Shown piece after piece: positions 1 through 64,000 of a stretch of DNA of 64,000 nucleotides. The notes under the pieces were generated by a model. It had not been told where the DNA came from. It worked only from the letters and a program-made list of their open reading frames with translations, and made no database searches. Numbering within the stretch: position 1 is the stretch's first letter; each line of letters starts with the position of its first letter. Source of the stretch: a virus (Duplodnaviria > Heunggongvirae > Uroviricota > Caudoviricetes); the IMG/VR virus record IMGVR_UViG_3300032304_001269, positions 10,067-74,066 of that record, one strand, 5' to 3'. The translations under genes and the position numbers were made by a program.

Positions 1-77
1 AGATTACTGAAATGTCAACTCTTGCACTGCTAATTAGTAGAGTATATACTGTTGTATCACGTTAATAAAGGAATTTT

Positions 78-665
78 ATGCTAGTACCAATGGTAGTTGA
101 ATCTACATCAAAAGGCGAACGGGCCTATGACATCTACAGCCGTTTGCTTAAAGAGCGTATTATTATGTTGAATGGACCGGTGGAAGATCACATGGCCAAT
201 GTTGTAGTTGCCCAATTGCTGTTCTTAGAGAGCGAGAATCCAGACAAAGATATAAATTTGTTTATCAATTCGCCAGGCGGTGTTATCACAGCAGGCATGG
301 CCATCTACGATACCATGCAGTTTATCAAGTGCGATGTGACCACTTATGTTATGGGACAGGCCTGCTCCATGGGCAGCTTTTTAGCACAAGCAGGTGCCAA
401 AGGCAAACGATACATGTTGCCCTATGCTAGACACATGATCCATCAGCCCAGCGGCGGTGCTCGTGGTATGCAGAGCGATATCGAAATCCAGTACAAAGAA
501 ATCACTAAGATGAAAACAATCTTAACTGAACTCTATGTCAAACACAACTCTGCAGGCAAGACATATCAAGACTTTGAACGTGATATGGATCGTGATACAT
601 TCATGAGTGCAGAAGAAGCACTGGCCTACGGTCTAGTAGATAAAATAATTGAGAAACGACCATGA
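78..665 (+). CDS. clpP: ATP-dependent Clp protease proteolytic subunit ClpP
   Basis: 195 aa. ClpP catalytic-triad context is present: GQACSMGS (Ser), MIHQPSGG (His) and DRD. An AAAGGA RBS lies upstream. Confidence 0.9.
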
Positions 666-1045
666 ACTTACAAACATTAGGTAAAATAGACAAAGGGTGG
701 GGATTCGAATTGGTGTTTGCCAACAACGACAAATACTGCGGAAAACTTTTGGTATTTGATCGTGCAGGTGCCAAAACCAGTTTGGTGTTTCACAAAGAGA
801 AATACAAGAGTTGGTTCATCAATGCTGGCAAGTTCCGAGTTACCTATATCGATGTCAGCACAGGTGAAACCAAGGAAGCTATTCTAGAAGAAGGCAAGAC
901 CGCAGACTTCGGTGCCCTTGGCCCGCATCAGATTGAAGCACTGGTTGCCAACAGTGTGATCTTTGAAGTCAGTACTGCTGACTACGTGGAAGATCGCTTT
1001 AGACTTGCGCCGGGTGACACGCAAACGAAGCAGTCAGCGCAGTAA
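662..1045 (+). CDS. hypothetical protein
   Basis: 127-aa ORF whose start overlaps the clpP stop (ATGA). No recognisable motif. Confidence 0.45.
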
Positions 1046-2210
1046 TCAAATCTTCAATCATACTATCATCGTGGAACGGAGTAGGTGCAATACGTAATCT
1101 TTCCGTGCCCACAGCCACAGTAGGGGAATTAATTGGCTGGATATAGATGTTGTGCTCATTAAGCAGATCATCACTGATGGCCTTGCATCGTTTGGCTTCC
1201 CCAATTAGGATAGGAACAATGTGTGTGGTAGTACATTCCATAGCAGGCATGCCAGCCACTGCCAATCTATGCTTTAACTTTCTAGCACGTTCTTGATGTT
1301 TATCTCTGAGCTCTTGATGATCCTTGAGATACTTGACCGCAGCCAGAGCCCCTGCACACGAAACAGGGCTCATTGATGTAGTGAATATAAAACCTGCAGC
1401 TACAGAACGGATGGCGTCGATGACCTCAGCATCGGCAGCTATATAGCCACCTTGGACTCCATAGGCTTTCCCTAATGTACCGTTGACTATGTCAACACGG
1501 GATTGTAGCCCTAGCTCTTCAACTTTCCCACCACCGTGGGGTCCATAGAGTCCTACTGCATGTACTTCATCGATGTAGGTCATAGCACCATATCGATCTG
1601 CTAGGTCGCAGATCTCTTTGATGTGTCCTACGTCGCCATCCATTGAATAAACTGATTCAAATACAATACAAGGCACGTTGCCTGTGAGTTGTATTGAAGT
1701 TAGTATGTCTTCTAGGTGATCGAGGTCGTTGTGACGGAACACTGTTTTAGGTGCTCGGCTGTGTATCATGCCAATGACTAGGCTGTTGTGGTTCTCACTG
1801 TCCGACACAAAATGTATGTTGGGTATGATTTTACTTAGAGCAATTAATGTCCATTCGTTGGCTACATAAGCAGAGCTGAACAGTAGTGCTCGTGCCTTGT
1901 TGTGTAGAGTGGCTAGCTCGTGTTCTAGAGCCACATGATAGTGGCTAGTTCCTGCAATGTTGCGGGTGCCACCTGATCCTGCACCTGTGTGATCTAGTGC
2001 TGTATGCATGGCGTCTAACACAACCTTGTGCTGGCCCATGCCTAAATAGTCGTTGCTGCACCAGTTTGTAATGCTCTTGATGTTGTAGGGCCCGTACCAC
2101 ATGGCTGAAGGAAATTTGCCCTTTTCACGGATGATGTCATTGAACACACGGTATTTTCCGTTATCTTTCAGCGTTTTAAGCAGTGTGTTAAAGGGAGTTT
2201 TGTTTATCAT
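999..2210 (-). CDS. hemA: 5-aminolevulinate synthase (PLP-dependent alpha-oxoamine synthase family, ALAS/HemA type)
   Basis: 403 aa. [12 protein letters not shown] near the N-terminus, [13 protein letters not shown], and a TLGKAYG Lys-PLP site all match ALAS. They do not fit BioF or Kbl as well. Confidence 0.8.
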
Positions 2211-2254
2211 AGTAATGTTATTTACCCTGCTAAATATTGCATTAGGGAGTAATA

Positions 2255-2677
2255 ATGGCTACGATTAACTATTGGGGTTTGTCAAAGAAGGGATCAGTAA
2301 CTGTGGCAATGACAGTTACTATCGATCAACTGATAACAGCCATAGCCACTGATGAAGGATTGGCCACAGAATACTATACTGTTAGTTCTATGAACGACTT
2401 CAGCAAAAGCAGCCTAACGTTCGGTGATAGTACTACAACACTAACACAGCTAGGACTGGTCGATGGCGGCATAGTTCTATGTACCACAAATCAAACAGGC
2501 AGCAAACAAGATCGACAACTACAGAAATTAGCCATAGCTGCTAAAACTAAGACTGTTGATGGCTACACAAGAGCAACACTAGATGCTACACAACTACCAA
2601 CCTTGTACAGCGGTAACGATGTGGTTGATAATGCCAACGTGGGTGGCTTGGTTGTTGGTCGTCCTTGGACAATATAA
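2255..2677 (+). CDS. hypothetical protein, Thr/Gly-rich, possibly virion-associated
   Basis: 140-aa ORF lying upstream of the fibre gene. Confidence 0.4.
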
Positions 2678-2695
2678 TTAAAAGAGAGAACACAT

Positions 2696-3001
2696 ATGAG
2701 ACTAGCAGACATCATGCGAGACATCGCAGACTTAATAGATCAAAAGCAAGGACAAGGTGCTGACCTAAGTCAAAACTCAACCCAACAGCGAATGACTCAT
2801 GCTGAAGTAGATGAGCCTGAATTAGACGACGAGCCAGTGATGGTTCCTGCACTGCAACAGAAGCATGAACTACTAAAGAAAGTAGCGGGTGTGCCAAGTG
2901 CATATGATGACGAAGACAACAAAGAAACTGGCGAACTAGATCGTATGCGTAAGATGGCTGGCATTGTTATTGCTGGTGATGAGATCGACGACCTAAATTA
3001 A
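2696..3001 (+). CDS. hypothetical acidic protein
   Basis: 101 aa, Asp/Glu-rich, with an AGGAGA-like RBS context. Confidence 0.4.
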   Translation: MRLADIMRDIADLIDQKQGQGADLSQNSTQQRMTHAEVDEPELDDEPVMVPALQQKHELLKKVAGVPSAYDDEDNKETGELDRMRKMAGIVIAGDEIDDLN

Positions 3002-3013
3002 CCAGGAGCGGTA

Positions 3014-5218
3014 ATGGCTATTAGAAAAATTGCAACTGGACAGATGTCCTACTCTGCTGCCACTTATGTGGGTACAGCTGGCACTATCTTTTACGATGAA
3101 CTAACTGGCCTGTTAAAGCTCAGCGATGGCGTTACTCCTGGCGGCGGCAATATAGGTATTAGTGCTAACATAATCACAGCTGAAAGCATTGTTCCAGATG
3201 TAGATAATGTTCACGGGCTCGGCACAGCGTTGCTACGATGGAGCCATATACACATTGGTGATGAAGGCATTTACTTTGACGGTGATGACTCAACCATCAG
3301 CCCTCCACAGACCGTGCCATATCGTCCGCAATCATTGGTAGGAAGTCTAATACCACAAGATGACAATGATGTTGATCTTGGTTCTCCAACCAAAAGGTTT
3401 GCCAACCTGTATCTTGGCTACCAAGGTTTATTTCTAGCAGACACAATCACAGACGCCAACATCAATATTGTGGCTACTAACGGCACACTGTTTTTAAATG
3501 GTGCTCAAAATCTACGATTAGGTGATCTAGTTATTGAGAACACCACCTTAAAAAGTTTTACTCCTGACCTAGACGTCAGCGTTGGTGAAACAGGCGACAC
3601 TGGCTTCTTCTACGTCAAACGTAAGGCGCAGTTTGACAATACCTCATTCAGCAGCATAGAAGGCATGGTGAGTATCAATGCTTCAGGTGGTGCCGAACCC
3701 GCTACTATATTCCCAGATACCCTATTGCAATTAACCGGCAGACCCAACAAGAACAGTCGTGTCACACAACGATCATACGGTAGCACAGGGGTAGTAGGTG
3801 GAGACAACAGTTATGCTGTATGGGCCAGTTATGCAGCCCGTGGCTCAGTGGCAAGCCCAGCCGCACTCAAAGCCAACGACATACTGATGCGACTCAGTGC
3901 CAACGGCTATGGAGCAACTTCATTTGGATCAGGTGGCGGTGCTAGAATAGAAGTGGTTGCCAAAGAAAACTTCACTGACTCAGCCAAAGGCACCAAGATC
4001 AACTTCTGGACTGTGCCTACAGGACAGGTTGCCAGCCAAACAGTAGCGTCAATTGACAGCACTGGTGTGGTCACCACTGGTCTAAAGTTCAGCGGTGACG
4101 ACACAGTTCAAACCACAGCAGGTATTCCTTTAACACAAAAAGGTGCAACTTCTGGTGTGGCCACTCTAGATGCGGGCGGTAAACTCACTGCCGCACAGAT
4201 TCCTGACAGCCTATCGGGTGCAGTGGTGTTTAAGGGTGTGTGGAACGCTAACACTAACACGCCTACACTCAGCGACTCACTACCTGTAGGACTACAACCT
4301 GGTTGGGAATACATTGTAGAAGTAGGCGGAACAAGAGATATCGGCGATGGCAGTAAAGTATTTGTCGCAGGCGACTTTGTTATATACGATGGCACACATT
4401 GGAAACAGGTTCCAAGCGGCAACTTGTTCACCAGCCTCACAGGTGGCGGTGGCATCACCGTTAGTCAATCAACTGGTGCTATCACATTAGGTAGTACAGC
4501 CACTCCGTTGTCCAATGTCAGCACTATTGTTAGTCGTGACAGTTCAGGCAACTTTGCCGCTAATATTATCACAGCCAACCTAACTGGTAATGTCACTGGC
4601 ACAGTGTCAGGCAATGCTGGCACAGTCACAAATGGTGTTTATACCACAGACACTGCCACAGTTACAAATACTATGTTGGCTGGCTCAATTGCCAATAACA
4701 AGTTATCTAACAGCACCGTCACAGTAAATGGAACTGCAATAGCATTAGGTGCTTCAGGTACAGTCACAGCGGCAGCAGGTACACTGACTGGAAATACTCT
4801 GGCATCAGGAGTAACAGCAAGTAGCCTAACATCAGTAGGCACATTGGGCAGTCTAGCAGTTACTAACGGCATAACAGCAACTAACTATACTGGACTGGTC
4901 ACTCACTCTATTAGAAATGCAGGAGCAGTGGGTGGAACTACATTAACACTCAATGTGACCACAGACGATATTGTTAGATGCACATTTACAACTGATTTTA
5001 CTGTGGCATTTAGTAACATTGTTGCTGGTAGAGTAATTACACTCATAGCTACCAATACCTCTGCTGGTGATAGTGACGTTATTACTTCCGGCGTAGCCGC
5101 GTTGAATACCACTAGTGTTGGAACGTTTACAGTTACACAACAGACCACAGCAGTAATCACCTACTACAGTCTTGACGGTGACACCGCCAACATCTATGCT
5201 TCGGCAGTTTACGCTTGA
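3014..5218 (+). CDS. tail fibre-like protein (Gly/Thr/Ser/Val-rich, repetitive)
   Basis: 734 aa. Low-complexity TGxVTG and NxT repeats typical of phage fibres. The antisense ORFs in this interval are composition artefacts. Confidence 0.55.
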   Translation: MAIRKIATGQMSYSAATYVGTAGTIFYDELTGLLKLSDGVTPGGGNIGISANIITAESIVPDVDNVHGLGTALLRWSHIHIGDEGIYFDGDDSTISPPQTVPYRPQSLVGSLIPQDDNDVDLGSPTKRFANLYLGYQGLFLADTITDANINIVATNGTLFLNGAQNLRLGDLVIENTTLKSFTPDLDVSVGETGDTGFFYVKRKAQFDNTSFSSIEGMVSINASGGAEPATIFPDTLLQLTGRPNKNSRVTQRSYGSTGVVGGDNSYAVWASYAARGSVASPAALKANDILMRLSANGYGATSFGSGGGARIEVVAKENFTDSAKGTKINFWTVPTGQVASQTVASIDSTGVVTTGLKFSGDDTVQTTAGIPLTQKGATSGVATLDAGGKLTAAQIPDSLSGAVVFKGVWNANTNTPTLSDSLPVGLQPGWEYIVEVGGTRDIGDGSKVFVAGDFVIYDGTHWKQVPSGNLFTSLTGGGGITVSQSTGAITLGSTATPLSNVSTIVSRDSSGNFAANIITANLTGNVTGTVSGNAGTVTNGVYTTDTATVTNTMLAGSIANNKLSNSTVTVNGTAIALGASGTVTAAAGTLTGNTLASGVTASSLTSVGTLGSLAVTNGITATNYTGLVTHSIRNAGAVGGTTLTLNVTTDDIVRCTFTTDFTVAFSNIVAGRVITLIATNTSAGDSDVITSGVAALNTTSVGTFTVTQQTTAVITYYSLDGDTANIYASAVYA

Positions 5219-5496
5219 TAGGGTTTCTAATGTATAGAAAATATATCAACATCGTAGAAGCAGCCAATAAAGGCTGTCCGATAGCAACCTATGACATAGA
5301 CGTTAATCTAAAGAATCGTCAAAAAGCCATAGATGAATATCACTACGGTCCAGCCAATCCCGAAGCACCAGAATCATATTGGAAGGATGCAGCTGATCGT
5401 TGGAGCAATCGTAGCGAGCGATGCCTGGACTACTTTATACAGTCTTGGCGGTATGGATTCCAGCGGCGACACTTTTACAGCTACCCTACAGGATAA
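5215..5496 (+). CDS. hypothetical protein (start uncertain)
   Basis: The track ORF starts at TTG; the first ATG is at 5230. An alternative overlapping frame at 5333..5584 cannot be excluded. Confidence 0.3.
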   Translation: MIGFLMYRKYINIVEAANKGCPIATYDIDVNLKNRQKAIDEYHYGPANPEAPESYWKDAADRWSNRSERCLDYFIQSWRYGFQRRHFYSYPTG

Positions 5497-5594
5497 AGGA
5501 GCAGGTACAATCTATCGTGTTACCTTTATGCGTAGTGATTCTGGCGGAGATGGCTTCAATATCATAGCAGAGAGATTATTATAAGGAAACAACA

Positions 5595-5744
5595 ATGGAA
5601 GACAATGACACCTCATATCAAAGATTAAAACCCAAATGTTCATGCTGGTGCACCGGACACTGCGGATCTAGCTGTATGACTGACGGCTGCGATTGCAATG
5701 AATGCCAGTGTGATGATTGTTTAGATAAAAAGGAAAACAAATGA
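5595..5744 (+). CDS. small Cys-rich peptide (49 aa, 11 Cys), a candidate RiPP precursor or metallothionein-like peptide
   Basis: Not in the ORF track because it is under 60 aa. An AAGGAAAC RBS lies 5 nt upstream of the ATG. Sequence: MEDNDTSYQRLKPKCSCWCTGHCGSSCMTDGCDCNECQCDDCLDKKENK. Its stop overlaps the next ATG (ATGA). Confidence 0.45.
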   Translation: MEDNDTSYQRLKPKCSCWCTGHCGSSCMTDGCDCNECQCDDCLDKKENK

Positions 5745-6376
5745 GCTTTTTAGTAGCAAACCTTCCCCCCATACACGGTTTTGTTCGTAGAGAATTTCTC
5801 TACGATTTTAAAAGTGGTCATGATGAGTACGAGCCCTGCATATGGGTTTCAATCAAGAGCCTACGCAGTCAAGCATTTAGAATAGAATCCTACTTGCCAC
5901 GCTACGGTGCTCTTTATGACAAGCTGCCATTGCATGCCTATGTGAGCAGAGACACTGACCTAGAACCAGAACAGTTCCTACCCTTGGACACACTACAGAT
6001 CTGGGATTGTTTTAGCTATGATATGGCAGTGATACAGAAAGCATTTTTACGCAATCTCAGCTGTAAATTCTATGCCAAGAATCGAGAACTGTATCAGGGC
6101 AACTATCTATTCACTGTAGACAATGCCGCACCCGACATGAACATCATAGATACCACCTATTCAGAATGGCCCGAAGATCACAAGAGCTTTAACTTCATTG
6201 AACTAGACAACGGACAGTATGCTGCACAGCCCAACAATCGCTGCTTGTTCTTTGATGCTGCCAGCAATCCCAAGGAAATGCTGTTTCCAGATTTCAAAGT
6301 CTGCACTAAAAAATACGTGGTAGAACAGAACCCTAAGTGGCGTCTAGGTGACAGCGACACTGTCACCTATGAGTGA
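5741..6376 (+). CDS. hypothetical protein, translationally coupled to the Cys-rich peptide
   Basis: 211 aa with no recognisable motif. ATGA overlap with the upstream peptide ORF. Confidence 0.5.
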   Translation: MSFLVANLPPIHGFVRREFLYDFKSGHDEYEPCIWVSIKSLRSQAFRIESYLPRYGALYDKLPLHAYVSRDTDLEPEQFLPLDTLQIWDCFSYDMAVIQKAFLRNLSCKFYAKNRELYQGNYLFTVDNAAPDMNIIDTTYSEWPEDHKSFNFIELDNGQYAAQPNNRCLFFDAASNPKEMLFPDFKVCTKKYVVEQNPKWRLGDSDTVTYE

Positions 6377-6379
6377 TTT

Positions 6380-7426
6380 ATGCATTGTCCAAGACTAGAC
6401 CACTTTGCAAAAATTTTACCCAACGATAATATAAAAAATCAAACTGTGGTAATGAATTGTTGTGTTATGACTAATGCACCTCTATTCGACAGTTACGACG
6501 AAATGATGAGCAGTCAATGGTTATCAACCACTAAAAAATTATTGAAATATGGTCGATGGCCTAACGAATGTGTTAGATGTAAAGAACAAGAAGAGCTAGG
6601 CTTAAAAAGTGATAGATTGCAATGGATCGATTATCATAAAGATGCTCTCGTAGACCACGGTTCTGATTATCTAACGGTATCCATGATGGTAGATAATATT
6701 TGTAACACAGCCTGCCAATTTTGCGATCCTTATATCAGCTCAAAAATTGCTTCACTTCAAAAATTTCCATTAAAAATTCGACAGATTGGTCCTTACGAAG
6801 AAAAACTACCTGTACACAGAATCACTCAAATAGACCTAGAAGGAGGAGAACCTTCTAACAGTAAAAATGTTAAACAACTGTTAACCAATTTACCGCAACG
6901 AGTAAACACTGTAAAAATTTACACAAATGCAAGATCTTTTTTATACGAACTTGTACCTGTTGCAGAAAGAGGTATTAAAGTTCAAATCAGCATATCGTTA
7001 GACGGAGTCGGGCCAGTACAGGAATATGTTAGATGGCCCACCCAATGGAGTGAATTTTGTGAAACTATTGGAAAATACAAAGACCTGCAGGTTAGATTCC
7101 CGGATACAGTTGTTTTGTCTTTTAAAACCACAATCTGTGCTTTAAATCTCTTTGATCTTCCAAATATTATTGATTTTGCTGAAAAACAAAATATTAGTCA
7201 TTCTGTGTCTCAACTCGCATACCCCCGGGTATTACAAATTTCTGCAACAAATAGTTATACAGCAACTGCCAAGCAACGATTGATAAAAAGTCAGTATGAA
7301 TTGTGCCAACAATTCGCTCTGGGAACAGCCACTCAAAAAAAAGAAAATCAGCAAGAAATTGACAAATTCATCGATCAACAAGACACGCTACGTAAAATTT
7401 CAATCAAAGATTATATCGTTAACTGA
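6380..7426 (+). CDS. radical SAM enzyme
   Basis: 348 aa. CNTACQFC is a CxxxCxxC [4Fe-4S]/SAM cluster motif, and a downstream IDLEGGEPS (GGE) motif is also present. No C-terminal Cys-rich SPASM-like region. Confidence 0.65.
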   Translation: MHCPRLDHFAKILPNDNIKNQTVVMNCCVMTNAPLFDSYDEMMSSQWLSTTKKLLKYGRWPNECVRCKEQEELGLKSDRLQWIDYHKDALVDHGSDYLTVSMMVDNICNTACQFCDPYISSKIASLQKFPLKIRQIGPYEEKLPVHRITQIDLEGGEPSNSKNVKQLLTNLPQRVNTVKIYTNARSFLYELVPVAERGIKVQISISLDGVGPVQEYVRWPTQWSEFCETIGKYKDLQVRFPDTVVLSFKTTICALNLFDLPNIIDFAEKQNISHSVSQLAYPRVLQISATNSYTATAKQRLIKSQYELCQQFALGTATQKKENQQEIDKFIDQQDTLRKISIKDYIVN

Positions 7427-7462
7427 TGTTTTAATTAATAAATATGATTATTAGGAACCAAC

Positions 7463-7909
7463 ATGAGAAAACTACTACTATTATTATTGGTGCTGCCGTT
7501 GGTAGCATTTGCACAAAAAACACCAAAAGGCGTTACTTATGATGCTCAGATACTTAGAGTAACGGATGGCGACACAGTTGTTATTGCCGCACCCTTTCTA
7601 CCTGCACCCCTTAAACCAGAACTTGCTGTTAGAGTCTACGGAGTCGATACTCCGGAAAAAGGACACAGAGCACAATGTCCCAGTGAAGCACAGAGAGGCG
7701 AAGCTGCTTCCGCATTCACTAAAAATGCAATTGCTACAGCAGCATCTACAGGCGGCAAGTTTCAAGCTACTCTGTATGGGTGGGACAAGTTTGGCGGTCG
7801 AGTATTGGGTGATATATTAGTCAACGGACAGAGTCTTAGAGCTGCTCTGATTGCCAATGGATTTGCTCGCGAGTATTACGGAGAAGCCAAACAGAGTTGG
7901 TGCCAGTAA
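7463..7909 (+). CDS. secreted staphylococcal-nuclease (SNase/thermonuclease)-like nuclease
   Basis: Signal peptide MRKLLLLLLVLPLVAFA. SNase motifs present: TDGDTVV, RVYGVDTPEK and DKFGGRVLGD. Confidence 0.75.
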   Translation: MRKLLLLLLVLPLVAFAQKTPKGVTYDAQILRVTDGDTVVIAAPFLPAPLKPELAVRVYGVDTPEKGHRAQCPSEAQRGEAASAFTKNAIATAASTGGKFQATLYGWDKFGGRVLGDILVNGQSLRAALIANGFAREYYGEAKQSWCQ

Positions 7910-7919
7910 TAAATACAAG

Positions 7920-8792
7920 ATGCGAATAGAATCTTACCAATTGTTTTCACAGTTACTTGAAGGCTATCTCAACGAAGCCAGCACCAGTCTCAATTTGATC
8001 CTAGACAATCCTGGTGGCAAGCAGGTGGTCAAACATCTTCACACAGACATGGGTCTTGCACATGATCAGGATTATCGACAGGTAGAAAAGATATCGTGGA
8101 GTGACCTCAAAGACACTAGAAGAGGTGCTTGGGTTATAATCAAAGGTACCACGGGCACAGGAGCTATCCGTGCTACAGCCAGCGGTACTTACCAAGCCAC
8201 TGCCAGCTCAGGCGGTGACGTTGAAAATGCCACAGACAGTCGCGGTGGCAACATCATAGACTTCTTGAAATCTAAAATAGGCAAACTACAGAAATTCTAT
8301 GTAGGAAACAATACTTCAACCGTGCGTGACAAACAAAAGAAACGTGCAGATCAACAAGCAGGCACCGGCACCTCGATCGTCAGCGTAGACAGCCTAACTA
8401 AAAAATTCAAGCCACTGTGGGTCAAAGCTATCACTGCTGCTATCGCAGACGTCAAAGGACATATCGCTAATCAGATCAAGAACGATGCCTTTGATAAAGC
8501 TGCCAAAAAATTAGAACATGTGAAACGACTGCAATCTGCTATTGAATCGTTGGAATCAGATTCCGATACACCCGGATCAGTCAAAGCTGCTATCAATCTT
8601 GCTGTATTAATGGCAGCTAGTCATCACTATCCAGAACAGACTGGCGCTATCAGTCGAGGTGGCTATAATAGCGGGTATAATGCACAACGTTCAGAAGGTG
8701 GTAGTCAACTGCTGAAAGATATCGCAAGCGGCGATCAGAAAAAACTCAGCACGGTGCTGACATTCTTCAAAAGGAGTTTGATCTCAGGATGA
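7920..8792 (+). CDS. hypothetical protein
   Basis: First in-frame ATG of track ORF 7851..8792; the track start is TTG and overlaps the nuclease gene. Confidence 0.5.
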   Translation: MRIESYQLFSQLLEGYLNEASTSLNLILDNPGGKQVVKHLHTDMGLAHDQDYRQVEKISWSDLKDTRRGAWVIIKGTTGTGAIRATASGTYQATASSGGDVENATDSRGGNIIDFLKSKIGKLQKFYVGNNTSTVRDKQKKRADQQAGTGTSIVSVDSLTKKFKPLWVKAITAAIADVKGHIANQIKNDAFDKAAKKLEHVKRLQSAIESLESDSDTPGSVKAAINLAVLMAASHHYPEQTGAISRGGYNSGYNAQRSEGGSQLLKDIASGDQKKLSTVLTFFKRSLISG

Positions 8793-9910
8793 AACTCAAT
8801 CAAATAGTTCTCGAAGCCAATGTAGCGGCCAAACTCAAAGATCCCAAGATGGTCAAGATGTTGAGTATAGCCATGCGCCATGACAGCAGCTTGCCCAAAG
8901 ATCGTATAGCTAAACTAGGGCCAAAGCCTTCAGATGAAGAAATAGTTCAACTATGGAGCGATCTATTAGATGGTAGTCTCAGCAGCACAGACTACGGTGA
9001 CATCAGTCAAGACGGCAAGTTTGACGAATGGTTGACTCGCATGTACATCAACGGTGTTGCTGACTATGAAGATATTAACGGTGAAGGCGGAGATGCGTTG
9101 GGTGCTTGGAAGGCTCTTAGCATACGCGGCAAGTTAGCAGAAAAAGATCAAGACTTCAACAAGTTTAAAAATCTGCGTCAGATTCAACAGATTACTCAAA
9201 GCCGTGATTATCGTGATGAGCTGAGAAGAATCAAAGACGCGGAAGTTGTTGAAAAACACAAACGTGAAAAGAAAGAAACTACGCTCATAGACAATGAACG
9301 TTTCCTGATCACCCTACCCTATAACTACGGTGCTTGTTATAACTTCAACAATGCACATGGCTATAACGCAAGTTTCTGCACAGGATCAAGTTCAGGGCAG
9401 CGTTGGTTTGAAAGATATGCTCCAGAAGGTCCAATCATCTCTATCTTCGATAAGCAAAATCAAGAAGATGAAAATGGCAAATGGCAAATGCATGCTCCAA
9501 CAGGACAGATGAACAACGGTAATCAAAGTCTAAGCTATAGCCGAGGCGATCAAAAGTTTGCTGAATTATTTCCCGGACTAATGAAAGAGATCATTGCTGC
9601 TGTAAAATCCAATGCCGAAGAAATCAAAACCAACTCCGTGGACATTGTTCGTGGGGGATATGATGTTAATGCAGTTGTCGCTGAAATTAAATCTAAATTA
9701 CCTGCTTCATATGCTTCCGAAAAAGCAAAGCCGGAAGAACCAGAAGTAGATGCCAACGACGGTGCTGGAGTCTACACAGTTACACAGATAGCCTCAGGCA
9801 GGACAGCAAGGATAGAAGGCGAAAGTCGTGCTGATGTTTTACAAAAATTAACAACACGGTATCCCGATAGTACAGAAGCAGACTACACTATCGAGAAAGT
9901 ACAGGAATAA
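8789..9910 (+). CDS. hypothetical protein
   Basis: 373 aa, ATGA-coupled to the upstream gene. Confidence 0.5.
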   Translation: MKLNQIVLEANVAAKLKDPKMVKMLSIAMRHDSSLPKDRIAKLGPKPSDEEIVQLWSDLLDGSLSSTDYGDISQDGKFDEWLTRMYINGVADYEDINGEGGDALGAWKALSIRGKLAEKDQDFNKFKNLRQIQQITQSRDYRDELRRIKDAEVVEKHKREKKETTLIDNERFLITLPYNYGACYNFNNAHGYNASFCTGSSSGQRWFERYAPEGPIISIFDKQNQEDENGKWQMHAPTGQMNNGNQSLSYSRGDQKFAELFPGLMKEIIAAVKSNAEEIKTNSVDIVRGGYDVNAVVAEIKSKLPASYASEKAKPEEPEVDANDGAGVYTVTQIASGRTARIEGESRADVLQKLTTRYPDSTEADYTIEKVQE

Positions 9911-10026
9911 GAACACCCTACCTTAGGAACGTTAGCGTTACTTCAGGGTTGCCCGGCTGCTGGGCAGAGCGTTATGGGAGTCGTGCCCCGGAATGGCGTT
10001 CTAAGTGAGCATTTTTTTCAATTAAA

Positions 10027-10674
10027 ATGAAACCTACAATCGCACTATTTTTGCATGATCCAAGATGCTCAGTACAATGTGGTAATGGTATAATAAAGGC
10101 ACTGGGTCAACACTATAACTTCAAAATCTTTGGATTAAACAAAGTCGAAGACGTATTTTTTGATGACGTGGACATAGTGGCTTTTCCTGGGGGTGAAGGT
10201 GACAGCGAATCCTGGCATAGATTGCTTAAGGTCAACAAACCACAGATATTAAATTTTATTAGCCGCGGCGGTCATTATCTTGGAATTTGCATGGGGGCAT
10301 ACTGGGCAGGAAGTTATTACTTTGATATCTTAGATGAAGTGGATGCTGTTCAATATATTGCCCAACCAAATACTGACACACGTCGCCCACATGCTAAGGC
10401 AATTGATGTGGTATGGAATGGACATCCTGAAAGGATGTTTTTTTATGATGGCTGCGCCTTAGTTGGTAATAACAATAAATTTGAAACCATAGCTACCTAT
10501 GCCAATGGCGATGCAATGGCGATTATACAAAATAGAATAGGACTCATAGGATGCCACCCAGAAAGTGAAAAGTTTTGGTATGACGCTTATTATAGTTGGA
10601 TGAAACCTCATTATCATAACGGACTTCATCATAAACTTTTACTTGACTTTGTAGACAAATTATTTTATAAATAA
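10027..10674 (+). CDS. class I glutamine-amidotransferase-like (BPL_N-like) protein
   Basis: 215 aa. A GICMGAY nucleophile-elbow-like motif and a FPGGEGD motif are present. Confidence 0.45.
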
Positions 10675-10693
10675 ATTACAGGAGGACACAACC

Positions 10694-10852
10694 ATGAAAC
10701 AGAAAAGGCTATTGGCTAAACTGTACAGGGCTTGCGTCGACCATGATACAGAAACGGTTTCCGAACTGCGTAAAAAAGAGTTCGCTAAGATACTGAAACG
10801 CAAGGCCGAAGGCAAACCATTTACAACAAAATGGGTGCTAGTACAGGTTTAA
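10694..10852 (+). CDS. small basic hypothetical protein (52 aa)
   Basis: Strong AGGAGGA RBS 6 nt upstream. Not in the track because it is under 60 aa. Confidence 0.3.
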
Positions 10853-10953
10853 CACACACTAGGGCTACTTCGGTAGCTCTTTCAATTTGCTCAAAATAAT
10901 CCGATCATCGGGAAAATAAACATAAATATCTACCTAAGGCAATTGAGGCACAT

Positions 10954-12630
10954 ATGGATAGATATAAAGATTTAGAACTATTAGTAAAACAATTCAGGCG
11001 AGAATTACCCAGTGACGCAAAATACACTACAAGACTCGAAGAAGAATTAGAATTAATTAGAGATCAAAATTTTTCAAAACACTTCTTACGTGTTAGAGAA
11101 ATATTAGATCTCACAACAGACATACCACATATCACGAGAGGTTCAGCAGGATCTAGTTTGGTGTGCTGGCTTATGGGAATCAGTGATCTTGATCCTGTGG
11201 CAGAAAACATTCCCATTGCACGTTTTATGAATCCCAAACGTGACGACTTACCTGACATTGATTTAGATTTCCCGCACTGGCAACAGGCCACAGTGATGAA
11301 TCGCATATTCAAACGCTGGCCTGGACAAAGTGCTAGAGTTTCTAATTATGTCATGTACAAAGAAAAAAGCGCCAAGAGAGAAGCTGCCAAGAGACTAGGC
11401 GCTAAAGGTACACTCAAGCGTGGATTTGAATTCAGCCAGGTGTTACCGCAAGAAGAGATAGCGGAGGCCGAACGAGTTACTGCCAAGCTCATGGGCAAGA
11501 AACGCTGTATTTCAAAACACTGTGGTGGTATATTGATCTTTGATCGTGCTGTGCCTAAAAGCTTGATCAACGGTGACAATCAGATCCTATTAGACAAGTA
11601 TGAAACTGAAGATCTTGAACACTTCAAGATAGACATCTTGGCCAATCGTGGACTTAGCCAACTGTGGGAAATAGATCAGCGCCCACTAACAGACTATCCG
11701 GAACTGGATGACGCAACCAGTGAACTGCTAGCTAGAGGTGATGTGTTGGGAGTTACCCAAGGCGAATCGCCTGCTATGAAACGCTTGTTTAGAGCACTAA
11801 AAGTCAAGAGCAAAAGCGACTGTACTCTAGCCACAGCACTGATTCGTCCGGTGGCCACACAGGGTCGACGAAAGGCCAGCGCCTTTCAAGACTGGAGTGC
11901 AGACACTATACAACAGGACACAGTGGTGTTTGAGGATGATGCCATTACCATGATTGCTGACATACTAGAATGTGACATGTACACCGCCGACATGTGGCGC
12001 AGAGCGTTTGCCAAACGTAATGAAGAAAAAATCTACGAATTCATGCAGTTGATTGGAGACCATCCCAAGCGTGATCGTGTGTTGGCTTCTTTGAGAGAAC
12101 TCAGTCATTTTGGTCTTTGTCGTGCTCATGCTACTAACTTGGGTAGATTGATATGGGCGTTGGCCTATCACAAGGCACATAATCCTGAGAAGTTCTGGAA
12201 GGCCTGTCTAAAACACTGTGAAGGCAGTTACAGCAAATGGGTATACTGGCAAGAAGCCAAACTGGCTGGTGCTGTTCCAGCGCCACTGGAAGGCGGTGAG
12301 TGTGCTGAGTTGGCCCGCACCGGTCGATGGAGTAGCGGTAGTTTTATTCCGGCATGTACTGAGATTCGACGTCCTGGCGAAGTTGAATTTCTTGGACTAG
12401 TGGCAAACTATCGTGTATTCAAAAGCGGTCCTAAAGACTATATAACCTTTGCCACACTAGGCACTGGTAATGGTCGTTATCTAGATGTTATGTTGCCACA
12501 TGCTATTAGTTTCGCAGATCAACCAATCTTATGGGGCAAGGGTCGATTAGACTATACAAACAGCTCAGAATGTGTTAAAGTATATAAGAGTAAGAAATTA
12601 CATCTCAAAGACATAGAGCATATCACATAA
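10954..12630 (+). CDS. DnaE-family (Pol III alpha-like) polymerase catalytic core, truncated (no PHP domain)
   Basis: ITRGSAGSSLVCWLMGISDLDP ... ARFMNPKRDDLPDIDLDF closely parallels the DnaE palm motif GRGSAAGSLV...FERFLNPERVSMPDFDVDF. Only 558 aa. Confidence 0.7.
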   Translation: MDRYKDLELLVKQFRRELPSDAKYTTRLEEELELIRDQNFSKHFLRVREILDLTTDIPHITRGSAGSSLVCWLMGISDLDPVAENIPIARFMNPKRDDLPDIDLDFPHWQQATVMNRIFKRWPGQSARVSNYVMYKEKSAKREAAKRLGAKGTLKRGFEFSQVLPQEEIAEAERVTAKLMGKKRCISKHCGGILIFDRAVPKSLINGDNQILLDKYETEDLEHFKIDILANRGLSQLWEIDQRPLTDYPELDDATSELLARGDVLGVTQGESPAMKRLFRALKVKSKSDCTLATALIRPVATQGRRKASAFQDWSADTIQQDTVVFEDDAITMIADILECDMYTADMWRRAFAKRNEEKIYEFMQLIGDHPKRDRVLASLRELSHFGLCRAHATNLGRLIWALAYHKAHNPEKFWKACLKHCEGSYSKWVYWQEAKLAGAVPAPLEGGECAELARTGRWSSGSFIPACTEIRRPGEVEFLGLVANYRVFKSGPKDYITFATLGTGNGRYLDVMLPHAISFADQPILWGKGRLDYTNSSECVKVYKSKKLHLKDIEHIT

Positions 12631-12944
12631 TGGCTAGACTACACATATATCCGCACAACGAACCCAAAGAGGATCTACACATCATAGCAGATCCTGCCGC
12701 ACTTAGAGCCTTGGGCAATGCACTTATCAAAGCAGCACAGACGCCAATGGGTTTTGAAAGAGTCAAACTGCACACCAGTGACGGTCACGAATATACGGCC
12801 ATGATAGTGGCAGACGTCAGTGAAGATGAATGGCAGACCGTACCTCCAGCATATATTAAATCGAAAATTCCTGCCATACAAACTTTAGAAAATTATAATA
12901 GTATACGCAAAGAACTACAAGAAGCTCGTCGAGAATCAGTGTAA
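12630..12944 (+). CDS. hypothetical protein
   Basis: 104 aa, ATAATG junction with the upstream gene. Confidence 0.4.
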   Translation: MARLHIYPHNEPKEDLHIIADPAALRALGNALIKAAQTPMGFERVKLHTSDGHEYTAMIVADVSEDEWQTVPPAYIKSKIPAIQTLENYNSIRKELQEARRESV

Positions 12945-12988
12945 CACAACTGCAATCTCTGTAATACAATACTACGATAAATACTGCT

Positions 12989-13873
12989 ATGCAAAAAACT
13001 TATCGTAGTATTTTTGTGAGTGACGTCCACTTGGGTACAAAAGACTGCAAGGCGGAACAACTCAATAACTTCCTTAAACACAATACCTGCGATACTCTTT
13101 ATCTCGTAGGCGATATCATCGATGCATGGAAGATACAACAAAATAAATGGCGATGGAAACAGAGCCATACAAACGTAGTACGTCGTGTACTGGGTCACGC
13201 CAAACGCGGAACCCGCGTAATATTCATAGCAGGTAATCACGATGAATTCCTAAGACCAATGATACCATATGGTTTTTCATTCGGCCTTGTAGAGATTCAC
13301 AATCAAATAGAACACATTGGCGCCGATGGCAAACACTATCTTGTGGTACACGGAGACTTATTTGACGGCATTACTCGTCTTGCACCATGGATAGCATTCC
13401 TAGGAGATAAAGCATATGACATCGTTCTTACACTCAATAATAAATTTAATTGGATTCGTCGCCGTATGGGTTTTGGGTACTTTAGCCTTAGCAAGTATCT
13501 TAAGTACAAGGTTAAAAAAGCAGTAGACTTTGTGTTCAAGTTTGAAGAGAACTTGGCCAACTACTGTAAGAAGCGTGGGTTTGATGGGGTCATATGTGGA
13601 CACATACATCACGCAGAGATCAAAGAGATCAACGGTGTCGCATATATGAATGACGGTGACTGGGTTGAATCATGCACAGCCTTAGTAGAACACTGGGACG
13701 GTCAATGGGAAATAATTACATGGACACAGGAGAAAGATAATGTGGATACTGATAATACTGGCAGTTCACGTAAACGATCCAAAAGACATACCGGGTCGAG
13801 TGACTCTAGAATTTCCGACTCAACAAGATTGCGAACAAGCAAGAACGACAATGACCAGTTGGTTGAAGTTTGA
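12989..13873 (+). CDS. LpxH-like metallophosphoesterase (UDP-2,3-diacylglucosamine hydrolase family)
   Basis: SDVHLGT ... LYLVGDIIDAW ... GNHDE ... GHIHH are metallophosphoesterase motifs. The N-terminus resembles LpxH (ADLHL...GDLFEAWIG). Confidence 0.65.
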   Translation: MQKTYRSIFVSDVHLGTKDCKAEQLNNFLKHNTCDTLYLVGDIIDAWKIQQNKWRWKQSHTNVVRRVLGHAKRGTRVIFIAGNHDEFLRPMIPYGFSFGLVEIHNQIEHIGADGKHYLVVHGDLFDGITRLAPWIAFLGDKAYDIVLTLNNKFNWIRRRMGFGYFSLSKYLKYKVKKAVDFVFKFEENLANYCKKRGFDGVICGHIHHAEIKEINGVAYMNDGDWVESCTALVEHWDGQWEIITWTQEKDNVDTDNTGSSRKRSKRHTGSSDSRISDSTRLRTSKNDNDQLVEV

Positions 13874-13894
13874 TTCATTTAAAATAACAGCACA

Positions 13895-14908
13895 ATGCAA
13901 AAAACAATCTTAATAGTCACAGACAACTTACCGGAGCAGATCAATGGTGTGGTTACGACCTACAAAAATATTGCGGCGTGTGCGGTTCGGGACAACTATC
14001 GTGTTGTATATCTTGATCCCGGGAGGTTCCGCCATGTTGATTGCCCTGGCTACAACGAAGTCAAGATTACCCTTACCAGGAAACGCACAGTGGGCAAGAT
14101 ACTTGAGGAGATCAATCCGGATCATATCCATATCGCCACCGAAGGTCCTTTGGGTTTGTGTGCTAGACAATATCTTGACCAACACGGTTATCGCTACAAT
14201 ACTGCTTATCATACTAAGTTTCCAGAAGGAATTAGAAAGCTTTTTGGTATACCTGAAGCTGTTACTTGGCCTCTAGTACGTTGGTTTCACAAACACAGTG
14301 GTAAGGTGCTGACCACAACTGACAGCATGGTGCAAGAATTACAAGCTCATGGATTCGATGGCGAAGTAGTTTCCTGGACACGCGGTGTTGATCGTGAGGT
14401 GTTTCATTCTGCACACAGAGTAGAGACTGTGAGTAGATATCTGCTGTGCGTGAGCCGAGTCAGCAAGGAAAAAAATCTCGAAGCGTTCTTTAAAATGGAT
14501 TACCCTGGATACCTCAAAGTCATGGTAGGTGACGGTCCGATGTTAGAGACCTACAAGAAACAGTATCCCGATGTACATTTTACCGGATACAAAACAGGAA
14601 TAGATCTAGCCAGATATTATGCCAACGCTGAAGCGTTTGTGTTCCCTAGCCAATGGGAAACATTCGGACTCGTGATGATTGAATCTATGGCCTGCGGTAC
14701 ACCAGTTGCTGCTTTTCCTGTACAAGGACCTCTAGATGTTGTTGACGAAGGCATTACAGGCTGTATGAATGAAGACTTGGCTCAAGCAGTGACCGATGCA
14801 TTATTGCTTGATAGACAATGTGTTTTAGAAGGCAGTCAACGGTGGACCTGGGAACGAGCTTGGGCTATCTTTAGAGATAACTTGATAGATAAATCGGATA
14901 CAAGATAA
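13895..14908 (+). CDS. glycosyltransferase, GT4 (group 1) family
   Basis: C-terminal EAFVFPSQWETFGLVMIESMACGTPV matches the GT4 E-x7-E region. Confidence 0.75.
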   Translation: MQKTILIVTDNLPEQINGVVTTYKNIAACAVRDNYRVVYLDPGRFRHVDCPGYNEVKITLTRKRTVGKILEEINPDHIHIATEGPLGLCARQYLDQHGYRYNTAYHTKFPEGIRKLFGIPEAVTWPLVRWFHKHSGKVLTTTDSMVQELQAHGFDGEVVSWTRGVDREVFHSAHRVETVSRYLLCVSRVSKEKNLEAFFKMDYPGYLKVMVGDGPMLETYKKQYPDVHFTGYKTGIDLARYYANAEAFVFPSQWETFGLVMIESMACGTPVAAFPVQGPLDVVDEGITGCMNEDLAQAVTDALLLDRQCVLEGSQRWTWERAWAIFRDNLIDKSDTR

Positions 14909-14949
14909 GGTATCACTGGAATCCGTAACCAGTATCTATTTTAGTAATA

Positions 14950-15903
14950 TTATAAAGAGATTTTCTCATGATCGTCCTCCTTGGTCTTCCATAAGCTATA
15001 ACCAACTCCACCTGCCAACAATCCAAAAGTTAAACCTAAGGTAAGCAGGGCAGGCAATTTAATACCGATCATCATTAACACAATCTTGACACCAATCAAA
15101 ACTAATATTAATGCTAAGGCATATTTGAGATAGTGGAATCTATGTATCATGGCAGCTAGAGCAAAATATAAGGCTCGTAGTCCTAAGATAGCAAAGATGT
15201 TTGATGTATAGACTATAAACGGGTCTTGCGTAATGGCTAGTATGGCAGGTACACTATCCACAGCAAATATTATGTCTGCGAAGTTAATCAATACTAGAGC
15301 CACGAACAACGGAGTAAACCATCTTACGCCATTCTCCTTGAACCAGAAGTCATGACCTCTGTATTCTTCGCTGATATTCATTTTACCTTGCATCCATTTG
15401 TACAATGAGTTATTCTCAAAATCCGGTCCATCTTCATCTTTGGTCCATAACATCTTGACCCCAGTGACGATTAAGAAGGCTCCGAAGAACCAGAGTACCC
15501 ATTGCCATTCTGATACTACTGCGGCACCGAATCCGATGAACACAGCTCGTAGCACAAGAGCCATTAAGATACCCCAGACTAAAACACGATATTGATAGAT
15601 TCTAGGTATTCCCAAGAATGCAAAAATCAGTGCGAAAACAAACACATTATCTATGCTTAATGATTTCTCAACCAAGAATCCTGTGTAGTAGAGTAAAGCA
15701 TCTTCTGCTCCACGCATCCACCAGACACCTAGGCCAAACAGCAGGGCCACAGCAATATAGAAAGCACTTAACCACAGGCTTTCCTTTATGCCAATTTCAT
15801 GATCTGTTTTATTGAGAACGCCCAGGTCGAATGCCATGAGCGCAATAACGATTACGAAAAACGTAATCCAAGGCAGTACAGCCGCCGATAACAACATTTC
15901 CAT
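14950..15903 (-). CDS. terC: TerC-family integral membrane protein
   Basis: 317 aa, multi-pass membrane protein. Contains the TerC-type SIDNVFVFALIF motif. Confidence 0.75.
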   Translation of the reverse strand: MEMLLSAAVLPWITFFVIVIALMAFDLGVLNKTDHEIGIKESLWLSAFYIAVALLFGLGVWWMRGAEDALLYYTGFLVEKSLSIDNVFVFALIFAFLGIPRIYQYRVLVWGILMALVLRAVFIGFGAAVVSEWQWVLWFFGAFLIVTGVKMLWTKDEDGPDFENNSLYKWMQGKMNISEEYRGHDFWFKENGVRWFTPLFVALVLINFADIIFAVDSVPAILAITQDPFIVYTSNIFAILGLRALYFALAAMIHRFHYLKYALALILVLIGVKIVLMMIGIKLPALLTLGLTFGLLAGGVGYSLWKTKEDDHEKISL

Positions 15904-16009
15904 ATCTATCTCCTAGTTATGGTCTTGCCGCTTTGTCTACAAACCGGGTATTTTCTACCGTGTTGACGATCTGTAAATCCTTTGCAGGACGGCTACTCCC
16001 CGAGAGTAT

Positions 16010-16591
16010 TTAGTCTACGATGATATTGTAAATTTCTTTCCAGTTCTTAACTACAGGATAGTCGCATTCGTGATGCATATTGTGTCCGTGTTCGACAAGA
16101 ATGCTTTTTAATCCTATAGCATGTCCAACATCTGCGTTCTGCGGCTTGTCTTCAATCCACCACATACCACTATTGCGATATGGTTCCAGTGCAGAATCTT
16201 TGTCTGCTCCTGTGTCTAAACAAATAACACTTTCAATTGCATTACCAAAGATCTTGCGTAGATTCATTTCACGCAGCTTCTGTGCGTTTTTGTCTAGGCT
16301 TAGACTAGTGATAACACGGAATTCGTATGCGTGTTCTTCGTGCAGACGTTTAACATAGTAAGCGGCATCACGCAGCGCAGGAAGAAAACCAATAGCTGCG
16401 GATTCATTGAATGCCTTAACGACCTTCTTGGCGTCCTTTTCTTCTAGCTCATTATAGTGGTGATGTAGATAATAGCTGTTCTTATGGTTTACGGTAAGTG
16501 TGTATCCACGCTCTTGCATCCAGACTGAAAATGCCCATTCCCAATCTAATAATACGCCGTCGGCGTCTGTGAGTATAAGTTTGTTTTTCAT
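16010..16591 (-). CDS. HAD-superfamily hydrolase (5'(3')-deoxyribonucleotidase-like)
   Basis: N-terminal DADGVLLDW matches HAD motif I (DxDG), with downstream motif II/III candidates. Confidence 0.55.
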   Translation of the reverse strand: MKNKLILTDADGVLLDWEWAFSVWMQERGYTLTVNHKNSYYLHHHYNELEEKDAKKVVKAFNESAAIGFLPALRDAAYYVKRLHEEHAYEFRVITSLSLDKNAQKLREMNLRKIFGNAIESVICLDTGADKDSALEPYRNSGMWWIEDKPQNADVGHAIGLKSILVEHGHNMHHECDYPVVKNWKEIYNIIVD

Positions 16592-16640
16592 ACCATATTA
16601 TAGCATTATTTTGAACAGTTGTCAACCGGATAAGTAAACA

Positions 16641-17342
16641 ATGAACATAATAATCTATACCCTAGTGATGGTTCAAATCACTATAGCCTGTGTAACGCTG
16701 TATTTGCACAGAAGTCAAACACACCGAGCTGTACAATTTCATCCAGTGGTCAATCATATTATGCGAGCCTGGCTTTGGCTGACCACGGGCATGGTTACTC
16801 GTCAATGGGTGGCCATACATCGTAAACATCATCAACGTTCGGATCAAGAGGGCGATCCACATAGCCCGCAGATCTACGGCATTTGGCGTGTGCTATTTGG
16901 CGGAGCATTTCTCTATCATGCAGCCAGTAAAGACACAGCCATGATTGAGTCCTTGAGCAAGGACTGCCCCAATGATTGGATCGAACGCAACCTTTACTCC
17001 GCACACAGTCGCTCAGGTATTCTTTTAATGTTGGTCATAGACCTTTTGCTCTTTGGACCGTGGGGACTGCTCGTGTGGGGTATTCAAATGATCTGGATCC
17101 CATTCTGGGCAGCAGGTGTGATTAATGGACTTAGTCATTGGTGGGGATATCGCAACACCGATACCAAAGACACCAGCCGTAACATCATTCCGTGGGCAGT
17201 ATGGATTGGAGGGGAAGAACTGCACAACAATCATCATGCCGATGGTGCCAATGCCAAGTTCAGCCAGAAGTGGTGGGAGTTTGACATTGGCTGGGCCTAC
17301 ATTTCTATACTAAGATTTTTTAGATTAGCAACAGTTAGATAA
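16641..17342 (+). CDS. membrane di-iron His-box desaturase/hydroxylase family protein
   Basis: His boxes HRSQTH, HRKHH and HNNHH, with hydrophobic segments. Size is similar to CrtW and small fatty-acid desaturases. Confidence 0.55.
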   Translation: MNIIIYTLVMVQITIACVTLYLHRSQTHRAVQFHPVVNHIMRAWLWLTTGMVTRQWVAIHRKHHQRSDQEGDPHSPQIYGIWRVLFGGAFLYHAASKDTAMIESLSKDCPNDWIERNLYSAHSRSGILLMLVIDLLLFGPWGLLVWGIQMIWIPFWAAGVINGLSHWWGYRNTDTKDTSRNIIPWAVWIGGEELHNNHHADGANAKFSQKWWEFDIGWAYISILRFFRLATVR

Positions 17343-17343
17343 G

Positions 17344-17372
17344 AAAAAACCCCCTTCCGGGGGTTTCTCTTT
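17344..17372. terminator. bidirectional rho-independent terminator
   Basis: AAAAAACCCCCTTCCGGGGGTTTCTCTTTT lies between convergent genes. Confidence 0.6.
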
Positions 17373-17401
17373 TCATAGTATATTGCTCTATGAGCGTAAT
17401 A

Positions 17402-17674
17402 TTATTTCTTCACGCCGGCGTTAACAAATGAATACATCTTTTCGGCGGTTTCTAATACTTTATCTAAACCTGGAAACTCTGGCATACCGACCGTAGTAAC
17501 GATCTGACCAGTCTTTTCATCGCGCTTGGCGGTCATTTCCCAGCCTTGAAACTTGGCATGGAAATCGTCTTGCACTAGGCTTTTTGCCATACCTAGGATA
17601 TCTGAACGGATTTCGTAGCCGTTCTTATTGAATTTTACTTCTGGTAATTTTGGTGCTGTAAAAATTTCTGACAT
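17402..17674 (-). CDS. hypothetical protein
   Basis: 90 aa. Confidence 0.4.
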   Translation of the reverse strand: MSEIFTAPKLPEVKFNKNGYEIRSDILGMAKSLVQDDFHAKFQGWEMTAKRDEKTGQIVTTVGMPEFPGLDKVLETAEKMYSFVNAGVKK

Positions 17675-17763
17675 TGTAATTCTCCTGTGTGTAATGTCTG
17701 TGTCTAGCAGCTACTTCTGTTTCGCTGTTAGTTTATTATATAGCCTTAATTTAAAAAAACAAG

Positions 17764-18339
17764 CTATTTCTTGAACTGTTTTACTCGTTCTTTGATTACG
17801 TCAATCACTGGATCCGCTAACACAACTTCATAGTGATTGTAGTCCATAGGCACCAACTCCATATCCTCGTGATGTTTCTGGCTGGCAATGGTTACCACAC
17901 CGTCGTTAGCAGCAAGGATAAATGGACTCTGCCCTTTCACTGTGACTATATTAGTCCATGGGTGTTGTATCTTGATCTTTTTGGCCTGCTTCATTGCCCA
18001 ACTGCTGGGTCCTATATCACGCATCAAACGACTGAATGGTAAGAAATACTGTGCATAATCAGCAACTTCAGCACCACCATAGGGTGTGCTTAGAGTAACT
18101 GCACCTTTCACAGCATGTGGAATAGCAGCAGCAATGTGCAGAGCATATATGCCACCTAGACTGTGTGCTATGAATGCTAGGTCTTTGGCATCAACTAATT
18201 GGTTCAACATGTCTGCAAGGTTGTTTTCAAACCCGTTGCGACTGTCATAATTAAGATCAATTCCAGATCCTAACTTGCTTCTAATGTAATTGAAGCTGTC
18301 GCTGGTGGCATTGGCACCATGTATGTAAACTAGCTTCAT
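17764..18339 (-). CDS. alpha/beta-hydrolase (lipase/esterase-like)
   Basis: GxSxG nucleophile elbow in IAHSLGG. Confidence 0.55.
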   Translation of the reverse strand: MKLVYIHGANATSDSFNYIRSKLGSGIDLNYDSRNGFENNLADMLNQLVDAKDLAFIAHSLGGIYALHIAAAIPHAVKGAVTLSTPYGGAEVADYAQYFLPFSRLMRDIGPSSWAMKQAKKIKIQHPWTNIVTVKGQSPFILAANDGVVTIASQKHHEDMELVPMDYNHYEVVLADPVIDVIKERVKQFKK

Positions 18340-18620
18340 AAATGCCTGTGATTCTGATCAAACTGTCTTTGTAATTGTTCTAGTTGAGCTATACTATCGA
18401 TGCTGTGATTTGACAGATATACTTTGAATCGGTTTTCATAAGTATCGCTTTGAAATGTATTCCGAAGCTTTTCGGTCATACAGAAGATTGAAGTTAGTAA
18501 TGATTTCATAGATGTAAGTGTATAATGTATTTATCACTGCGTGTGTGCGGTGCACAATAACCGCGGGTGACAGCAGTGAGGAAATCCTGTAAAATAGATT
18601 ATATTTGAAGTAAATACACA

Positions 18621-18899
18621 ATGAAACTGAAAACTAGATCGATACTACAGGAACTCAATGAAGTAGCTGAAATCCGCAACAAGGATGAGCTGTTTGAAAG
18701 CCGTGCCACTAATATCATCAATTCAGCTATAAATCTATTGGAAACGCTAAAAAAACACTATACAGCGGAACAGGCAGATGAGTTAGAACGCAGACTATTG
18801 AATGCTATCCGTGGGCAAGATCCTGCCAAATTCACACGGGGCATACGCAAGATAGCAGAATCAAAAAGAACCAAGAGACCGTTAGATGAATCACAGTAA
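18621..18899 (+). CDS. hypothetical protein
   Basis: 92 aa. Confidence 0.4.
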   Translation: MKLKTRSILQELNEVAEIRNKDELFESRATNIINSAINLLETLKKHYTAEQADELERRLLNAIRGQDPAKFTRGIRKIAESKRTKRPLDESQ

Positions 18900-19752
18900 A
18901 CTCCTAGAAGGCGGCAATGTATTCAAAACTGCTGACAAGCAGAGTTTGACTCAGCGCATTGCCACCAAAGATGTGCCAACCACTGTTGACTTTCTTGAAA
19001 AGATCACAGGTTTGGACTTTACCAAAGAACTTGATCCTGATGACAAAAAGCCTGTGAAATGGTTGGGCACTACTGGACGCAAAGAAGATCCCGATGGCAC
19101 ATTTGAACTGAACAGCTCTGGAGATCTAGATCTCAGTGTTGATGCTAGAGAGATTACCAAAGAACAATTGATTGCTAAATTGGCAGACTGGTGTAGAACC
19201 AATGGTGTGCCAGAAGAAGAAATTTTCAACAAAGGCACGAAAAAAACTGACGGCTGGATCAAAGACGCTGGTGACAATGTTCATTTCAGAACCCCAATCA
19301 GTGGCAGTCAAACCAACGGATTTGCACAGTCTGATTTTATGCTCACAGTGAATCCTAAATTTCAACAGGGAAGCATGATTGGAGGTCGAGGACAGTATAA
19401 GGGCGAGCATAGACACATAGTTCTTAGCAGTATTGCTCGTGGTCGAGGTATGAAATATTCACCTAAGTTCGGACTGCTTCACGGTGACACCAACGAGCCT
19501 GTAGAAAATGGTGATGACTGGAATGTTATTGCAAAACAATTGTTAGGTCAAACAGCAACAGTCAAGGACGTTAAAAGTGTAGATGCTATCATTGCCTACA
19601 TTATGAAACTGCCCAACTATGACGAACTGATTGCAGGTGCTAGAGAAACACTGGGCAAGCAGGGTATCGAACTGCCTGTCAAAGAAGCATTTGAAAGCTA
19701 CGTGCCCGGAAGTAATGCGTGGATGCGTAAAATGATTAATATTGTAAAATGA
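18886..19752 (+). CDS. hypothetical protein
   Basis: 288 aa. Confidence 0.45.
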   Translation: MNHSKLLEGGNVFKTADKQSLTQRIATKDVPTTVDFLEKITGLDFTKELDPDDKKPVKWLGTTGRKEDPDGTFELNSSGDLDLSVDAREITKEQLIAKLADWCRTNGVPEEEIFNKGTKKTDGWIKDAGDNVHFRTPISGSQTNGFAQSDFMLTVNPKFQQGSMIGGRGQYKGEHRHIVLSSIARGRGMKYSPKFGLLHGDTNEPVENGDDWNVIAKQLLGQTATVKDVKSVDAIIAYIMKLPNYDELIAGARETLGKQGIELPVKEAFESYVPGSNAWMRKMINIVK

Positions 19753-20846
19753 GATTCTGGGAACTGTTATTAGAAGATGAGGCTCCTGCTCCTAAGAAAG
19801 TAGGGCGAGAGTTTAACCACCTAGAAGACAAGGTGTTTGTAGAAACTAATGGCGCACTTAAAGTTATACAAGCCTTAAAAGCTGTAGCCAAACCCGAAAC
19901 CAGCATTACAATCAAATGGGATGGCAATCCCACAGTGTATTGGGGACGTGACGATGACGGCACATTCCGGATGGTGGGTAAGAATAATTGGGGACGTGAA
20001 GAAGGCAAGAGTTCTAGTCCAGATGAATTGAAATCGTTTATCATGAGTCGTGGCAAAGGGGAAGACTGGCGTCCTAAATTTGCCAGCGATATGGCAGCAC
20101 TGTGGCCCGTGTTTGAAGCAGCCACTCCCAAAGACTTCCGTGGTTATGTTTATGGTGATATCTTATTCCATCCAGGCAAGCCCTACGAAGGCGCAGATGG
20201 TAAAATTAATTTTACTCCAAATCAAACCACTTACAGTGTGAGTGTAAAAAGTCCTTACTATCAGAAATTAATCAAGGCAGAGGTAGCAGTGGCCGCTCAT
20301 AAACAGTTCGAATATTTTGGTGATACCTCTGGCGAAGACTTTGCCAATCCAGAAAAGTTTTCAACAAATCCGAAACTAGCAGTATTTGGCTTGACCGCAG
20401 TTAGTTATAGACCAGCAGTTGGCGCAGACAATCTTGCCAAGATCGAAGCCTTGGCTAAGAATCAACAGGCAATCGATAATTTATTAGCACCGGTTAAGGG
20501 CATGAGCTACTTGCGCGATGAGATTTATAAATTTGTTAACGCTCAGTCAAAAGCCAAACAACTGGAAAACATTAACACTGATGCGTTTATGTCCTTTGTG
20601 GGCAAGACACCTGCAAAAGCATCTAAAATAAAAGCTCATAGTGATGCTCATCCAAACGTAATGGACACGGTGTTTGAGCTAGTTCGGGAGATTATGGCAG
20701 CTAAAGACGAAGTCATTCGTGAACTTGACGCAGCAGGCGGTGATATAGAGCAAAACACCAAAGGCAAACCTGGTGGAGAGGGCTATATCATAGGCGGCGA
20801 CAAATATGTGCCACGTGATCGTTGGACTCCATTTAGAGCTGATTAA
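19749..20846 (+). CDS. hypothetical protein
   Basis: 365 aa, ATGA-coupled to the upstream gene. Confidence 0.45.
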   Translation: MRFWELLLEDEAPAPKKVGREFNHLEDKVFVETNGALKVIQALKAVAKPETSITIKWDGNPTVYWGRDDDGTFRMVGKNNWGREEGKSSSPDELKSFIMSRGKGEDWRPKFASDMAALWPVFEAATPKDFRGYVYGDILFHPGKPYEGADGKINFTPNQTTYSVSVKSPYYQKLIKAEVAVAAHKQFEYFGDTSGEDFANPEKFSTNPKLAVFGLTAVSYRPAVGADNLAKIEALAKNQQAIDNLLAPVKGMSYLRDEIYKFVNAQSKAKQLENINTDAFMSFVGKTPAKASKIKAHSDAHPNVMDTVFELVREIMAAKDEVIRELDAAGGDIEQNTKGKPGGEGYIIGGDKYVPRDRWTPFRAD

Positions 20847-20958
20847 CAGTTCAAAAACCCTGATTTTTCCAATCCAATATAAATACTTGCATAGGGATCA
20901 GGGTGATTCCTAATATTGCCGGCCTCTGAGCGAGGTCATTGATCAAGGAGAATTTATC

Positions 20959-21393
20959 ATGGCAGACTTAACATCGGTAGCACAAGCGTATGACAATGCT
21001 GGTGCAGAAATCACAGCAGCTCGCGTAGGTGCAAACGCATTCAAATTTGTTGATCCAGCATCACAGTTCAGCACACGCAGAATCCGTTTCGTTAGTATCG
21101 TAGTTGGTTCATTAACATCAGGCGATCTTACAACTAACAAAGCAAACACAAACAGCAACTTATCTAGAGCAGTTCGTTGTGCTGGTAACTACGGTGAAAT
21201 TTATGTAATCGGTACACCTTCAGCAACTGGGTTGATCGTTGGTTACGCAGACGACACACTCAATGACGGTTCAGCAGCAAGCCCATCACTAAGTGATGCA
21301 TCTTATGCTAAACTAGAAGCTGAAGTAGTTGCAGCAATTGGTGGTACATGCACAGTTACAACAGTTGTTCCAACTGGTGTTACATTCGCTTAA
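20959..21393 (+). CDS. putative abundant virion structural protein (Ala/Gly/Thr-rich)
   Basis: Codon choice is biased (gca/ggt/aca). GGAGAA RBS upstream. A strong terminator follows immediately and an inverted repeat lies upstream. Confidence 0.4.
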   Translation: MADLTSVAQAYDNAGAEITAARVGANAFKFVDPASQFSTRRIRFVSIVVGSLTSGDLTTNKANTNSNLSRAVRCAGNYGEIYVIGTPSATGLIVGYADDTLNDGSAASPSLSDASYAKLEAEVVAAIGGTCTVTTVVPTGVTFA

Positions 21394-21430
21394 TTTAAAT
21401 TAAGTTTATTCTCAGGGATGGGAAGCATTA

Positions 21431-21452
21431 AAGCGCCGCAAGGCGCTTTTTT
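21431..21452 (+). terminator. rho-independent terminator
   Basis: AGCGCC-GCAA-GGCGCT followed by TTTTTT. Confidence 0.65.
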
Positions 21453-21489
21453 GTTGGCTACATAATCAATGCTTAAATAATAGCATATT

Positions 21490-21882
21490 ATGCCAAGATA
21501 TCAAATCATCACCTTAGTCGACATCACCAGAACTAATCCTTCAAGATCCGAAACTGATCATGTCAAGCTGTCACAGCAGGCTAATTTTAATTCGCTGATA
21601 CAGGCTATTGGCATGCGATCAAATGTCACGTGGGATCGTGATCCTGTAGCAGAAATCAGTAGGGTTCCCAACCAGGATTTCAAGGCCACACACTGGCACT
21701 GGGAATTTTTTGTAGAGCGAGAACAGGTGTTTCTCAAAGACAATGATCCAGTGGGATTACTAAAAACTGATCTCGACGGTGTGCCGATCGTAGCAGGGCT
21801 AGGTGATTCTGTGGAACTAACCCCTGCTTGTTTTTTCTCACAGGGCGACAGGATCAATACTTGGATACGTGAAATCAGCTAA
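21490..21882 (+). CDS. hypothetical protein
   Basis: 130 aa. Confidence 0.4.
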   Translation: MPRYQIITLVDITRTNPSRSETDHVKLSQQANFNSLIQAIGMRSNVTWDRDPVAEISRVPNQDFKATHWHWEFFVEREQVFLKDNDPVGLLKTDLDGVPIVAGLGDSVELTPACFFSQGDRINTWIREIS

Positions 21883-21921
21883 CCGAGATAAATAATTCAC
21901 AAAGGCATTTTACACTAGGCG

Positions 21922-22296
21922 TTGATTTTTAGGCACATACCCGCAAGGGACTTGACTTATATACCAAGGAGATGGGTAATGCCTACTGTTGCAGAGCGTG
22001 TGAGTGTTGTTGAAGTAAAGATCACTAATCTAGATGAAAAAATTGACGACATTAAGACCAATGTCAGCAGCCTCGGAGAAGGCATAAATCATAGACTTGA
22101 CACTATGTACGATGCTTCTTGTACGCAGCATGCTGAGTTGGCTAAATCAATAAAAACCACCCATCAAGAATTAGATTATAAAATCACTGAACTTCAGCAG
22201 TTCAAACAGAAATGGATGTACATGATGCTAGGTGGTATCGCAGTTTTAAGTTTTGTTTCTGGACATTTTGACACGATTATGAAAATATTCCATTGA
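21922..22296 (+). CDS. hypothetical coiled-coil protein with C-terminal TM helix
   Basis: 124 aa. C-terminal MLGGIAVLSFVSG is a TM segment. Confidence 0.4.
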   Translation: MIFRHIPARDLTYIPRRWVMPTVAERVSVVEVKITNLDEKIDDIKTNVSSLGEGINHRLDTMYDASCTQHAELAKSIKTTHQELDYKITELQQFKQKWMYMMLGGIAVLSFVSGHFDTIMKIFH

Positions 22297-22313
22297 AATA
22301 TGCGCAGTTAAAT

Positions 22314-22335
22314 AAGGACCATAGGTCCTTTTTTT
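22314..22335 (+). terminator. rho-independent terminator
   Basis: AGGACC-ATA-GGTCCT followed by TTTTTT. Confidence 0.55.
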
Positions 22336-22758
22336 ATGACTAATTTATCTCGAAAATTCGAACAGATCGTCAATCGCACATTGACCAGCGTCATACTGCC
22401 TGTGAAAACTGCCGAGGGTATATTGGTAGGTGATGTGTTGATAACCAGTCAGGGTTCAGCAAAAAACATTGTGAAATCTGGAGAGATCAAATATAAAGAA
22501 ATCTATCTAAATTCTGTGGCTATCAAAATAGCAGAACTGTTGGTAGGTAAAAATCACAGCCAGCGAGCGGATACACTGTATAGATTGGATCAGGAATACG
22601 GCAAATGGCTCAACGAAAGTCAACTGCTGCGATCTCAATATGAAAAAGCCACAGCTAACGCACAGCATGATCGAGCAGATGTGCTGTGGGCAAAGTATCA
22701 ACAGAGCAGAGATCGCACGGTATCAGCTAAATCTCAGCTGGATACTTTGGCGCACTAA
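22336..22758 (+). CDS. hypothetical protein
   Basis: 140 aa. Confidence 0.4.
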   Translation: MTNLSRKFEQIVNRTLTSVILPVKTAEGILVGDVLITSQGSAKNIVKSGEIKYKEIYLNSVAIKIAELLVGKNHSQRADTLYRLDQEYGKWLNESQLLRSQYEKATANAQHDRADVLWAKYQQSRDRTVSAKSQLDTLAH

Positions 22759-22792
22759 GTAATAAATATAGTATCTATTTGGATCATACAAT

Positions 22793-24937
22793 ATGAAAAC
22801 CACCGACCTTTTTAAATCTAATCGATCAGCTAAAAGACTAAACGAATCTTTGGAAAAAACTTTTGGCACCAAGATTAATTTTGAAGATTTTGACACACCC
22901 AAGCTAGAAGACGCTAGAAACAAACTACGCACACAAATTCACGATGCACGTAGCCAGAGCGGATTCAATGAAACTATCGAAAACGAAACTCTAACCAAAG
23001 CTCAATGGATGCACGATGCTATTGTTGCAGAACTAATGGATCGTGAAGAATACATTGTTGATACTACAATGCAAGAAGGCACAGATATTGACAAACAAGA
23101 ATTAATGGATATCCTTAAACGATTCGACGAAAACATGAATGAAATCGGCGGATATGGTGATCCAGACTTTGACAAAATCTTTACTGCTTTGAGCCAAGGT
23201 GATGTTGAATCAGCTGTGGAAGAAGTGTATGCAAATTATAGTGATCAAGACGGTGGCGAGCTTCGTAATATGGACGACTATATAGAAGATCTCGAATACG
23301 AATTCAAAGACCTAGTAGGCGAATCAGATGACGAAGGTGGCGAAACTGATGACGGATATGCACTGGCTTCAGCAGGCTTTGGTAGTGATGAAGATTACGA
23401 AAGTGTTAACAACGAAGGCGGTCGAGAAATGACCGGAACAGCACGAGACCGATTCATATCAACAATGACACCACGCATGGATAACGATGCCTTGATGCAG
23501 AAAGTTGCCAAGGTAGTAAACAGTCCAGAATTCACTGAAGATACAATATTAAAAATAGTAGATGCAGGCAATACAGTGACGCATCCTGTTGCTCGTTATA
23601 TTCAAAAGGAATTTGAAGAATTGCAATATGATCTGGGCACAGAATATGAAGATTATCCAGAGAGAGTGGCTGAAAAATTACTATCAATGTTGATAGATAG
23701 AACAAAGCAAGGTGTGTCGGAAGTCAGCCTAGGCGACTATAGTAAAAAAGCCGCAATGAGCCGGGCCATGGCTCAGACAGATCGATTCTTCGACCGTGAC
23801 GATCCTGAGGCAGTTGCGGCAGCTGATAAGACTATTGCAAATAGAGAACGGGGCATGGCACGTGCCGATGCTAGACGGAAGCCTTACACACCACCACCTG
23901 TGGACCAAGAAAAACAACGCCAAGACCTAGCAGACAAATACCCCAACATTGATGAACTGGTGCGCAAAGCAGAACTGCGCCGTGATCCCGACTACGAAAT
24001 GGCAGACGGGCAGGCCTACTATGATGGGCGTGATGCTGAACAGAACTATCAGAAACTCAAGCAGATACAAAGAATGATACGCAGTACACAAGAGATGAAC
24101 ACCAACGAAGCGTATATTAACAATGCCAAAGATGCTGTTAATATTCTAGCGGATATCAGAGCACAATCTAAACTAGCTTCACGAGGTGAAGCGGACCCAG
24201 TTCGCCCTAATCAACTAGTGAACGATCTTTATGACGTCATGCAATGGATTGAGGCCAACATGGAAGGATCAATCGAAACTGAATCAGCTCCTCCAGGAGC
24301 CAAGTCTGAACGTATGGTTAAACATATCAAGAAAGGATATGCAGATGATGGTAAACTGACTAAGAAAGAAAAAGGCATTGCTTATGCTACAGCATGGAAG
24401 CAACATAACAAAGAAAAGAATGAAAGTACCGATACAACAGGAGAAGATATGAGAAGATTACAAGAAGGTGAGATCCAACAAGCAAGTGCGATCGTCACAG
24501 CAAAGACCATGGTTGACAGAGTGGGCCGTTGGATCGAAGAACTCAGCGGCATGGAAAATGACACATTATTACAACTAGGTGACAGTATCCGTGACGAAAT
24601 GGGTCAGGAACAAAGCAAGGCATTTATCCAAGCAGTGGCACCTGCAATTCAACAGGCTCTAGAAACACTTAAAGGCACACGTGATACATTGTCTACCGGT
24701 GTACGCAGTTTGGCCAGTGGTGAACAGCCCGCAGATATGTTAGGTGCTGAGCCCACAGACATGGGCGGTGATGAAATGGCTGCAGAACCAGATGCTATGA
24801 ACATGGGTGCAGAGATGGGCGGCGAAGATGAATTTGCTGCTGCTGAACCCGCAGCAGGCGGAATAGGCGATGCAGGCCGTGAACAACGTGAAAGCATTAG
24901 CCGCAGCAACAGTCTACTGAAAGTGTTGGCAGGCTGA
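22793..24937 (+). CDS. large acidic hypothetical protein (possible internal virion or scaffold-like protein)
   Basis: 714 aa, with long Asp/Glu-rich tracts and coiled-coil segments. Confidence 0.5.
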   Translation: MKTTDLFKSNRSAKRLNESLEKTFGTKINFEDFDTPKLEDARNKLRTQIHDARSQSGFNETIENETLTKAQWMHDAIVAELMDREEYIVDTTMQEGTDIDKQELMDILKRFDENMNEIGGYGDPDFDKIFTALSQGDVESAVEEVYANYSDQDGGELRNMDDYIEDLEYEFKDLVGESDDEGGETDDGYALASAGFGSDEDYESVNNEGGREMTGTARDRFISTMTPRMDNDALMQKVAKVVNSPEFTEDTILKIVDAGNTVTHPVARYIQKEFEELQYDLGTEYEDYPERVAEKLLSMLIDRTKQGVSEVSLGDYSKKAAMSRAMAQTDRFFDRDDPEAVAAADKTIANRERGMARADARRKPYTPPPVDQEKQRQDLADKYPNIDELVRKAELRRDPDYEMADGQAYYDGRDAEQNYQKLKQIQRMIRSTQEMNTNEAYINNAKDAVNILADIRAQSKLASRGEADPVRPNQLVNDLYDVMQWIEANMEGSIETESAPPGAKSERMVKHIKKGYADDGKLTKKEKGIAYATAWKQHNKEKNESTDTTGEDMRRLQEGEIQQASAIVTAKTMVDRVGRWIEELSGMENDTLLQLGDSIRDEMGQEQSKAFIQAVAPAIQQALETLKGTRDTLSTGVRSLASGEQPADMLGAEPTDMGGDEMAAEPDAMNMGAEMGGEDEFAAAEPAAGGIGDAGREQRESISRSNSLLKVLAG

Positions 24938-25305
24938 TGCGACTTCAAGACCTTAGAGAACACGACCAGCAGCTGGATGAAATCCTGCCAGCTATAGGGG
25001 CAGCTGTTGGTGGAGCTGTCCGAGGTGCCGGTGCACTTGCCAAAGGTGTTGGCAGTGCAGTATCTAAGGGAGTGAGCACTTTAGGACAAGGTGCAAAGGC
25101 CGTGGGCAACTTGGCATCACAAGGAGCCAAGACTGTGGGGCAAGCAGCACAGGCCAGTGGGTTGGCAGGCGGCGGAATGGATCCAGCTCAAGCAGCGGCA
25201 GCTGCCAAAGAACGACAGGATCAAAAAAAGCAGGTTCAAGATACAATTAAACAAAAGCAACAAGAACTTGCAGACTTACAAAAACAACTGGCGCAACTAG
25301 GATGA
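24937..25305 (+). CDS. Gly/Ala-rich hypothetical protein
   Basis: 122 aa, with repeated GAxAKGVG units. Confidence 0.4.
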   Translation: MRLQDLREHDQQLDEILPAIGAAVGGAVRGAGALAKGVGSAVSKGVSTLGQGAKAVGNLASQGAKTVGQAAQASGLAGGGMDPAQAAAAAKERQDQKKQVQDTIKQKQQELADLQKQLAQLG

Positions 25306-25670
25306 GATTTTTTGAATTTGCAGACACTGATATGGGACTAGACAAGTTCGTGATTATTCTCAAGAACTTCATAGGCAGAGCTGCGTCTAAAAATCAACCA
25401 TCTAAACTAAATTGGCGCACACTGCAAAAAATCGCCGACGACAGTGGATTTGAAATGGCTGCTGATTATGAAACCTTCAAATCAATCTATGACTCTAGTC
25501 CTATCATACAGAATCTCGTTAAAGATTTCAATGCTGACGGCATAACACTAAATGTACCAGGCACAGACAAAGATACTCAAACTCCTGTGAAGCAGGGCCA
25601 AACCAGCCAAGACGCAGTAGACAAAGCAGCAGCATCAGCTGCTCCTCAACAATTAGCAGCTCAGGCTTGA
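25302..25670 (+). CDS. hypothetical protein
   Basis: 122 aa. Confidence 0.4.
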   Translation: MRFFEFADTDMGLDKFVIILKNFIGRAASKNQPSKLNWRTLQKIADDSGFEMAADYETFKSIYDSSPIIQNLVKDFNADGITLNVPGTDKDTQTPVKQGQTSQDAVDKAAASAAPQQLAAQA

Positions 25671-25702
25671 CAAACTGATATCATTCCTGTAATATATACA
25701 GA

Positions 25703-26404
25703 ATGACTACAACTTTTACTCCTCCGCCGTTTATTGAGCGTGTTCAATATAAAAACTGTCAACAGATCAACGATCCGGTGACTCGTAAGCGTGTGTACCT
25801 AACTCCAGACGGAGAAAGTCTTCCTAGTGTGACCACAATACTTGGTGCCACCAAAGACATGACACATCTCAATGAATGGCGAGATAGGATTGGACATGCC
25901 AAGGCACAGCAGATTACCACGGAAGCTGCTGGAGTAGGCACAGCCATGCACGGCAATCTTGAAAGATTTATAGCAGGCATCCAGCGCCAGCCCGGAAACA
26001 ATCCTGTACACATACAGGCCAACAAGATGGCTGATGTGATCATTGAAAAAGGTCTCAGCAAAGTCAACGAAGTTTGGGCTATGGAACAGAGCCTGTATTT
26101 TCCGGGACTGTATTCGGGTACCACTGACCTAGTAGGAGTCTACGAAGGCGAGCCTGTGGTCATGGACTATAAACAGACCAACAAACCTAAAAAAGCAGAG
26201 TGGGTTGAGGATTACTACATACAGCTAGTGGCCTATATATTAGCACATAATGAAGTGTACGGCACAGACATACGCAGAGGCATAGTATTCATGTGCAGTC
26301 GTGCATTTGAATATCAACAGTTTGAAGTCAAAGCCGACGATTTTAACAAGTATCAGGATATGTGGTTGGACAAGGTAGAGGAATACTATAGCCTAGGCAG
26401 ATAA
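25703..26404 (+). CDS. PD-(D/E)XK-family nuclease (phage exonuclease/Cas4-like fold)
   Basis: GTTDLVGVYEGEPVVMDYKQT fits the D...(D/E)xK core. Confidence 0.55.
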   Translation: MTTTFTPPPFIERVQYKNCQQINDPVTRKRVYLTPDGESLPSVTTILGATKDMTHLNEWRDRIGHAKAQQITTEAAGVGTAMHGNLERFIAGIQRQPGNNPVHIQANKMADVIIEKGLSKVNEVWAMEQSLYFPGLYSGTTDLVGVYEGEPVVMDYKQTNKPKKAEWVEDYYIQLVAYILAHNEVYGTDIRRGIVFMCSRAFEYQQFEVKADDFNKYQDMWLDKVEEYYSLGR

Positions 26405-26433
26405 ATACTCTATAACGCATAGAGGATACTAAA

Positions 26434-28032
26434 GTGGCCGTTGTTCAAATCTCGAAAATACAGGTCCGCAGAGGACAAAAGAATTCAAATAGTGGCGTTC
26501 CACAGTTAAGTTCAGCTGAATTTGCGTGGGCTGTTGATTCACAAGAACTATTCATCGGCAACGGCAGTGTATTAGAAGGTGCTCCCTATGTGGGCAACAC
26601 CAAGATCCTTACTGAACATGATAACATTCTAGATCTTGCTGGCAGCTATCAGTTTGCCAGCAATGACACAGCAATCAGCCTCAGTATTCCACGCAGCCTA
26701 CAGAGCAAAGCAGACGAAACAGTCAGTGTTGCAGATTTTGGTGCGGTAGGAGATGGCAGCACAGACTGTGTAGCTGCATTTGAAACTGCGTTTACTGAAC
26801 TATTCAGAAATGCCAACAACAATTATAAAAAGACATTATTGATACCCAATGGCGAATACTTGTTTACCAGTGATTTAAAAATACCAAGTGGAGTGATTCT
26901 CAAAGGAGAAACACAGCTTGGTGTGGTATTGAACATAGGTGTTAATAATATGGTGTTTGTGACCAGTACTGGTCTGCAACTACTAGACTTTAACAGCACT
27001 AATCGTCCACGCAATGCAAATATATCTACATTGACTATATCAAGAACCACAGGGCAGTTTACCATCAGTGGACTTGCTGACAGCAAATTCCACGAGGTGA
27101 GATTCGTTGGGGAATATGCATTGGGAGACACGGTAACATTGTCTGCTGCACCTGCCGCGGTGTTTTGGAGCAATGATCTTATAGGTACTAGAGTAGATAA
27201 TATAGTCTTTGATGAATGTGTGTTTCAAGAAAATGCAGTGTCCGTGAAATGTTTACAAAGTGATAATTTCGATACAGTAGTAAAATTTCAAAACTGTGAA
27301 TTTTTTGTCAACGATACAGCAATTTTCATTGACGGTGTAAGCACACAAGGCAATCGGTGGCAGGTCAATGATTGTGTGTTCGAAGAAATAGCCAATCAAG
27401 CGTTCCGTTCTACACAAGGACGAGGTACATTAATACAACGGTCGAAGTTTAAGAATGTAGGCAACGGTACTAACAACAGTGCGAATCCTAATGATGTTAT
27501 GGTCTACTTCGGAGACAAGATAGGAAACGTTGTCGTGGCCTGTACCAGTGATAGACAACAAGATGCAGGCGTGACATCGTTGTCGGCCACAGCATCCTTC
27601 ACTGAAGTATACAACAGTGCTGGTGTGAGTTTCGTAGACAAAAATTATTCATTGATCTATCTATCAGACAGTTTTGCTCCGCTAGCAGCATTCTCTGCAC
27701 AGAATAAATTTACTGTTATAAACTACTGTCTTAAACTAGGAGAACACTCTAGATACGGTACTGTAACGATAGTGATCGGAGACGACCTCAGTCCTGAAAG
27801 TCACGGTAGTGATGTTTCTATCACAGACAATTTTACCTATTCACCAAATACTCTAACATCACCGGGAGCAAATACAATGGCTAATTTTGAATTTTCTGTT
27901 ACTAAGTCTAGTAACACAGTGCTTGATGACTCTACAGCATCAGTCGTAGATACCGTGATGTTGACTTATAAAAATCCTCTTGCCACTGGCACTATTGGTT
28001 CAATATCATTCGATGTTGCCTACGGTGTTTGA
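26434..28032 (+). CDS. pectate-lyase-superfamily (right-handed beta-helix) tailspike/depolymerase-like protein
   Basis: SVADFGAVGDGSTDCVAAFETAF is the N-terminal signature of Pectate_lyase_3 and GH28-type beta-helix proteins. Confidence 0.65.
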   Translation: MAVVQISKIQVRRGQKNSNSGVPQLSSAEFAWAVDSQELFIGNGSVLEGAPYVGNTKILTEHDNILDLAGSYQFASNDTAISLSIPRSLQSKADETVSVADFGAVGDGSTDCVAAFETAFTELFRNANNNYKKTLLIPNGEYLFTSDLKIPSGVILKGETQLGVVLNIGVNNMVFVTSTGLQLLDFNSTNRPRNANISTLTISRTTGQFTISGLADSKFHEVRFVGEYALGDTVTLSAAPAAVFWSNDLIGTRVDNIVFDECVFQENAVSVKCLQSDNFDTVVKFQNCEFFVNDTAIFIDGVSTQGNRWQVNDCVFEEIANQAFRSTQGRGTLIQRSKFKNVGNGTNNSANPNDVMVYFGDKIGNVVVACTSDRQQDAGVTSLSATASFTEVYNSAGVSFVDKNYSLIYLSDSFAPLAAFSAQNKFTVINYCLKLGEHSRYGTVTIVIGDDLSPESHGSDVSITDNFTYSPNTLTSPGANTMANFEFSVTKSSNTVLDDSTASVVDTVMLTYKNPLATGTIGSISFDVAYGV

Positions 28033-28447
28033 TGAGCACGGGACTCAGAGATTAGCAGCTTGGCGACAGTTTAGACAGAGTTTAGAAACCAGCGAAACTC
28101 CATTACAAGATGTAGCCAAATTATGGACACATGCTCCATTTGTCAACAGCTATCTTGATCCCCAACTCCCTACAGAATGGCCTGATCCTTGGCACTTAAT
28201 GCTGGATCTGCGGCTGGATGATCTTGCTCTTGTGTTGGGCATGCTGTATACTATCAAGTTAACACAGCGGTTTTCTCACACCGTTTGCGAGATACATATG
28301 TCTATGAGCCCAGAAAAAAATTCCACACAATATCTACTGCTAGTAGACAATGCTCATGTACTTAATCTAGATCACGGCACAGTAGTAGAAAAACAAAGAA
28401 TGGATTCATACAATACCAAGACAATTTATTCTGTGTCTACCCTGTAA
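27980..28447 (+). CDS. hypothetical protein
   Basis: 155 aa. Overlaps the upstream gene's end in another frame, so the start is uncertain. Confidence 0.35.
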   Translation: MPLALLVQYHSMLPTVFDEHGTQRLAAWRQFRQSLETSETPLQDVAKLWTHAPFVNSYLDPQLPTEWPDPWHLMLDLRLDDLALVLGMLYTIKLTQRFSHTVCEIHMSMSPEKNSTQYLLLVDNAHVLNLDHGTVVEKQRMDSYNTKTIYSVSTL

Positions 28448-28482
28448 TAAATACCCAACTAAAATAAAAAAGAGAAAAATAA

Positions 28483-30816
28483 ATGAGCATCACAGTAATT
28501 AAAAGAAACGGCAGCAGAGAATCTCTTGCTGTAGAAAAATGGCAGGCACAGGTGGCGAAAGTCTGCAAAGGCATAGCAGATGTTAGCCAAAGCATGATAG
28601 AAATCAAAGCACAACCACATTTCTATGATGGCATCACCACTGAAGAGATCGACGGTATCACTCTTAGAGCTATTGTTGATCTTATAGATGTAGAAAGCAA
28701 TCCAGATGTTGGCAACACCAATTATCAATATGTGGCAGGCAAACAGCGATTAAGTATGCTGCGTAAAGATGTATATGGCAGCTATGAACCACCGCATCTG
28801 TACGAGATTGTTAAAACCAATGTAGCAACTGGTTTATATACCAACGAATTGTTAGAATGGTACGGCGAAGATGATTGGAACCGTATGCATGAAATGCTGG
28901 ACCACGCTAAGGATGAAGAATATTCGTATGCAGCCATTGAGCAGTTGATTGAAAAATATCTTGTAAAGAATCGTGCAACCAAAGAAATCTACGAAACACC
29001 ACAGATTCGATACATGATAGCAGCCGCTACTGTGTTTCACAAAGAAGAACCTAATACAGCAAGAATGAAACTAATTAAGGAATATTACAATGCAGCTTCT
29101 GATGGTCTATTTACTCTCGCTACTCCTGTTCTTGCTGGGCTTGGCACTCCCACTAAGCAGTTCAGTAGTTGTGTGCTCATTCGCAGTGATGATGATCTTG
29201 ACTCCATTTTTGCTAGTGGCGAAATGATGGCCAAGTATGCCAGCAAACGTGCTGGCATTGGCTTAGAGGTAGGTCGTCTTCGCAGCCTCGGTAGTCCCAT
29301 CAGAGGTGGGGAGATCATGCACACTGGCATGATTCCATTCTTGAAGAAATGGTTTGGTGATTTGCGTAGCTGTAGTCAAGGTGGTATTCGCAATGCGTCA
29401 GCTACAGTGTTCTATCCTATATGGCATTTACAGTTTGATGATCTTATTGTTCTAAAGAACAATCAAGGCACAGAAGAAACACGAGTGCGCCACATGGACT
29501 ATGGAGTTATATTATCAGCTTTCTTCTGGAGACGTTTCAAGAACAAAGAAAACATAACATTCTTTGATCCTAATGAAGTTCCGGACTTATACGAATCATT
29601 TTATAAAAACACACAGAGATTTGAAGAATTATATGTAAAGTACGAAAAGCGCAAAGACTTGCGTAAGAAAACAATGAGTGCCGAAGAAGTATTCAGGTCA
29701 GGCATTCTCAAGGAGCGTACAGATACAGGTCGCATCTATTTGGTGTTTATTGACAATGTTATGGAGCAGGGTCCATTTGATCCAGAGTATCATACCATAT
29801 ATCAAAGTAACCTGTGCTGCGAGATCTTACTACCAACTCGTCCATTCAAAAGACTAGACGACGAGACAGGACGCATAGCGTTATGTACACTGGGGTCCAT
29901 CAACTGGGGTGCGTTCCGTAACCCAGAAGACATGCGTCGTGCATGTCGTATACTACAGCGTAGTTTGTGCAACATTTTGGATTATCAAGATTTCTTGAGT
30001 ATTCAAAGCAAGCTCAGCAACGATGAAATACAACCCTTAGGCATTGGAGTGACCAACCTTGCTTATTGGCATGCAAGAAGGGGAATAAAATATGGCGACA
30101 AGGATGCATTGGCAGAAGTTAAAACATGGATGGAGCATCAAGCCTTTTATCTTACAGAAGCCACAGTCGAGTTGTCGAAAGAAAGAGGACGCTGCAAAGA
30201 TTCCGATCACACCAGATACGGTAAAGGAGAATTCCCTTGGGAAAGAAGAGCCAGAGGAGTCAACGAACTCACTGACTTTGCCCCAGAACTTGACTGGGAA
30301 CCGCTCCGACAAGAAATGAAACTACACGGTGTGCGAAATGCCACACTAATGGCTATTGCACCTGTGGAGTCTAGTTCAGTGGTTATCAACTCTACGAACG
30401 GTATCGAAATGCCTATGAGTTTGATTTCTACTAAAGAATCCAAGGCAGGATCATTCACACAGGTAGTGCCGGAATACAATAGATTGAAACACAAGTACCA
30501 GTTGATGTGGGAACAGAAAGACTGTGACGGCTATATTAAAACAGCAGCGGTATTGGCAGCTTATGTTGATCAAAGTATCAGCACCAACACATTCTATAAT
30601 CCAGCACACTTCGCAGACCGAAAAGTGCCCACCACATTGATTGCCAAGAACTTGATGCAGGCACATGTATGGGGATTAAAAACATTCTACTACAGTTTGA
30701 TCAACAAGGCTGGCAGTAGGCAAGAACAGCGAACACCGGAAGTTCACTACAACGGATTCCACAACGAACGTGAAGTGATAGAAGAGGAAGAAGATTGCGA
30801 GGCATGTAAACTATGA
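28483..30816 (+). CDS. nrdA: ribonucleoside-diphosphate reductase alpha subunit (class Ia)
   Basis: 777 aa. N-terminal ATP-cone VIKRNGSRE; catalytic core including NLCCEI; C-terminal Cys pair. Confidence 0.9.
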   Translation: MSITVIKRNGSRESLAVEKWQAQVAKVCKGIADVSQSMIEIKAQPHFYDGITTEEIDGITLRAIVDLIDVESNPDVGNTNYQYVAGKQRLSMLRKDVYGSYEPPHLYEIVKTNVATGLYTNELLEWYGEDDWNRMHEMLDHAKDEEYSYAAIEQLIEKYLVKNRATKEIYETPQIRYMIAAATVFHKEEPNTARMKLIKEYYNAASDGLFTLATPVLAGLGTPTKQFSSCVLIRSDDDLDSIFASGEMMAKYASKRAGIGLEVGRLRSLGSPIRGGEIMHTGMIPFLKKWFGDLRSCSQGGIRNASATVFYPIWHLQFDDLIVLKNNQGTEETRVRHMDYGVILSAFFWRRFKNKENITFFDPNEVPDLYESFYKNTQRFEELYVKYEKRKDLRKKTMSAEEVFRSGILKERTDTGRIYLVFIDNVMEQGPFDPEYHTIYQSNLCCEILLPTRPFKRLDDETGRIALCTLGSINWGAFRNPEDMRRACRILQRSLCNILDYQDFLSIQSKLSNDEIQPLGIGVTNLAYWHARRGIKYGDKDALAEVKTWMEHQAFYLTEATVELSKERGRCKDSDHTRYGKGEFPWERRARGVNELTDFAPELDWEPLRQEMKLHGVRNATLMAIAPVESSSVVINSTNGIEMPMSLISTKESKAGSFTQVVPEYNRLKHKYQLMWEQKDCDGYIKTAAVLAAYVDQSISTNTFYNPAHFADRKVPTTLIAKNLMQAHVWGLKTFYYSLINKAGSRQEQRTPEVHYNGFHNEREVIEEEEDCEACKL

Positions 30817-31262
30817 AGACACTGAGAGAGTATATCGATTTAATTTCAGAATCTACTACGGTAGATGACAACTGGTTCAAGGACGGTTCTTTTAAAACTT
30901 TCAAGAAACCAGCTGCAGAAAAGTATGAAATCGCCCAAGAACCCGGAACAGTCGACACACTGGAAGGGCCAGTTCGATATGAAGCAGGACATTATATCAT
31001 GACAGGTCCAAAAGGTGAGAAATATCCTATTACTCCAGAGAAGTTTAACAACCTCAAAGACGATCAAGGAAATGGTATCGCTACACCTAAGAAGATTCCC
31101 AAGATCGCAAAACTTGCAGATCATGATGGTGTGCTACGCACATCATGGGGTGATCTAAACTATACCAAAGGCAACGATTACATTGTACGTCATGGCGAGG
31201 GCGACTATGGCGCAGTAAAGAAAGATATCTTTCAACAAACATACGACACAACAAATGAGTAA
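30813..31262 (+). CDS. hypothetical protein between nrdA and nrdB
   Basis: 149 aa, coupled to both neighbours. Confidence 0.45.
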   Translation: MKTLREYIDLISESTTVDDNWFKDGSFKTFKKPAAEKYEIAQEPGTVDTLEGPVRYEAGHYIMTGPKGEKYPITPEKFNNLKDDQGNGIATPKKIPKIAKLADHDGVLRTSWGDLNYTKGNDYIVRHGEGDYGAVKKDIFQQTYDTTNE

Positions 31263-32367
31263 ACAACAATACAACCTAAACACAAAGACAGACTATCTCA
31301 ATCGCAAGATGTTTCTAGACCCAGCAGGTCCGGTAACCATCCAACGTTTTGAAGAAGTAAAATATAAAAAGATCGCAGACTTTGAAGCTACTGCACGTGG
31401 TTTCTTTTGGCAACCAGAAGAGATCAGTCTAACCAAAGATTCAAATGACTTCAAAGAAGCCAGTGATGCGGTCAAACACATCTTTACCAGCAACCTACTT
31501 CGACAGACAGCACTAGACAGTTTACAAGGTCGAGGCCCTAGCCAAATCTTTATGCCTGTGGTATCATTACCAGAATTAGAAGCATTAGTTTATAACTGGA
31601 CATTCTTTGAAACAAACATTCATTCAAAAAGTTACAGTCATATTATCCGTAACATCTACAATGTGCCCAAGGAAGTATTTAATACCATTCACGACACTAA
31701 AGAAATCGTAGACATGGCGTCAAGTGTAGGAAAGTACTACGACGAGTTACACAGAATAAATTGTCATAAAGAATTAAGCAGTGAAATGACGGGAATGGTT
31801 CGCGAACAAGAACATGTCAAAGCAATTTGGTTGGCACTGAATGCGTCATATGCACTGGAGGCATTCCGCTTCATGGTATCATTTGCCACAAGCCTGGCCA
31901 TGGTAGAGAACAAGATCTTTATAGGTAATGGAAACATTATTCAATTAATTTTACAAGATGAGTTGTTACATAAGGGGTGGACAGCATATTTGATTAATCA
32001 AGTGGTTAAGGAAGATAGCCGTTTTGCAGAAGCTAAAGTAGAATGCGAGTCTGAAGTATATGCATTATATCTAGATGTCATCCGTGAAGAAAAACAATGG
32101 GCAGACTATTTGTTTAACAAAGGTCCAGTTATCGGATTGAACGCTAACATTTTAAAAGACTTTGTTGACTTTACAGCAGTCGGATCACTAAAAGAAATTG
32201 GTATTAAGTATCAGTCAAGTGCTCCTAAGAGCACTCCAATTCCTTGGTTTAACAAACACGTTGACACCAGCAAAAAACAAACGGCTTTACAAGAAAGTGA
32301 AAGCACCAACTACGTAATAGGAGTAATGGGAGAAAATCTTGATTATGATGCTCTTCCAGCTATATAA
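31255..32367 (+). CDS. nrdB: ribonucleoside-diphosphate reductase beta subunit
   Basis: 370-aa ferritin-like di-iron protein with an EAFRF-type helix, adjacent to nrdA. Confidence 0.85.
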   Translation: MSKQQYNLNTKTDYLNRKMFLDPAGPVTIQRFEEVKYKKIADFEATARGFFWQPEEISLTKDSNDFKEASDAVKHIFTSNLLRQTALDSLQGRGPSQIFMPVVSLPELEALVYNWTFFETNIHSKSYSHIIRNIYNVPKEVFNTIHDTKEIVDMASSVGKYYDELHRINCHKELSSEMTGMVREQEHVKAIWLALNASYALEAFRFMVSFATSLAMVENKIFIGNGNIIQLILQDELLHKGWTAYLINQVVKEDSRFAEAKVECESEVYALYLDVIREEKQWADYLFNKGPVIGLNANILKDFVDFTAVGSLKEIGIKYQSSAPKSTPIPWFNKHVDTSKKQTALQESESTNYVIGVMGENLDYDALPAI

Positions 32368-32373
32368 TAAACC

Positions 32374-32541
32374 ATGTATAAAGCACAATTCAAAAGAAAC
32401 AATCCTTACGAATCTTGGACTACAATAGGACACTATGGCAATGAGCAGGCGGCCATAGCAGCAGCACTGAGTTATAAAAACAAAGGCATGCTGCTGGTCA
32501 GAGTCACAGACAAGAACGGCGGTATTGTGTATACAGGTTAA
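32374..32541 (+). CDS. small hypothetical protein (55 aa)
   Basis: Not in the track. ATG lies 7 nt after the nrdB stop. Confidence 0.3.
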   Translation: MYKAQFKRNNPYESWTTIGHYGNEQAAIAAALSYKNKGMLLVRVTDKNGGIVYTG

Positions 32542-32554
32542 TCAAGGAAACATA

Positions 32555-32809
32555 ATGACAGCTATTGTATGGAGTAAGTATAATTGTCCCTATTGTGATC
32601 AGGCCAAGGCCCTGCTAACACAAAGAGGGATTAGATATGAAGAACGCAAGATCGGAGATGGTTACAGTAGAGAAGAACTTTTAGAAGCTGTGCCAAACGC
32701 AAGAACTGTTCCCCAGATTTTTATTAACAATCAATTGATCGGCGGGTTTACAGAACTTAGAACTTATTTAGAACAAACGGCCGGTGGATTCGGCGAAGGG
32801 AAAATATGA
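32555..32809 (+). CDS. glutaredoxin (NrdH/Grx-like redoxin for RNR)
   Basis: CPYC active site. AAGGAAA RBS before the ATG at 32555. The track ORF begins upstream at 32525. Confidence 0.75.
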   Translation: MTAIVWSKYNCPYCDQAKALLTQRGIRYEERKIGDGYSREELLEAVPNARTVPQIFINNQLIGGFTELRTYLEQTAGGFGEGKI

Positions 32810-33099
32810 TGTTGATAGACAAAGGAATAGCAGCTGGAGAAGTTGTCACACTGAAACTTACCAGCGGAGAAGAATTAGTAGCAAAATTAGTAGAAGATCA
32901 GATCATGCACTACAGACTATCCCATCCTATGGTGATTGCCATGAGTCCAAACGGACCGGCACTAATGCCCTATCTGTTTACTGTGAATCCCAGTAAAGAA
33001 GTTAGAATAGCCAAAGGTGTAGTGGCTGTGGTGGAGGCCACAGATAAATCATTTGCTGACCAGTTCCTACAGCAGACCACTGGGATCGCACTGGCTTAA
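32806..33099 (+). CDS. hypothetical protein
   Basis: 97 aa, ATGA-coupled to the upstream gene. Confidence 0.4.
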   Translation: MMLIDKGIAAGEVVTLKLTSGEELVAKLVEDQIMHYRLSHPMVIAMSPNGPALMPYLFTVNPSKEVRIAKGVVAVVEATDKSFADQFLQQTTGIALA

Positions 33100-33109
33100 A
33101 TAGTATACT

Positions 33110-33430
33110 ATGCCTATTTCAAAATTAAACGATCTATTAGATCAAAATGACAGTACCCAGGCAAGCTCATATCTATATGAAGCTAACACTGGTATTGCTA
33201 TCGACTATACCCCGTATTTGTCACGGATAGCAGCATCGCTGGAAACGATTTCGACAAAATTAACATCTATCGAATCATTAGCAACAAATGGTGGTATTAA
33301 AACCATACCGGCTTATAACTGGTTGTTAGCAGCCAGCATGTATAAAATTTCTGTTGATGATACCGGAGCAATAGGGCTTATAGCGTTGACAGATTATCAT
33401 ACTAAATTAAATAACATAGCTAAGTTCTAA
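33110..33430 (+). CDS. hypothetical protein
   Basis: 106 aa. Confidence 0.4.
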   Translation: MPISKLNDLLDQNDSTQASSYLYEANTGIAIDYTPYLSRIAASLETISTKLTSIESLATNGGIKTIPAYNWLLAASMYKISVDDTGAIGLIALTDYHTKLNNIAKF

Positions 33431-33432
33431 TT

Positions 33433-34386
33433 ATGCCAACCCCACAATCAACTAATATTGGGCCAAGTGGCGGAATAGGACCTTATCCAAATCTACCTCA
33501 TCAACACTCTCCAGGTAGTTTAAATCGGCAGGAACCTCTATATAATCCGTTTAATGTTTTTGCCAACGGTGTGGAAATTGCACTCTACAATGCTGCTACG
33601 GTTCCAGGAACGTTCTCAGCTACCTCAGTACCTCGAGTCACAGTTACGCAGGCTGTACAGAATGTAGAAGGAGACGATGACAACACTGCGGGCAAGGTAG
33701 AAGCAGATAGATTTTTAGCGGAAGGTAGAATTACTGCCGCAAAACATAAAGAACTTACAACTACTCCTACACCTAAGGGACCGGGAACACCACCATCTAC
33801 TCCAGTTCCGGGACGTGATGTTGCAGCAGTTACAGGTGATCTTACCTATGCAACAAAATTAACTCCTAACGGATTTACACTTGGACAAGCGATAAAAAAT
33901 GTTACATATCCTCGAACTATTCCTCAGTTAGCCGATAATGTAAAGGGATTACCTGTTCAAAATATTGTAAACAACCTAGCGGCGTTAGCATTAAATGTTC
34001 TCGAGCCTATCAAAGCAAAATATCCCAGCATGTTGATCACCAATTCATATCGTCAAGGGAAGGGCCAGGCCCAGCACGGTACAGGGCAAGCAGCTGACCT
34101 TCAGTTTAGGGGTGTGTCAGCTCACAATTATTATGACATAGCTGTTTGGATTGAAAAGAATATTCCATACGACCAACTACTGTTGGAATATCTAGTGAGA
34201 GATACTGTTTGGATACATATCAGTTATGCAATACCTGGTTTACCGTATGGAGGACAATCTGTTAGAGTAGGCAAACCAATTAACAGATTAGCCACACTCA
34301 ACGGCGCAGCAGGCGGCAAGTTTACAGTTAATTTGCATTCTGATATCATAGTGGCCTCAGTACCTAACCGAGTAGTGGCAGCATAA
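33433..34386 (+). CDS. peptidase M15-like (VanY/D-Ala-D-Ala carboxypeptidase fold) cell-wall hydrolase
   Basis: QAQHGTGQAADLQF fits the M15 HxxGxAxD zinc motif. The N-terminal part is Pro/Gly-rich. Confidence 0.5.
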   Translation: MPTPQSTNIGPSGGIGPYPNLPHQHSPGSLNRQEPLYNPFNVFANGVEIALYNAATVPGTFSATSVPRVTVTQAVQNVEGDDDNTAGKVEADRFLAEGRITAAKHKELTTTPTPKGPGTPPSTPVPGRDVAAVTGDLTYATKLTPNGFTLGQAIKNVTYPRTIPQLADNVKGLPVQNIVNNLAALALNVLEPIKAKYPSMLITNSYRQGKGQAQHGTGQAADLQFRGVSAHNYYDIAVWIEKNIPYDQLLLEYLVRDTVWIHISYAIPGLPYGGQSVRVGKPINRLATLNGAAGGKFTVNLHSDIIVASVPNRVVAA

Positions 34387-34394
34387 CACAAAAC

Positions 34395-35027
34395 ATGTGT
34401 TTTAATTCCGTGTCAACCACAAACAATTATCACAGATTAAATTTATCAAAATCTCCGTTGCTAAATCATGAATTGGCATTGTGCATAGACAACGAATATA
34501 ATTTCTTCGAAGATACTGTAAATTTTTTGACACCAGAACTATTGGATCAATTTAACAGTATTGGGTTGGTTCCTACATTAGCTGTTATTTTTAGTCTAAA
34601 CTACTCGTCTAGATCAGATCAAGAAGCTAAAAAATTCATACACAAAGATCTGACTTGGTATAACGACAAATGGAATACTGTGCCATTCGCTGTTAACTGG
34701 GAATTGAATTCAGATATACACAGTGATATTTTTTGGTACGACGTCTCTGAATGTGAACAACAGTTGCCTCCCGCATATCCAACATATCCGTGGAATCACC
34801 TAAGCGGTATATTTTATCAAGGACCTGCAACAGTAATTGAACATGTAGAGGTTGATTCTAAATATACACGTTCTCCGATATTGTTTAATACCAGCACACC
34901 TCATGCCGTGGGTTTTTCTACATCGGCATCTCATAGATGCGGGCTTAGTGTAAGATTCAGCATTGATCAAATATCAACCTGGAACGATGCTGTGTATAGA
35001 TTTCAAGAATTCATTTGTAAAGATTGA
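34395..35027 (+). CDS. hypothetical protein
   Basis: 210 aa. Confidence 0.4.
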   Translation: MCFNSVSTTNNYHRLNLSKSPLLNHELALCIDNEYNFFEDTVNFLTPELLDQFNSIGLVPTLAVIFSLNYSSRSDQEAKKFIHKDLTWYNDKWNTVPFAVNWELNSDIHSDIFWYDVSECEQQLPPAYPTYPWNHLSGIFYQGPATVIEHVEVDSKYTRSPILFNTSTPHAVGFSTSASHRCGLSVRFSIDQISTWNDAVYRFQEFICKD

Positions 35028-35090
35028 GATTATAATTGGTTTTAATTTAGATTATTAATTAAAAATAATAATTATTAACAAAGGTGTAAC

Positions 35091-35501
35091 ATGAAAAAAT
35101 TATTTTGGAACATATTAGGATTTATCAGTCTAGGCTTGGCCTACATAGGATTAATCACTCCAGGTATACCATACTCACCGTTTATTGTATTCTCCGCTTA
35201 TTGCTTCTCCAAAGGTTCAGAACGCATGCACCGTTGGATCTACAATCATCCAATCTTCGGCCCGTTTCTTACAAATTGGAATGAAAAGAGAGTATTTCCA
35301 CAGAAAATGCGCTATTTGATGTTGACAATGATGTCAATAAGCCTTATAATGATGTATGTGAGTGGAGTAAAGCCTGTGGGCATATTAAGCACAGCAGGAT
35401 TTATGTTGATTGTGGCAATTTGGGCTTGGAGATTTCCTAATACCCCAGAAGAACACGATCGCCGCAAAGCAGCTGGTGAAAAGATAGGTTGGCTTAAATA
35501 A
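35091..35501 (+). CDS. DUF454/YbaN-family inner-membrane protein
   Basis: N-terminal ILGFISLGLAYIGLITPGIPYSPFIV matches the YbaN family. Confidence 0.6.
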   Translation: MKKLFWNILGFISLGLAYIGLITPGIPYSPFIVFSAYCFSKGSERMHRWIYNHPIFGPFLTNWNEKRVFPQKMRYLMLTMMSISLIMMYVSGVKPVGILSTAGFMLIVAIWAWRFPNTPEEHDRRKAAGEKIGWLK

Positions 35502-35545
35502 CAACACACACAGATAAACATTTTTAACACAAGGAAAAAAGTAAA

Positions 35546-35749
35546 ATGGTAACAGGAAAAGTAAAATGGTTTAACGACGCCAAGGGTTTTGGCTTTATTA
35601 CGCCGGACGATGGTGGCGCAGACTTATTTGCTCACTTTTCACAGATTAGTTCGAGTGGCTTCAAAAGCCTACAAGAAGGACAGAGTGTAAGGTTTGAAGT
35701 AACTCAGGGTCAAAAAGGACAACAGGCTAGTAACATTCAGCCTGCCTAA
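35546..35749 (+). CDS. cspA: cold-shock protein (CspA family)
   Basis: [15 protein letters not shown] and DLFAHFS RNP motifs; 67 aa. Confidence 0.85.
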
Positions 35750-36067
35750 GGAATTGTTGTAATCCCTTCAAAGCGAAGGCGTTCAAGACGCCGGTTCGAA
35801 TCCGGCCACCTCCACCTAAGTGTATTAGAAGTATATTTAGGTGGGGGTGCTCTGGTAATCGATTGAGCGAGATAGTGGCGACGGCAACACGGTAGGCGAT
35901 GACCGTAAATCAAGCAAAACTCGTAAATGCAAACGCAGATACATTTGACTTCAGCGCAATGAGCTTCACTGGTAACACCGTTCGCGGTGCTGCTAATGAC
36001 AGCAGATTTGCTCTAGCTGCCTAAAAAACAGCGGTCCGAGGTAGTTATACCTTGTAATCCAAAATAG
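35750..36067 (+). ncRNA. ssrA: tmRNA (ssrA), permuted two-piece gene. The acceptor piece ends at CC near 35816. The coding piece starts at GGGGGTG near 35843.
   Basis: T-arm GCCGG-TTCGAAT-CCGGC at 35790-35806, followed by the 3' acceptor strand CACCTCC, a discriminator A and CC. Downstream, GGGGGTG (35843-35849) pairs with that strand and gives the G3:U70 alanine identity pair. A tag reading frame at 35992-36024 encodes ANDSRFALAA and ends in a stop. A terminator hairpin follows. Confidence 0.7.
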
Positions 36068-36095
36068 CAGAGCCCGCTTCGGCGGGTTTCTTTTT
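36068..36095 (+). terminator. rho-independent terminator after the tmRNA
   Basis: GCCCGC-TTCG-GCGGG followed by a T-run. Confidence 0.6.
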
Positions 36096-36119
36096 GGGAT
36101 TAATTCAAGAAATAAAAGG

Positions 36120-36148
36120 TTGACTTTTCACAGCCATAAGTATAATAT
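36120..36148 (+). promoter_or_regulatory. sigma70-like promoter
   Basis: TTGACT at 36120-36125 and TATAAT/TAATAT at 36141-36148, with a 15-17 nt spacer, upstream of the OMP gene. Confidence 0.4.
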
Positions 36149-36184
36149 TATAAATTAACACAGTAAATTAACAAAGGAGAAACT

Positions 36185-36739
36185 ATGAAATTTACAAAAC
36201 AACTGACACTTGCACTGGCCTCATTATTGGTCACAGGTTCAGCATTGGCCAATGGCTACGCTACCTATGAGTATAGTGAAGAAGAAAATCGCGCAACCAG
36301 CGCCAACAACATTGTCAACGCAGTGGTAGTTGGCTTCAAGGCCGCTGAAGGTTGGGACTACAGTCTCAAAACCAACACCAGCCAAACTGCTCTGGGTTCC
36401 GGCTCAATCAGTTCAGGTATAGAAGTTCGTGCTAGAAAATCATTGGGCGCATTCTACGTTGGTGGGCGACTAGGTGAACGCATTACCAGCGCCACACACT
36501 TCAGCACATATGCTGTTGATGCTGGTGTTAAGTTTCCATTGGCAGCAGGCTTCACTGGCGATGTCGGCGGCCGTTATCGCAATGCTTTTGAAAGCGGTAA
36601 AAGCTACGAAACAACTCGTGCGCATGCCACAGTGGCCTATGCATTGACCAAACAAGACTCAGTGGCCGTGCGTTTTTCACGTTCTTACGGTGACGAAGAA
36701 AAAGATGCATGGCGTTTAAGCTACACACGCGGTTTCTAA
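36185..36739 (+). CDS. small outer-membrane beta-barrel protein
   Basis: Signal peptide ending ALA-NG. Alternating amphipathic strands. C-terminal YTRGF with a terminal Phe. Confidence 0.5.
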   Translation: MKFTKQLTLALASLLVTGSALANGYATYEYSEEENRATSANNIVNAVVVGFKAAEGWDYSLKTNTSQTALGSGSISSGIEVRARKSLGAFYVGGRLGERITSATHFSTYAVDAGVKFPLAAGFTGDVGGRYRNAFESGKSYETTRAHATVAYALTKQDSVAVRFSRSYGDEEKDAWRLSYTRGF

Positions 36740-36756
36740 TCACTTTGTTCTCAACA

Positions 36757-36786
36757 AAGGACCTTCGGGTCCTTTTATTTTTTCTA
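36757..36786 (+). terminator. rho-independent terminator
   Basis: GGACC-TTCG-GGTCC followed by TTTTATTTTTT. Confidence 0.6.
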
Positions 36787-36820
36787 TTACCGCAATAGAA
36801 ATAATTATTGTAAAAACCTA

Positions 36821-36850
36821 TTGATTTTAGGTTTTAATAGGCTATATAAT
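36821..36850 (+). promoter_or_regulatory. sigma70-like promoter upstream of ahpC
   Basis: TTGATT, then about 17-18 nt, then TATATAAT. Confidence 0.4.
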
Positions 36851-36903
36851 AAACACATACAACACAATGCTGTATTAGTTTTCAACACACACAAGGAGAA
36901 TAT

Positions 36904-37443
36904 ATGAAAACAGTTGGTGATAAATTAAACCCATTCACAGTTACAGGCGTTAAGCCAGGACAACCAGAAGATGCTTTCTTTGACATTACTGAAAAGTCAT
37001 TTGAAGGAAAATGGAAAGTAATCGTTTACTATCCAAAGGACTTTACATTTGTATGTCCTACAGAAATTGTTGCCTACGATAAACTAGCAGGTGACTTCGC
37101 TGATCGTGATGCAGTATTGCTCACAGGAAGCACAGACAATGAGTTCTGTAAAGTCAGCTGGCAAACAGCACATGCTGATTTGAAGAAAATCACACACAAC
37201 CAATTCGCTGACACACAGCGCGGTGAGTTGAGCTTGATTGAACAACTAGGAGTATTCTATGCTCCAGCAGGTGCCGCACTTCGTGCAACATTCATCGTTG
37301 ATCCAGACAACGTTATCCAACATGTTACTGTCAACAACTTGAACGTTGGTCGTAGCCCAGAAGAAACTCTGCGTGTATTAGATGCTCTACAAACTGGTGA
37401 ACTATGTGCATGTAACCGTACAGTGGGTGGAGAGACACTATAA
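36904..37443 (+). CDS. ahpC: peroxiredoxin (AhpC/Prx1 subfamily)
   Basis: FTFVCPTEI peroxidatic Cys motif, with a resolving Cys in ELCAC near the C-terminus. Confidence 0.85.
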   Translation: MKTVGDKLNPFTVTGVKPGQPEDAFFDITEKSFEGKWKVIVYYPKDFTFVCPTEIVAYDKLAGDFADRDAVLLTGSTDNEFCKVSWQTAHADLKKITHNQFADTQRGELSLIEQLGVFYAPAGAALRATFIVDPDNVIQHVTVNNLNVGRSPEETLRVLDALQTGELCACNRTVGGETL

Positions 37444-37949
37444 TGGCATTCATTGACGCAGTTAAATCAGCGTTGCCAGACTACGCAAAAGATACCAAGT
37501 TAAATCTTGATGCTGTCCTAGTGCGTAGTGCATTAGATGCTGACGTAGCTATGGGCTGTGCTGTAGCCGCATTGGCCGCAACTGGTAACGGTAAAGTACT
37601 TGCTGTCTTGTTGGCAGATGTCCCTGTTCACGCAGACAGTGCTATGACGGCCGCAAGTATTATGGCACAGAACAACGTATGGTATCCATATGTTGAGATG
37701 GCTGATGATCCTGCACTGAAAGGATTACCAGCAGGCCTACGCATGAATGCTATTGCCAGCCACGGTGGAACTACCAAGGCAAACTTTGAAGCATTTAGTT
37801 TGGCAGCCAGCATCGTTGGCAAATGTCATTTCTGTGTGAAAGCACATTACGAAACGCTCAAGACGGAAGGCTACACAGTAGAACAGCTTCGTGACATAGG
37901 TCGTATAGCCTCGGTGATGAATTCAGTTGCCAAAGTGTTGAATAGTTAA
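37443..37949 (+). CDS. ahpD: alkylhydroperoxidase AhpD-family protein (carboxymuconolactone decarboxylase fold)
   Basis: CHFCVKAH is the CxxC/H AhpD core motif. TAATG-coupled to ahpC. Confidence 0.7.
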   Translation: MAFIDAVKSALPDYAKDTKLNLDAVLVRSALDADVAMGCAVAALAATGNGKVLAVLLADVPVHADSAMTAASIMAQNNVWYPYVEMADDPALKGLPAGLRMNAIASHGGTTKANFEAFSLAASIVGKCHFCVKAHYETLKTEGYTVEQLRDIGRIASVMNSVAKVLNS

Positions 37950-38056
37950 TATCACTAGCCTCTTTTAATGATTTTAACTATGAGATTTGTGGTGTTTCTA
38001 TAGTATAATGATGATACATACTTGCATAGTATGCATTTTTATAAAGGAGTACTATT

Positions 38057-38128
38057 ATGTGGACTACACCAGCAGCGACTGATCTAAGATACGGGTTCGA
38101 AATTTCAATGTACATTGCTAATCGTTAA
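38057..38128 (+). CDS. pqqA: PqqA-like peptide (23 aa)
   Basis: MWTTPAATDLRYGFEISMYIANR compared with Klebsiella PqqA [23 protein letters not shown]: W2, P5, DLR, G13 and the E-x3-Y pair (E15/Y19) are conserved. AAAGGAG RBS upstream; terminator downstream. Confidence 0.5.
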   Translation: MWTTPAATDLRYGFEISMYIANR

Positions 38129-38142
38129 TAAGAACTGAACAG

Positions 38143-38168
38143 AAAGCCCACTTAGTGGGCTTTCTCTT
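38143..38168 (+). terminator. rho-independent terminator
   Basis: AAAGCCCAC-TTA-GTGGGCTTTCTCTT. Confidence 0.6.
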
Positions 38169-38227
38169 GACCTGTTTACTGTGAACATGTTAAAGTAAAA
38201 GTTAAGTACATAATTAGAGAGGATAAT

Positions 38228-38635
38228 ATGTTAGAATGTTTGATTGTAGGTGATAGTATTGCTGTAGGAACATCCATGGCTCGACCAGAGTGTGTGAGTT
38301 TAAGTAAAGGCGGCATTAACAGTTCACAATGGAACAAACAAAATGCCGGCAACAATGTCACAGCCAAAACTGTCATCATTAGCCTTGGAGCCAACGATCA
38401 TCGAGGTATCAAGACTGAAGACGAGCTTCGCAGATTAAGAACAGCAGTAAAAGCAGATAAAGTGTTTTGGATCGATCCTGGACAAGATCGTAAACCCATA
38501 CCGCACGATGCGATCGTTCGTATTGCCCGAGAGTATGGGGATATAATCATTGCTCGTCCTAAAAATCACATGAGTGCTGACGGAGTTCATCCCACCGGTC
38601 GAGGATATAAGATCATAGCGGAGCAAACCAAATGA
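38228..38635 (+). CDS. SGNH/GDSL-family hydrolase
   Basis: N-terminal IVGDSIAVG is the GDSL block I, with the catalytic Ser. Confidence 0.5.
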   Translation: MLECLIVGDSIAVGTSMARPECVSLSKGGINSSQWNKQNAGNNVTAKTVIISLGANDHRGIKTEDELRRLRTAVKADKVFWIDPGQDRKPIPHDAIVRIAREYGDIIIARPKNHMSADGVHPTGRGYKIIAEQTK

Positions 38636-39600
38636 ATATTTTAGTTACAGGCGGGCTAGGTCTGATAGGGCATAATGTTGTTAGAAAATTAGAACAACAA
38701 GGGCACACTGTTGTGGTCTACGATAACATGACCAACTATGGTATTATTCCTAGAGAAGAAATTGATCATTTAATGATCCAAAGACGAAAGTTAATTTCAA
38801 CACCGCATATTCACGAAAATGATATTCTCCAAGGCAGTATGTTTGATTGGTTACTGCCCAAACATAACATCGAAGCTATCATACACCTTGCTGCATTTCC
38901 CCGACAGAAAGTAGTTAACGCCGATCCATGTTGGGGCAGTACTGTAATGAGCACAGGCCTGTTAATGCTGTTAGAGAAAGCGGTAGAACACGGTGTTCGT
39001 AGATTCACCTATGCCAGTTCCAGTATGGTTTATGGTGATTTCAAAGACGATGTTACAGAAAATGCAGGGTGCCGCCCTCAGGGTCAATATGGTATTCTTA
39101 AACTTGCAGGAGAGTGGTTAGTCAAGGATTATACTCGCAAATACGGTATTGAACATACCATTCTAAGACCCAGTGCTGTCTATGGTCCATTGGATGTAGA
39201 AGATCGTGTGATTTCAAAATTCTTACTCACAGCAATGCGGGGAGAAACACTCAAAGTCAACGGACGAAACGAAACCTTAGATTTTACCTACGTTGATGAT
39301 GCAGCCGATGGATTCGTGGCTGCTACACTTTCGGATCAAGCAGCCAACGGCACCTACAACATCACAAAAAGTCATAGCAAAACTCTACTCAGTGCAGCCG
39401 AACTGGCAGTGAAATTGGCAGGTAAAGGCAGTATAGAAATTCGCGACAAAGACGCAGATTTCCCCAGCAGAGGCGCATTGAATATAGATGCTGCTCGCAG
39501 AGATTTTGGATTTAATCCAAAAGTGGATGTTGACGAAGGATTCCAAATCTACTACGATTGGTTGAAATCGGATCCCTATTTTAGCCTTGACAAACATTGA
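38632..39600 (+). CDS. NAD-dependent epimerase/dehydratase (SDR, UDP-sugar 4-epimerase-like)
   Basis: N-terminal TGGLGLIG Rossmann motif. YASSSMVYG and YGILK form the Ser-Tyr-Lys triad. Confidence 0.8.
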   Translation: MNILVTGGLGLIGHNVVRKLEQQGHTVVVYDNMTNYGIIPREEIDHLMIQRRKLISTPHIHENDILQGSMFDWLLPKHNIEAIIHLAAFPRQKVVNADPCWGSTVMSTGLLMLLEKAVEHGVRRFTYASSSMVYGDFKDDVTENAGCRPQGQYGILKLAGEWLVKDYTRKYGIEHTILRPSAVYGPLDVEDRVISKFLLTAMRGETLKVNGRNETLDFTYVDDAADGFVAATLSDQAANGTYNITKSHSKTLLSAAELAVKLAGKGSIEIRDKDADFPSRGALNIDAARRDFGFNPKVDVDEGFQIYYDWLKSDPYFSLDKH

Positions 39601-39646
39601 CAAAGACGTTATACTATGTGTACAGTAAATTTTTAGGAGTTCTATT

Positions 39647-40045
39647 TTGAGTATGCATCTAGAAGGTCCGTGGCTGTCAACCACAGGTAAGCGAGAAGGC
39701 AAAACGAAATTTGCTTCAGCAGAACATGCTAGAAAGGCACGTGAATTGGACGAATCATGGAAAGACCTGCTGAGACGGCAGGGTATAGAGCAAGAGGAAA
39801 AGAAACGCGGCCGTGCTATGAGTGCTCCGAGTTTGAGCAGTTCCTACAGTCTCAAGATTCCAGAAGGCCGTGATACCACTGCACATATCAAGAGCGTGGA
39901 CACAGGACTGGGTAATGCTGCTCTCAAACCGTCTAAACAATATACAGGTACCATGGTCAAGGGAATTGCTACTATGCACAAGAGCAATGCTGTGCCTGTT
40001 TTCAGCAACGAAGAGGCGGTAGATATATCCAAAATGCGTCGATAA
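39647..40045 (+). CDS. hypothetical basic protein
   Basis: 132 aa, hydrophilic. Preferred over the overlapping antisense ORF 39755..40243. Confidence 0.35.
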   Translation: MSMHLEGPWLSTTGKREGKTKFASAEHARKARELDESWKDLLRRQGIEQEEKKRGRAMSAPSLSSSYSLKIPEGRDTTAHIKSVDTGLGNAALKPSKQYTGTMVKGIATMHKSNAVPVFSNEEAVDISKMRR

Positions 40046-40339
40046 TTGCCGGTTTTCGTCTATGAATCCAAAATATCGACTATATATTAAACGTTTCGCA
40101 AAGAAACTGAGATAGTAGAACCAAAGTATGTCAAAAGCAGAAACAGTTCCGCGGGTCTTGGCCAATGAGAAACCCGTATTTTCGGGAAGCCAAGGGTCGC
40201 CAAAGGCACACAAGTTATGAGATTGTGCGTCCAATGGAGACAACTACACGAAAGTAGGGTTCTTTCAGGGCCTCGTGAAGTTAACTCCCTTTATGTAATG
40301 TGATTTGATTTTGAATCACACCAAGTCAAAGGAGGACTT

Positions 40340-40894
40340 ATGGAAAAATCAACAAAAGTAGTTTCCTATGTAATAGGATTGTTTGCAGTAATCTTTTTGA
40401 TTACACAGTTAACCTCGATGAAGTTTGAAGATCTCAAATTGAAAAACGGGTTATATAACAAAGATGTAGTGTCTATTCACACCCGAGAAAAACAACTTGA
40501 CTGTTTAGCCATCAATATCTATCGCGAAGCAGGCTATGAGCCCTTTGAAGGTAAGGTGGCAGTGGCGCAGGTGACTATGAATCGGGTAGCTGCCGGTAAA
40601 TTCGGCAACGATGTCTGCGGAGTAGTGTACCAAAAAAATGTGTTTATGAACAAGGTTATTTGCCAATTCTCATGGGCCTGTGACCAAGTACATAGAAATC
40701 GACCAATTAACAAGGAGGCTTATAATGAAAGCTATGAAGTCGCAAAAAAAGTTCTGTTGGAAGGATTTAGATTGTCTATTCTCAAAGATGCTTTGTATTA
40801 TCATGCCACCTATGTTAATCCAAGATGGCAGTTAGATAAAGTCGGTCAAATTGGACAACACATTTTTTACAAACAGAAAGGAATCAATATATGA
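40340..40894 (+). CDS. SleB-type cell-wall hydrolase (probable endolysin)
   Basis: Core AVAQVTMNRVAAGKFGNDVCGVVYQ matches the Hydrolase_2/SleB family. An N-terminal TM/signal-anchor segment is present. Confidence 0.65.
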   Translation: MEKSTKVVSYVIGLFAVIFLITQLTSMKFEDLKLKNGLYNKDVVSIHTREKQLDCLAINIYREAGYEPFEGKVAVAQVTMNRVAAGKFGNDVCGVVYQKNVFMNKVICQFSWACDQVHRNRPINKEAYNESYEVAKKVLLEGFRLSILKDALYYHATYVNPRWQLDKVGQIGQHIFYKQKGINI

Positions 40895-41190
40895 TAGACA
40901 TTACACAGGTCAAAGAATTTGTACAAACCAAAATTTCTGTAATCTCAGCAGAGACGTTTGGATGGCTCGCAGCTATTGTACTACATTCTGCCACGGTGCC
41001 TAGTATGTTGGCAGTGATGGCAGGACTAACTGATAGACTACCTGGAGTAGACTTAGTACTATTGGTTTGGACAGGTCTAACTCTGCTTTTTATCAAAGCT
41101 ACTATTCAAAAGGACATGTTAAACATTGTCACTATTGGACTTGGATTTATTATTCAAGCAGTATTAATGGCTCTAATCTTCTTCAAGTAA
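40891..41190 (+). CDS. holin-like small membrane protein
   Basis: 99 aa with about three TM segments, ATGA-coupled to the endolysin gene. Confidence 0.4.
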   Translation: MIDITQVKEFVQTKISVISAETFGWLAAIVLHSATVPSMLAVMAGLTDRLPGVDLVLLVWTGLTLLFIKATIQKDMLNIVTIGLGFIIQAVLMALIFFK

Positions 41191-41270
41191 TTTGGTAAGG
41201 CGCCCGGTTGACATTGATCAACTGTGGTGCTATACTATTAATACTGAAAACACACACAGAAAGGTCAGTA

Positions 41271-41756
41271 ATGAAAAAAGCACTTCTAGTTATTCCTATG
41301 GTTGCTCTTGTAACAGCATGTTCTTCAATGAAGGACATTCCAGAACGTAAAACCTACGCTCAACCAGATTGGTATCAGAGCTGCGCACAGGCCGGTACTG
41401 AAGGTTGGTTTTGGAACAGTAAAGAATATGCCTATGCTTGCGGTGCAGGTGAATCAATTCATGCACAGGCCGCAGAAGAACAGATGTATGCCATTGCAAT
41501 GAACAATTTTGCAAAACGCATCAATTCTGAAGTCAACAGTGAAACTCGAATTGAGTTCAAAGATGACAAAAAGTCCACGTATACTAAGATTTCCTACATG
41601 GTAAGAGAAACTACTATCCGTGAACATCTTCAACGCGAAACTGGACATTTTACCATGAATGGTCGTCACATTACATTTGTTCGTCTTAAAATGCCAAAAG
41701 CCGTATTTGATCAATTGATTGCTGAAAGCAAAGAGCAGAAAGCCGCACGTCAATGA
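41271..41756 (+). CDS. lipoprotein
   Basis: Lipobox LVTAC after MKKALLVIPMVA. The start was taken at the ATG with an RBS inside track ORF 41208..41756. Confidence 0.45.
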   Translation: MKKALLVIPMVALVTACSSMKDIPERKTYAQPDWYQSCAQAGTEGWFWNSKEYAYACGAGESIHAQAAEEQMYAIAMNNFAKRINSEVNSETRIEFKDDKKSTYTKISYMVRETTIREHLQRETGHFTMNGRHITFVRLKMPKAVFDQLIAESKEQKAARQ

Positions 41757-42103
41757 ATCGAGATCAATGGCGATTGTTTATGCTCTTAGTAGCATTTGCA
41801 GCCACTTTATTACTGCTGTCAGGTTGCGGATCCACCAAAGTTGCAGCTGAGAAACCACAGTATTGCTATACTAATCAAACCATCCAGTCTAAGGATGGAG
41901 AAACAGTATCAAGTAGGACTGTGGTAGAATGCACTGATGATCAATTCAAACGGCTGACTGCTGTGAGGATGGGTATGGCTGACCACTGCGGTATCGCAAA
42001 TAGAACTGTTCGCTCTGGAGATAAACTTGTTAACGTACAAATTAAAAGCTGTCAAATTCTTGACCACAACGGTGCTGTTGTCGGTTATGAATATGTCCAG
42101 TAA
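41753..42103 (+). CDS. lipoprotein
   Basis: Lipobox LLSGC; ATGA-coupled. Confidence 0.45.
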   Translation: MNRDQWRLFMLLVAFAATLLLLSGCGSTKVAAEKPQYCYTNQTIQSKDGETVSSRTVVECTDDQFKRLTAVRMGMADHCGIANRTVRSGDKLVNVQIKSCQILDHNGAVVGYEYVQ

Positions 42104-42455
42104 TGCTCAGACCGTAAACATAGAAAATCCCAAATTCTATGAAAGCACTAGCGGATCATTACTGCATCAAATTATCGATGTGTCGTTTGGATGGTTCAAA
42201 GGACTAGACTCCGAACAAAAAACAGCCTACTACAGTTCGCTGATACTGGCATTAGAGGAAGTTCAACCTGGACAGTTTGCTCGTTGGTATAAGAACAATG
42301 CCAGCGGCACTGTGCGGGTCGCTTGGCAATATCCAAAAAATGGTGTCATGTGTAAACGTCTGCACATTCATTTGATAGCTCACGACACAGAAAAGAACAT
42401 GCAAACCACAGCCTGTTTTAACGAAGTAGATAATAGATGGCATTGGTACAACTAA
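42027..42455 (+). CDS. hypothetical secreted protein (start uncertain)
   Basis: An N-terminal signal-like segment exists only if the 42027 start is used. An alternative ATG lies at 42087. Confidence 0.35.
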   Translation: MLTYKLKAVKFLTTTVLLSVMNMSSNAQTVNIENPKFYESTSGSLLHQIIDVSFGWFKGLDSEQKTAYYSSLILALEEVQPGQFARWYKNNASGTVRVAWQYPKNGVMCKRLHIHLIAHDTEKNMQTTACFNEVDNRWHWYN

Positions 42456-42465
42456 ATACTAGTTC

Positions 42466-43953
42466 ATGAGAATACATACAAGCGACAAATTCATTGCCTG
42501 GTCAGCTCTACTCAGCGGATTAACAGTTTCTGCGGTAGCCATCTATTATAGTGTGGCTGGACTAGTGGCCATATTCTCTGCGGCAGTTATCCCAATTATT
42601 GTAATGGGTGTGGCCTTGGAAATCAGCAAGCTGGCCGGCACTGTATGGCTCAAACAAAATTGGACTCGAGCACCGTTTTTTATTCGAGCATACCTGCTTG
42701 CAGCTATTGCCATATTAATGCTGATCACCAGTATGGGTATCTTTGGCTTTCTAAGCAAAGCACACAGTGATCAAAGTCTTGTGTCGGGTGATGTGCAGAG
42801 CAGGATCGCAATCTACGACGAAAAGATTAAGACAGCAAAGGACAATATCGATGCTAACCGCAAGGCGCTTAAACAGATGGATGAGGCTGTGGACCAAGTT
42901 ATGGGCCGAAGCAGTGATGAAAAAGGTGCCGACAAGGCTGTTGGACTCCGAAGAGCACAGCAAAAAGAAAGAGTCCGCCTTCAATCTGAAATCTCAGCCG
43001 AACAGAAAACTGTTGCCGCCCTTAGCGAAGAACGTGCGCCAATTGCAGCTGAAGTCAGAAAAGTGGAGGCAGAAGTTGGGCCTATAAAATATATTGCCAA
43101 TTTTATCTACGGTGATAACCCGGACGCTAATGTATTAGAAAAAGCAGTGACTTGGGTGATCATTATCATCGTTGTGGTATTTGATCCTTTGGCTGTTATT
43201 CTATTATTAGCCAGTCAATATTCTTTCCAATGGTTCCGAAAACAGGAAGAAGAAGAAAATCTAAAGATTGTCGAAATAGAAACAGCTCCTGAGGAACCAG
43301 AGGCAGATCCTGAAGTTGAGACTGAACCCAAACAACTAGGACCTGCAGCCACAGCATTGTGGCCATTTCCTTCAGCACACGAATTACAAACACACACAGA
43401 AGAAGTTCCAAGCGAAACACCGTCGACTGCACTAGGAGGTGATATAACAGCGCCGGAGGAAAAGCCAGCAGAAGTGGTAGAGGATATACCACTCGAACAG
43501 TGGAACAAAATGATCGAAGAAGCCGAAAAGGCTGTAGAACAAGAACGTGAAATTGAAGACAAGGACATAATTAACTCTGCACCTGAAACAGAAAAACAAG
43601 CCATGGCAGCATGGAAACATGAAAACCCAGAGTCTAGTCTGAAATTTCAACGGCGTCTATTAGATAAAGGCATCATCGATCATTTGCCTTGGCAGGATTA
43701 TATCAAACCACAGGCAGACTTCGTAGACGATGCAGCCGTAGAAGCTAAGAAGTGGGCTGATGAAAATCCTGATACCGAGGAATCAGAAAAAGCCAAAGAG
43801 TGGGCCAAAGAACAGAGTGCAGATGCAGATCTATCTTGGATGGAAAAGGATACTCAAGGCAATCAAGTCAAAAAGGTCAAAGAAATATATCAACAGAACG
43901 CTGAACAAAATGAAAAGACTCTATGGCAACGCATTCAAGGCGTGAAGAAGTGA
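42466..43953 (+). CDS. membrane-anchored coiled-coil protein with acidic C-terminal region
   Basis: 495 aa. Several N-terminal TM helices, a long coiled coil, and a Glu/Pro-rich tail. Confidence 0.5.
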   Translation: MRIHTSDKFIAWSALLSGLTVSAVAIYYSVAGLVAIFSAAVIPIIVMGVALEISKLAGTVWLKQNWTRAPFFIRAYLLAAIAILMLITSMGIFGFLSKAHSDQSLVSGDVQSRIAIYDEKIKTAKDNIDANRKALKQMDEAVDQVMGRSSDEKGADKAVGLRRAQQKERVRLQSEISAEQKTVAALSEERAPIAAEVRKVEAEVGPIKYIANFIYGDNPDANVLEKAVTWVIIIIVVVFDPLAVILLLASQYSFQWFRKQEEEENLKIVEIETAPEEPEADPEVETEPKQLGPAATALWPFPSAHELQTHTEEVPSETPSTALGGDITAPEEKPAEVVEDIPLEQWNKMIEEAEKAVEQEREIEDKDIINSAPETEKQAMAAWKHENPESSLKFQRRLLDKGIIDHLPWQDYIKPQADFVDDAAVEAKKWADENPDTEESEKAKEWAKEQSADADLSWMEKDTQGNQVKKVKEIYQQNAEQNEKTLWQRIQGVKK

Positions 43954-44339
43954 CAGCTAAGATTTTAGTTATAACCCCGCCTGACGACACAGTATTACAA
44001 GGTTTGAGAATTACCCATGTAAATCTCACCAACGAACAAACTGCCATAGTGTCTCAGGCAATGTTAAAAAATAATCTGTCTCATAACATCATTAATTATG
44101 TATGGCATATCGGCAATCCTATATCCTGGCTATTGAAAATGAAATCTCAGAGCGATCTTATTATATTCAATGCAGACTCTGATTTAGAAAGTGACATGAT
44201 CACCGGTTATCTAGCAGCAGATCCAAGATCTTATTATTTTGGCACACTGCGAGATTTACATGTGGCTAACGATCGTGTTATACTTAACAGCGATGAAATT
44301 TTAAACCTATTGGAGACTATTGCAAAATATCATGTTTAA
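43923..44339 (+). CDS. hypothetical protein
   Basis: 138 aa. Confidence 0.4.
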
Positions 44340-44568
44340 ACCCAACAAACTTATAGGTACTGGTGTTATAGTTAAAGAAAACGAAAACATCAACCAAGCC
44401 TTGCGCAGATTAAAGAAAAAAGTAGAAGAGTCAGGTGTTCTTGATACACTAAGACAAAAAGAATTCTACGAAAAACCAACCACTGAACGTAAACGTAAAA
44501 AAGGTGCGGCTAAGGCACGTTGGCGAAAGAAACTTCGTGAAAACGAATTACCTAAAAAACAATTTTAA
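44332..44568 (+). CDS. rpsU: 30S ribosomal protein S21
   Basis: [26 protein letters not shown] ... [15 protein letters not shown] ... AKARWRKK matches the S21 consensus VxVxENE..ALRRFKR..GvL..R.fYEKP..RKRK. First ATG used; the track starts at TTG 44320. Confidence 0.75.
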
Positions 44569-44594
44569 GAAAGAATCATGTGCTAACAGATATT

Positions 44595-45161
44595 ATGATC
44601 GACTTGGAGACCTTAGATGTTCTCCCTACAGCAACAATTTTAACCATCGGCGCTGTTAAATTTGACCCATTTGGCGATGACGTAAACGAAAAGAAATGTG
44701 AGAAATTTTATGTCCGTGTTGATGTTGACAGTTGTGATAGGATTGGTGCTACGGTTAGCCAGGCAACGTTAGATTGGTGGGCTAACCAAAGCCAGGATGC
44801 TCAGAACGAAGCATTTGATCCCGCAAACAGAATCTCCATTGAAGAAGCAATCACACAACTTTATAAGTTCTGCTGGGGTGCTAAACGTGTATGGAGTCAC
44901 GGTGCAGGTTTTGACGTGACCATCTTAGAATGGTATTTCCGTAAAATTGGTAAAGCTATTCCTTGGCAATTTTGGCAAGTTCGCGACACTCGTACTATCT
45001 TCGATATCGGAATCAATCCCAACCGCCCTCCGGTATTAAAACATCATGCACTCGAAGATGCTTGGAACCAAGCAGTAGGTGTACAAAATGTTTACAAAGC
45101 TCTGCGTATCAGTACAATGAGCAACGGCGAGTATATCGCACCATTTGCAAATCAAAGGTAA
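44595..45161 (+). CDS. DnaQ-like (DEDDh) 3'-5' exonuclease
   Basis: Exo I motif MIDLETLD near the N-terminus and HHALEDAWNQA Exo III (H-x4-D). The track start is GTG 44580; the ATG at 44595 was used. Confidence 0.6.
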   Translation: MIDLETLDVLPTATILTIGAVKFDPFGDDVNEKKCEKFYVRVDVDSCDRIGATVSQATLDWWANQSQDAQNEAFDPANRISIEEAITQLYKFCWGAKRVWSHGAGFDVTILEWYFRKIGKAIPWQFWQVRDTRTIFDIGINPNRPPVLKHHALEDAWNQAVGVQNVYKALRISTMSNGEYIAPFANQR

Positions 45162-45164
45162 TAT

Positions 45165-45449
45165 ATGGATAGTCAAACTAAAGAAGTAATGGATATTCTG
45201 CAAGAAGAATGTGCAGAAGTAATACAAGCAGTGAGTAAAATCAGTAGATTTGGATTGAATAATTTCAAACCCGGTAAGCCTAAAACTAACCGTGAACATC
45301 TTGAAGAAGAATTAGGCGATATGATGGCTATGATTGACATCTTGCACAGCATGGACATTGTCAGCTACACCAACATCGAACGTGCTCAAGCTGCTAAAAT
45401 TGAAAAACTTAAGAAATGGTCAAATATTCAAAATCTAGAGAATATCTGA
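45165..45449 (+). CDS. mazG: MazG-like nucleotide pyrophosphohydrolase (small all-alpha NTP-PPase)
   Basis: EECAEV ... EELGDMMAMIDIL has the EExxE/D metal-binding pattern of the MazG fold. Confidence 0.6.
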   Translation: MDSQTKEVMDILQEECAEVIQAVSKISRFGLNNFKPGKPKTNREHLEEELGDMMAMIDILHSMDIVSYTNIERAQAAKIEKLKKWSNIQNLENI

Positions 45450-45533
45450 TATAAATAAAATTGTGAATTGCACCGTCAAGGGCAGTTTATAGAGCATAGT
45501 GCTCAAATAGATCTTACTTTAAAGGAGATAGAC

Positions 45534-47432
45534 ATGTCTAAGATCATCGGTATTGACCTCGGCACCACCAACTCATGCGTGGCTGTTATCGAGAACGGAA
45601 AATCCAAAGTTATTGAGAATTCAGAAGGTGCAAGAACCACACCCTCAATTGTGGCTTATACCCCAGAAGAAATTATTGTCGGCGCTTCGGCCAAACGACA
45701 GGCAGTAACAAATCCTAAAAACACAATTTATGCCAGCAAGCGATTGATTGGTCGCAAGTTTAAAGAACAGGCTGTGCAGAAAGACCTTGATCTCATGCCC
45801 TATGAGATCTACGAAAATTCTAACGGTGATGCTTGGGTTCGAGCTCAAGGCAAAGAACTAGCACCTCCACAGATTTCAGCAGAAGTTCTACGTAAAATGA
45901 AGAAGACCGCAGAGGACTATCTGGGACATGAAGTGACTCAAGCAGTTATCACTGTGCCTGCATACTTCAATGACAGTCAACGTCAAGCAACCAAAGACGC
46001 AGGTAAGATTGCCGGCCTGGAAGTTCTACGTATTATCAATGAGCCGACAGCGGCTGCACTGGCCTATGGTGTAGACAAAGAAGACAAGAAGGATCGAAAG
46101 ATTGCTGTATATGACCTAGGCGGTGGTACGTTTGACGTAAGCATTATTGAAATTGCTAATGTGGATGGAGAGAAACAGATCGAAGTGTTATCTACCAATG
46201 GTGATACATTTCTAGGTGGAGAAGATTTCGATCAACGTATCATGGATCATCTCTGCGATGAATTCAAGAAAGAACAGGGTGTTGATCTTACCAAAGATAT
46301 GTTGGCCCTGCAACGACTAAAAGATGCAGCAGAAAAAGCAAAGATAGAATTATCTAGTAACACCAGTACAGATGTTAATCTACCTTATATCACTGCGGAC
46401 GCTTCTGGTCCGCGTCATATGAACATCAAGATCAGTCGTGCTAAGTTAGAGTCGTTGGTAGCAGAACTGGTCAATAGAAGTTTAGAGCCATGCCGTACAG
46501 CTCTCAAAGACGCAGGCGTGAGTGCCTCAGACATCGACGAAGTTATCTTAGTTGGCGGTCAAACACGCATGCCTAAGGTGCAAGAAGAAGTTGAGAAACT
46601 GTTTGGCAAAGCACCACGTAGAGATGTCAATCCAGATGAAGCAGTAGCAGTCGGTGCTGCTATCCAAGGTGCTGTATTGGGTGGTGATCGCAAAGACGTT
46701 CTATTATTAGATGTAACACCTTTGAGTTTAGGTATCGAGACTATGGGCGGTGTGATGTCAAAGATCATCCAAAAGAACACAACGATTCCAACTAAAGGAC
46801 AGCAGACGTTCTCCACAGCAGAAGACAATCAACCAGCTGTGGATATCAAAGTATTCCAAGGTGAACGTGAGCTTGTACAATATAACAAACTGTTAGGCGA
46901 ATTCAAACTAGACGGCATTGCTCCTGCACGTAGAGGACAACCACAGGTTGAGGTTACTTTTGACATTGATGCCAACGGTATCATGCACATCTCAGCCAAA
47001 GACAAGGCCACAGGCAAAGAAAACAAGATCACTATCAAGTCCAACAGTGGACTATCAGAAGCTGAAATTCAAGCTATGATCAAAGACGCAGAGTTGAATG
47101 CAGAAGCAGATAAGAAAGCTCGTACATTGATCGATACAAGAAACTCAGCAGAAGCGCAGGTACACGAAGTCAAAAAAGATCTTGAAGAATTCCGTGCAGA
47201 GCTCACAGAAGCAGAAGTCACAGAAATCGAAACTGTGATCACCGCAGTCGAAACAGCAGCCAAAGGCGATGACGCTGAAAAGATCACCGAAGAGCTCAAC
47301 AAGGTTTTCCCAGCAATGAAAACATTGTTGGAGAAAAAGCAGGCCAAGGAACAGGCAGCACAAGCACAGCCTACTCAGCCTGAAGCAGATGATGTAGTTG
47401 ATGCCAGCTTCACAGAGAAAAAGGCAGACTAA
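45534..47432 (+). CDS. dnaK: molecular chaperone DnaK (Hsp70)
   Basis: N-terminal [14 protein letters not shown], then DLGGGTFD and [22 protein letters not shown] before the ATG at 45534. The track ORF extends upstream to 45468. Confidence 0.9.
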
Positions 47433-47488
47433 TCATAACTGAGGTACTTTCGAGGCCTCAATTGTTCTTACTTTAAAAGGAGACTATT

Positions 47489-47932
47489 ATGAACAATCAA
47501 TTAACAAAATTAGATGCTCTAAGCAGAGCACTCATTGGGTTCGACACTATGTTTGACCAAATGGAACGCCGGTATGCTAACAGCGTACCCAACAACTATC
47601 CACCACACAATATTCTCAAGACTGGTGACAATCTGTATGAGATTCAAATTGCTGTGACAGGATTTGAGAAATCGGAAATTTCTGTTACTGTGGAATCCAA
47701 TGTTCTTACAGTTGCAGGTGAAGGAGCAGAATCTATTCGCCACGAACAACCGGAAATCGTTTACCTACACAGAGGTCTTGCTACTCGCGATTTCGTCAAA
47801 GAATTTCCCCTGGCAGAACACATCGAGGTAGTAGGTGCAGAAATCCGTAACGGAATGCTAATTGTTAAATTAATACGCAATGTTCCTGAAAGCGCCAAGC
47901 CCAAGGTCATTGACATCGTTGACATTAAATAG
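47489..47932 (+). CDS. small heat-shock protein (Hsp20/IbpA family)
   Basis: Alpha-crystallin domain YEIQIAVTGFEKSEISV ... AEIRNGMLIVKL. Confidence 0.8.
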   Translation: MNNQLTKLDALSRALIGFDTMFDQMERRYANSVPNNYPPHNILKTGDNLYEIQIAVTGFEKSEISVTVESNVLTVAGEGAESIRHEQPEIVYLHRGLATRDFVKEFPLAEHIEVVGAEIRNGMLIVKLIRNVPESAKPKVIDIVDIK

Positions 47933-47937
47933 TAAAA

Positions 47938-47966
47938 TATAAGGGAGGGTAACCTCCCTTATTAAA
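47938..47966 (+). terminator. probable terminator hairpin
   Basis: AAGGGAGG-GTAA-CCTCCCTT followed by an A/T run. Confidence 0.4.
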
Positions 47967-47986
47967 TATTACATCATAGGAATTAT

Positions 47987-48286
47987 ATGTCAACAGATAC
48001 CGCAGTAGAAGAATCAGTAGTTGTAGCACTTAAGCCACCTGGTTTATGGAAGGTGATTTTTCTCAATGATGATTCCACTCCGATGGAATTGGTTATAGAA
48101 CTGCTCACAGGAATTTTCAAGCACACAGTATCATCCGCTAAAGAAGTCACCCTGGAAATACATGAAACTGGCAGCGGCGTGGCCGGTGTTTACAGTTTTG
48201 AAATAGCCGAACAAAAAGGCATGGAAGCCACTGCCGTGGCTAGACAGAATGGTTCACCTTTACGTGTACAAGTGGACCCGGAATGA
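47987..48286 (+). CDS. clpS: Clp protease adaptor ClpS
   Basis: WKVIFLNDDSTPMELVIELL and the HETGSGVAGVYSFEIAEQK ClpS core. Confidence 0.8.
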   Translation: MSTDTAVEESVVVALKPPGLWKVIFLNDDSTPMELVIELLTGIFKHTVSSAKEVTLEIHETGSGVAGVYSFEIAEQKGMEATAVARQNGSPLRVQVDPE

Positions 48287-48828
48287 GTCTACGAGAAATT
48301 ACCAAAGACCTCCATCATGAGGCAGAAACCACAACATTTGCCAAGATGTTGCTCAGTGGCAAAATTGAAAAACAAGACTACAGAAACTATCTGTACAATC
48401 TACTTGCAGTATACGATCCAATTGAATGGTACTGCAAGCGGCAGGGCTTTCTTGACACTATGCCGGATCTTCCAAGACTAAAGTCTATATATGCAGACTT
48501 CCAAGAATTAGACGATGGTACCTATTGTTATCTCACTCCTGCTACATTAGAATATCAAGCATACTTGCATAGACTAGGCAACGATCCAGAACGTAAAACA
48601 CAAATTAAGGCTCATCTATACTGCCGTCACATGGGCGACTTATTCGGCGGCCAAATTATTAAAAAACAAGTAGCACATATATCAAGTGGAAAGTTCTACG
48701 ACTTTGAAAATGGCGATGCTATGAAAGGTGCTATCCGTGCAACGCTAACAGATGATCTAGGCGACGAAGCTCGAGTGGCCTTTGAGTTTGCTATTAAAAT
48801 GATGCGAGACTTATATCTTGGAGAGTAA
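48283..48828 (+). CDS. heme oxygenase
   Basis: AHLYCRHMGDLFGGQIIKK matches the HO signature AHAYTRYLGDLSGGQ. N-terminal TKDLHHEAE is the proximal His region. Confidence 0.75.
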   Translation: MSLREITKDLHHEAETTTFAKMLLSGKIEKQDYRNYLYNLLAVYDPIEWYCKRQGFLDTMPDLPRLKSIYADFQELDDGTYCYLTPATLEYQAYLHRLGNDPERKTQIKAHLYCRHMGDLFGGQIIKKQVAHISSGKFYDFENGDAMKGAIRATLTDDLGDEARVAFEFAIKMMRDLYLGE

Positions 48829-49501
48829 CGTTTGGGACACCCTGATAGAAATACAATCTCTATTTGAGAAGTCGTTCGACCGCACAGGTACTGAAGTGTT
48901 CGAGCCGGGGATGGATCGGTTTAATCAACCGGGGTGGGTTAATAGAGTTTGGACCAGTAACGATTATCGTAGAGCTCATATCGATGTAGTCGATGCCCGA
49001 TCCACAAAGGGACTCTGGATGATGCATTGCTGTATTTTCCCACATATCCATAACCCGGCACCTATTTACGGATTTGATGTTATTGCAGGTAAGAATAAGA
49101 TCACTGGTTGTTTTCATGATTTCAGTCCAGCTGGCGACATTGAACATTCTCTCATCGATTGGTTTGCTGCCGAAACCCAAAAATTGCAATGGAACAAAAC
49201 ACGGAAACTACCTGAGTGGGCAGAGCGTATTTTTACAGGATCTATGATTGCTGCAGGAAATGTCAGCGATCCGGGAGAGCTAGAACAGATTATGAATCTA
49301 GTAAAACTAACCACAGAAGTATATCTCAAGCATGTGGGTGATACTAATCGTACAGCTATGAATACTACTGACAATCAAAATTACTACGCACAAAATCAGA
49401 AGCAAAACCCGCATACACCTAAGGTAATGGTTAGTTTAGGACTTTCAGAGGACGATGTACAGCATTTTATACAAGAATGCCTGTTCCCAGAAATACGCTA
49501 A
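48818..49501 (+). CDS. ferredoxin-dependent bilin reductase (PcyA/PebS/PcyX family)
   Basis: Size and layout fit this family: an ordered Asp/His-containing core (RRAHIDVVDARSTKGLWMMHCCIFPH), and it lies immediately downstream of heme oxygenase. The start is a TTG that overlaps the HO stop; the next in-frame ATG is at 48911. Confidence 0.6.
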   Translation: MESNVWDTLIEIQSLFEKSFDRTGTEVFEPGMDRFNQPGWVNRVWTSNDYRRAHIDVVDARSTKGLWMMHCCIFPHIHNPAPIYGFDVIAGKNKITGCFHDFSPAGDIEHSLIDWFAAETQKLQWNKTRKLPEWAERIFTGSMIAAGNVSDPGELEQIMNLVKLTTEVYLKHVGDTNRTAMNTTDNQNYYAQNQKQNPHTPKVMVSLGLSEDDVQHFIQECLFPEIR

Positions 49502-49510
49502 ATATTAGCT

Positions 49511-51040
49511 ATGAGAGCATTTGAATTCCTATTAGTCGAAGCACAAGGCGGAATGTGGGATCGCATGTTAGAGAAAAAATCTGGTGCAAATATCCAGTTT
49601 CTTAACGGTAATCAAACTTACGAACTTGTTGATGTAGCAGTGTTTCCTCAAGATCAACGATTAAAATACGAATCTGATCCGGAAAATCCAGAAGATTTAG
49701 CTACTGACACCATGAAATTAGATATGGATCAATATCTAAAACAGCAGGGTGCATATGTACAAAAATACATAGGTGCTAAAAAGAATTCTGGTGCTGCAAT
49801 GGTAGTGATTATTGGTGATCAGAATAAGAAAATAGCATTTGTTAAATTTGTCAAAGAAAAGAAATCAACTCATCCTCCGATATATTGGCAGACCAGTGTG
49901 TTTACTCAAGACACAGGTTGGAGCCAAACAGGCAAAGGAAAATCAGCAACAGCTAAGGCTGCTGAAGTAAAAATTAGTCCATACGATTTTGTCAGACCCG
50001 GTCGGTATCAGATAACAGCTCTGCCTGGACTAATCGCACAAAATCTTAACGCTCGTCCGGCAGACTATCCCCAGAATTTAAAAGTAGGTCTCCCTGCACT
50101 GTTGGACGATTTAATAAAAAACACAGGTCCTGTGCCTAATCTAGAACAGTATTCCGACCAAGTTGAAGTGGTGTTTGGTGAAACCGCAGCACCTATAGCA
50201 TTAGCTTTAGGTAAGCGTGTTAGCGGAGCATATAAAGATGCTGAAAAAAATCTTTTAGGCAAACTAGAACCGCCATTGACTTGGGCCGACTTCAAAGAAG
50301 TGTCCTTTGGAGCATTCGGTGAAAAGATCGGAGACTCGTTCCTGCATTCAGGCGTAACTAAAATAATTATTAGCAGCAAGAATAAAAGTGGTGGGGCAGC
50401 AGCTAGTTTAACCGGTGCCATGGAAACCATCGACAAATACCCGGAAGATTTTGGTCCAGGTACTCCATTTGATCAAAAATATAGTGCTATACTTCCTACA
50501 CTTAAAAAACTGCATACAGAACAAGCTATTCCCGGAGTTCTAGCTGCATGTGAACTGCAAGGAATAATTACCAAAGAAGAAAGAGAATTTATTGTCAGTA
50601 TCTACGGTAAAGGAACAGGTACCGAGCAAGATCTGCAAAATCCAATGTATCCAAATTTGCCAAGCCTGTATCTAGCAAAGCAATTCCTTGGAAGACAGCA
50701 AATCAACAAAGCAGGAGATTTAGTTACTGCTAAACAAGGTGTGGATCTCAGTAATGCTAAATTTCAAATGGGGTATCACCTATTAGGAAATTGTGCCAAA
50801 CTGTTAAAAAATAGACTCAATGCTAACAGTGATTTAATGACTGATTTCTTTAAGGCAGTTCTAAACAAAGCAGCAATGGTGCAGGTGTATACCAATACAG
50901 ATCGTTCTTCTCAAGGAATATCATTCAGCGACTTTAATGTTGTATGGCCTCCTACTTTTACCGGAAGCATTCGAATCGAATCCGATCATTATACTTCTAA
51001 TGCAAAGCCCTCCAAAAAAATTAGTTTTGTATTCAAATAA
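49511..51040 (+). CDS. hypothetical protein
   Basis: 509 aa. Confidence 0.5.
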   Translation: MRAFEFLLVEAQGGMWDRMLEKKSGANIQFLNGNQTYELVDVAVFPQDQRLKYESDPENPEDLATDTMKLDMDQYLKQQGAYVQKYIGAKKNSGAAMVVIIGDQNKKIAFVKFVKEKKSTHPPIYWQTSVFTQDTGWSQTGKGKSATAKAAEVKISPYDFVRPGRYQITALPGLIAQNLNARPADYPQNLKVGLPALLDDLIKNTGPVPNLEQYSDQVEVVFGETAAPIALALGKRVSGAYKDAEKNLLGKLEPPLTWADFKEVSFGAFGEKIGDSFLHSGVTKIIISSKNKSGGAAASLTGAMETIDKYPEDFGPGTPFDQKYSAILPTLKKLHTEQAIPGVLAACELQGIITKEEREFIVSIYGKGTGTEQDLQNPMYPNLPSLYLAKQFLGRQQINKAGDLVTAKQGVDLSNAKFQMGYHLLGNCAKLLKNRLNANSDLMTDFFKAVLNKAAMVQVYTNTDRSSQGISFSDFNVVWPPTFTGSIRIESDHYTSNAKPSKKISFVFK

Positions 51041-51306
51041 ACTATCCTGTTAATCTAATTAGATAATTCTTCATGCTCCCCGTATAAATATTGTTATGAG
51101 TTGGTTTAACAGAAGTCCTCGAATTAAAGAACCCGCTAAACATCTACCCCATCATCGTACCAGTCCTGCTTCGGAAAAAATGTTAGACGAAGCAAAGAAA
51201 ACAGGACCTGAGAAAAAATCTTCCAAGAAAAAAGACAAGCAATAATCTCATCATATAACTCGCTGCCATTTTACTGTAAATAATTTTACATTAAGGAGCG
51301 AACCTA

Positions 51307-53412
51307 ATGAAATTATCTAAATCAGCCATGGTGGCGCTGGCTTTCCTGTTCACCTCAGTAGCAAATGCATTTGAGTCCGGCACAGACTATAATAGTGCAA
51401 ACATGTCTTATACCGCTAATAGCACTATCAGTCAAAATATAGTATTTGATAATGCGATGCAAAGTGGTGGTACACTGACTTTTTCAGTAGAAGCACACGC
51501 AGGTGGTGGTAGAAATCTACAACACGATACCGGTCAACTCAAACTAGAATACTACAACGGCAGCACTCTACTGGGTTCAAGTACTACCAGTTATGCCACA
51601 GGTAATCTACTACAAATGAATGCCTGGAGTTCAGGTCCAGGTGACAACTCAGAACCTTGGAGTACACTATCATTGACTTCTACTGATTGTGGTACTGCAG
51701 GCAGTTGTGCCAGTGTCACTCATGTCAAAGTTATCATGATTGGTACAGATACATCATGGTGGGCAGGTAATTATGGTCCACAATGGCGTGTACCAACAGT
51801 AACATTCACACCAACAGGTGGATCGGCGGGCAGCAACATATTGTATAATCCAGAGTTTGGTCTTGATCCAACAGGTGTATTTGCACAAGGTTGGACCAGT
51901 TCTTCCAGTTGGGGTGCTTGCGGTACAACCAGTGGATCTGTAATGTGTACAACCACAGCAGCCGGCGTCACAGCAAACATGAGCGGTGGCGGCTATGATG
52001 CCAATGGTGGTACTACAGCAGCAACACCAGGTGGATATACAGGTACATTGTCAGTTACATCATTTAGCGGCAGTGGCGGCGGATCAGGAAGTGGATCACC
52101 TACTGTAACAGGAACTACAACGACCAATCAAACTACCACCAGCAACAGCAGAGGCTCAAGTACAACCGCTACCAGCACAGTTGATGGTACGGCTTCAGAA
52201 ACAGATGTAGTGACCAGAGGAACCTCAGTCACTACAGTAGTTGAAACTAGAAATCGTGGTGATCAAACAGCAAAAACTCTAACTGTTAATCAGGTGTTCA
52301 CTACCACTGTGACCACACCGGTGACCACTACAACCACTACAGTTACACCTTACACCACAACTACCACAGTCACAACACCAGTAACAGTTACTACAGTCAC
52401 AACACCAGTAACAGTTACTACATACAGTGACGGAACATCAACAACTACAAACGGTACAGCCACTACCAGTACCAGTACCAGCGATGAAGTTGTTACCAGC
52501 GTTGTAGTAGGTACTACCACAACAGTTGCGGCTGTTACTGTGGATGAGGTGCTGTCCAGTGCCACAACCACAGCATATCAGACCAGAATTGATCAGTTTG
52601 ATAGACTAGCAGAAGCTAACATACGAGAAAATTCTATGTTAGTCAGCGATCCATTAATTCGTCATAGAGCCCACGACGGTGAAATTAAATTAATAGGTGC
52701 AAATGTCAACGAACGCACTGTGTTTGATATCACAGCATCGAGATCAGGTACCGATACTGTTGACGGATATCAATCAACTGCTAATCGGTACAGTTTAGGT
52801 ATAGCACATTTGGTAAAAACTGATTTAATGATCGGCGGACAGTTTAGTCAAATTAACCTAAACATGGATGGAAATAACAGCACAGGATCTTTGTATAAAA
52901 ATGCTGTAAATTTATACGCACTATGGACTAGAAACGATTGGTTAGTCAAAGGCGATGTTGGGCATGCAAAAAATAAATTTAATACCACTCACGCACTTCC
53001 TGATTTAAATTTATCAAATAGTGCCAGTGCCGCAGGCGAAGACTTATGGGCACAGGTAAGACTTTATACCCCTGCTAAGAAAGGCGTTAGATTGTTTGCT
53101 GGTGCTAGAAAAGAACAAAATCGTCGAGACTCGGCGACTGATTCAGGATCAGCACTATCAGCAGTTGACTATGCCGCAGTTAATAAGATAACTGATACCA
53201 CCGAAGCAGGTATACGTGTTGATCATTATGTCAACGACAAGATGAGTGTGTATGCAGAATACAGCCAAAACAGTAGACAGTTAGAAACTGGCAAAGCAGG
53301 CCTGAGCTTTATTTCTAAAAAGAATGCTACTATTCAAATAGGCACTATTCAACAAAGACAAAATGATCTACGAAACAGTGGCGCGATGTTAGAGTTGAAA
53401 ATTTTATTTTAA
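51307..53412 (+). CDS. secreted Thr/Val-rich repeat protein with C-terminal beta-barrel-like (autotransporter-like) region
   Basis: Signal peptide, a long (T/V)-rich PVTVTT repeat tract, and a C-terminal amphipathic-strand domain ending in LELKILF with a terminal Phe. Confidence 0.4.
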   Translation: MKLSKSAMVALAFLFTSVANAFESGTDYNSANMSYTANSTISQNIVFDNAMQSGGTLTFSVEAHAGGGRNLQHDTGQLKLEYYNGSTLLGSSTTSYATGNLLQMNAWSSGPGDNSEPWSTLSLTSTDCGTAGSCASVTHVKVIMIGTDTSWWAGNYGPQWRVPTVTFTPTGGSAGSNILYNPEFGLDPTGVFAQGWTSSSSWGACGTTSGSVMCTTTAAGVTANMSGGGYDANGGTTAATPGGYTGTLSVTSFSGSGGGSGSGSPTVTGTTTTNQTTTSNSRGSSTTATSTVDGTASETDVVTRGTSVTTVVETRNRGDQTAKTLTVNQVFTTTVTTPVTTTTTTVTPYTTTTTVTTPVTVTTVTTPVTVTTYSDGTSTTTNGTATTSTSTSDEVVTSVVVGTTTTVAAVTVDEVLSSATTTAYQTRIDQFDRLAEANIRENSMLVSDPLIRHRAHDGEIKLIGANVNERTVFDITASRSGTDTVDGYQSTANRYSLGIAHLVKTDLMIGGQFSQINLNMDGNNSTGSLYKNAVNLYALWTRNDWLVKGDVGHAKNKFNTTHALPDLNLSNSASAAGEDLWAQVRLYTPAKKGVRLFAGARKEQNRRDSATDSGSALSAVDYAAVNKITDTTEAGIRVDHYVNDKMSVYAEYSQNSRQLETGKAGLSFISKKNATIQIGTIQQRQNDLRNSGAMLELKILF
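52367..52420. repeat. 27-bp perfect tandem direct repeat (x2) inside the Thr-rich gene
   Basis: CAGTCACAACACCAGTAACAGTTACTA occurs twice in a row, encoding VTTPVTVTT repeats. Confidence 0.8.
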
Positions 53413-53433
53413 GTAAGGTAACCATGGGAGTTA

Positions 53434-53727
53434 ATGAAAACATTCGATAAAATATTATTAGGCATGGTAGCGGTGACAACCATACTTGCTCCGCTTGTGC
53501 CTAAAAATCTTAGTGTGAATATCGATCTAGGATCTTCCAGTAAGGCGAGATCTTATGTGTTTTCAGATGCAGACTGCGACCTTAGTTACAAAACCATCAC
53601 TGACACTGGTATACAAATCTGCGAATATCAGTGCAGAGACAAGGAAAAAACTAGAGTGTTTAAAACTTTAAATTCGCAATCTATGTGTTTAACAACCGTG
53701 GTTGAATCTATAAAACAATATCAGTGA
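53434..53727 (+). CDS. hypothetical secreted protein
   Basis: 97 aa. N-terminal hydrophobic signal; four Cys. Confidence 0.35.
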   Translation: MKTFDKILLGMVAVTTILAPLVPKNLSVNIDLGSSSKARSYVFSDADCDLSYKTITDTGIQICEYQCRDKEKTRVFKTLNSQSMCLTTVVESIKQYQ

Positions 53728-53866
53728 TGAAATCAACATCTTGGCGATTTTGGATTAATTTATTGTTGATATTTTATGTATTGACGTTTTTACCGCTTAC
53801 ACTGCACAGTTTGTTTTACAATGTAGCTGAAATTATCGTTGGTAAATAAAAGTTTAAGGAGCCATT

Positions 53867-54181
53867 ATGTTTAAAACAGCAATGGCGTTCCTATTCTGCC
53901 TAGTAGGCTCTATAGCACACGCCCAGGAGATTATTGATTTAACCAAACCAATGAAATGTTCAGATGTACGATCAGTTATGAACTATTTTGTAGACACACA
54001 TAAAGAAACCCCTGTCTGGGTTGGAAAATCCGTGCATAACACTTACATAACATTGTTGATGAATAAGGAAACTGGGTCATGGACTATGATAGAATATGAC
54101 ACTAGATTGGCATGTGTATTAGGTGCTGGTGAAGATAAGACAGGCAGCGATTCTAATTCTGTGCTGGGAACACCTATATGA
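53867..54181 (+). CDS. hypothetical secreted protein
   Basis: Signal peptide MFKTAMAFLFCLVGSIAHA. Confidence 0.4.
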   Translation: MFKTAMAFLFCLVGSIAHAQEIIDLTKPMKCSDVRSVMNYFVDTHKETPVWVGKSVHNTYITLLMNKETGSWTMIEYDTRLACVLGAGEDKTGSDSNSVLGTPI

Positions 54182-54185
54182 ACAG

Positions 54186-54944
54186 ATGTTATATATCTAT
54201 CAAGGATTTGTGCTGAAACTCTGTGGCATACTCTTTGGTTGGTTCTTGACCTGTCTTAGTATATCAGCTGAGGCAGGCGACCACTCACAGGCAATCACAG
54301 CAAAATCTTGGATAGTTGCTGATGCCCAAGGTACGGTGTTAACCAGTGACAATGTCAACCAACAAAGAAGCGTGGCCAGTATTACTAAGCTGCTTACTGT
54401 TATGGTGGTTCTTGATGCCAGACAAGATCTTGGGAAAAAGATTCAATCTCATACCAGGCAACAGTTAATCGATCTTACCTTAATACGTTCTAATAATTCT
54501 GCGGCAGAAAAACTCTGTCAAAATTATCCAGGTGGAAGGTCACGTTGTATTCGTGCAATGAATGACAAAGCTATTGAATTAGGCATGTATCAATCTAGAT
54601 TTGTGGATCCTAGCGGTCTCAATCGAGCCAATGTCAGTACAGCGTCGGATCTTGTTAAATTGGTACGTGCTGCTGAAACATATCCAAAAATAGTGACTGC
54701 CAGCAATACAAGCACATTGAAAATCAAACACAAAAAGAAGTATAGAATTTATAACAATACTAATCCTATTATAGCCAAAGGATATAAATTTCAAGTTAGT
54801 AAAACTGGATGGATCAATGCATCTGGAGGATGCATTGTAATGATGCTGGACACTGCCTTGGGAAAACGTATTGTGATTCTGCTAGGCAGTAAAAATACAC
54901 GCACCCGTATTCACGAAGCTGAATTAGTTGCTAATCTTAAATAA
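54186..54944 (+). CDS. D-alanyl-D-alanine carboxypeptidase/endopeptidase (peptidase S11, PBP5/7-like)
   Basis: SITK (SxxK) active site, a later SNN (SxN) motif and a KTG triad. Signal peptide present. Start taken at ATG 54186 within track ORF 54123..54944. Confidence 0.65.
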   Translation: MLYIYQGFVLKLCGILFGWFLTCLSISAEAGDHSQAITAKSWIVADAQGTVLTSDNVNQQRSVASITKLLTVMVVLDARQDLGKKIQSHTRQQLIDLTLIRSNNSAAEKLCQNYPGGRSRCIRAMNDKAIELGMYQSRFVDPSGLNRANVSTASDLVKLVRAAETYPKIVTASNTSTLKIKHKKKYRIYNNTNPIIAKGYKFQVSKTGWINASGGCIVMMLDTALGKRIVILLGSKNTRTRIHEAELVANLK

Positions 54945-55148
54945 CTACCCCAACACGATATAATTCTCTACTACTAATATTCTTAGGCTGTGCAGTTTAA
55001 ATATTAGTATGGCAAATTCATTTTTAGATGATCTACGAGAACAATTAGAACAGGTAAAGAATCCTGTGCTGTTCTTTGTAATCATGTGTGGAATATTTTT
55101 TGTCATCGGCACATTGGCCTTAACTGGTATATATTTTTATACCCGTCA

Positions 55149-55553
55149 TTAATTTTTTCTAGGATGGTCGATCAACCATTTCTCCAACTGTGCTAAATTT
55201 AAATCCCCGTCAAAGTGTTTCTTGAATGCCCGATAGAATCTTATCTTCTCTGGATCACCGTTGAATCGAGCCATAATCTGATCTTCTTCTAATTGTGCTC
55301 GTTGAAACTCTGGTAATAGTTCTTCATAGCTGTAATATCCAAACAGTATAAAACAAGCTAATACCGACGTTATGAAAATAAAGGCATTGATGTATTCATG
55401 GAATATGATTAGTATTGCAGGAACTAAAAATATACCAAGAATAGCACCTAATACTATTAGCAGTGTTTTAGTTACTGGATTCACTTGCCTGTTTCTCTGC
55501 TTTTTGTTGCTGTAGGAAAAGTTCGTATTCTTGCAACTTCTTTTGATGTTCAA
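55149..55553 (-). CDS. hypothetical membrane protein (possibly a C-terminal extension or frameshifted part of the upstream paralog)
   Basis: Overlaps the 3' end of 55468..56292 by 86 nt in another frame. Contains two TM segments. Confidence 0.3.
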   Translation of the reverse strand: MNIKRSCKNTNFSYSNKKQRNRQVNPVTKTLLIVLGAILGIFLVPAILIIFHEYINAFIFITSVLACFILFGYYSYEELLPEFQRAQLEEDQIMARFNGDPEKIRFYRAFKKHFDGDLNLAQLEKWLIDHPRKN

Positions 55554-56292
55554 ACCATTCTTGTTTTCTTACTTGTGCTAGTGTGTCTCTATATCTAGTG
55601 TCAGTTACACTACCCCAACGTTTTTGTGCATCGTGGGCAATCCACATAAACATGCCCATCATAACAAATACTATTATTACTGCGGCAATACCTACTGAAA
55701 TTTCAAATTGATAATGCGCCATTCGTTGTTTACGTAATCTGGCTTTTTCTATTTCTTTAACCATAAGAACTTTTTGCTGTGCTCCAAGTTCTTTGGTCAT
55801 AGATTCTACTTCTGTGTACAGCGCACCTAGTTCAGGCGGGCTTTGATATATCATTAGTTCGCGCAGTTCCTTGCCCATTTGTTCCAGTTGTTTTTGCATC
55901 AGCACACGTTTTAAGGCACGTTTGGCTAGGCTGTCACCACCTGAATATACTTCATTTTTTGATCGTTTTTCTTCGTCTTCAAGAACTGCTAGACATTTGA
56001 AATAGTTGTCATAGTATTGACCTAGATAGTCACCAATTTCTGTATAGATATTAGTGGCTTCTTCACTGCGTTTGTTTAGTTCTTTTACCCGGGTTTTTTC
56101 TTCATTGAGTTGTTTGACAGCAGCATCAGGTACTGGTTTGCCGTCATACTTTTTATGGAATTGATCATCAAGATCTTTGAGTACACCTTTTACATCGCCC
56201 GCCGCAGATTTGATGTCCTTGTAAAGTTGACACCCTTTCTTTACGGCCTGAACTGCGCCGTTGGCCAAGGCAAAGAGGGTAAACGGATCCAT
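55468..56292 (-). CDS. hypothetical protein, paralog A (C-terminal TM)
   Basis: The N-terminus MDPFTLFALANGAVQAVKKGCQLYKDIKSAAGDVKGVLKDLDDQFH is nearly identical to that of the neighbouring gene. Confidence 0.5.
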   Translation of the reverse strand: MDPFTLFALANGAVQAVKKGCQLYKDIKSAAGDVKGVLKDLDDQFHKKYDGKPVPDAAVKQLNEEKTRVKELNKRSEEATNIYTEIGDYLGQYYDNYFKCLAVLEDEEKRSKNEVYSGGDSLAKRALKRVLMQKQLEQMGKELRELMIYQSPPELGALYTEVESMTKELGAQQKVLMVKEIEKARLRKQRMAHYQFEISVGIAAVIIVFVMMGMFMWIAHDAQKRWGSVTDTRYRDTLAQVRKQEWFEHQKKLQEYELFLQQQKAEKQASESSN

Positions 56293-56316
56293 CTAGTCGC
56301 TCCAGAATCTCTATTT

Positions 56317-57105
56317 CTAATTATATTTATTGGGATAGCAGTCAACCCATTTCAGCCGATTATAATGTTCATATAACCACGTGCCTTTTGGTATTAGACA
56401 TATGCCTAGTTCTGGTTTGTTTTCGATCCTAATCTGAACTACAGCCCATATTAACCATACAAAATATATCACACACAATGTACTTAGACTCCAACAGGTT
56501 ATTCTATACTGTAGACGCTTTTTCCTACGTCTTGCTTGTTTAGCTTTTTCTACATTAGCTCTCATTTCGATAGCTACAGCACCAGCCTGTTCCTTGCCCA
56601 CTATTTTCATCATTTCTTCTACTTCGAGATACAACGGACCTAGTTCTGGTGGGCTTTGGTATACCATGATTTCACGTAGCTCTGCACCCATGGCATCCAA
56701 TTGTTTTCTTAATAGGACTCGTTGTAAGGCACGTTTGCCTATGCTATCTTCACCATGATAAACTTCGTACTTGCTGCGGCGCTCATCTTCGTCAAACACA
56801 GCCTTGCACTTGTAGAGATTGTCAAAGTATACACCCAATTGCTGTCCGATTTCAGTGTAGATATTAGTTGTATCACCAGCTTGTTTGTTTAAGTTGATTA
56901 CACGGTTTTTTTCTTCTATGTACTGATTCTTTTCAGCAACAGTTGGTTGACGGTCTTTGAATTTGTTATGGAATTGATCATCAAGATCTTTGAGGACATC
57001 TTTGATATCCCCAGCAGCACCCTTGATGTCTTTGTAAAGTTTGCAACCTTCCTTGACCAGTTTAACTGCGCCGTTGGCCAAGGCAAACAGTGTTAGCGGG
57101 TCCAT
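56317..57105 (-). CDS. hypothetical protein, paralog B (C-terminal TM)
   Basis: N-terminus MDPLTLFALANGAVKLVKEGCKLYKDIKGAAGDIKDVLKDLDDQFH. Collinear similarity to paralog A runs through the QSPPELG region. Confidence 0.5.
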   Translation of the reverse strand: MDPLTLFALANGAVKLVKEGCKLYKDIKGAAGDIKDVLKDLDDQFHNKFKDRQPTVAEKNQYIEEKNRVINLNKQAGDTTNIYTEIGQQLGVYFDNLYKCKAVFDEDERRSKYEVYHGEDSIGKRALQRVLLRKQLDAMGAELREIMVYQSPPELGPLYLEVEEMMKIVGKEQAGAVAIEMRANVEKAKQARRRKKRLQYRITCWSLSTLCVIYFVWLIWAVVQIRIENKPELGICLIPKGTWLYEHYNRLKWVDCYPNKYN

Positions 57106-57202
57106 TTATCGCTCCGAAATCCCTACTATACTGTTATTTACTTACTTGACAGATTTGTAAACTGGTGCTATAATATGAGTATATTTCTATAAAAGAGGAT
57201 CT

Positions 57203-58063
57203 ATGAAGATCAAACTTGTATCTGATTTGCATTTAGAATTCAGCGATTGCTTTGTCACAAACAACGACAACTGCGATGTGTTAATTCTAGGCGGCGATAT
57301 TATGGTGGCCCAGGATTTGCACGATCATCCAGAACCCTCTAATTCCGCAGATCAAATGGCGATTGCCAACAATACAGGATTAGGTCGTAGGCAGGCCAAT
57401 GCACAACGTTTCCGTGACTTCCTGAAGCGTTGTAGTTTCCAATTCCCTCACGTTATCTTTATTGCCGGCAACCATGAATTTTACAATGGCAAATTCTATG
57501 CTGGCATTGATTACCTACGTGAGGAGTGTGCTAAGTATCCTAACATTTATTTCTTAGAACAGGATACTAAGATTATCGACGATGTTGTATTTGTTGGCGG
57601 AACACTTTGGACCAATATGAATCGTCGTGATCCGCTTACAATGCATGCCATTGAAGGTATGATGAACGACTTCCGTATTATTCGTAACGATAAGAGAAAC
57701 TATGCCACTATGAGTCCGTTGGATGTTGCTGTACGTCACGATAGAACACTAGGCTATATCAAACTGATTGTTCAAGAAAACAAAGACAAACGGTGTGTGG
57801 TTGTTGGTCATCACAGTCCTAGCTTTCAAAGTGTACACCCGATGTATGCTCATGAAACGCTGATGAACGGTGGCTACCACAGTGACCTCAGTGAGTTCAT
57901 CTTGGATCATCCGCAGATCAAACTGTGGACACATGGTCATACTCATCATCCGTTTGATTATATGATCGGTGAGACTAGAATCGTGTGTAATCCGCGCGGT
58001 TATGAAAACGATGGTTATAGCGAACACACTGGATGGGATCCAGAGAAAGTAATTGAAGTATGA
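57203..58063 (+). CDS. calcineurin-like metallophosphoesterase
   Basis: VSDLHLE ... LILGGDI ... AGNHEF ... GHTHH motifs. Confidence 0.6.
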   Translation: MKIKLVSDLHLEFSDCFVTNNDNCDVLILGGDIMVAQDLHDHPEPSNSADQMAIANNTGLGRRQANAQRFRDFLKRCSFQFPHVIFIAGNHEFYNGKFYAGIDYLREECAKYPNIYFLEQDTKIIDDVVFVGGTLWTNMNRRDPLTMHAIEGMMNDFRIIRNDKRNYATMSPLDVAVRHDRTLGYIKLIVQENKDKRCVVVGHHSPSFQSVHPMYAHETLMNGGYHSDLSEFILDHPQIKLWTHGHTHHPFDYMIGETRIVCNPRGYENDGYSEHTGWDPEKVIEV

Positions 58064-58455
58064 ACATAACTGTTTACAGTCGGAATCGATTGTACGAAAC
58101 ATTTAGTAAATGGGACGTTCCTCGAGACTTTGCTGATCCTATGGCCAACTATTTGGTCTATGGATACAGTCCCGGCAGCTTCTTTACATCAGTGTTGGCA
58201 AATGACTTTCACAATGCTATTGCTCACAGTCATCCTGCTAACACTATAGAAGCACTCAAAATACTCAGTGGGTGGATAGGCGAGTGTATGCCCCTCGAAG
58301 CTCACGGCAGTTATGATATCGTTAGCAATTGGTGTTATCTGCCTCCTAACGCTCGTAGACAACTCTTAGAAAAATATAAATTGATCTACACTGAGAAAGA
58401 AGAAGTCATTATGGCTCTTCGAGAAGAATCTACAATTGAACCAATACTGTATTAA
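58060..58455 (+). CDS. hypothetical protein
   Basis: 131 aa, ATGA-coupled. Confidence 0.4.
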   Translation: MNITVYSRNRLYETFSKWDVPRDFADPMANYLVYGYSPGSFFTSVLANDFHNAIAHSHPANTIEALKILSGWIGECMPLEAHGSYDIVSNWCYLPPNARRQLLEKYKLIYTEKEEVIMALREESTIEPILY

Positions 58456-58467
58456 AGGAGTAGAAGC

Positions 58468-58644
58468 ATGATTAAACTTTGGTTAGCATTTATTATTCTT
58501 GCTGTTCTAATTCACTTTGGCATCCGTGCCTTGAGAAATATGAACGGTTTAGAACAATTAGCCTTGACAAAAAGCATAGGCTATAGTATACTTGTAACAC
58601 TGGCAGCAGTAATGTTGATGACAGTAATTGTAATTTTATTTTAA
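58468..58644 (+). CDS. small two-TM membrane protein (58 aa)
   Basis: AAAGGAG RBS. Not in the track. Sequence: MIKLWLAFIILAVLIHFG...LMTVIVILF. Confidence 0.4.
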   Translation: MIKLWLAFIILAVLIHFGIRALRNMNGLEQLALTKSIGYSILVTLAAVMLMTVIVILF

Positions 58645-58652
58645 GGAAAAAC

Positions 58653-59447
58653 ATGAAACGTATTTTTACTCTCTCTATTCTTGCTGCCGCAGTTTTGGCA
58701 ACAGGTTGTACTCGTATTGAAACTGGTGAAGTTGGTGTGCGAGTTGGCTTTGATCGCCAGATTCAGCCAGGTGAATTGTTGCCCGGATCATTCAATCAAA
58801 CTATGATAGGTGATGTGCTGACATTCCCTATCAAAGATGTGAATGTCACATTGGAAAACATGACTCCTGTAGCCAAAGACAATAGCACAATGAAAGACTT
58901 TGATGCTGTGGTAGTTTACAACATCAACCCACAGCAAGTGAGTGAGCTCTACGCAACCAAAAACAAGAGTTTCCACGCTGAATTTCGTGGCGACACTTAT
59001 GTCATGTACAACTACATTGTGCAAAATGCTCGCAATGCCATCTACAAAGCCGCACGTAAGTATGAAGCACTAGATATGGCAGACAATCGCACTGACATGG
59101 AAAACTTTATCAAAGAAGAAATTGCTCGCAATCTTGCTGAAGAAAAACTAGATGGTTCAGTCACCATTAGTCAGGTGATGATTCGTAATGTGTTACCTAG
59201 TGATACAGTGGTTGAATCTGCAAATGCATTGGTTCGCAGCAAAAACGAACTCAAGCAAAAAGAAGTTGAAGTCAAAACTGCCGAAGCAGAATCACGCAGA
59301 ATGGCAGCACTGGCTAATAACTCAGGTGCTAGTATTGCATTCATGCAAGCACAGGCTATGTTGAATATCAGTGAAGGTATCAAGAACGGTCAAGTGCAGA
59401 CAATCGTTGTGCCTTCAAACTTCAACGCATTGATGATGAACAAGTAA
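58653..59447 (+). CDS. SPFH/band-7-like lipoprotein
   Basis: Lipobox LATGC. IETGEVGVRVGF...PGELLPG...VVVYNINP resembles the SPFH-domain N-terminal block. Confidence 0.45.
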   Translation: MKRIFTLSILAAAVLATGCTRIETGEVGVRVGFDRQIQPGELLPGSFNQTMIGDVLTFPIKDVNVTLENMTPVAKDNSTMKDFDAVVVYNINPQQVSELYATKNKSFHAEFRGDTYVMYNYIVQNARNAIYKAARKYEALDMADNRTDMENFIKEEIARNLAEEKLDGSVTISQVMIRNVLPSDTVVESANALVRSKNELKQKEVEVKTAEAESRRMAALANNSGASIAFMQAQAMLNISEGIKNGQVQTIVVPSNFNALMMNK

Positions 59448-59472
59448 TTAGAAAGTCAGAGGCACATGACCT

Positions 59473-59931
59473 ATGAAAAAAATCTACTATGAAAAACGTG
59501 GGCGTAGGTATGTGCCTGTGAGTGAGTACGATAGTGAATACTTAGACAGTTTCTCCAAGGGCACACATATTGTAATGGTGTACCCAGGAGGTCAAAGCCG
59601 TCGCTACAACATCGATCCAGCCTATGCACCTATGATTGCTGCTGCTCGAGTAGCTGAAGATGAAATTTGTCGGGCAATCAGCAAAGCCAGCGAAATGCGG
59701 CCGGCACGTACTCTTATCACACCCGGTCAAAAGAAGGCCTGGGAAAAGCTAGCTAAAGAACTAGGCGATGAACTTGCTACTCTTAACGGATTGTGTATCC
59801 GCGATTGTGCTGAAGCAGGAGTTAAGGCCATGCAACAAGAAGCAGACAAATTAATGAAGCATGAAAGTGTTCGCAAGTCATACGAGCATTTTCAGTTGAT
59901 GTGCGAACTTACAAAGGAAAAAGAACAATGA
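59473..59931 (+). CDS. hypothetical protein
   Basis: 152 aa. Confidence 0.4.
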   Translation: MKKIYYEKRGRRYVPVSEYDSEYLDSFSKGTHIVMVYPGGQSRRYNIDPAYAPMIAAARVAEDEICRAISKASEMRPARTLITPGQKKAWEKLAKELGDELATLNGLCIRDCAEAGVKAMQQEADKLMKHESVRKSYEHFQLMCELTKEKEQ

Positions 59932-60170
59932 TAGCAGACCAAATGGCTACCTGGTTGATAGGTAGTATTTTATTTGCATTGGGCAGTTTGGTGCTGGTGT
60001 TTGGATTGATATTGATCAACAACCTCTTGCACAAATATTGGAAACCTGTAACTGTGATAATGTTTAGAAATGAAAGCGTCTATCCAAAAATGCGTTACAG
60101 CACCCCAGAAGATTTTGAACACAAAGAACCCAGATTAGAGCAGGAAAAGATTGACAAAAATACATCTTGA
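59901..60170 (+). CDS. small membrane protein
   Basis: 89 aa with one TM helix. Confidence 0.3.
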   Translation: MRTYKGKRTMIADQMATWLIGSILFALGSLVLVFGLILINNLLHKYWKPVTVIMFRNESVYPKMRYSTPEDFEHKEPRLEQEKIDKNTS

Positions 60171-60213
60171 TGTTATCATTGTTGTATAGCTTATCACCAT
60201 CGAAAGGAATCAC

Positions 60214-60774
60214 ATGATCACTATCAAAGACTTTATGACCACCGTGAATTATCGCATCACTGAAGGCAGTGACTACGGCTGGCAATGTTATGGACCCGAT
60301 GCCTATAGACTAGATTCTTGGAATGGTGATCAGGATGGTCATTCTATCAGTATGGTATTCGACACTCGCACTCAGGTCGTTTATGAAATCAGTGCCTATG
60401 ACTATGTCAACGAACGTGCCTATCGCTGGATCAATCCAGAATACCGATCTGCTCATGACAACGAATCAGAAAATCGAGGTGTGATTGTTGATCAAGCGTG
60501 GGACGATGTCAACTACACTGATCTTGAAGTGGCCGAAGATATGTTGGAAAAAGCCCGTGCTATTGCAGCCGAAGAAGACTATGATACTCGTGTACAAGTT
60601 CCTGTAGAGTTCACAGATCAAGAAATGCTGACCTATATGAAGTTGGCTCACGAACTTGATATCACATTCAACGAATTAGTTGAGAGAGCACTTAAAGAAG
60701 CTATTTTGGCATACGAAGAAGATCTCACACACAACAAACCTAAAAAACACAAGAAGAAAAAGAAAGATCGATAA
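60214..60774 (+). CDS. hypothetical acidic protein with Lys-rich tail
   Basis: 186 aa; C-terminal KPKKHKKKKKDR. Confidence 0.4.
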   Translation: MITIKDFMTTVNYRITEGSDYGWQCYGPDAYRLDSWNGDQDGHSISMVFDTRTQVVYEISAYDYVNERAYRWINPEYRSAHDNESENRGVIVDQAWDDVNYTDLEVAEDMLEKARAIAAEEDYDTRVQVPVEFTDQEMLTYMKLAHELDITFNELVERALKEAILAYEEDLTHNKPKKHKKKKKDR

Positions 60775-61103
60775 TGACCACAGAGTCACAGAAATTCTTA
60801 GAAGATCTCAAGACCGGAGTTCGATATGTAGTAATCAATGACTGCTACGGAGGCTTCGGTCTCAGTGATCGTGCTCGTGAAGAATACAAAAAAATGGCAG
60901 GTATCACAGATCCCAGTTGGTATGATCGTGATGTGGCCAGAGACGATCCCTATCTGGTCAAGATAGTCAAAGAGCTAGGCTCTGCTGCCAGCGGCAGTCA
61001 TGCTAAACTCAAAATCGTGGAAATTCCAGGAGATGTAGAATGGCATATTTCTGATTATGACGGTGCAGAGCATGTGGCCGAGGATCACAGGACTTGGAAA
61101 TGA
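60774..61103 (+). CDS. hypothetical protein
   Basis: 109 aa. Confidence 0.4.
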   Translation: MTTESQKFLEDLKTGVRYVVINDCYGGFGLSDRAREEYKKMAGITDPSWYDRDVARDDPYLVKIVKELGSAASGSHAKLKIVEIPGDVEWHISDYDGAEHVAEDHRTWK

Positions 61104-61414
61104 GCAAGCCTGTGGTCATGCTTCCTGAGCAATGGCATCGTGTTCTTGAACGTATCAAACAACGAGAAAAGCCAAGTGTGTATCTTTCTAGATCAAGAAT
61201 GAAAGAAGTGCTGGGCTTTACTGTGCGTGATCATAGAGAGTATGTCAAAGACCCCGACTATGTAAGCCGTCCACAAGATAAAGATGAATGGTTTTACATG
61301 GAACCAAGTGGATGGTTTGAAGGCAAAATGAATGTGCATACCGTTCGATTGGATTTCTACGATGAACAGAAACGCACAATGTTTCTATTAAAATATGGCA
61401 ACGGACAAGATTAA
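61094..61414 (+). CDS. small protein, tandem paralog family member 1
   Basis: C-terminal LDFYDEQKRTMFLLKYGNG shares the family motif. Confidence 0.45.
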   Translation: MEMSKPVVMLPEQWHRVLERIKQREKPSVYLSRSRMKEVLGFTVRDHREYVKDPDYVSRPQDKDEWFYMEPSGWFEGKMNVHTVRLDFYDEQKRTMFLLKYGNGQD

Positions 61415-61646
61415 AATTGGTTCTCTCAATGAGATCCTAGCAACACGAGTTAGAACAATTTACCCCTATCGTGTGAACTTCGATAATATTACACGCAATC
61501 AAATTGAAGAAATGGCCACATGGTGCATTAACAACTGCAAAGACCTATGGCGAGAAGAACATTATCACGCACTGTACTTTCAATTTACAGATGATTATGA
61601 TGCCATGATGTTTATGCTAAAGTTTGGCGGAAGAGGCACGGTATGA
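61395..61646 (+). CDS. small protein, tandem paralog family member 2
   Basis: WCINNCKDLW followed by YFQFTDDYDAMMFMLKFGGRG. Confidence 0.45.
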   Translation: MATDKIKIGSLNEILATRVRTIYPYRVNFDNITRNQIEEMATWCINNCKDLWREEHYHALYFQFTDDYDAMMFMLKFGGRGTV

Positions 61647-61903
61647 AAGATCTAGAACAGGATATCTTATATGAACTCAGCACATCAATGCAGAGTGAAA
61701 TAGATCGAGAAATACTTTGGGGTATGCTGAAAAATATGGGTTGGCGCAGAGTAAATTTGGATAGATTTAAAGACAACGTGCATGCCGTGAACATCACAGA
61801 TTGGTTGGCAGAACACTGCAATCATGCCTTTGAAAGAAGAGGCGCAGACTTTATCTTTGAATCTGAGGTTGATGCAGTGAATTTTACCCTGAGATGGCAG
61901 TAA
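61643..61903 (+). CDS. small protein, tandem paralog family member 3
   Basis: WLAEHCNHAF followed by IFESEVDAVNFTLRWQ. Confidence 0.45.
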   Translation: MKDLEQDILYELSTSMQSEIDREILWGMLKNMGWRRVNLDRFKDNVHAVNITDWLAEHCNHAFERRGADFIFESEVDAVNFTLRWQ

Positions 61904-62271
61904 TAAACACCAAAGGTTATCAATTTGGACCTGCCCAGGGTTACCTAGGTCCTATACCTAAAGAAGATACATATAGGTATATGATAATCAATGATCGAGT
62001 AGAAGAAGTACGAGAGATAGTGGTACACGAATTCGACATGGGCGATGTTGAAGATCCTGATCTGTATGCTGCTGAACCACTTTGGCAATGGCAAGAGAGT
62101 GAGAGTGGAAAGTGGATTATGGAACATGCAGTCGAGACCCCAATGTGGCATAGATCTACGGATCCATATGCTTACGGATACAAGTATCTTATCAGTGCCA
62201 AACTAGCAGGCCCTGCTCTTACAGAATGGTTATTAAGATACGGGGATTCCAATTGGAAAAAGCCAAATTGA
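61894..62271 (+). CDS. hypothetical protein
   Basis: 125 aa, sitting inside the small-gene array. Confidence 0.4.
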   Translation: MAVINTKGYQFGPAQGYLGPIPKEDTYRYMIINDRVEEVREIVVHEFDMGDVEDPDLYAAEPLWQWQESESGKWIMEHAVETPMWHRSTDPYAYGYKYLISAKLAGPALTEWLLRYGDSNWKKPN

Positions 62272-62453
62272 TGTCTATTTTGGATTCCTATCATGTAGTC
62301 AGATTGGATAGAGATGAAAACTATAACAAAAAACTAACTTGGTGCATGGAACACTGTCAACATAAATTTCGAGATATAAAAGAATCCAATTGTCGAGCTT
62401 GGTATTTTCAAAATGAACAAGATGCTGCTATGTTTGCTATGAGATGGTCGTGA
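62226..62453 (+). CDS. small protein, tandem paralog family member 4
   Basis: WCMEHCQHKF followed by WYFQNEQDAAMFAMRWS. Confidence 0.45.
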   Translation: MVIKIRGFQLEKAKLMSILDSYHVVRLDRDENYNKKLTWCMEHCQHKFRDIKESNCRAWYFQNEQDAAMFAMRWS

Positions 62454-62671
62454 TAGTTGTATATCTCAACGACACTGATATCCCCTACGAACAAGCTGAA
62501 GAATATTTTGCCGAAGCAGCGGCATGGGCCACCCGACAATGTTCTAGTTACTTTGATTACTATGTTCAAGACGTTATCGACGTTTCTCTCACCAACGATT
62601 TTGTCACTGCTTATTATTTCAAAGATCCAAATGATGCTTTGCTATTCCAAATAAAATGGAAAACTAGTTGA
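62444..62671 (+). CDS. small protein, tandem paralog family member 5
   Basis: WATRQCSSYF followed by YYFKDPNDALLFQIKWK. Confidence 0.45.
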   Translation: MVVIVVYLNDTDIPYEQAEEYFAEAAAWATRQCSSYFDYYVQDVIDVSLTNDFVTAYYFKDPNDALLFQIKWKTS

Positions 62672-62897
62672 CATAATTCTTGTTCGGTGTTATAATAGTA
62701 TATCATTTAATAACGAAAGCATACTATGGCAGGCAAAGCGAAATCAGTTTACTTAACAGTGACTACATTAGATCACAAAACAGTATTTCATCGTATGTTT
62801 TTTAACGCAAAAGAATTTAATGAATTTGTAAAAACTGATGAGTTCAAAGCCAAGTACCCCTCGACAGAATTTAAAATCGTGAAAGAAACCTATTAAT

Positions 62898-63119
62898 ATG
62901 CATAAAACAATCTACACAGAAGTTGAAGTTGATGTTGATTTGAGCGACTTTGACACAGATGATCTAATTGAAGAACTAGAGTCACGTGGCGCAGGAGTCA
63001 CAGGCTATGGTGATGGCAAGGAACTACTTGAAGCCATTTATCTAAAGCGTAGACTAGGACAAGACTATCAAACGGAACTTGATCAACTTATCTGGATGGG
63101 ATTGGGTAAAATCCTATGA
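62898..63119 (+). CDS. hypothetical acidic protein
   Basis: 73 aa. Confidence 0.35.
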   Translation: MHKTIYTEVEVDVDLSDFDTDDLIEELESRGAGVTGYGDGKELLEAIYLKRRLGQDYQTELDQLIWMGLGKIL

Positions 63120-63556
63120 AACAAGAACTAGATAAGTTGTTGTGCGAAAAGTATCCTAAAATGATGGTCAATCGCAACGGTGCAGTAACTGAGACCTGCA
63201 TGTGTTGGGGCTTTGAGTGCGGTGACGGTTGGTACAATATTTTAAATCAGCTTATGGGTAATATCCAACATTATGTTGATTGGAATAATCAAAACTTCGA
63301 AAAAGGTTATAAGCAGTACAAACAAGTACCGCAAGTGACCTTGGACCAAGTAAAAGAAAAATTTGGCACCTTGCGTTTCTACTACACAGGCGGAGATGAA
63401 CATATCAGTGGCATGGTACGTATGGCAGAATCTATGAGCAGTGTTACCTGTGAAACCTGCGGTAGTTCAGGTAAACTCCGAGGAAGCCATTGGATGTATA
63501 CCGCTTGTGACAGTCATACCAAACCAGAACATTTTACAGAACAGGAAGAAGTATGA
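63116..63556 (+). CDS. hypothetical Cys-rich protein (possible zinc-binding)
   Basis: CMCWGFECGDGW followed by CETCGSSG. Confidence 0.4.
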   Translation: MKQELDKLLCEKYPKMMVNRNGAVTETCMCWGFECGDGWYNILNQLMGNIQHYVDWNNQNFEKGYKQYKQVPQVTLDQVKEKFGTLRFYYTGGDEHISGMVRMAESMSSVTCETCGSSGKLRGSHWMYTACDSHTKPEHFTEQEEV

Positions 63557-63957
63557 AAATAGGATTCAGTCTTGGCAGATGTATTCGCGATATTGTTAAT
63601 GAAAAGATCAGTATCGATGACGTAGCTTTTATTATTACTTCTACTAGCATACATACCAAAGAGCAATTAGCTGATGTAATTCTCATGTACACCTCAGAAC
63701 CCACGTATCTTTATGACTGTGATTATGATCAATGTGTAGCGGTAGCCAATATGTTATGGGATAACAACCGATTATTACAACCCCGTAGACAGGGACTGCA
63801 ACGACATGCTCAACCAGAAAACGCTGTTTGGGTCGATATGTTTCCCACCACGCTCAGTGAAAACCAGTCTGTCAAGTCTGCCTGGGATGCCTATAGATTT
63901 ATGCTACATATGACTGAGAATATTGATAATGAAGCCGTAGAGGTTTTCAAACAGTAG
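63553..63957 (+). CDS. hypothetical protein
   Basis: 134 aa, ATGA-coupled. Confidence 0.4.
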   Translation: MKIGFSLGRCIRDIVNEKISIDDVAFIITSTSIHTKEQLADVILMYTSEPTYLYDCDYDQCVAVANMLWDNNRLLQPRRQGLQRHAQPENAVWVDMFPTTLSENQSVKSAWDAYRFMLHMTENIDNEAVEVFKQ

Positions 63958-64000
63958 GAGAGGATATGATCAAAGCAGGATCAAAATGGAGCAGTGTCAC

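Follow-up and report, generated by a model that had tools for sequence, protein, structure and literature searches.

Between positions 61100 and 62671 of the DNA analysed here, a 64,000-nucleotide stretch (the window) of a very large phage-like genome with a GC content of ~41% and nearly all of its genes on the plus strand, several small overlapping genes end in similar sequences. Are these genes copies of one another, and if so, what might a phage use them for? A preliminary description of the region had proposed five consecutive, translationally coupled paralogs with a common C-terminal pattern and had not recognised the family. Megablast comparison of the window with 50,697 GenBank phage records returned no match, and the same held for the array region. 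The PolIII-alpha sequence of the window has its closest record in an uncultured phage of 484 kb (36% identity).

All five ORFs, with the C-terminal endings attributed to them, are present on the plus strand. Member A (61100–61414, 104 aa) is a divergent 'DEQKRTMFLLKYG' subtype; its start is most likely the ATG at 61100, judging by the ATGA overlap with the upstream stop codon, with the TTG at 61094 as a possible alternative. Member B (61395–61646, 83 aa) is followed by member C (61643–61903, 86 aa), and the array closes with member D (62226–62453, 75 aa), its most conserved and most widespread member, and member E (62444–62671, 75 aa, pI 4.1). The five ORFs are not consecutive, however, as a 125-aa gene, here called X (61894–62271, plus strand), separates C from D. 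Two further plus-strand genes precede the array. The first (60214–60774) encodes an acidic protein of 186 aa that has a lysine-rich tail, with orthologs in two related contigs, L001 and L009; the second encodes a 109-aa protein (60774–61103) that matches phrog_16527 (E=1.4e-25) and shows the sequence pattern 'CYGGFGLS...IVEIP...EW.I..YDG.E...E.HR.W'. From this second gene to E, the successive junctions overlap by 4, 20, 4, 10, 46 and 10 nt. Because all adjacent genes overlap start to stop in this manner (as ATGA or by 10–46 nt), the proposed translational coupling is plausible.

Of the 615 six-frame ORFs in the window, four contain the strict motif DAxxFx[LMI][KR][WFY], against 0.01 expected from shuffled sequences. 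These four are B, C, D and E, and the motif is C-terminal in every one of them. The non-randomness of the motif is upheld by these counts. The common ending does not extend unchanged to A, which carries K-R in place of the D-A pair; a looser motif that covers A too gave five matches among the 615 ORFs, against 0.155 expected. The upstream element of a tryptophan, a cysteine and an aromatic residue is present in four members (B, C, D and E), with a spacing of W-x4-C-x3-[WF] (the instances being WCINNCKDLW, WLAEHCNHAF, WCMEHCQHKF and WATRQCSSYF) and not W-x3-C-x3 as initially given.

Relationships between the complete proteins were detected as well. BLASTP connected C with D (E=5e-6), B with D (1.5e-4) and D with E (2e-3), and gave a weak match between A and B (0.047). 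A profile built from B–E identified no other member in the window. In the jackhmmer-derived family profile, seeded with D and enlarged by paralogs of three related phage contigs, B, C, D and E scored between 1e-13 and 4e-24. We consider A a true member because this enlarged profile reaches it at E=9e-11. Judged by these matches, the five genes are genuine though distant copies within one protein family, and the paralogous array stands as proposed. Pairwise identity among the members is low (20–39%), and nothing else favours the contrary reading, in which a chance motif recurs in unrelated short ORFs or in non-coding sequence. The BLASTP and profile matches and the motif counts, together with the 699 protein clusters and the dN/dS values described below, refute this reading, which we regard as hardly conceivable.

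Gene X is apparently not related to the family at the sequence level. It was considered as a sixth member because its 'GKWIMEH' looks like 'TWCMEH', and was not supported by hhalign (E≥0.15) or by HMM search (E=7). X is located directly 5' of D in nearly all relatives examined (L001, L005, L007 and L009–L011), with an exception in L005, where a gene for a 2OG-Fe(II) oxygenase is inserted between X and D. In both the window and L009 the 3' end of X overlaps D by 46 nt in a different frame.

The genomic-context comparison showed that the locus recurs in contigs of 178–384 kb, in which the number of family members differs. The window contains five members, L005 and L011 contain seven each, L007 contains 11 and L001 contains 14–15. 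At least 12 are present in the more distant contig L020, and two pattern-matched viral loci, L027 and L032, have 16 and 14, respectively. L009, which is syntenic with the window at ~90% amino-acid identity, carries three additional genes between C and X and at least seven members, and one further ORF with a family-type C-terminal ending is visible in it. By this comparison, a tandem multigene array is present in the window in reduced form, with five members and one unrelated gene. The position of the 'CYGGFGLS' gene varies too: it lies just 5' of the array in the window, L001 (ortholog at L001:1441-1905) and L009 (L009:7871-8200), and between members in L005 (L005:5536-5856) and L007 (L007:4833-5159), where one family member is found 5' of it.

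Comparison of the window with its L009 orthologs gave dN/dS values in the range of 0.05–0.18 (A 0.12, B 0.05, E 0.10 and X 0.17). Because of these values we regard the array as composed of real genes, the orthologs of which are, by this measure, under purifying selection without an obvious arms race. The value for D, which has very few changes and shares the 46-nt overlap with X, is 0.55, and that for the 186-aa gene at 60214 is 0.23.

The family extends far beyond these contigs. A profile search of 5.8 billion proteins retrieved hundreds of unnamed metagenomic orthologs without Pfam domains, which fall into 11 paralog subfamilies; that of D is the most widely distributed (118 clusters), and A has 55 orthologous clusters. 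D is kept in all relatives examined, and its orthologs are 57–95% identical across more than 100 clusters. The paralogs are ancient: in the relatives, every one of them has a set of orthologs of its own. When 1.84 billion cluster representatives (50% identity) were searched exhaustively with HMMER, 699 proteins were identified at E≤1e-3, and among the 150 matches listed nearly all are 50–130 aa long and a few have two domains. The initial failure to recognise the family was borne out by the databases. Pfam and PHROG searches with 102 diverse members returned no family, save for capsid-related matches and a few isolated single-member ones, and NCBIfam, the defence-system models of PADLOC and a PDB sequence-profile search gave no match; a Cullin winged-helix domain that surfaced as a PDB profile relative (E=0.66) was discarded. 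The matches in BFVD were to uncharacterised viral proteins only. tblastn against GenBank phages yielded no matches for P0403, P0347 or the family consensus, and for D it yielded four Aeromonas phage records at E=0.5–0.6, which are not significant.

A degenerate DNA pattern combining both motifs matched 14 IMG/VR contigs, and in 185,579 cellular genomes it matched one 2.2-kb MAG contig only. On these searches the family appears essentially confined to viral contigs. Literature searches did not find a description of it. The family itself appears to be undescribed, and tandem expansion of small proteins in large phages is a known kind of phenomenon (PMC7824862). Jumbo phages are known for lineage-specific expansions of small domains, such as the ~35 zinc-ribbon copies of Bacillus phage G (Iyer et al. 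2021, PMC7824862). The two cases are alike in their many tandem or near-tandem copies, in the very large phage genome that carries them and in that function is read from context only. They differ in that the array domain has another, alpha/beta fold with two partly conserved cysteines (79% and 66%), and in that the zinc ribbons were described from one genome whereas the array family spans hundreds of uncultured phages. Large uncultured phages spend kilobases on this one unannotated family, which comprises 699 clusters and reaches 16 tandem genes at a single locus, and its definition by an alignment and a fold model provides a handle for annotating thousands of 'hypothetical' phage genes.

The AlphaFold2 models of D (pLDDT 74.8, pTM 0.54) and C (pLDDT 80.0, pTM 0.65) share the same topology, composed of a helix, a strand, a second helix, a beta-hairpin and a C-terminal helix, and the domain ends at the C-terminus. 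The W-C-x-E-N-C-x-G-x-aromatic motif corresponds to the second helix and the F-E-D-E-x-D-A-x-x-F-x-L-R/K-W motif to the C-terminal helix. Across 102 members, the conserved positions of the former are W39 (100%), C40 (79%), N43 (62%), C44 (66%) and the aromatic residue 48 (99%). In the C-terminal part they are F61 (97%), D66 (95%), A67 (85%) and F70 (99%), followed by L72 (84%), R/K73 (88%) and W74 (94%). As modeled, the protein is a single compact domain in which the invariant aromatic residues form the core, with an acidic turn before the last helix. A metal site formed by the two cysteines was considered and rejected as a defining feature, given that these residues are only 79% and 66% conserved and are missing in A.

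The general shape of the model recalls the two-layer alpha/beta sandwiches of ACT, RRM, KH and DCoH domains, and the members might on this account be regulatory, nucleic-acid- or ligand-binding domains that modulate phage transcription or translation. However, the array domain lacks the fourth strand of these folds, and neither a GXXG loop, RNP1/RNP2 elements, a four-stranded beta-alpha-beta-beta-alpha-beta arrangement nor a Pfam match was identified; the likeness is one of generic fold. The pI of members ranges from 4.1 to 8.9, with no conserved charge, and because of this span a shared nucleic-acid-binding role is disfavoured. We judge a regulatory domain of this type to be improbable.

The paralogs differ freely from one another in the N-terminal segment and over much of the surface. 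The long forms of two subtypes (P0170, P0188 and L007:6081-6524) begin with a P-loop-like 'GRQTGKS/GRNSGKS' sequence that resembles the Walker A motif of terminases and helicases. An origin of these N-termini from such enzymes was rejected, as there was no Pfam match and tblastn gave either nothing or a helicase at E=0.2–0.4.

A different resemblance was identified in C, the N-terminal ~40 aa of which form a long helix in the AlphaFold2 model, like the spine-helix region of gp23-type major capsid proteins. In hhalign, the profile of the C-type subfamily, to which the C of the window belongs, matched six capsid proteins in their spine-helix region (probability 91%, E=1.2e-6), and a capsid-protein HMM run over the window had C as its sole match below E=0.1 (E=0.012), with C orthologs at 2e-4. 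The Pfam model PF07068 matched none of the window members even at E<1. The alignment to gp23-type proteins covers only the ~40-residue helix of C and its subfamily, and by these scores no window member is a full-length HK97-fold gp23 capsid protein above the gathering score.

The resemblance extends to members outside the window. The family member P0426 scores 36 bits with the Pfam Gp23 model (E=6.6e-9), above the cutoff of 24.4. In tblastn it matched 112 phage records, and the 25 listed are all in or beside the major-capsid gene; the annotations of these 25 include three as 'hypothetical protein' and one as 'DNA polymerase I'. The jumbo phages Atu_ph07, PA5oct and Phosso match P0426 in their major-capsid genes over its residues 10–49, and Vibrio phage 2.275.O does so over residues 2–49; among the matches listed, identity is 40–52% over 40–48 aa for the jumbo phages and ~27% for the others. 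Two other members, P0121 and P0417, bear the capsid N-arm motif 'IANxIxGVQPM' (capsid HMM, E=1e-4), and capsid-like N-termini were present in ~12% of sampled clusters. The best continuation of the capsid alignment ('RRGADFIFESEV' versus 'KRGPANWAVVSNT') is collinear but not significant, and the similarity of the C-terminal motif to the capsid 'RWTFEAAQD' spans 10 columns at E=0.13 and serves as a lead only.

A capsid fragment may have given rise to the family as a whole, or capsid-like helices may have been gained later by some of its members. The Gp23 match of P0426, the hhalign result for the C-type subfamily, the selection of C by the capsid HMM, the N-arm motif of P0121 and P0417 and the collinear though non-significant continuation all argue for the family, or at least the C-type subfamily, being a capsid-derived or capsid-mimicking module that arose from a gp23 fragment comprising the spine helix and the A-domain core. 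Its roles could be to regulate or chaperone head assembly, to poison the assembly of competitors, or to mask capsids from, or act as decoys for, the host sensors that recognise them. We consider this explanation unlikely for the family. More doubtful again is the specific scenario in which an exapted capsid fragment (the spine helix and the adjoining strand-helix) was duplicated into early arrays and the members are mimics of the capsid protein. Such mimics would pre-load or blind host sensors of capsid protein, or would disturb head assembly of co-infecting phages, and the subfamilies would display different epitopes, namely the spine helix in the C-type and the N-arm 'GVQPM' in the P0121-type. 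With their capsid-like helix, some members present an unusual reuse of a segment of a structural protein in small accessory proteins; if functional, the helix would link the array to current work on bacterial immunity that senses capsid proteins.

The setting of the array gives an indication of when it may be expressed. Near-consensus sigma-70 sites on the plus strand were identified at 57146, 58564, 60151 and 62668, in intergenic gaps, and three of the four are TG-extended. The site at 60151–60179 (TTGACA-17-TATCAT, TG-extended, 11/12) is located in the gap before the gene at 60214 and is the probable start of the transcription unit that holds the array. The site at 62668–62696 (TTGACA-17-TATAAT with TG) is a perfect 12/12 match that overlaps the stop codon of E and would start the next unit. 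The unit running from 60151 to 62668 is composed of the gene at 60214, the 'CYGGFGLS' gene at 60774 and the array. Because near-consensus sigma-70-like sites bound this unit, we infer that the array is made early by host RNA polymerase, and the promoter-like sites suggest that the host polymerase drives a series of strong units in this region of the genome. Flanking promoter-like sites, a copy number that differs between close relatives and restriction to viral contigs together fit an accessory early-gene region.

Overall, we tentatively favour, at somewhat less than even confidence, a reading in which the array encodes early-made protein-binding modules of a phage-specific family that act in host takeover or counter-defence. 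The members would be small cytoplasmic proteins of 60–110 aa, each a single compact domain with the conserved C-terminal strand-helix and the tryptophan helix as its core. Each paralog would bind a separate host or phage target, with its specificity determined by the variable N-terminal part and surface, and such binding would place the paralogs in host takeover or in counter-defence; the array would be transcribed early by host RNA polymerase from the sigma-70-type promoters. Several observations stand against this reading. The orthologs are conserved (57–95% for D across more than 100 clusters), with no sign of a fast arms race at the ortholog level, and the conserved polar residues E42, N43, E62, D/N63, E64, D66 and R/K73 could mean that the members share one ligand. 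The capsid-like helix of C suggests, by contrast, a role related to the capsid, the family is without a homolog of known function, and early timing is drawn from promoter-like sequences only. The family forms a concrete candidate set for host-takeover or anti-defence screens.

A precedent for small accessory genes of this kind is the internal-protein (IP) locus of T4-type phages, a hyperplastic array in a gp23-type phage that undergoes gain and loss and includes the anti-defence member IPI*. The IP proteins have a conserved N-terminal capsid-targeting sequence and variable bodies; they are encapsidated and processed by the prohead protease. The array described here is similar in being a variable set of small accessory genes with gene gain and loss between relatives. 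In contrast to the IP proteins, the alignments show the array family to be conserved at the C-terminus and variable at the N-terminus, and the members do not have the IP-type conserved N-terminus with a variable remainder.

The protein-binding reading must also be weighed against one in which the genes are largely selfish or neutral cassettes with little individual function, spread by unequal recombination in a permissive part of the genome and occasionally capturing capsid or P-loop fragments on the way. A copy number that differs even at ~90% amino-acid identity would be consistent with such cassettes, as would N-termini resembling other proteins (capsid and the 'GRQTGKS' P-loop-like piece). 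However, the window members are under purifying selection as measured by dN/dS against L009, D is kept in all relatives examined, a nuclease or recombinase domain is absent, and the P-loop fragment was traced to no source by Pfam or tblastn; we regard such cassettes as a very unlikely explanation.

The remainder of the window encodes a PolIII-alpha fragment, ribonucleotide reductase, Hsp70/DnaK, an SPFH protein, an autotransporter-domain protein and a tmRNA. The tmRNA (35714–36115, plus strand) was called by ARAGORN with a long tag peptide and matched the Rfam models beta_tmRNA (144 bits) and tmRNA_permuted (130 bits); this betaproteobacterial type of phage tmRNA may hint at the host. The Hsp70/DnaK homolog (45468–47432, plus strand) is full-length (PF00012, E=6e-258). 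A 701-aa protein (51307–53412, plus strand) combines an autotransporter beta-domain (PF03797, E=7e-10) with a signal peptide and a long region of Thr-rich repeats; such a beta-domain is unusual in a phage, and the sole phage match of this protein is a cyanophage autotransporter-domain protein. Two adjacent paralogous genes (55468–56292 and 56317–57105) lie on the minus strand, opposite to almost all other genes. The encoded proteins of 274 and 262 aa share 47% identity (E=1e-80); their N-termini are almost the same, 'MDP(F/L)TLFALANGAV', and a transmembrane segment is present at the C-terminus. A metallophosphatase gene is found in the window at 57203–58063 and also in relatives, where it is located beside a gene for a CHASE2-guanylate/adenylate cyclase protein (L005:1131-3185 and L007:1-1435), which in these relatives lies a few kb upstream of the array.
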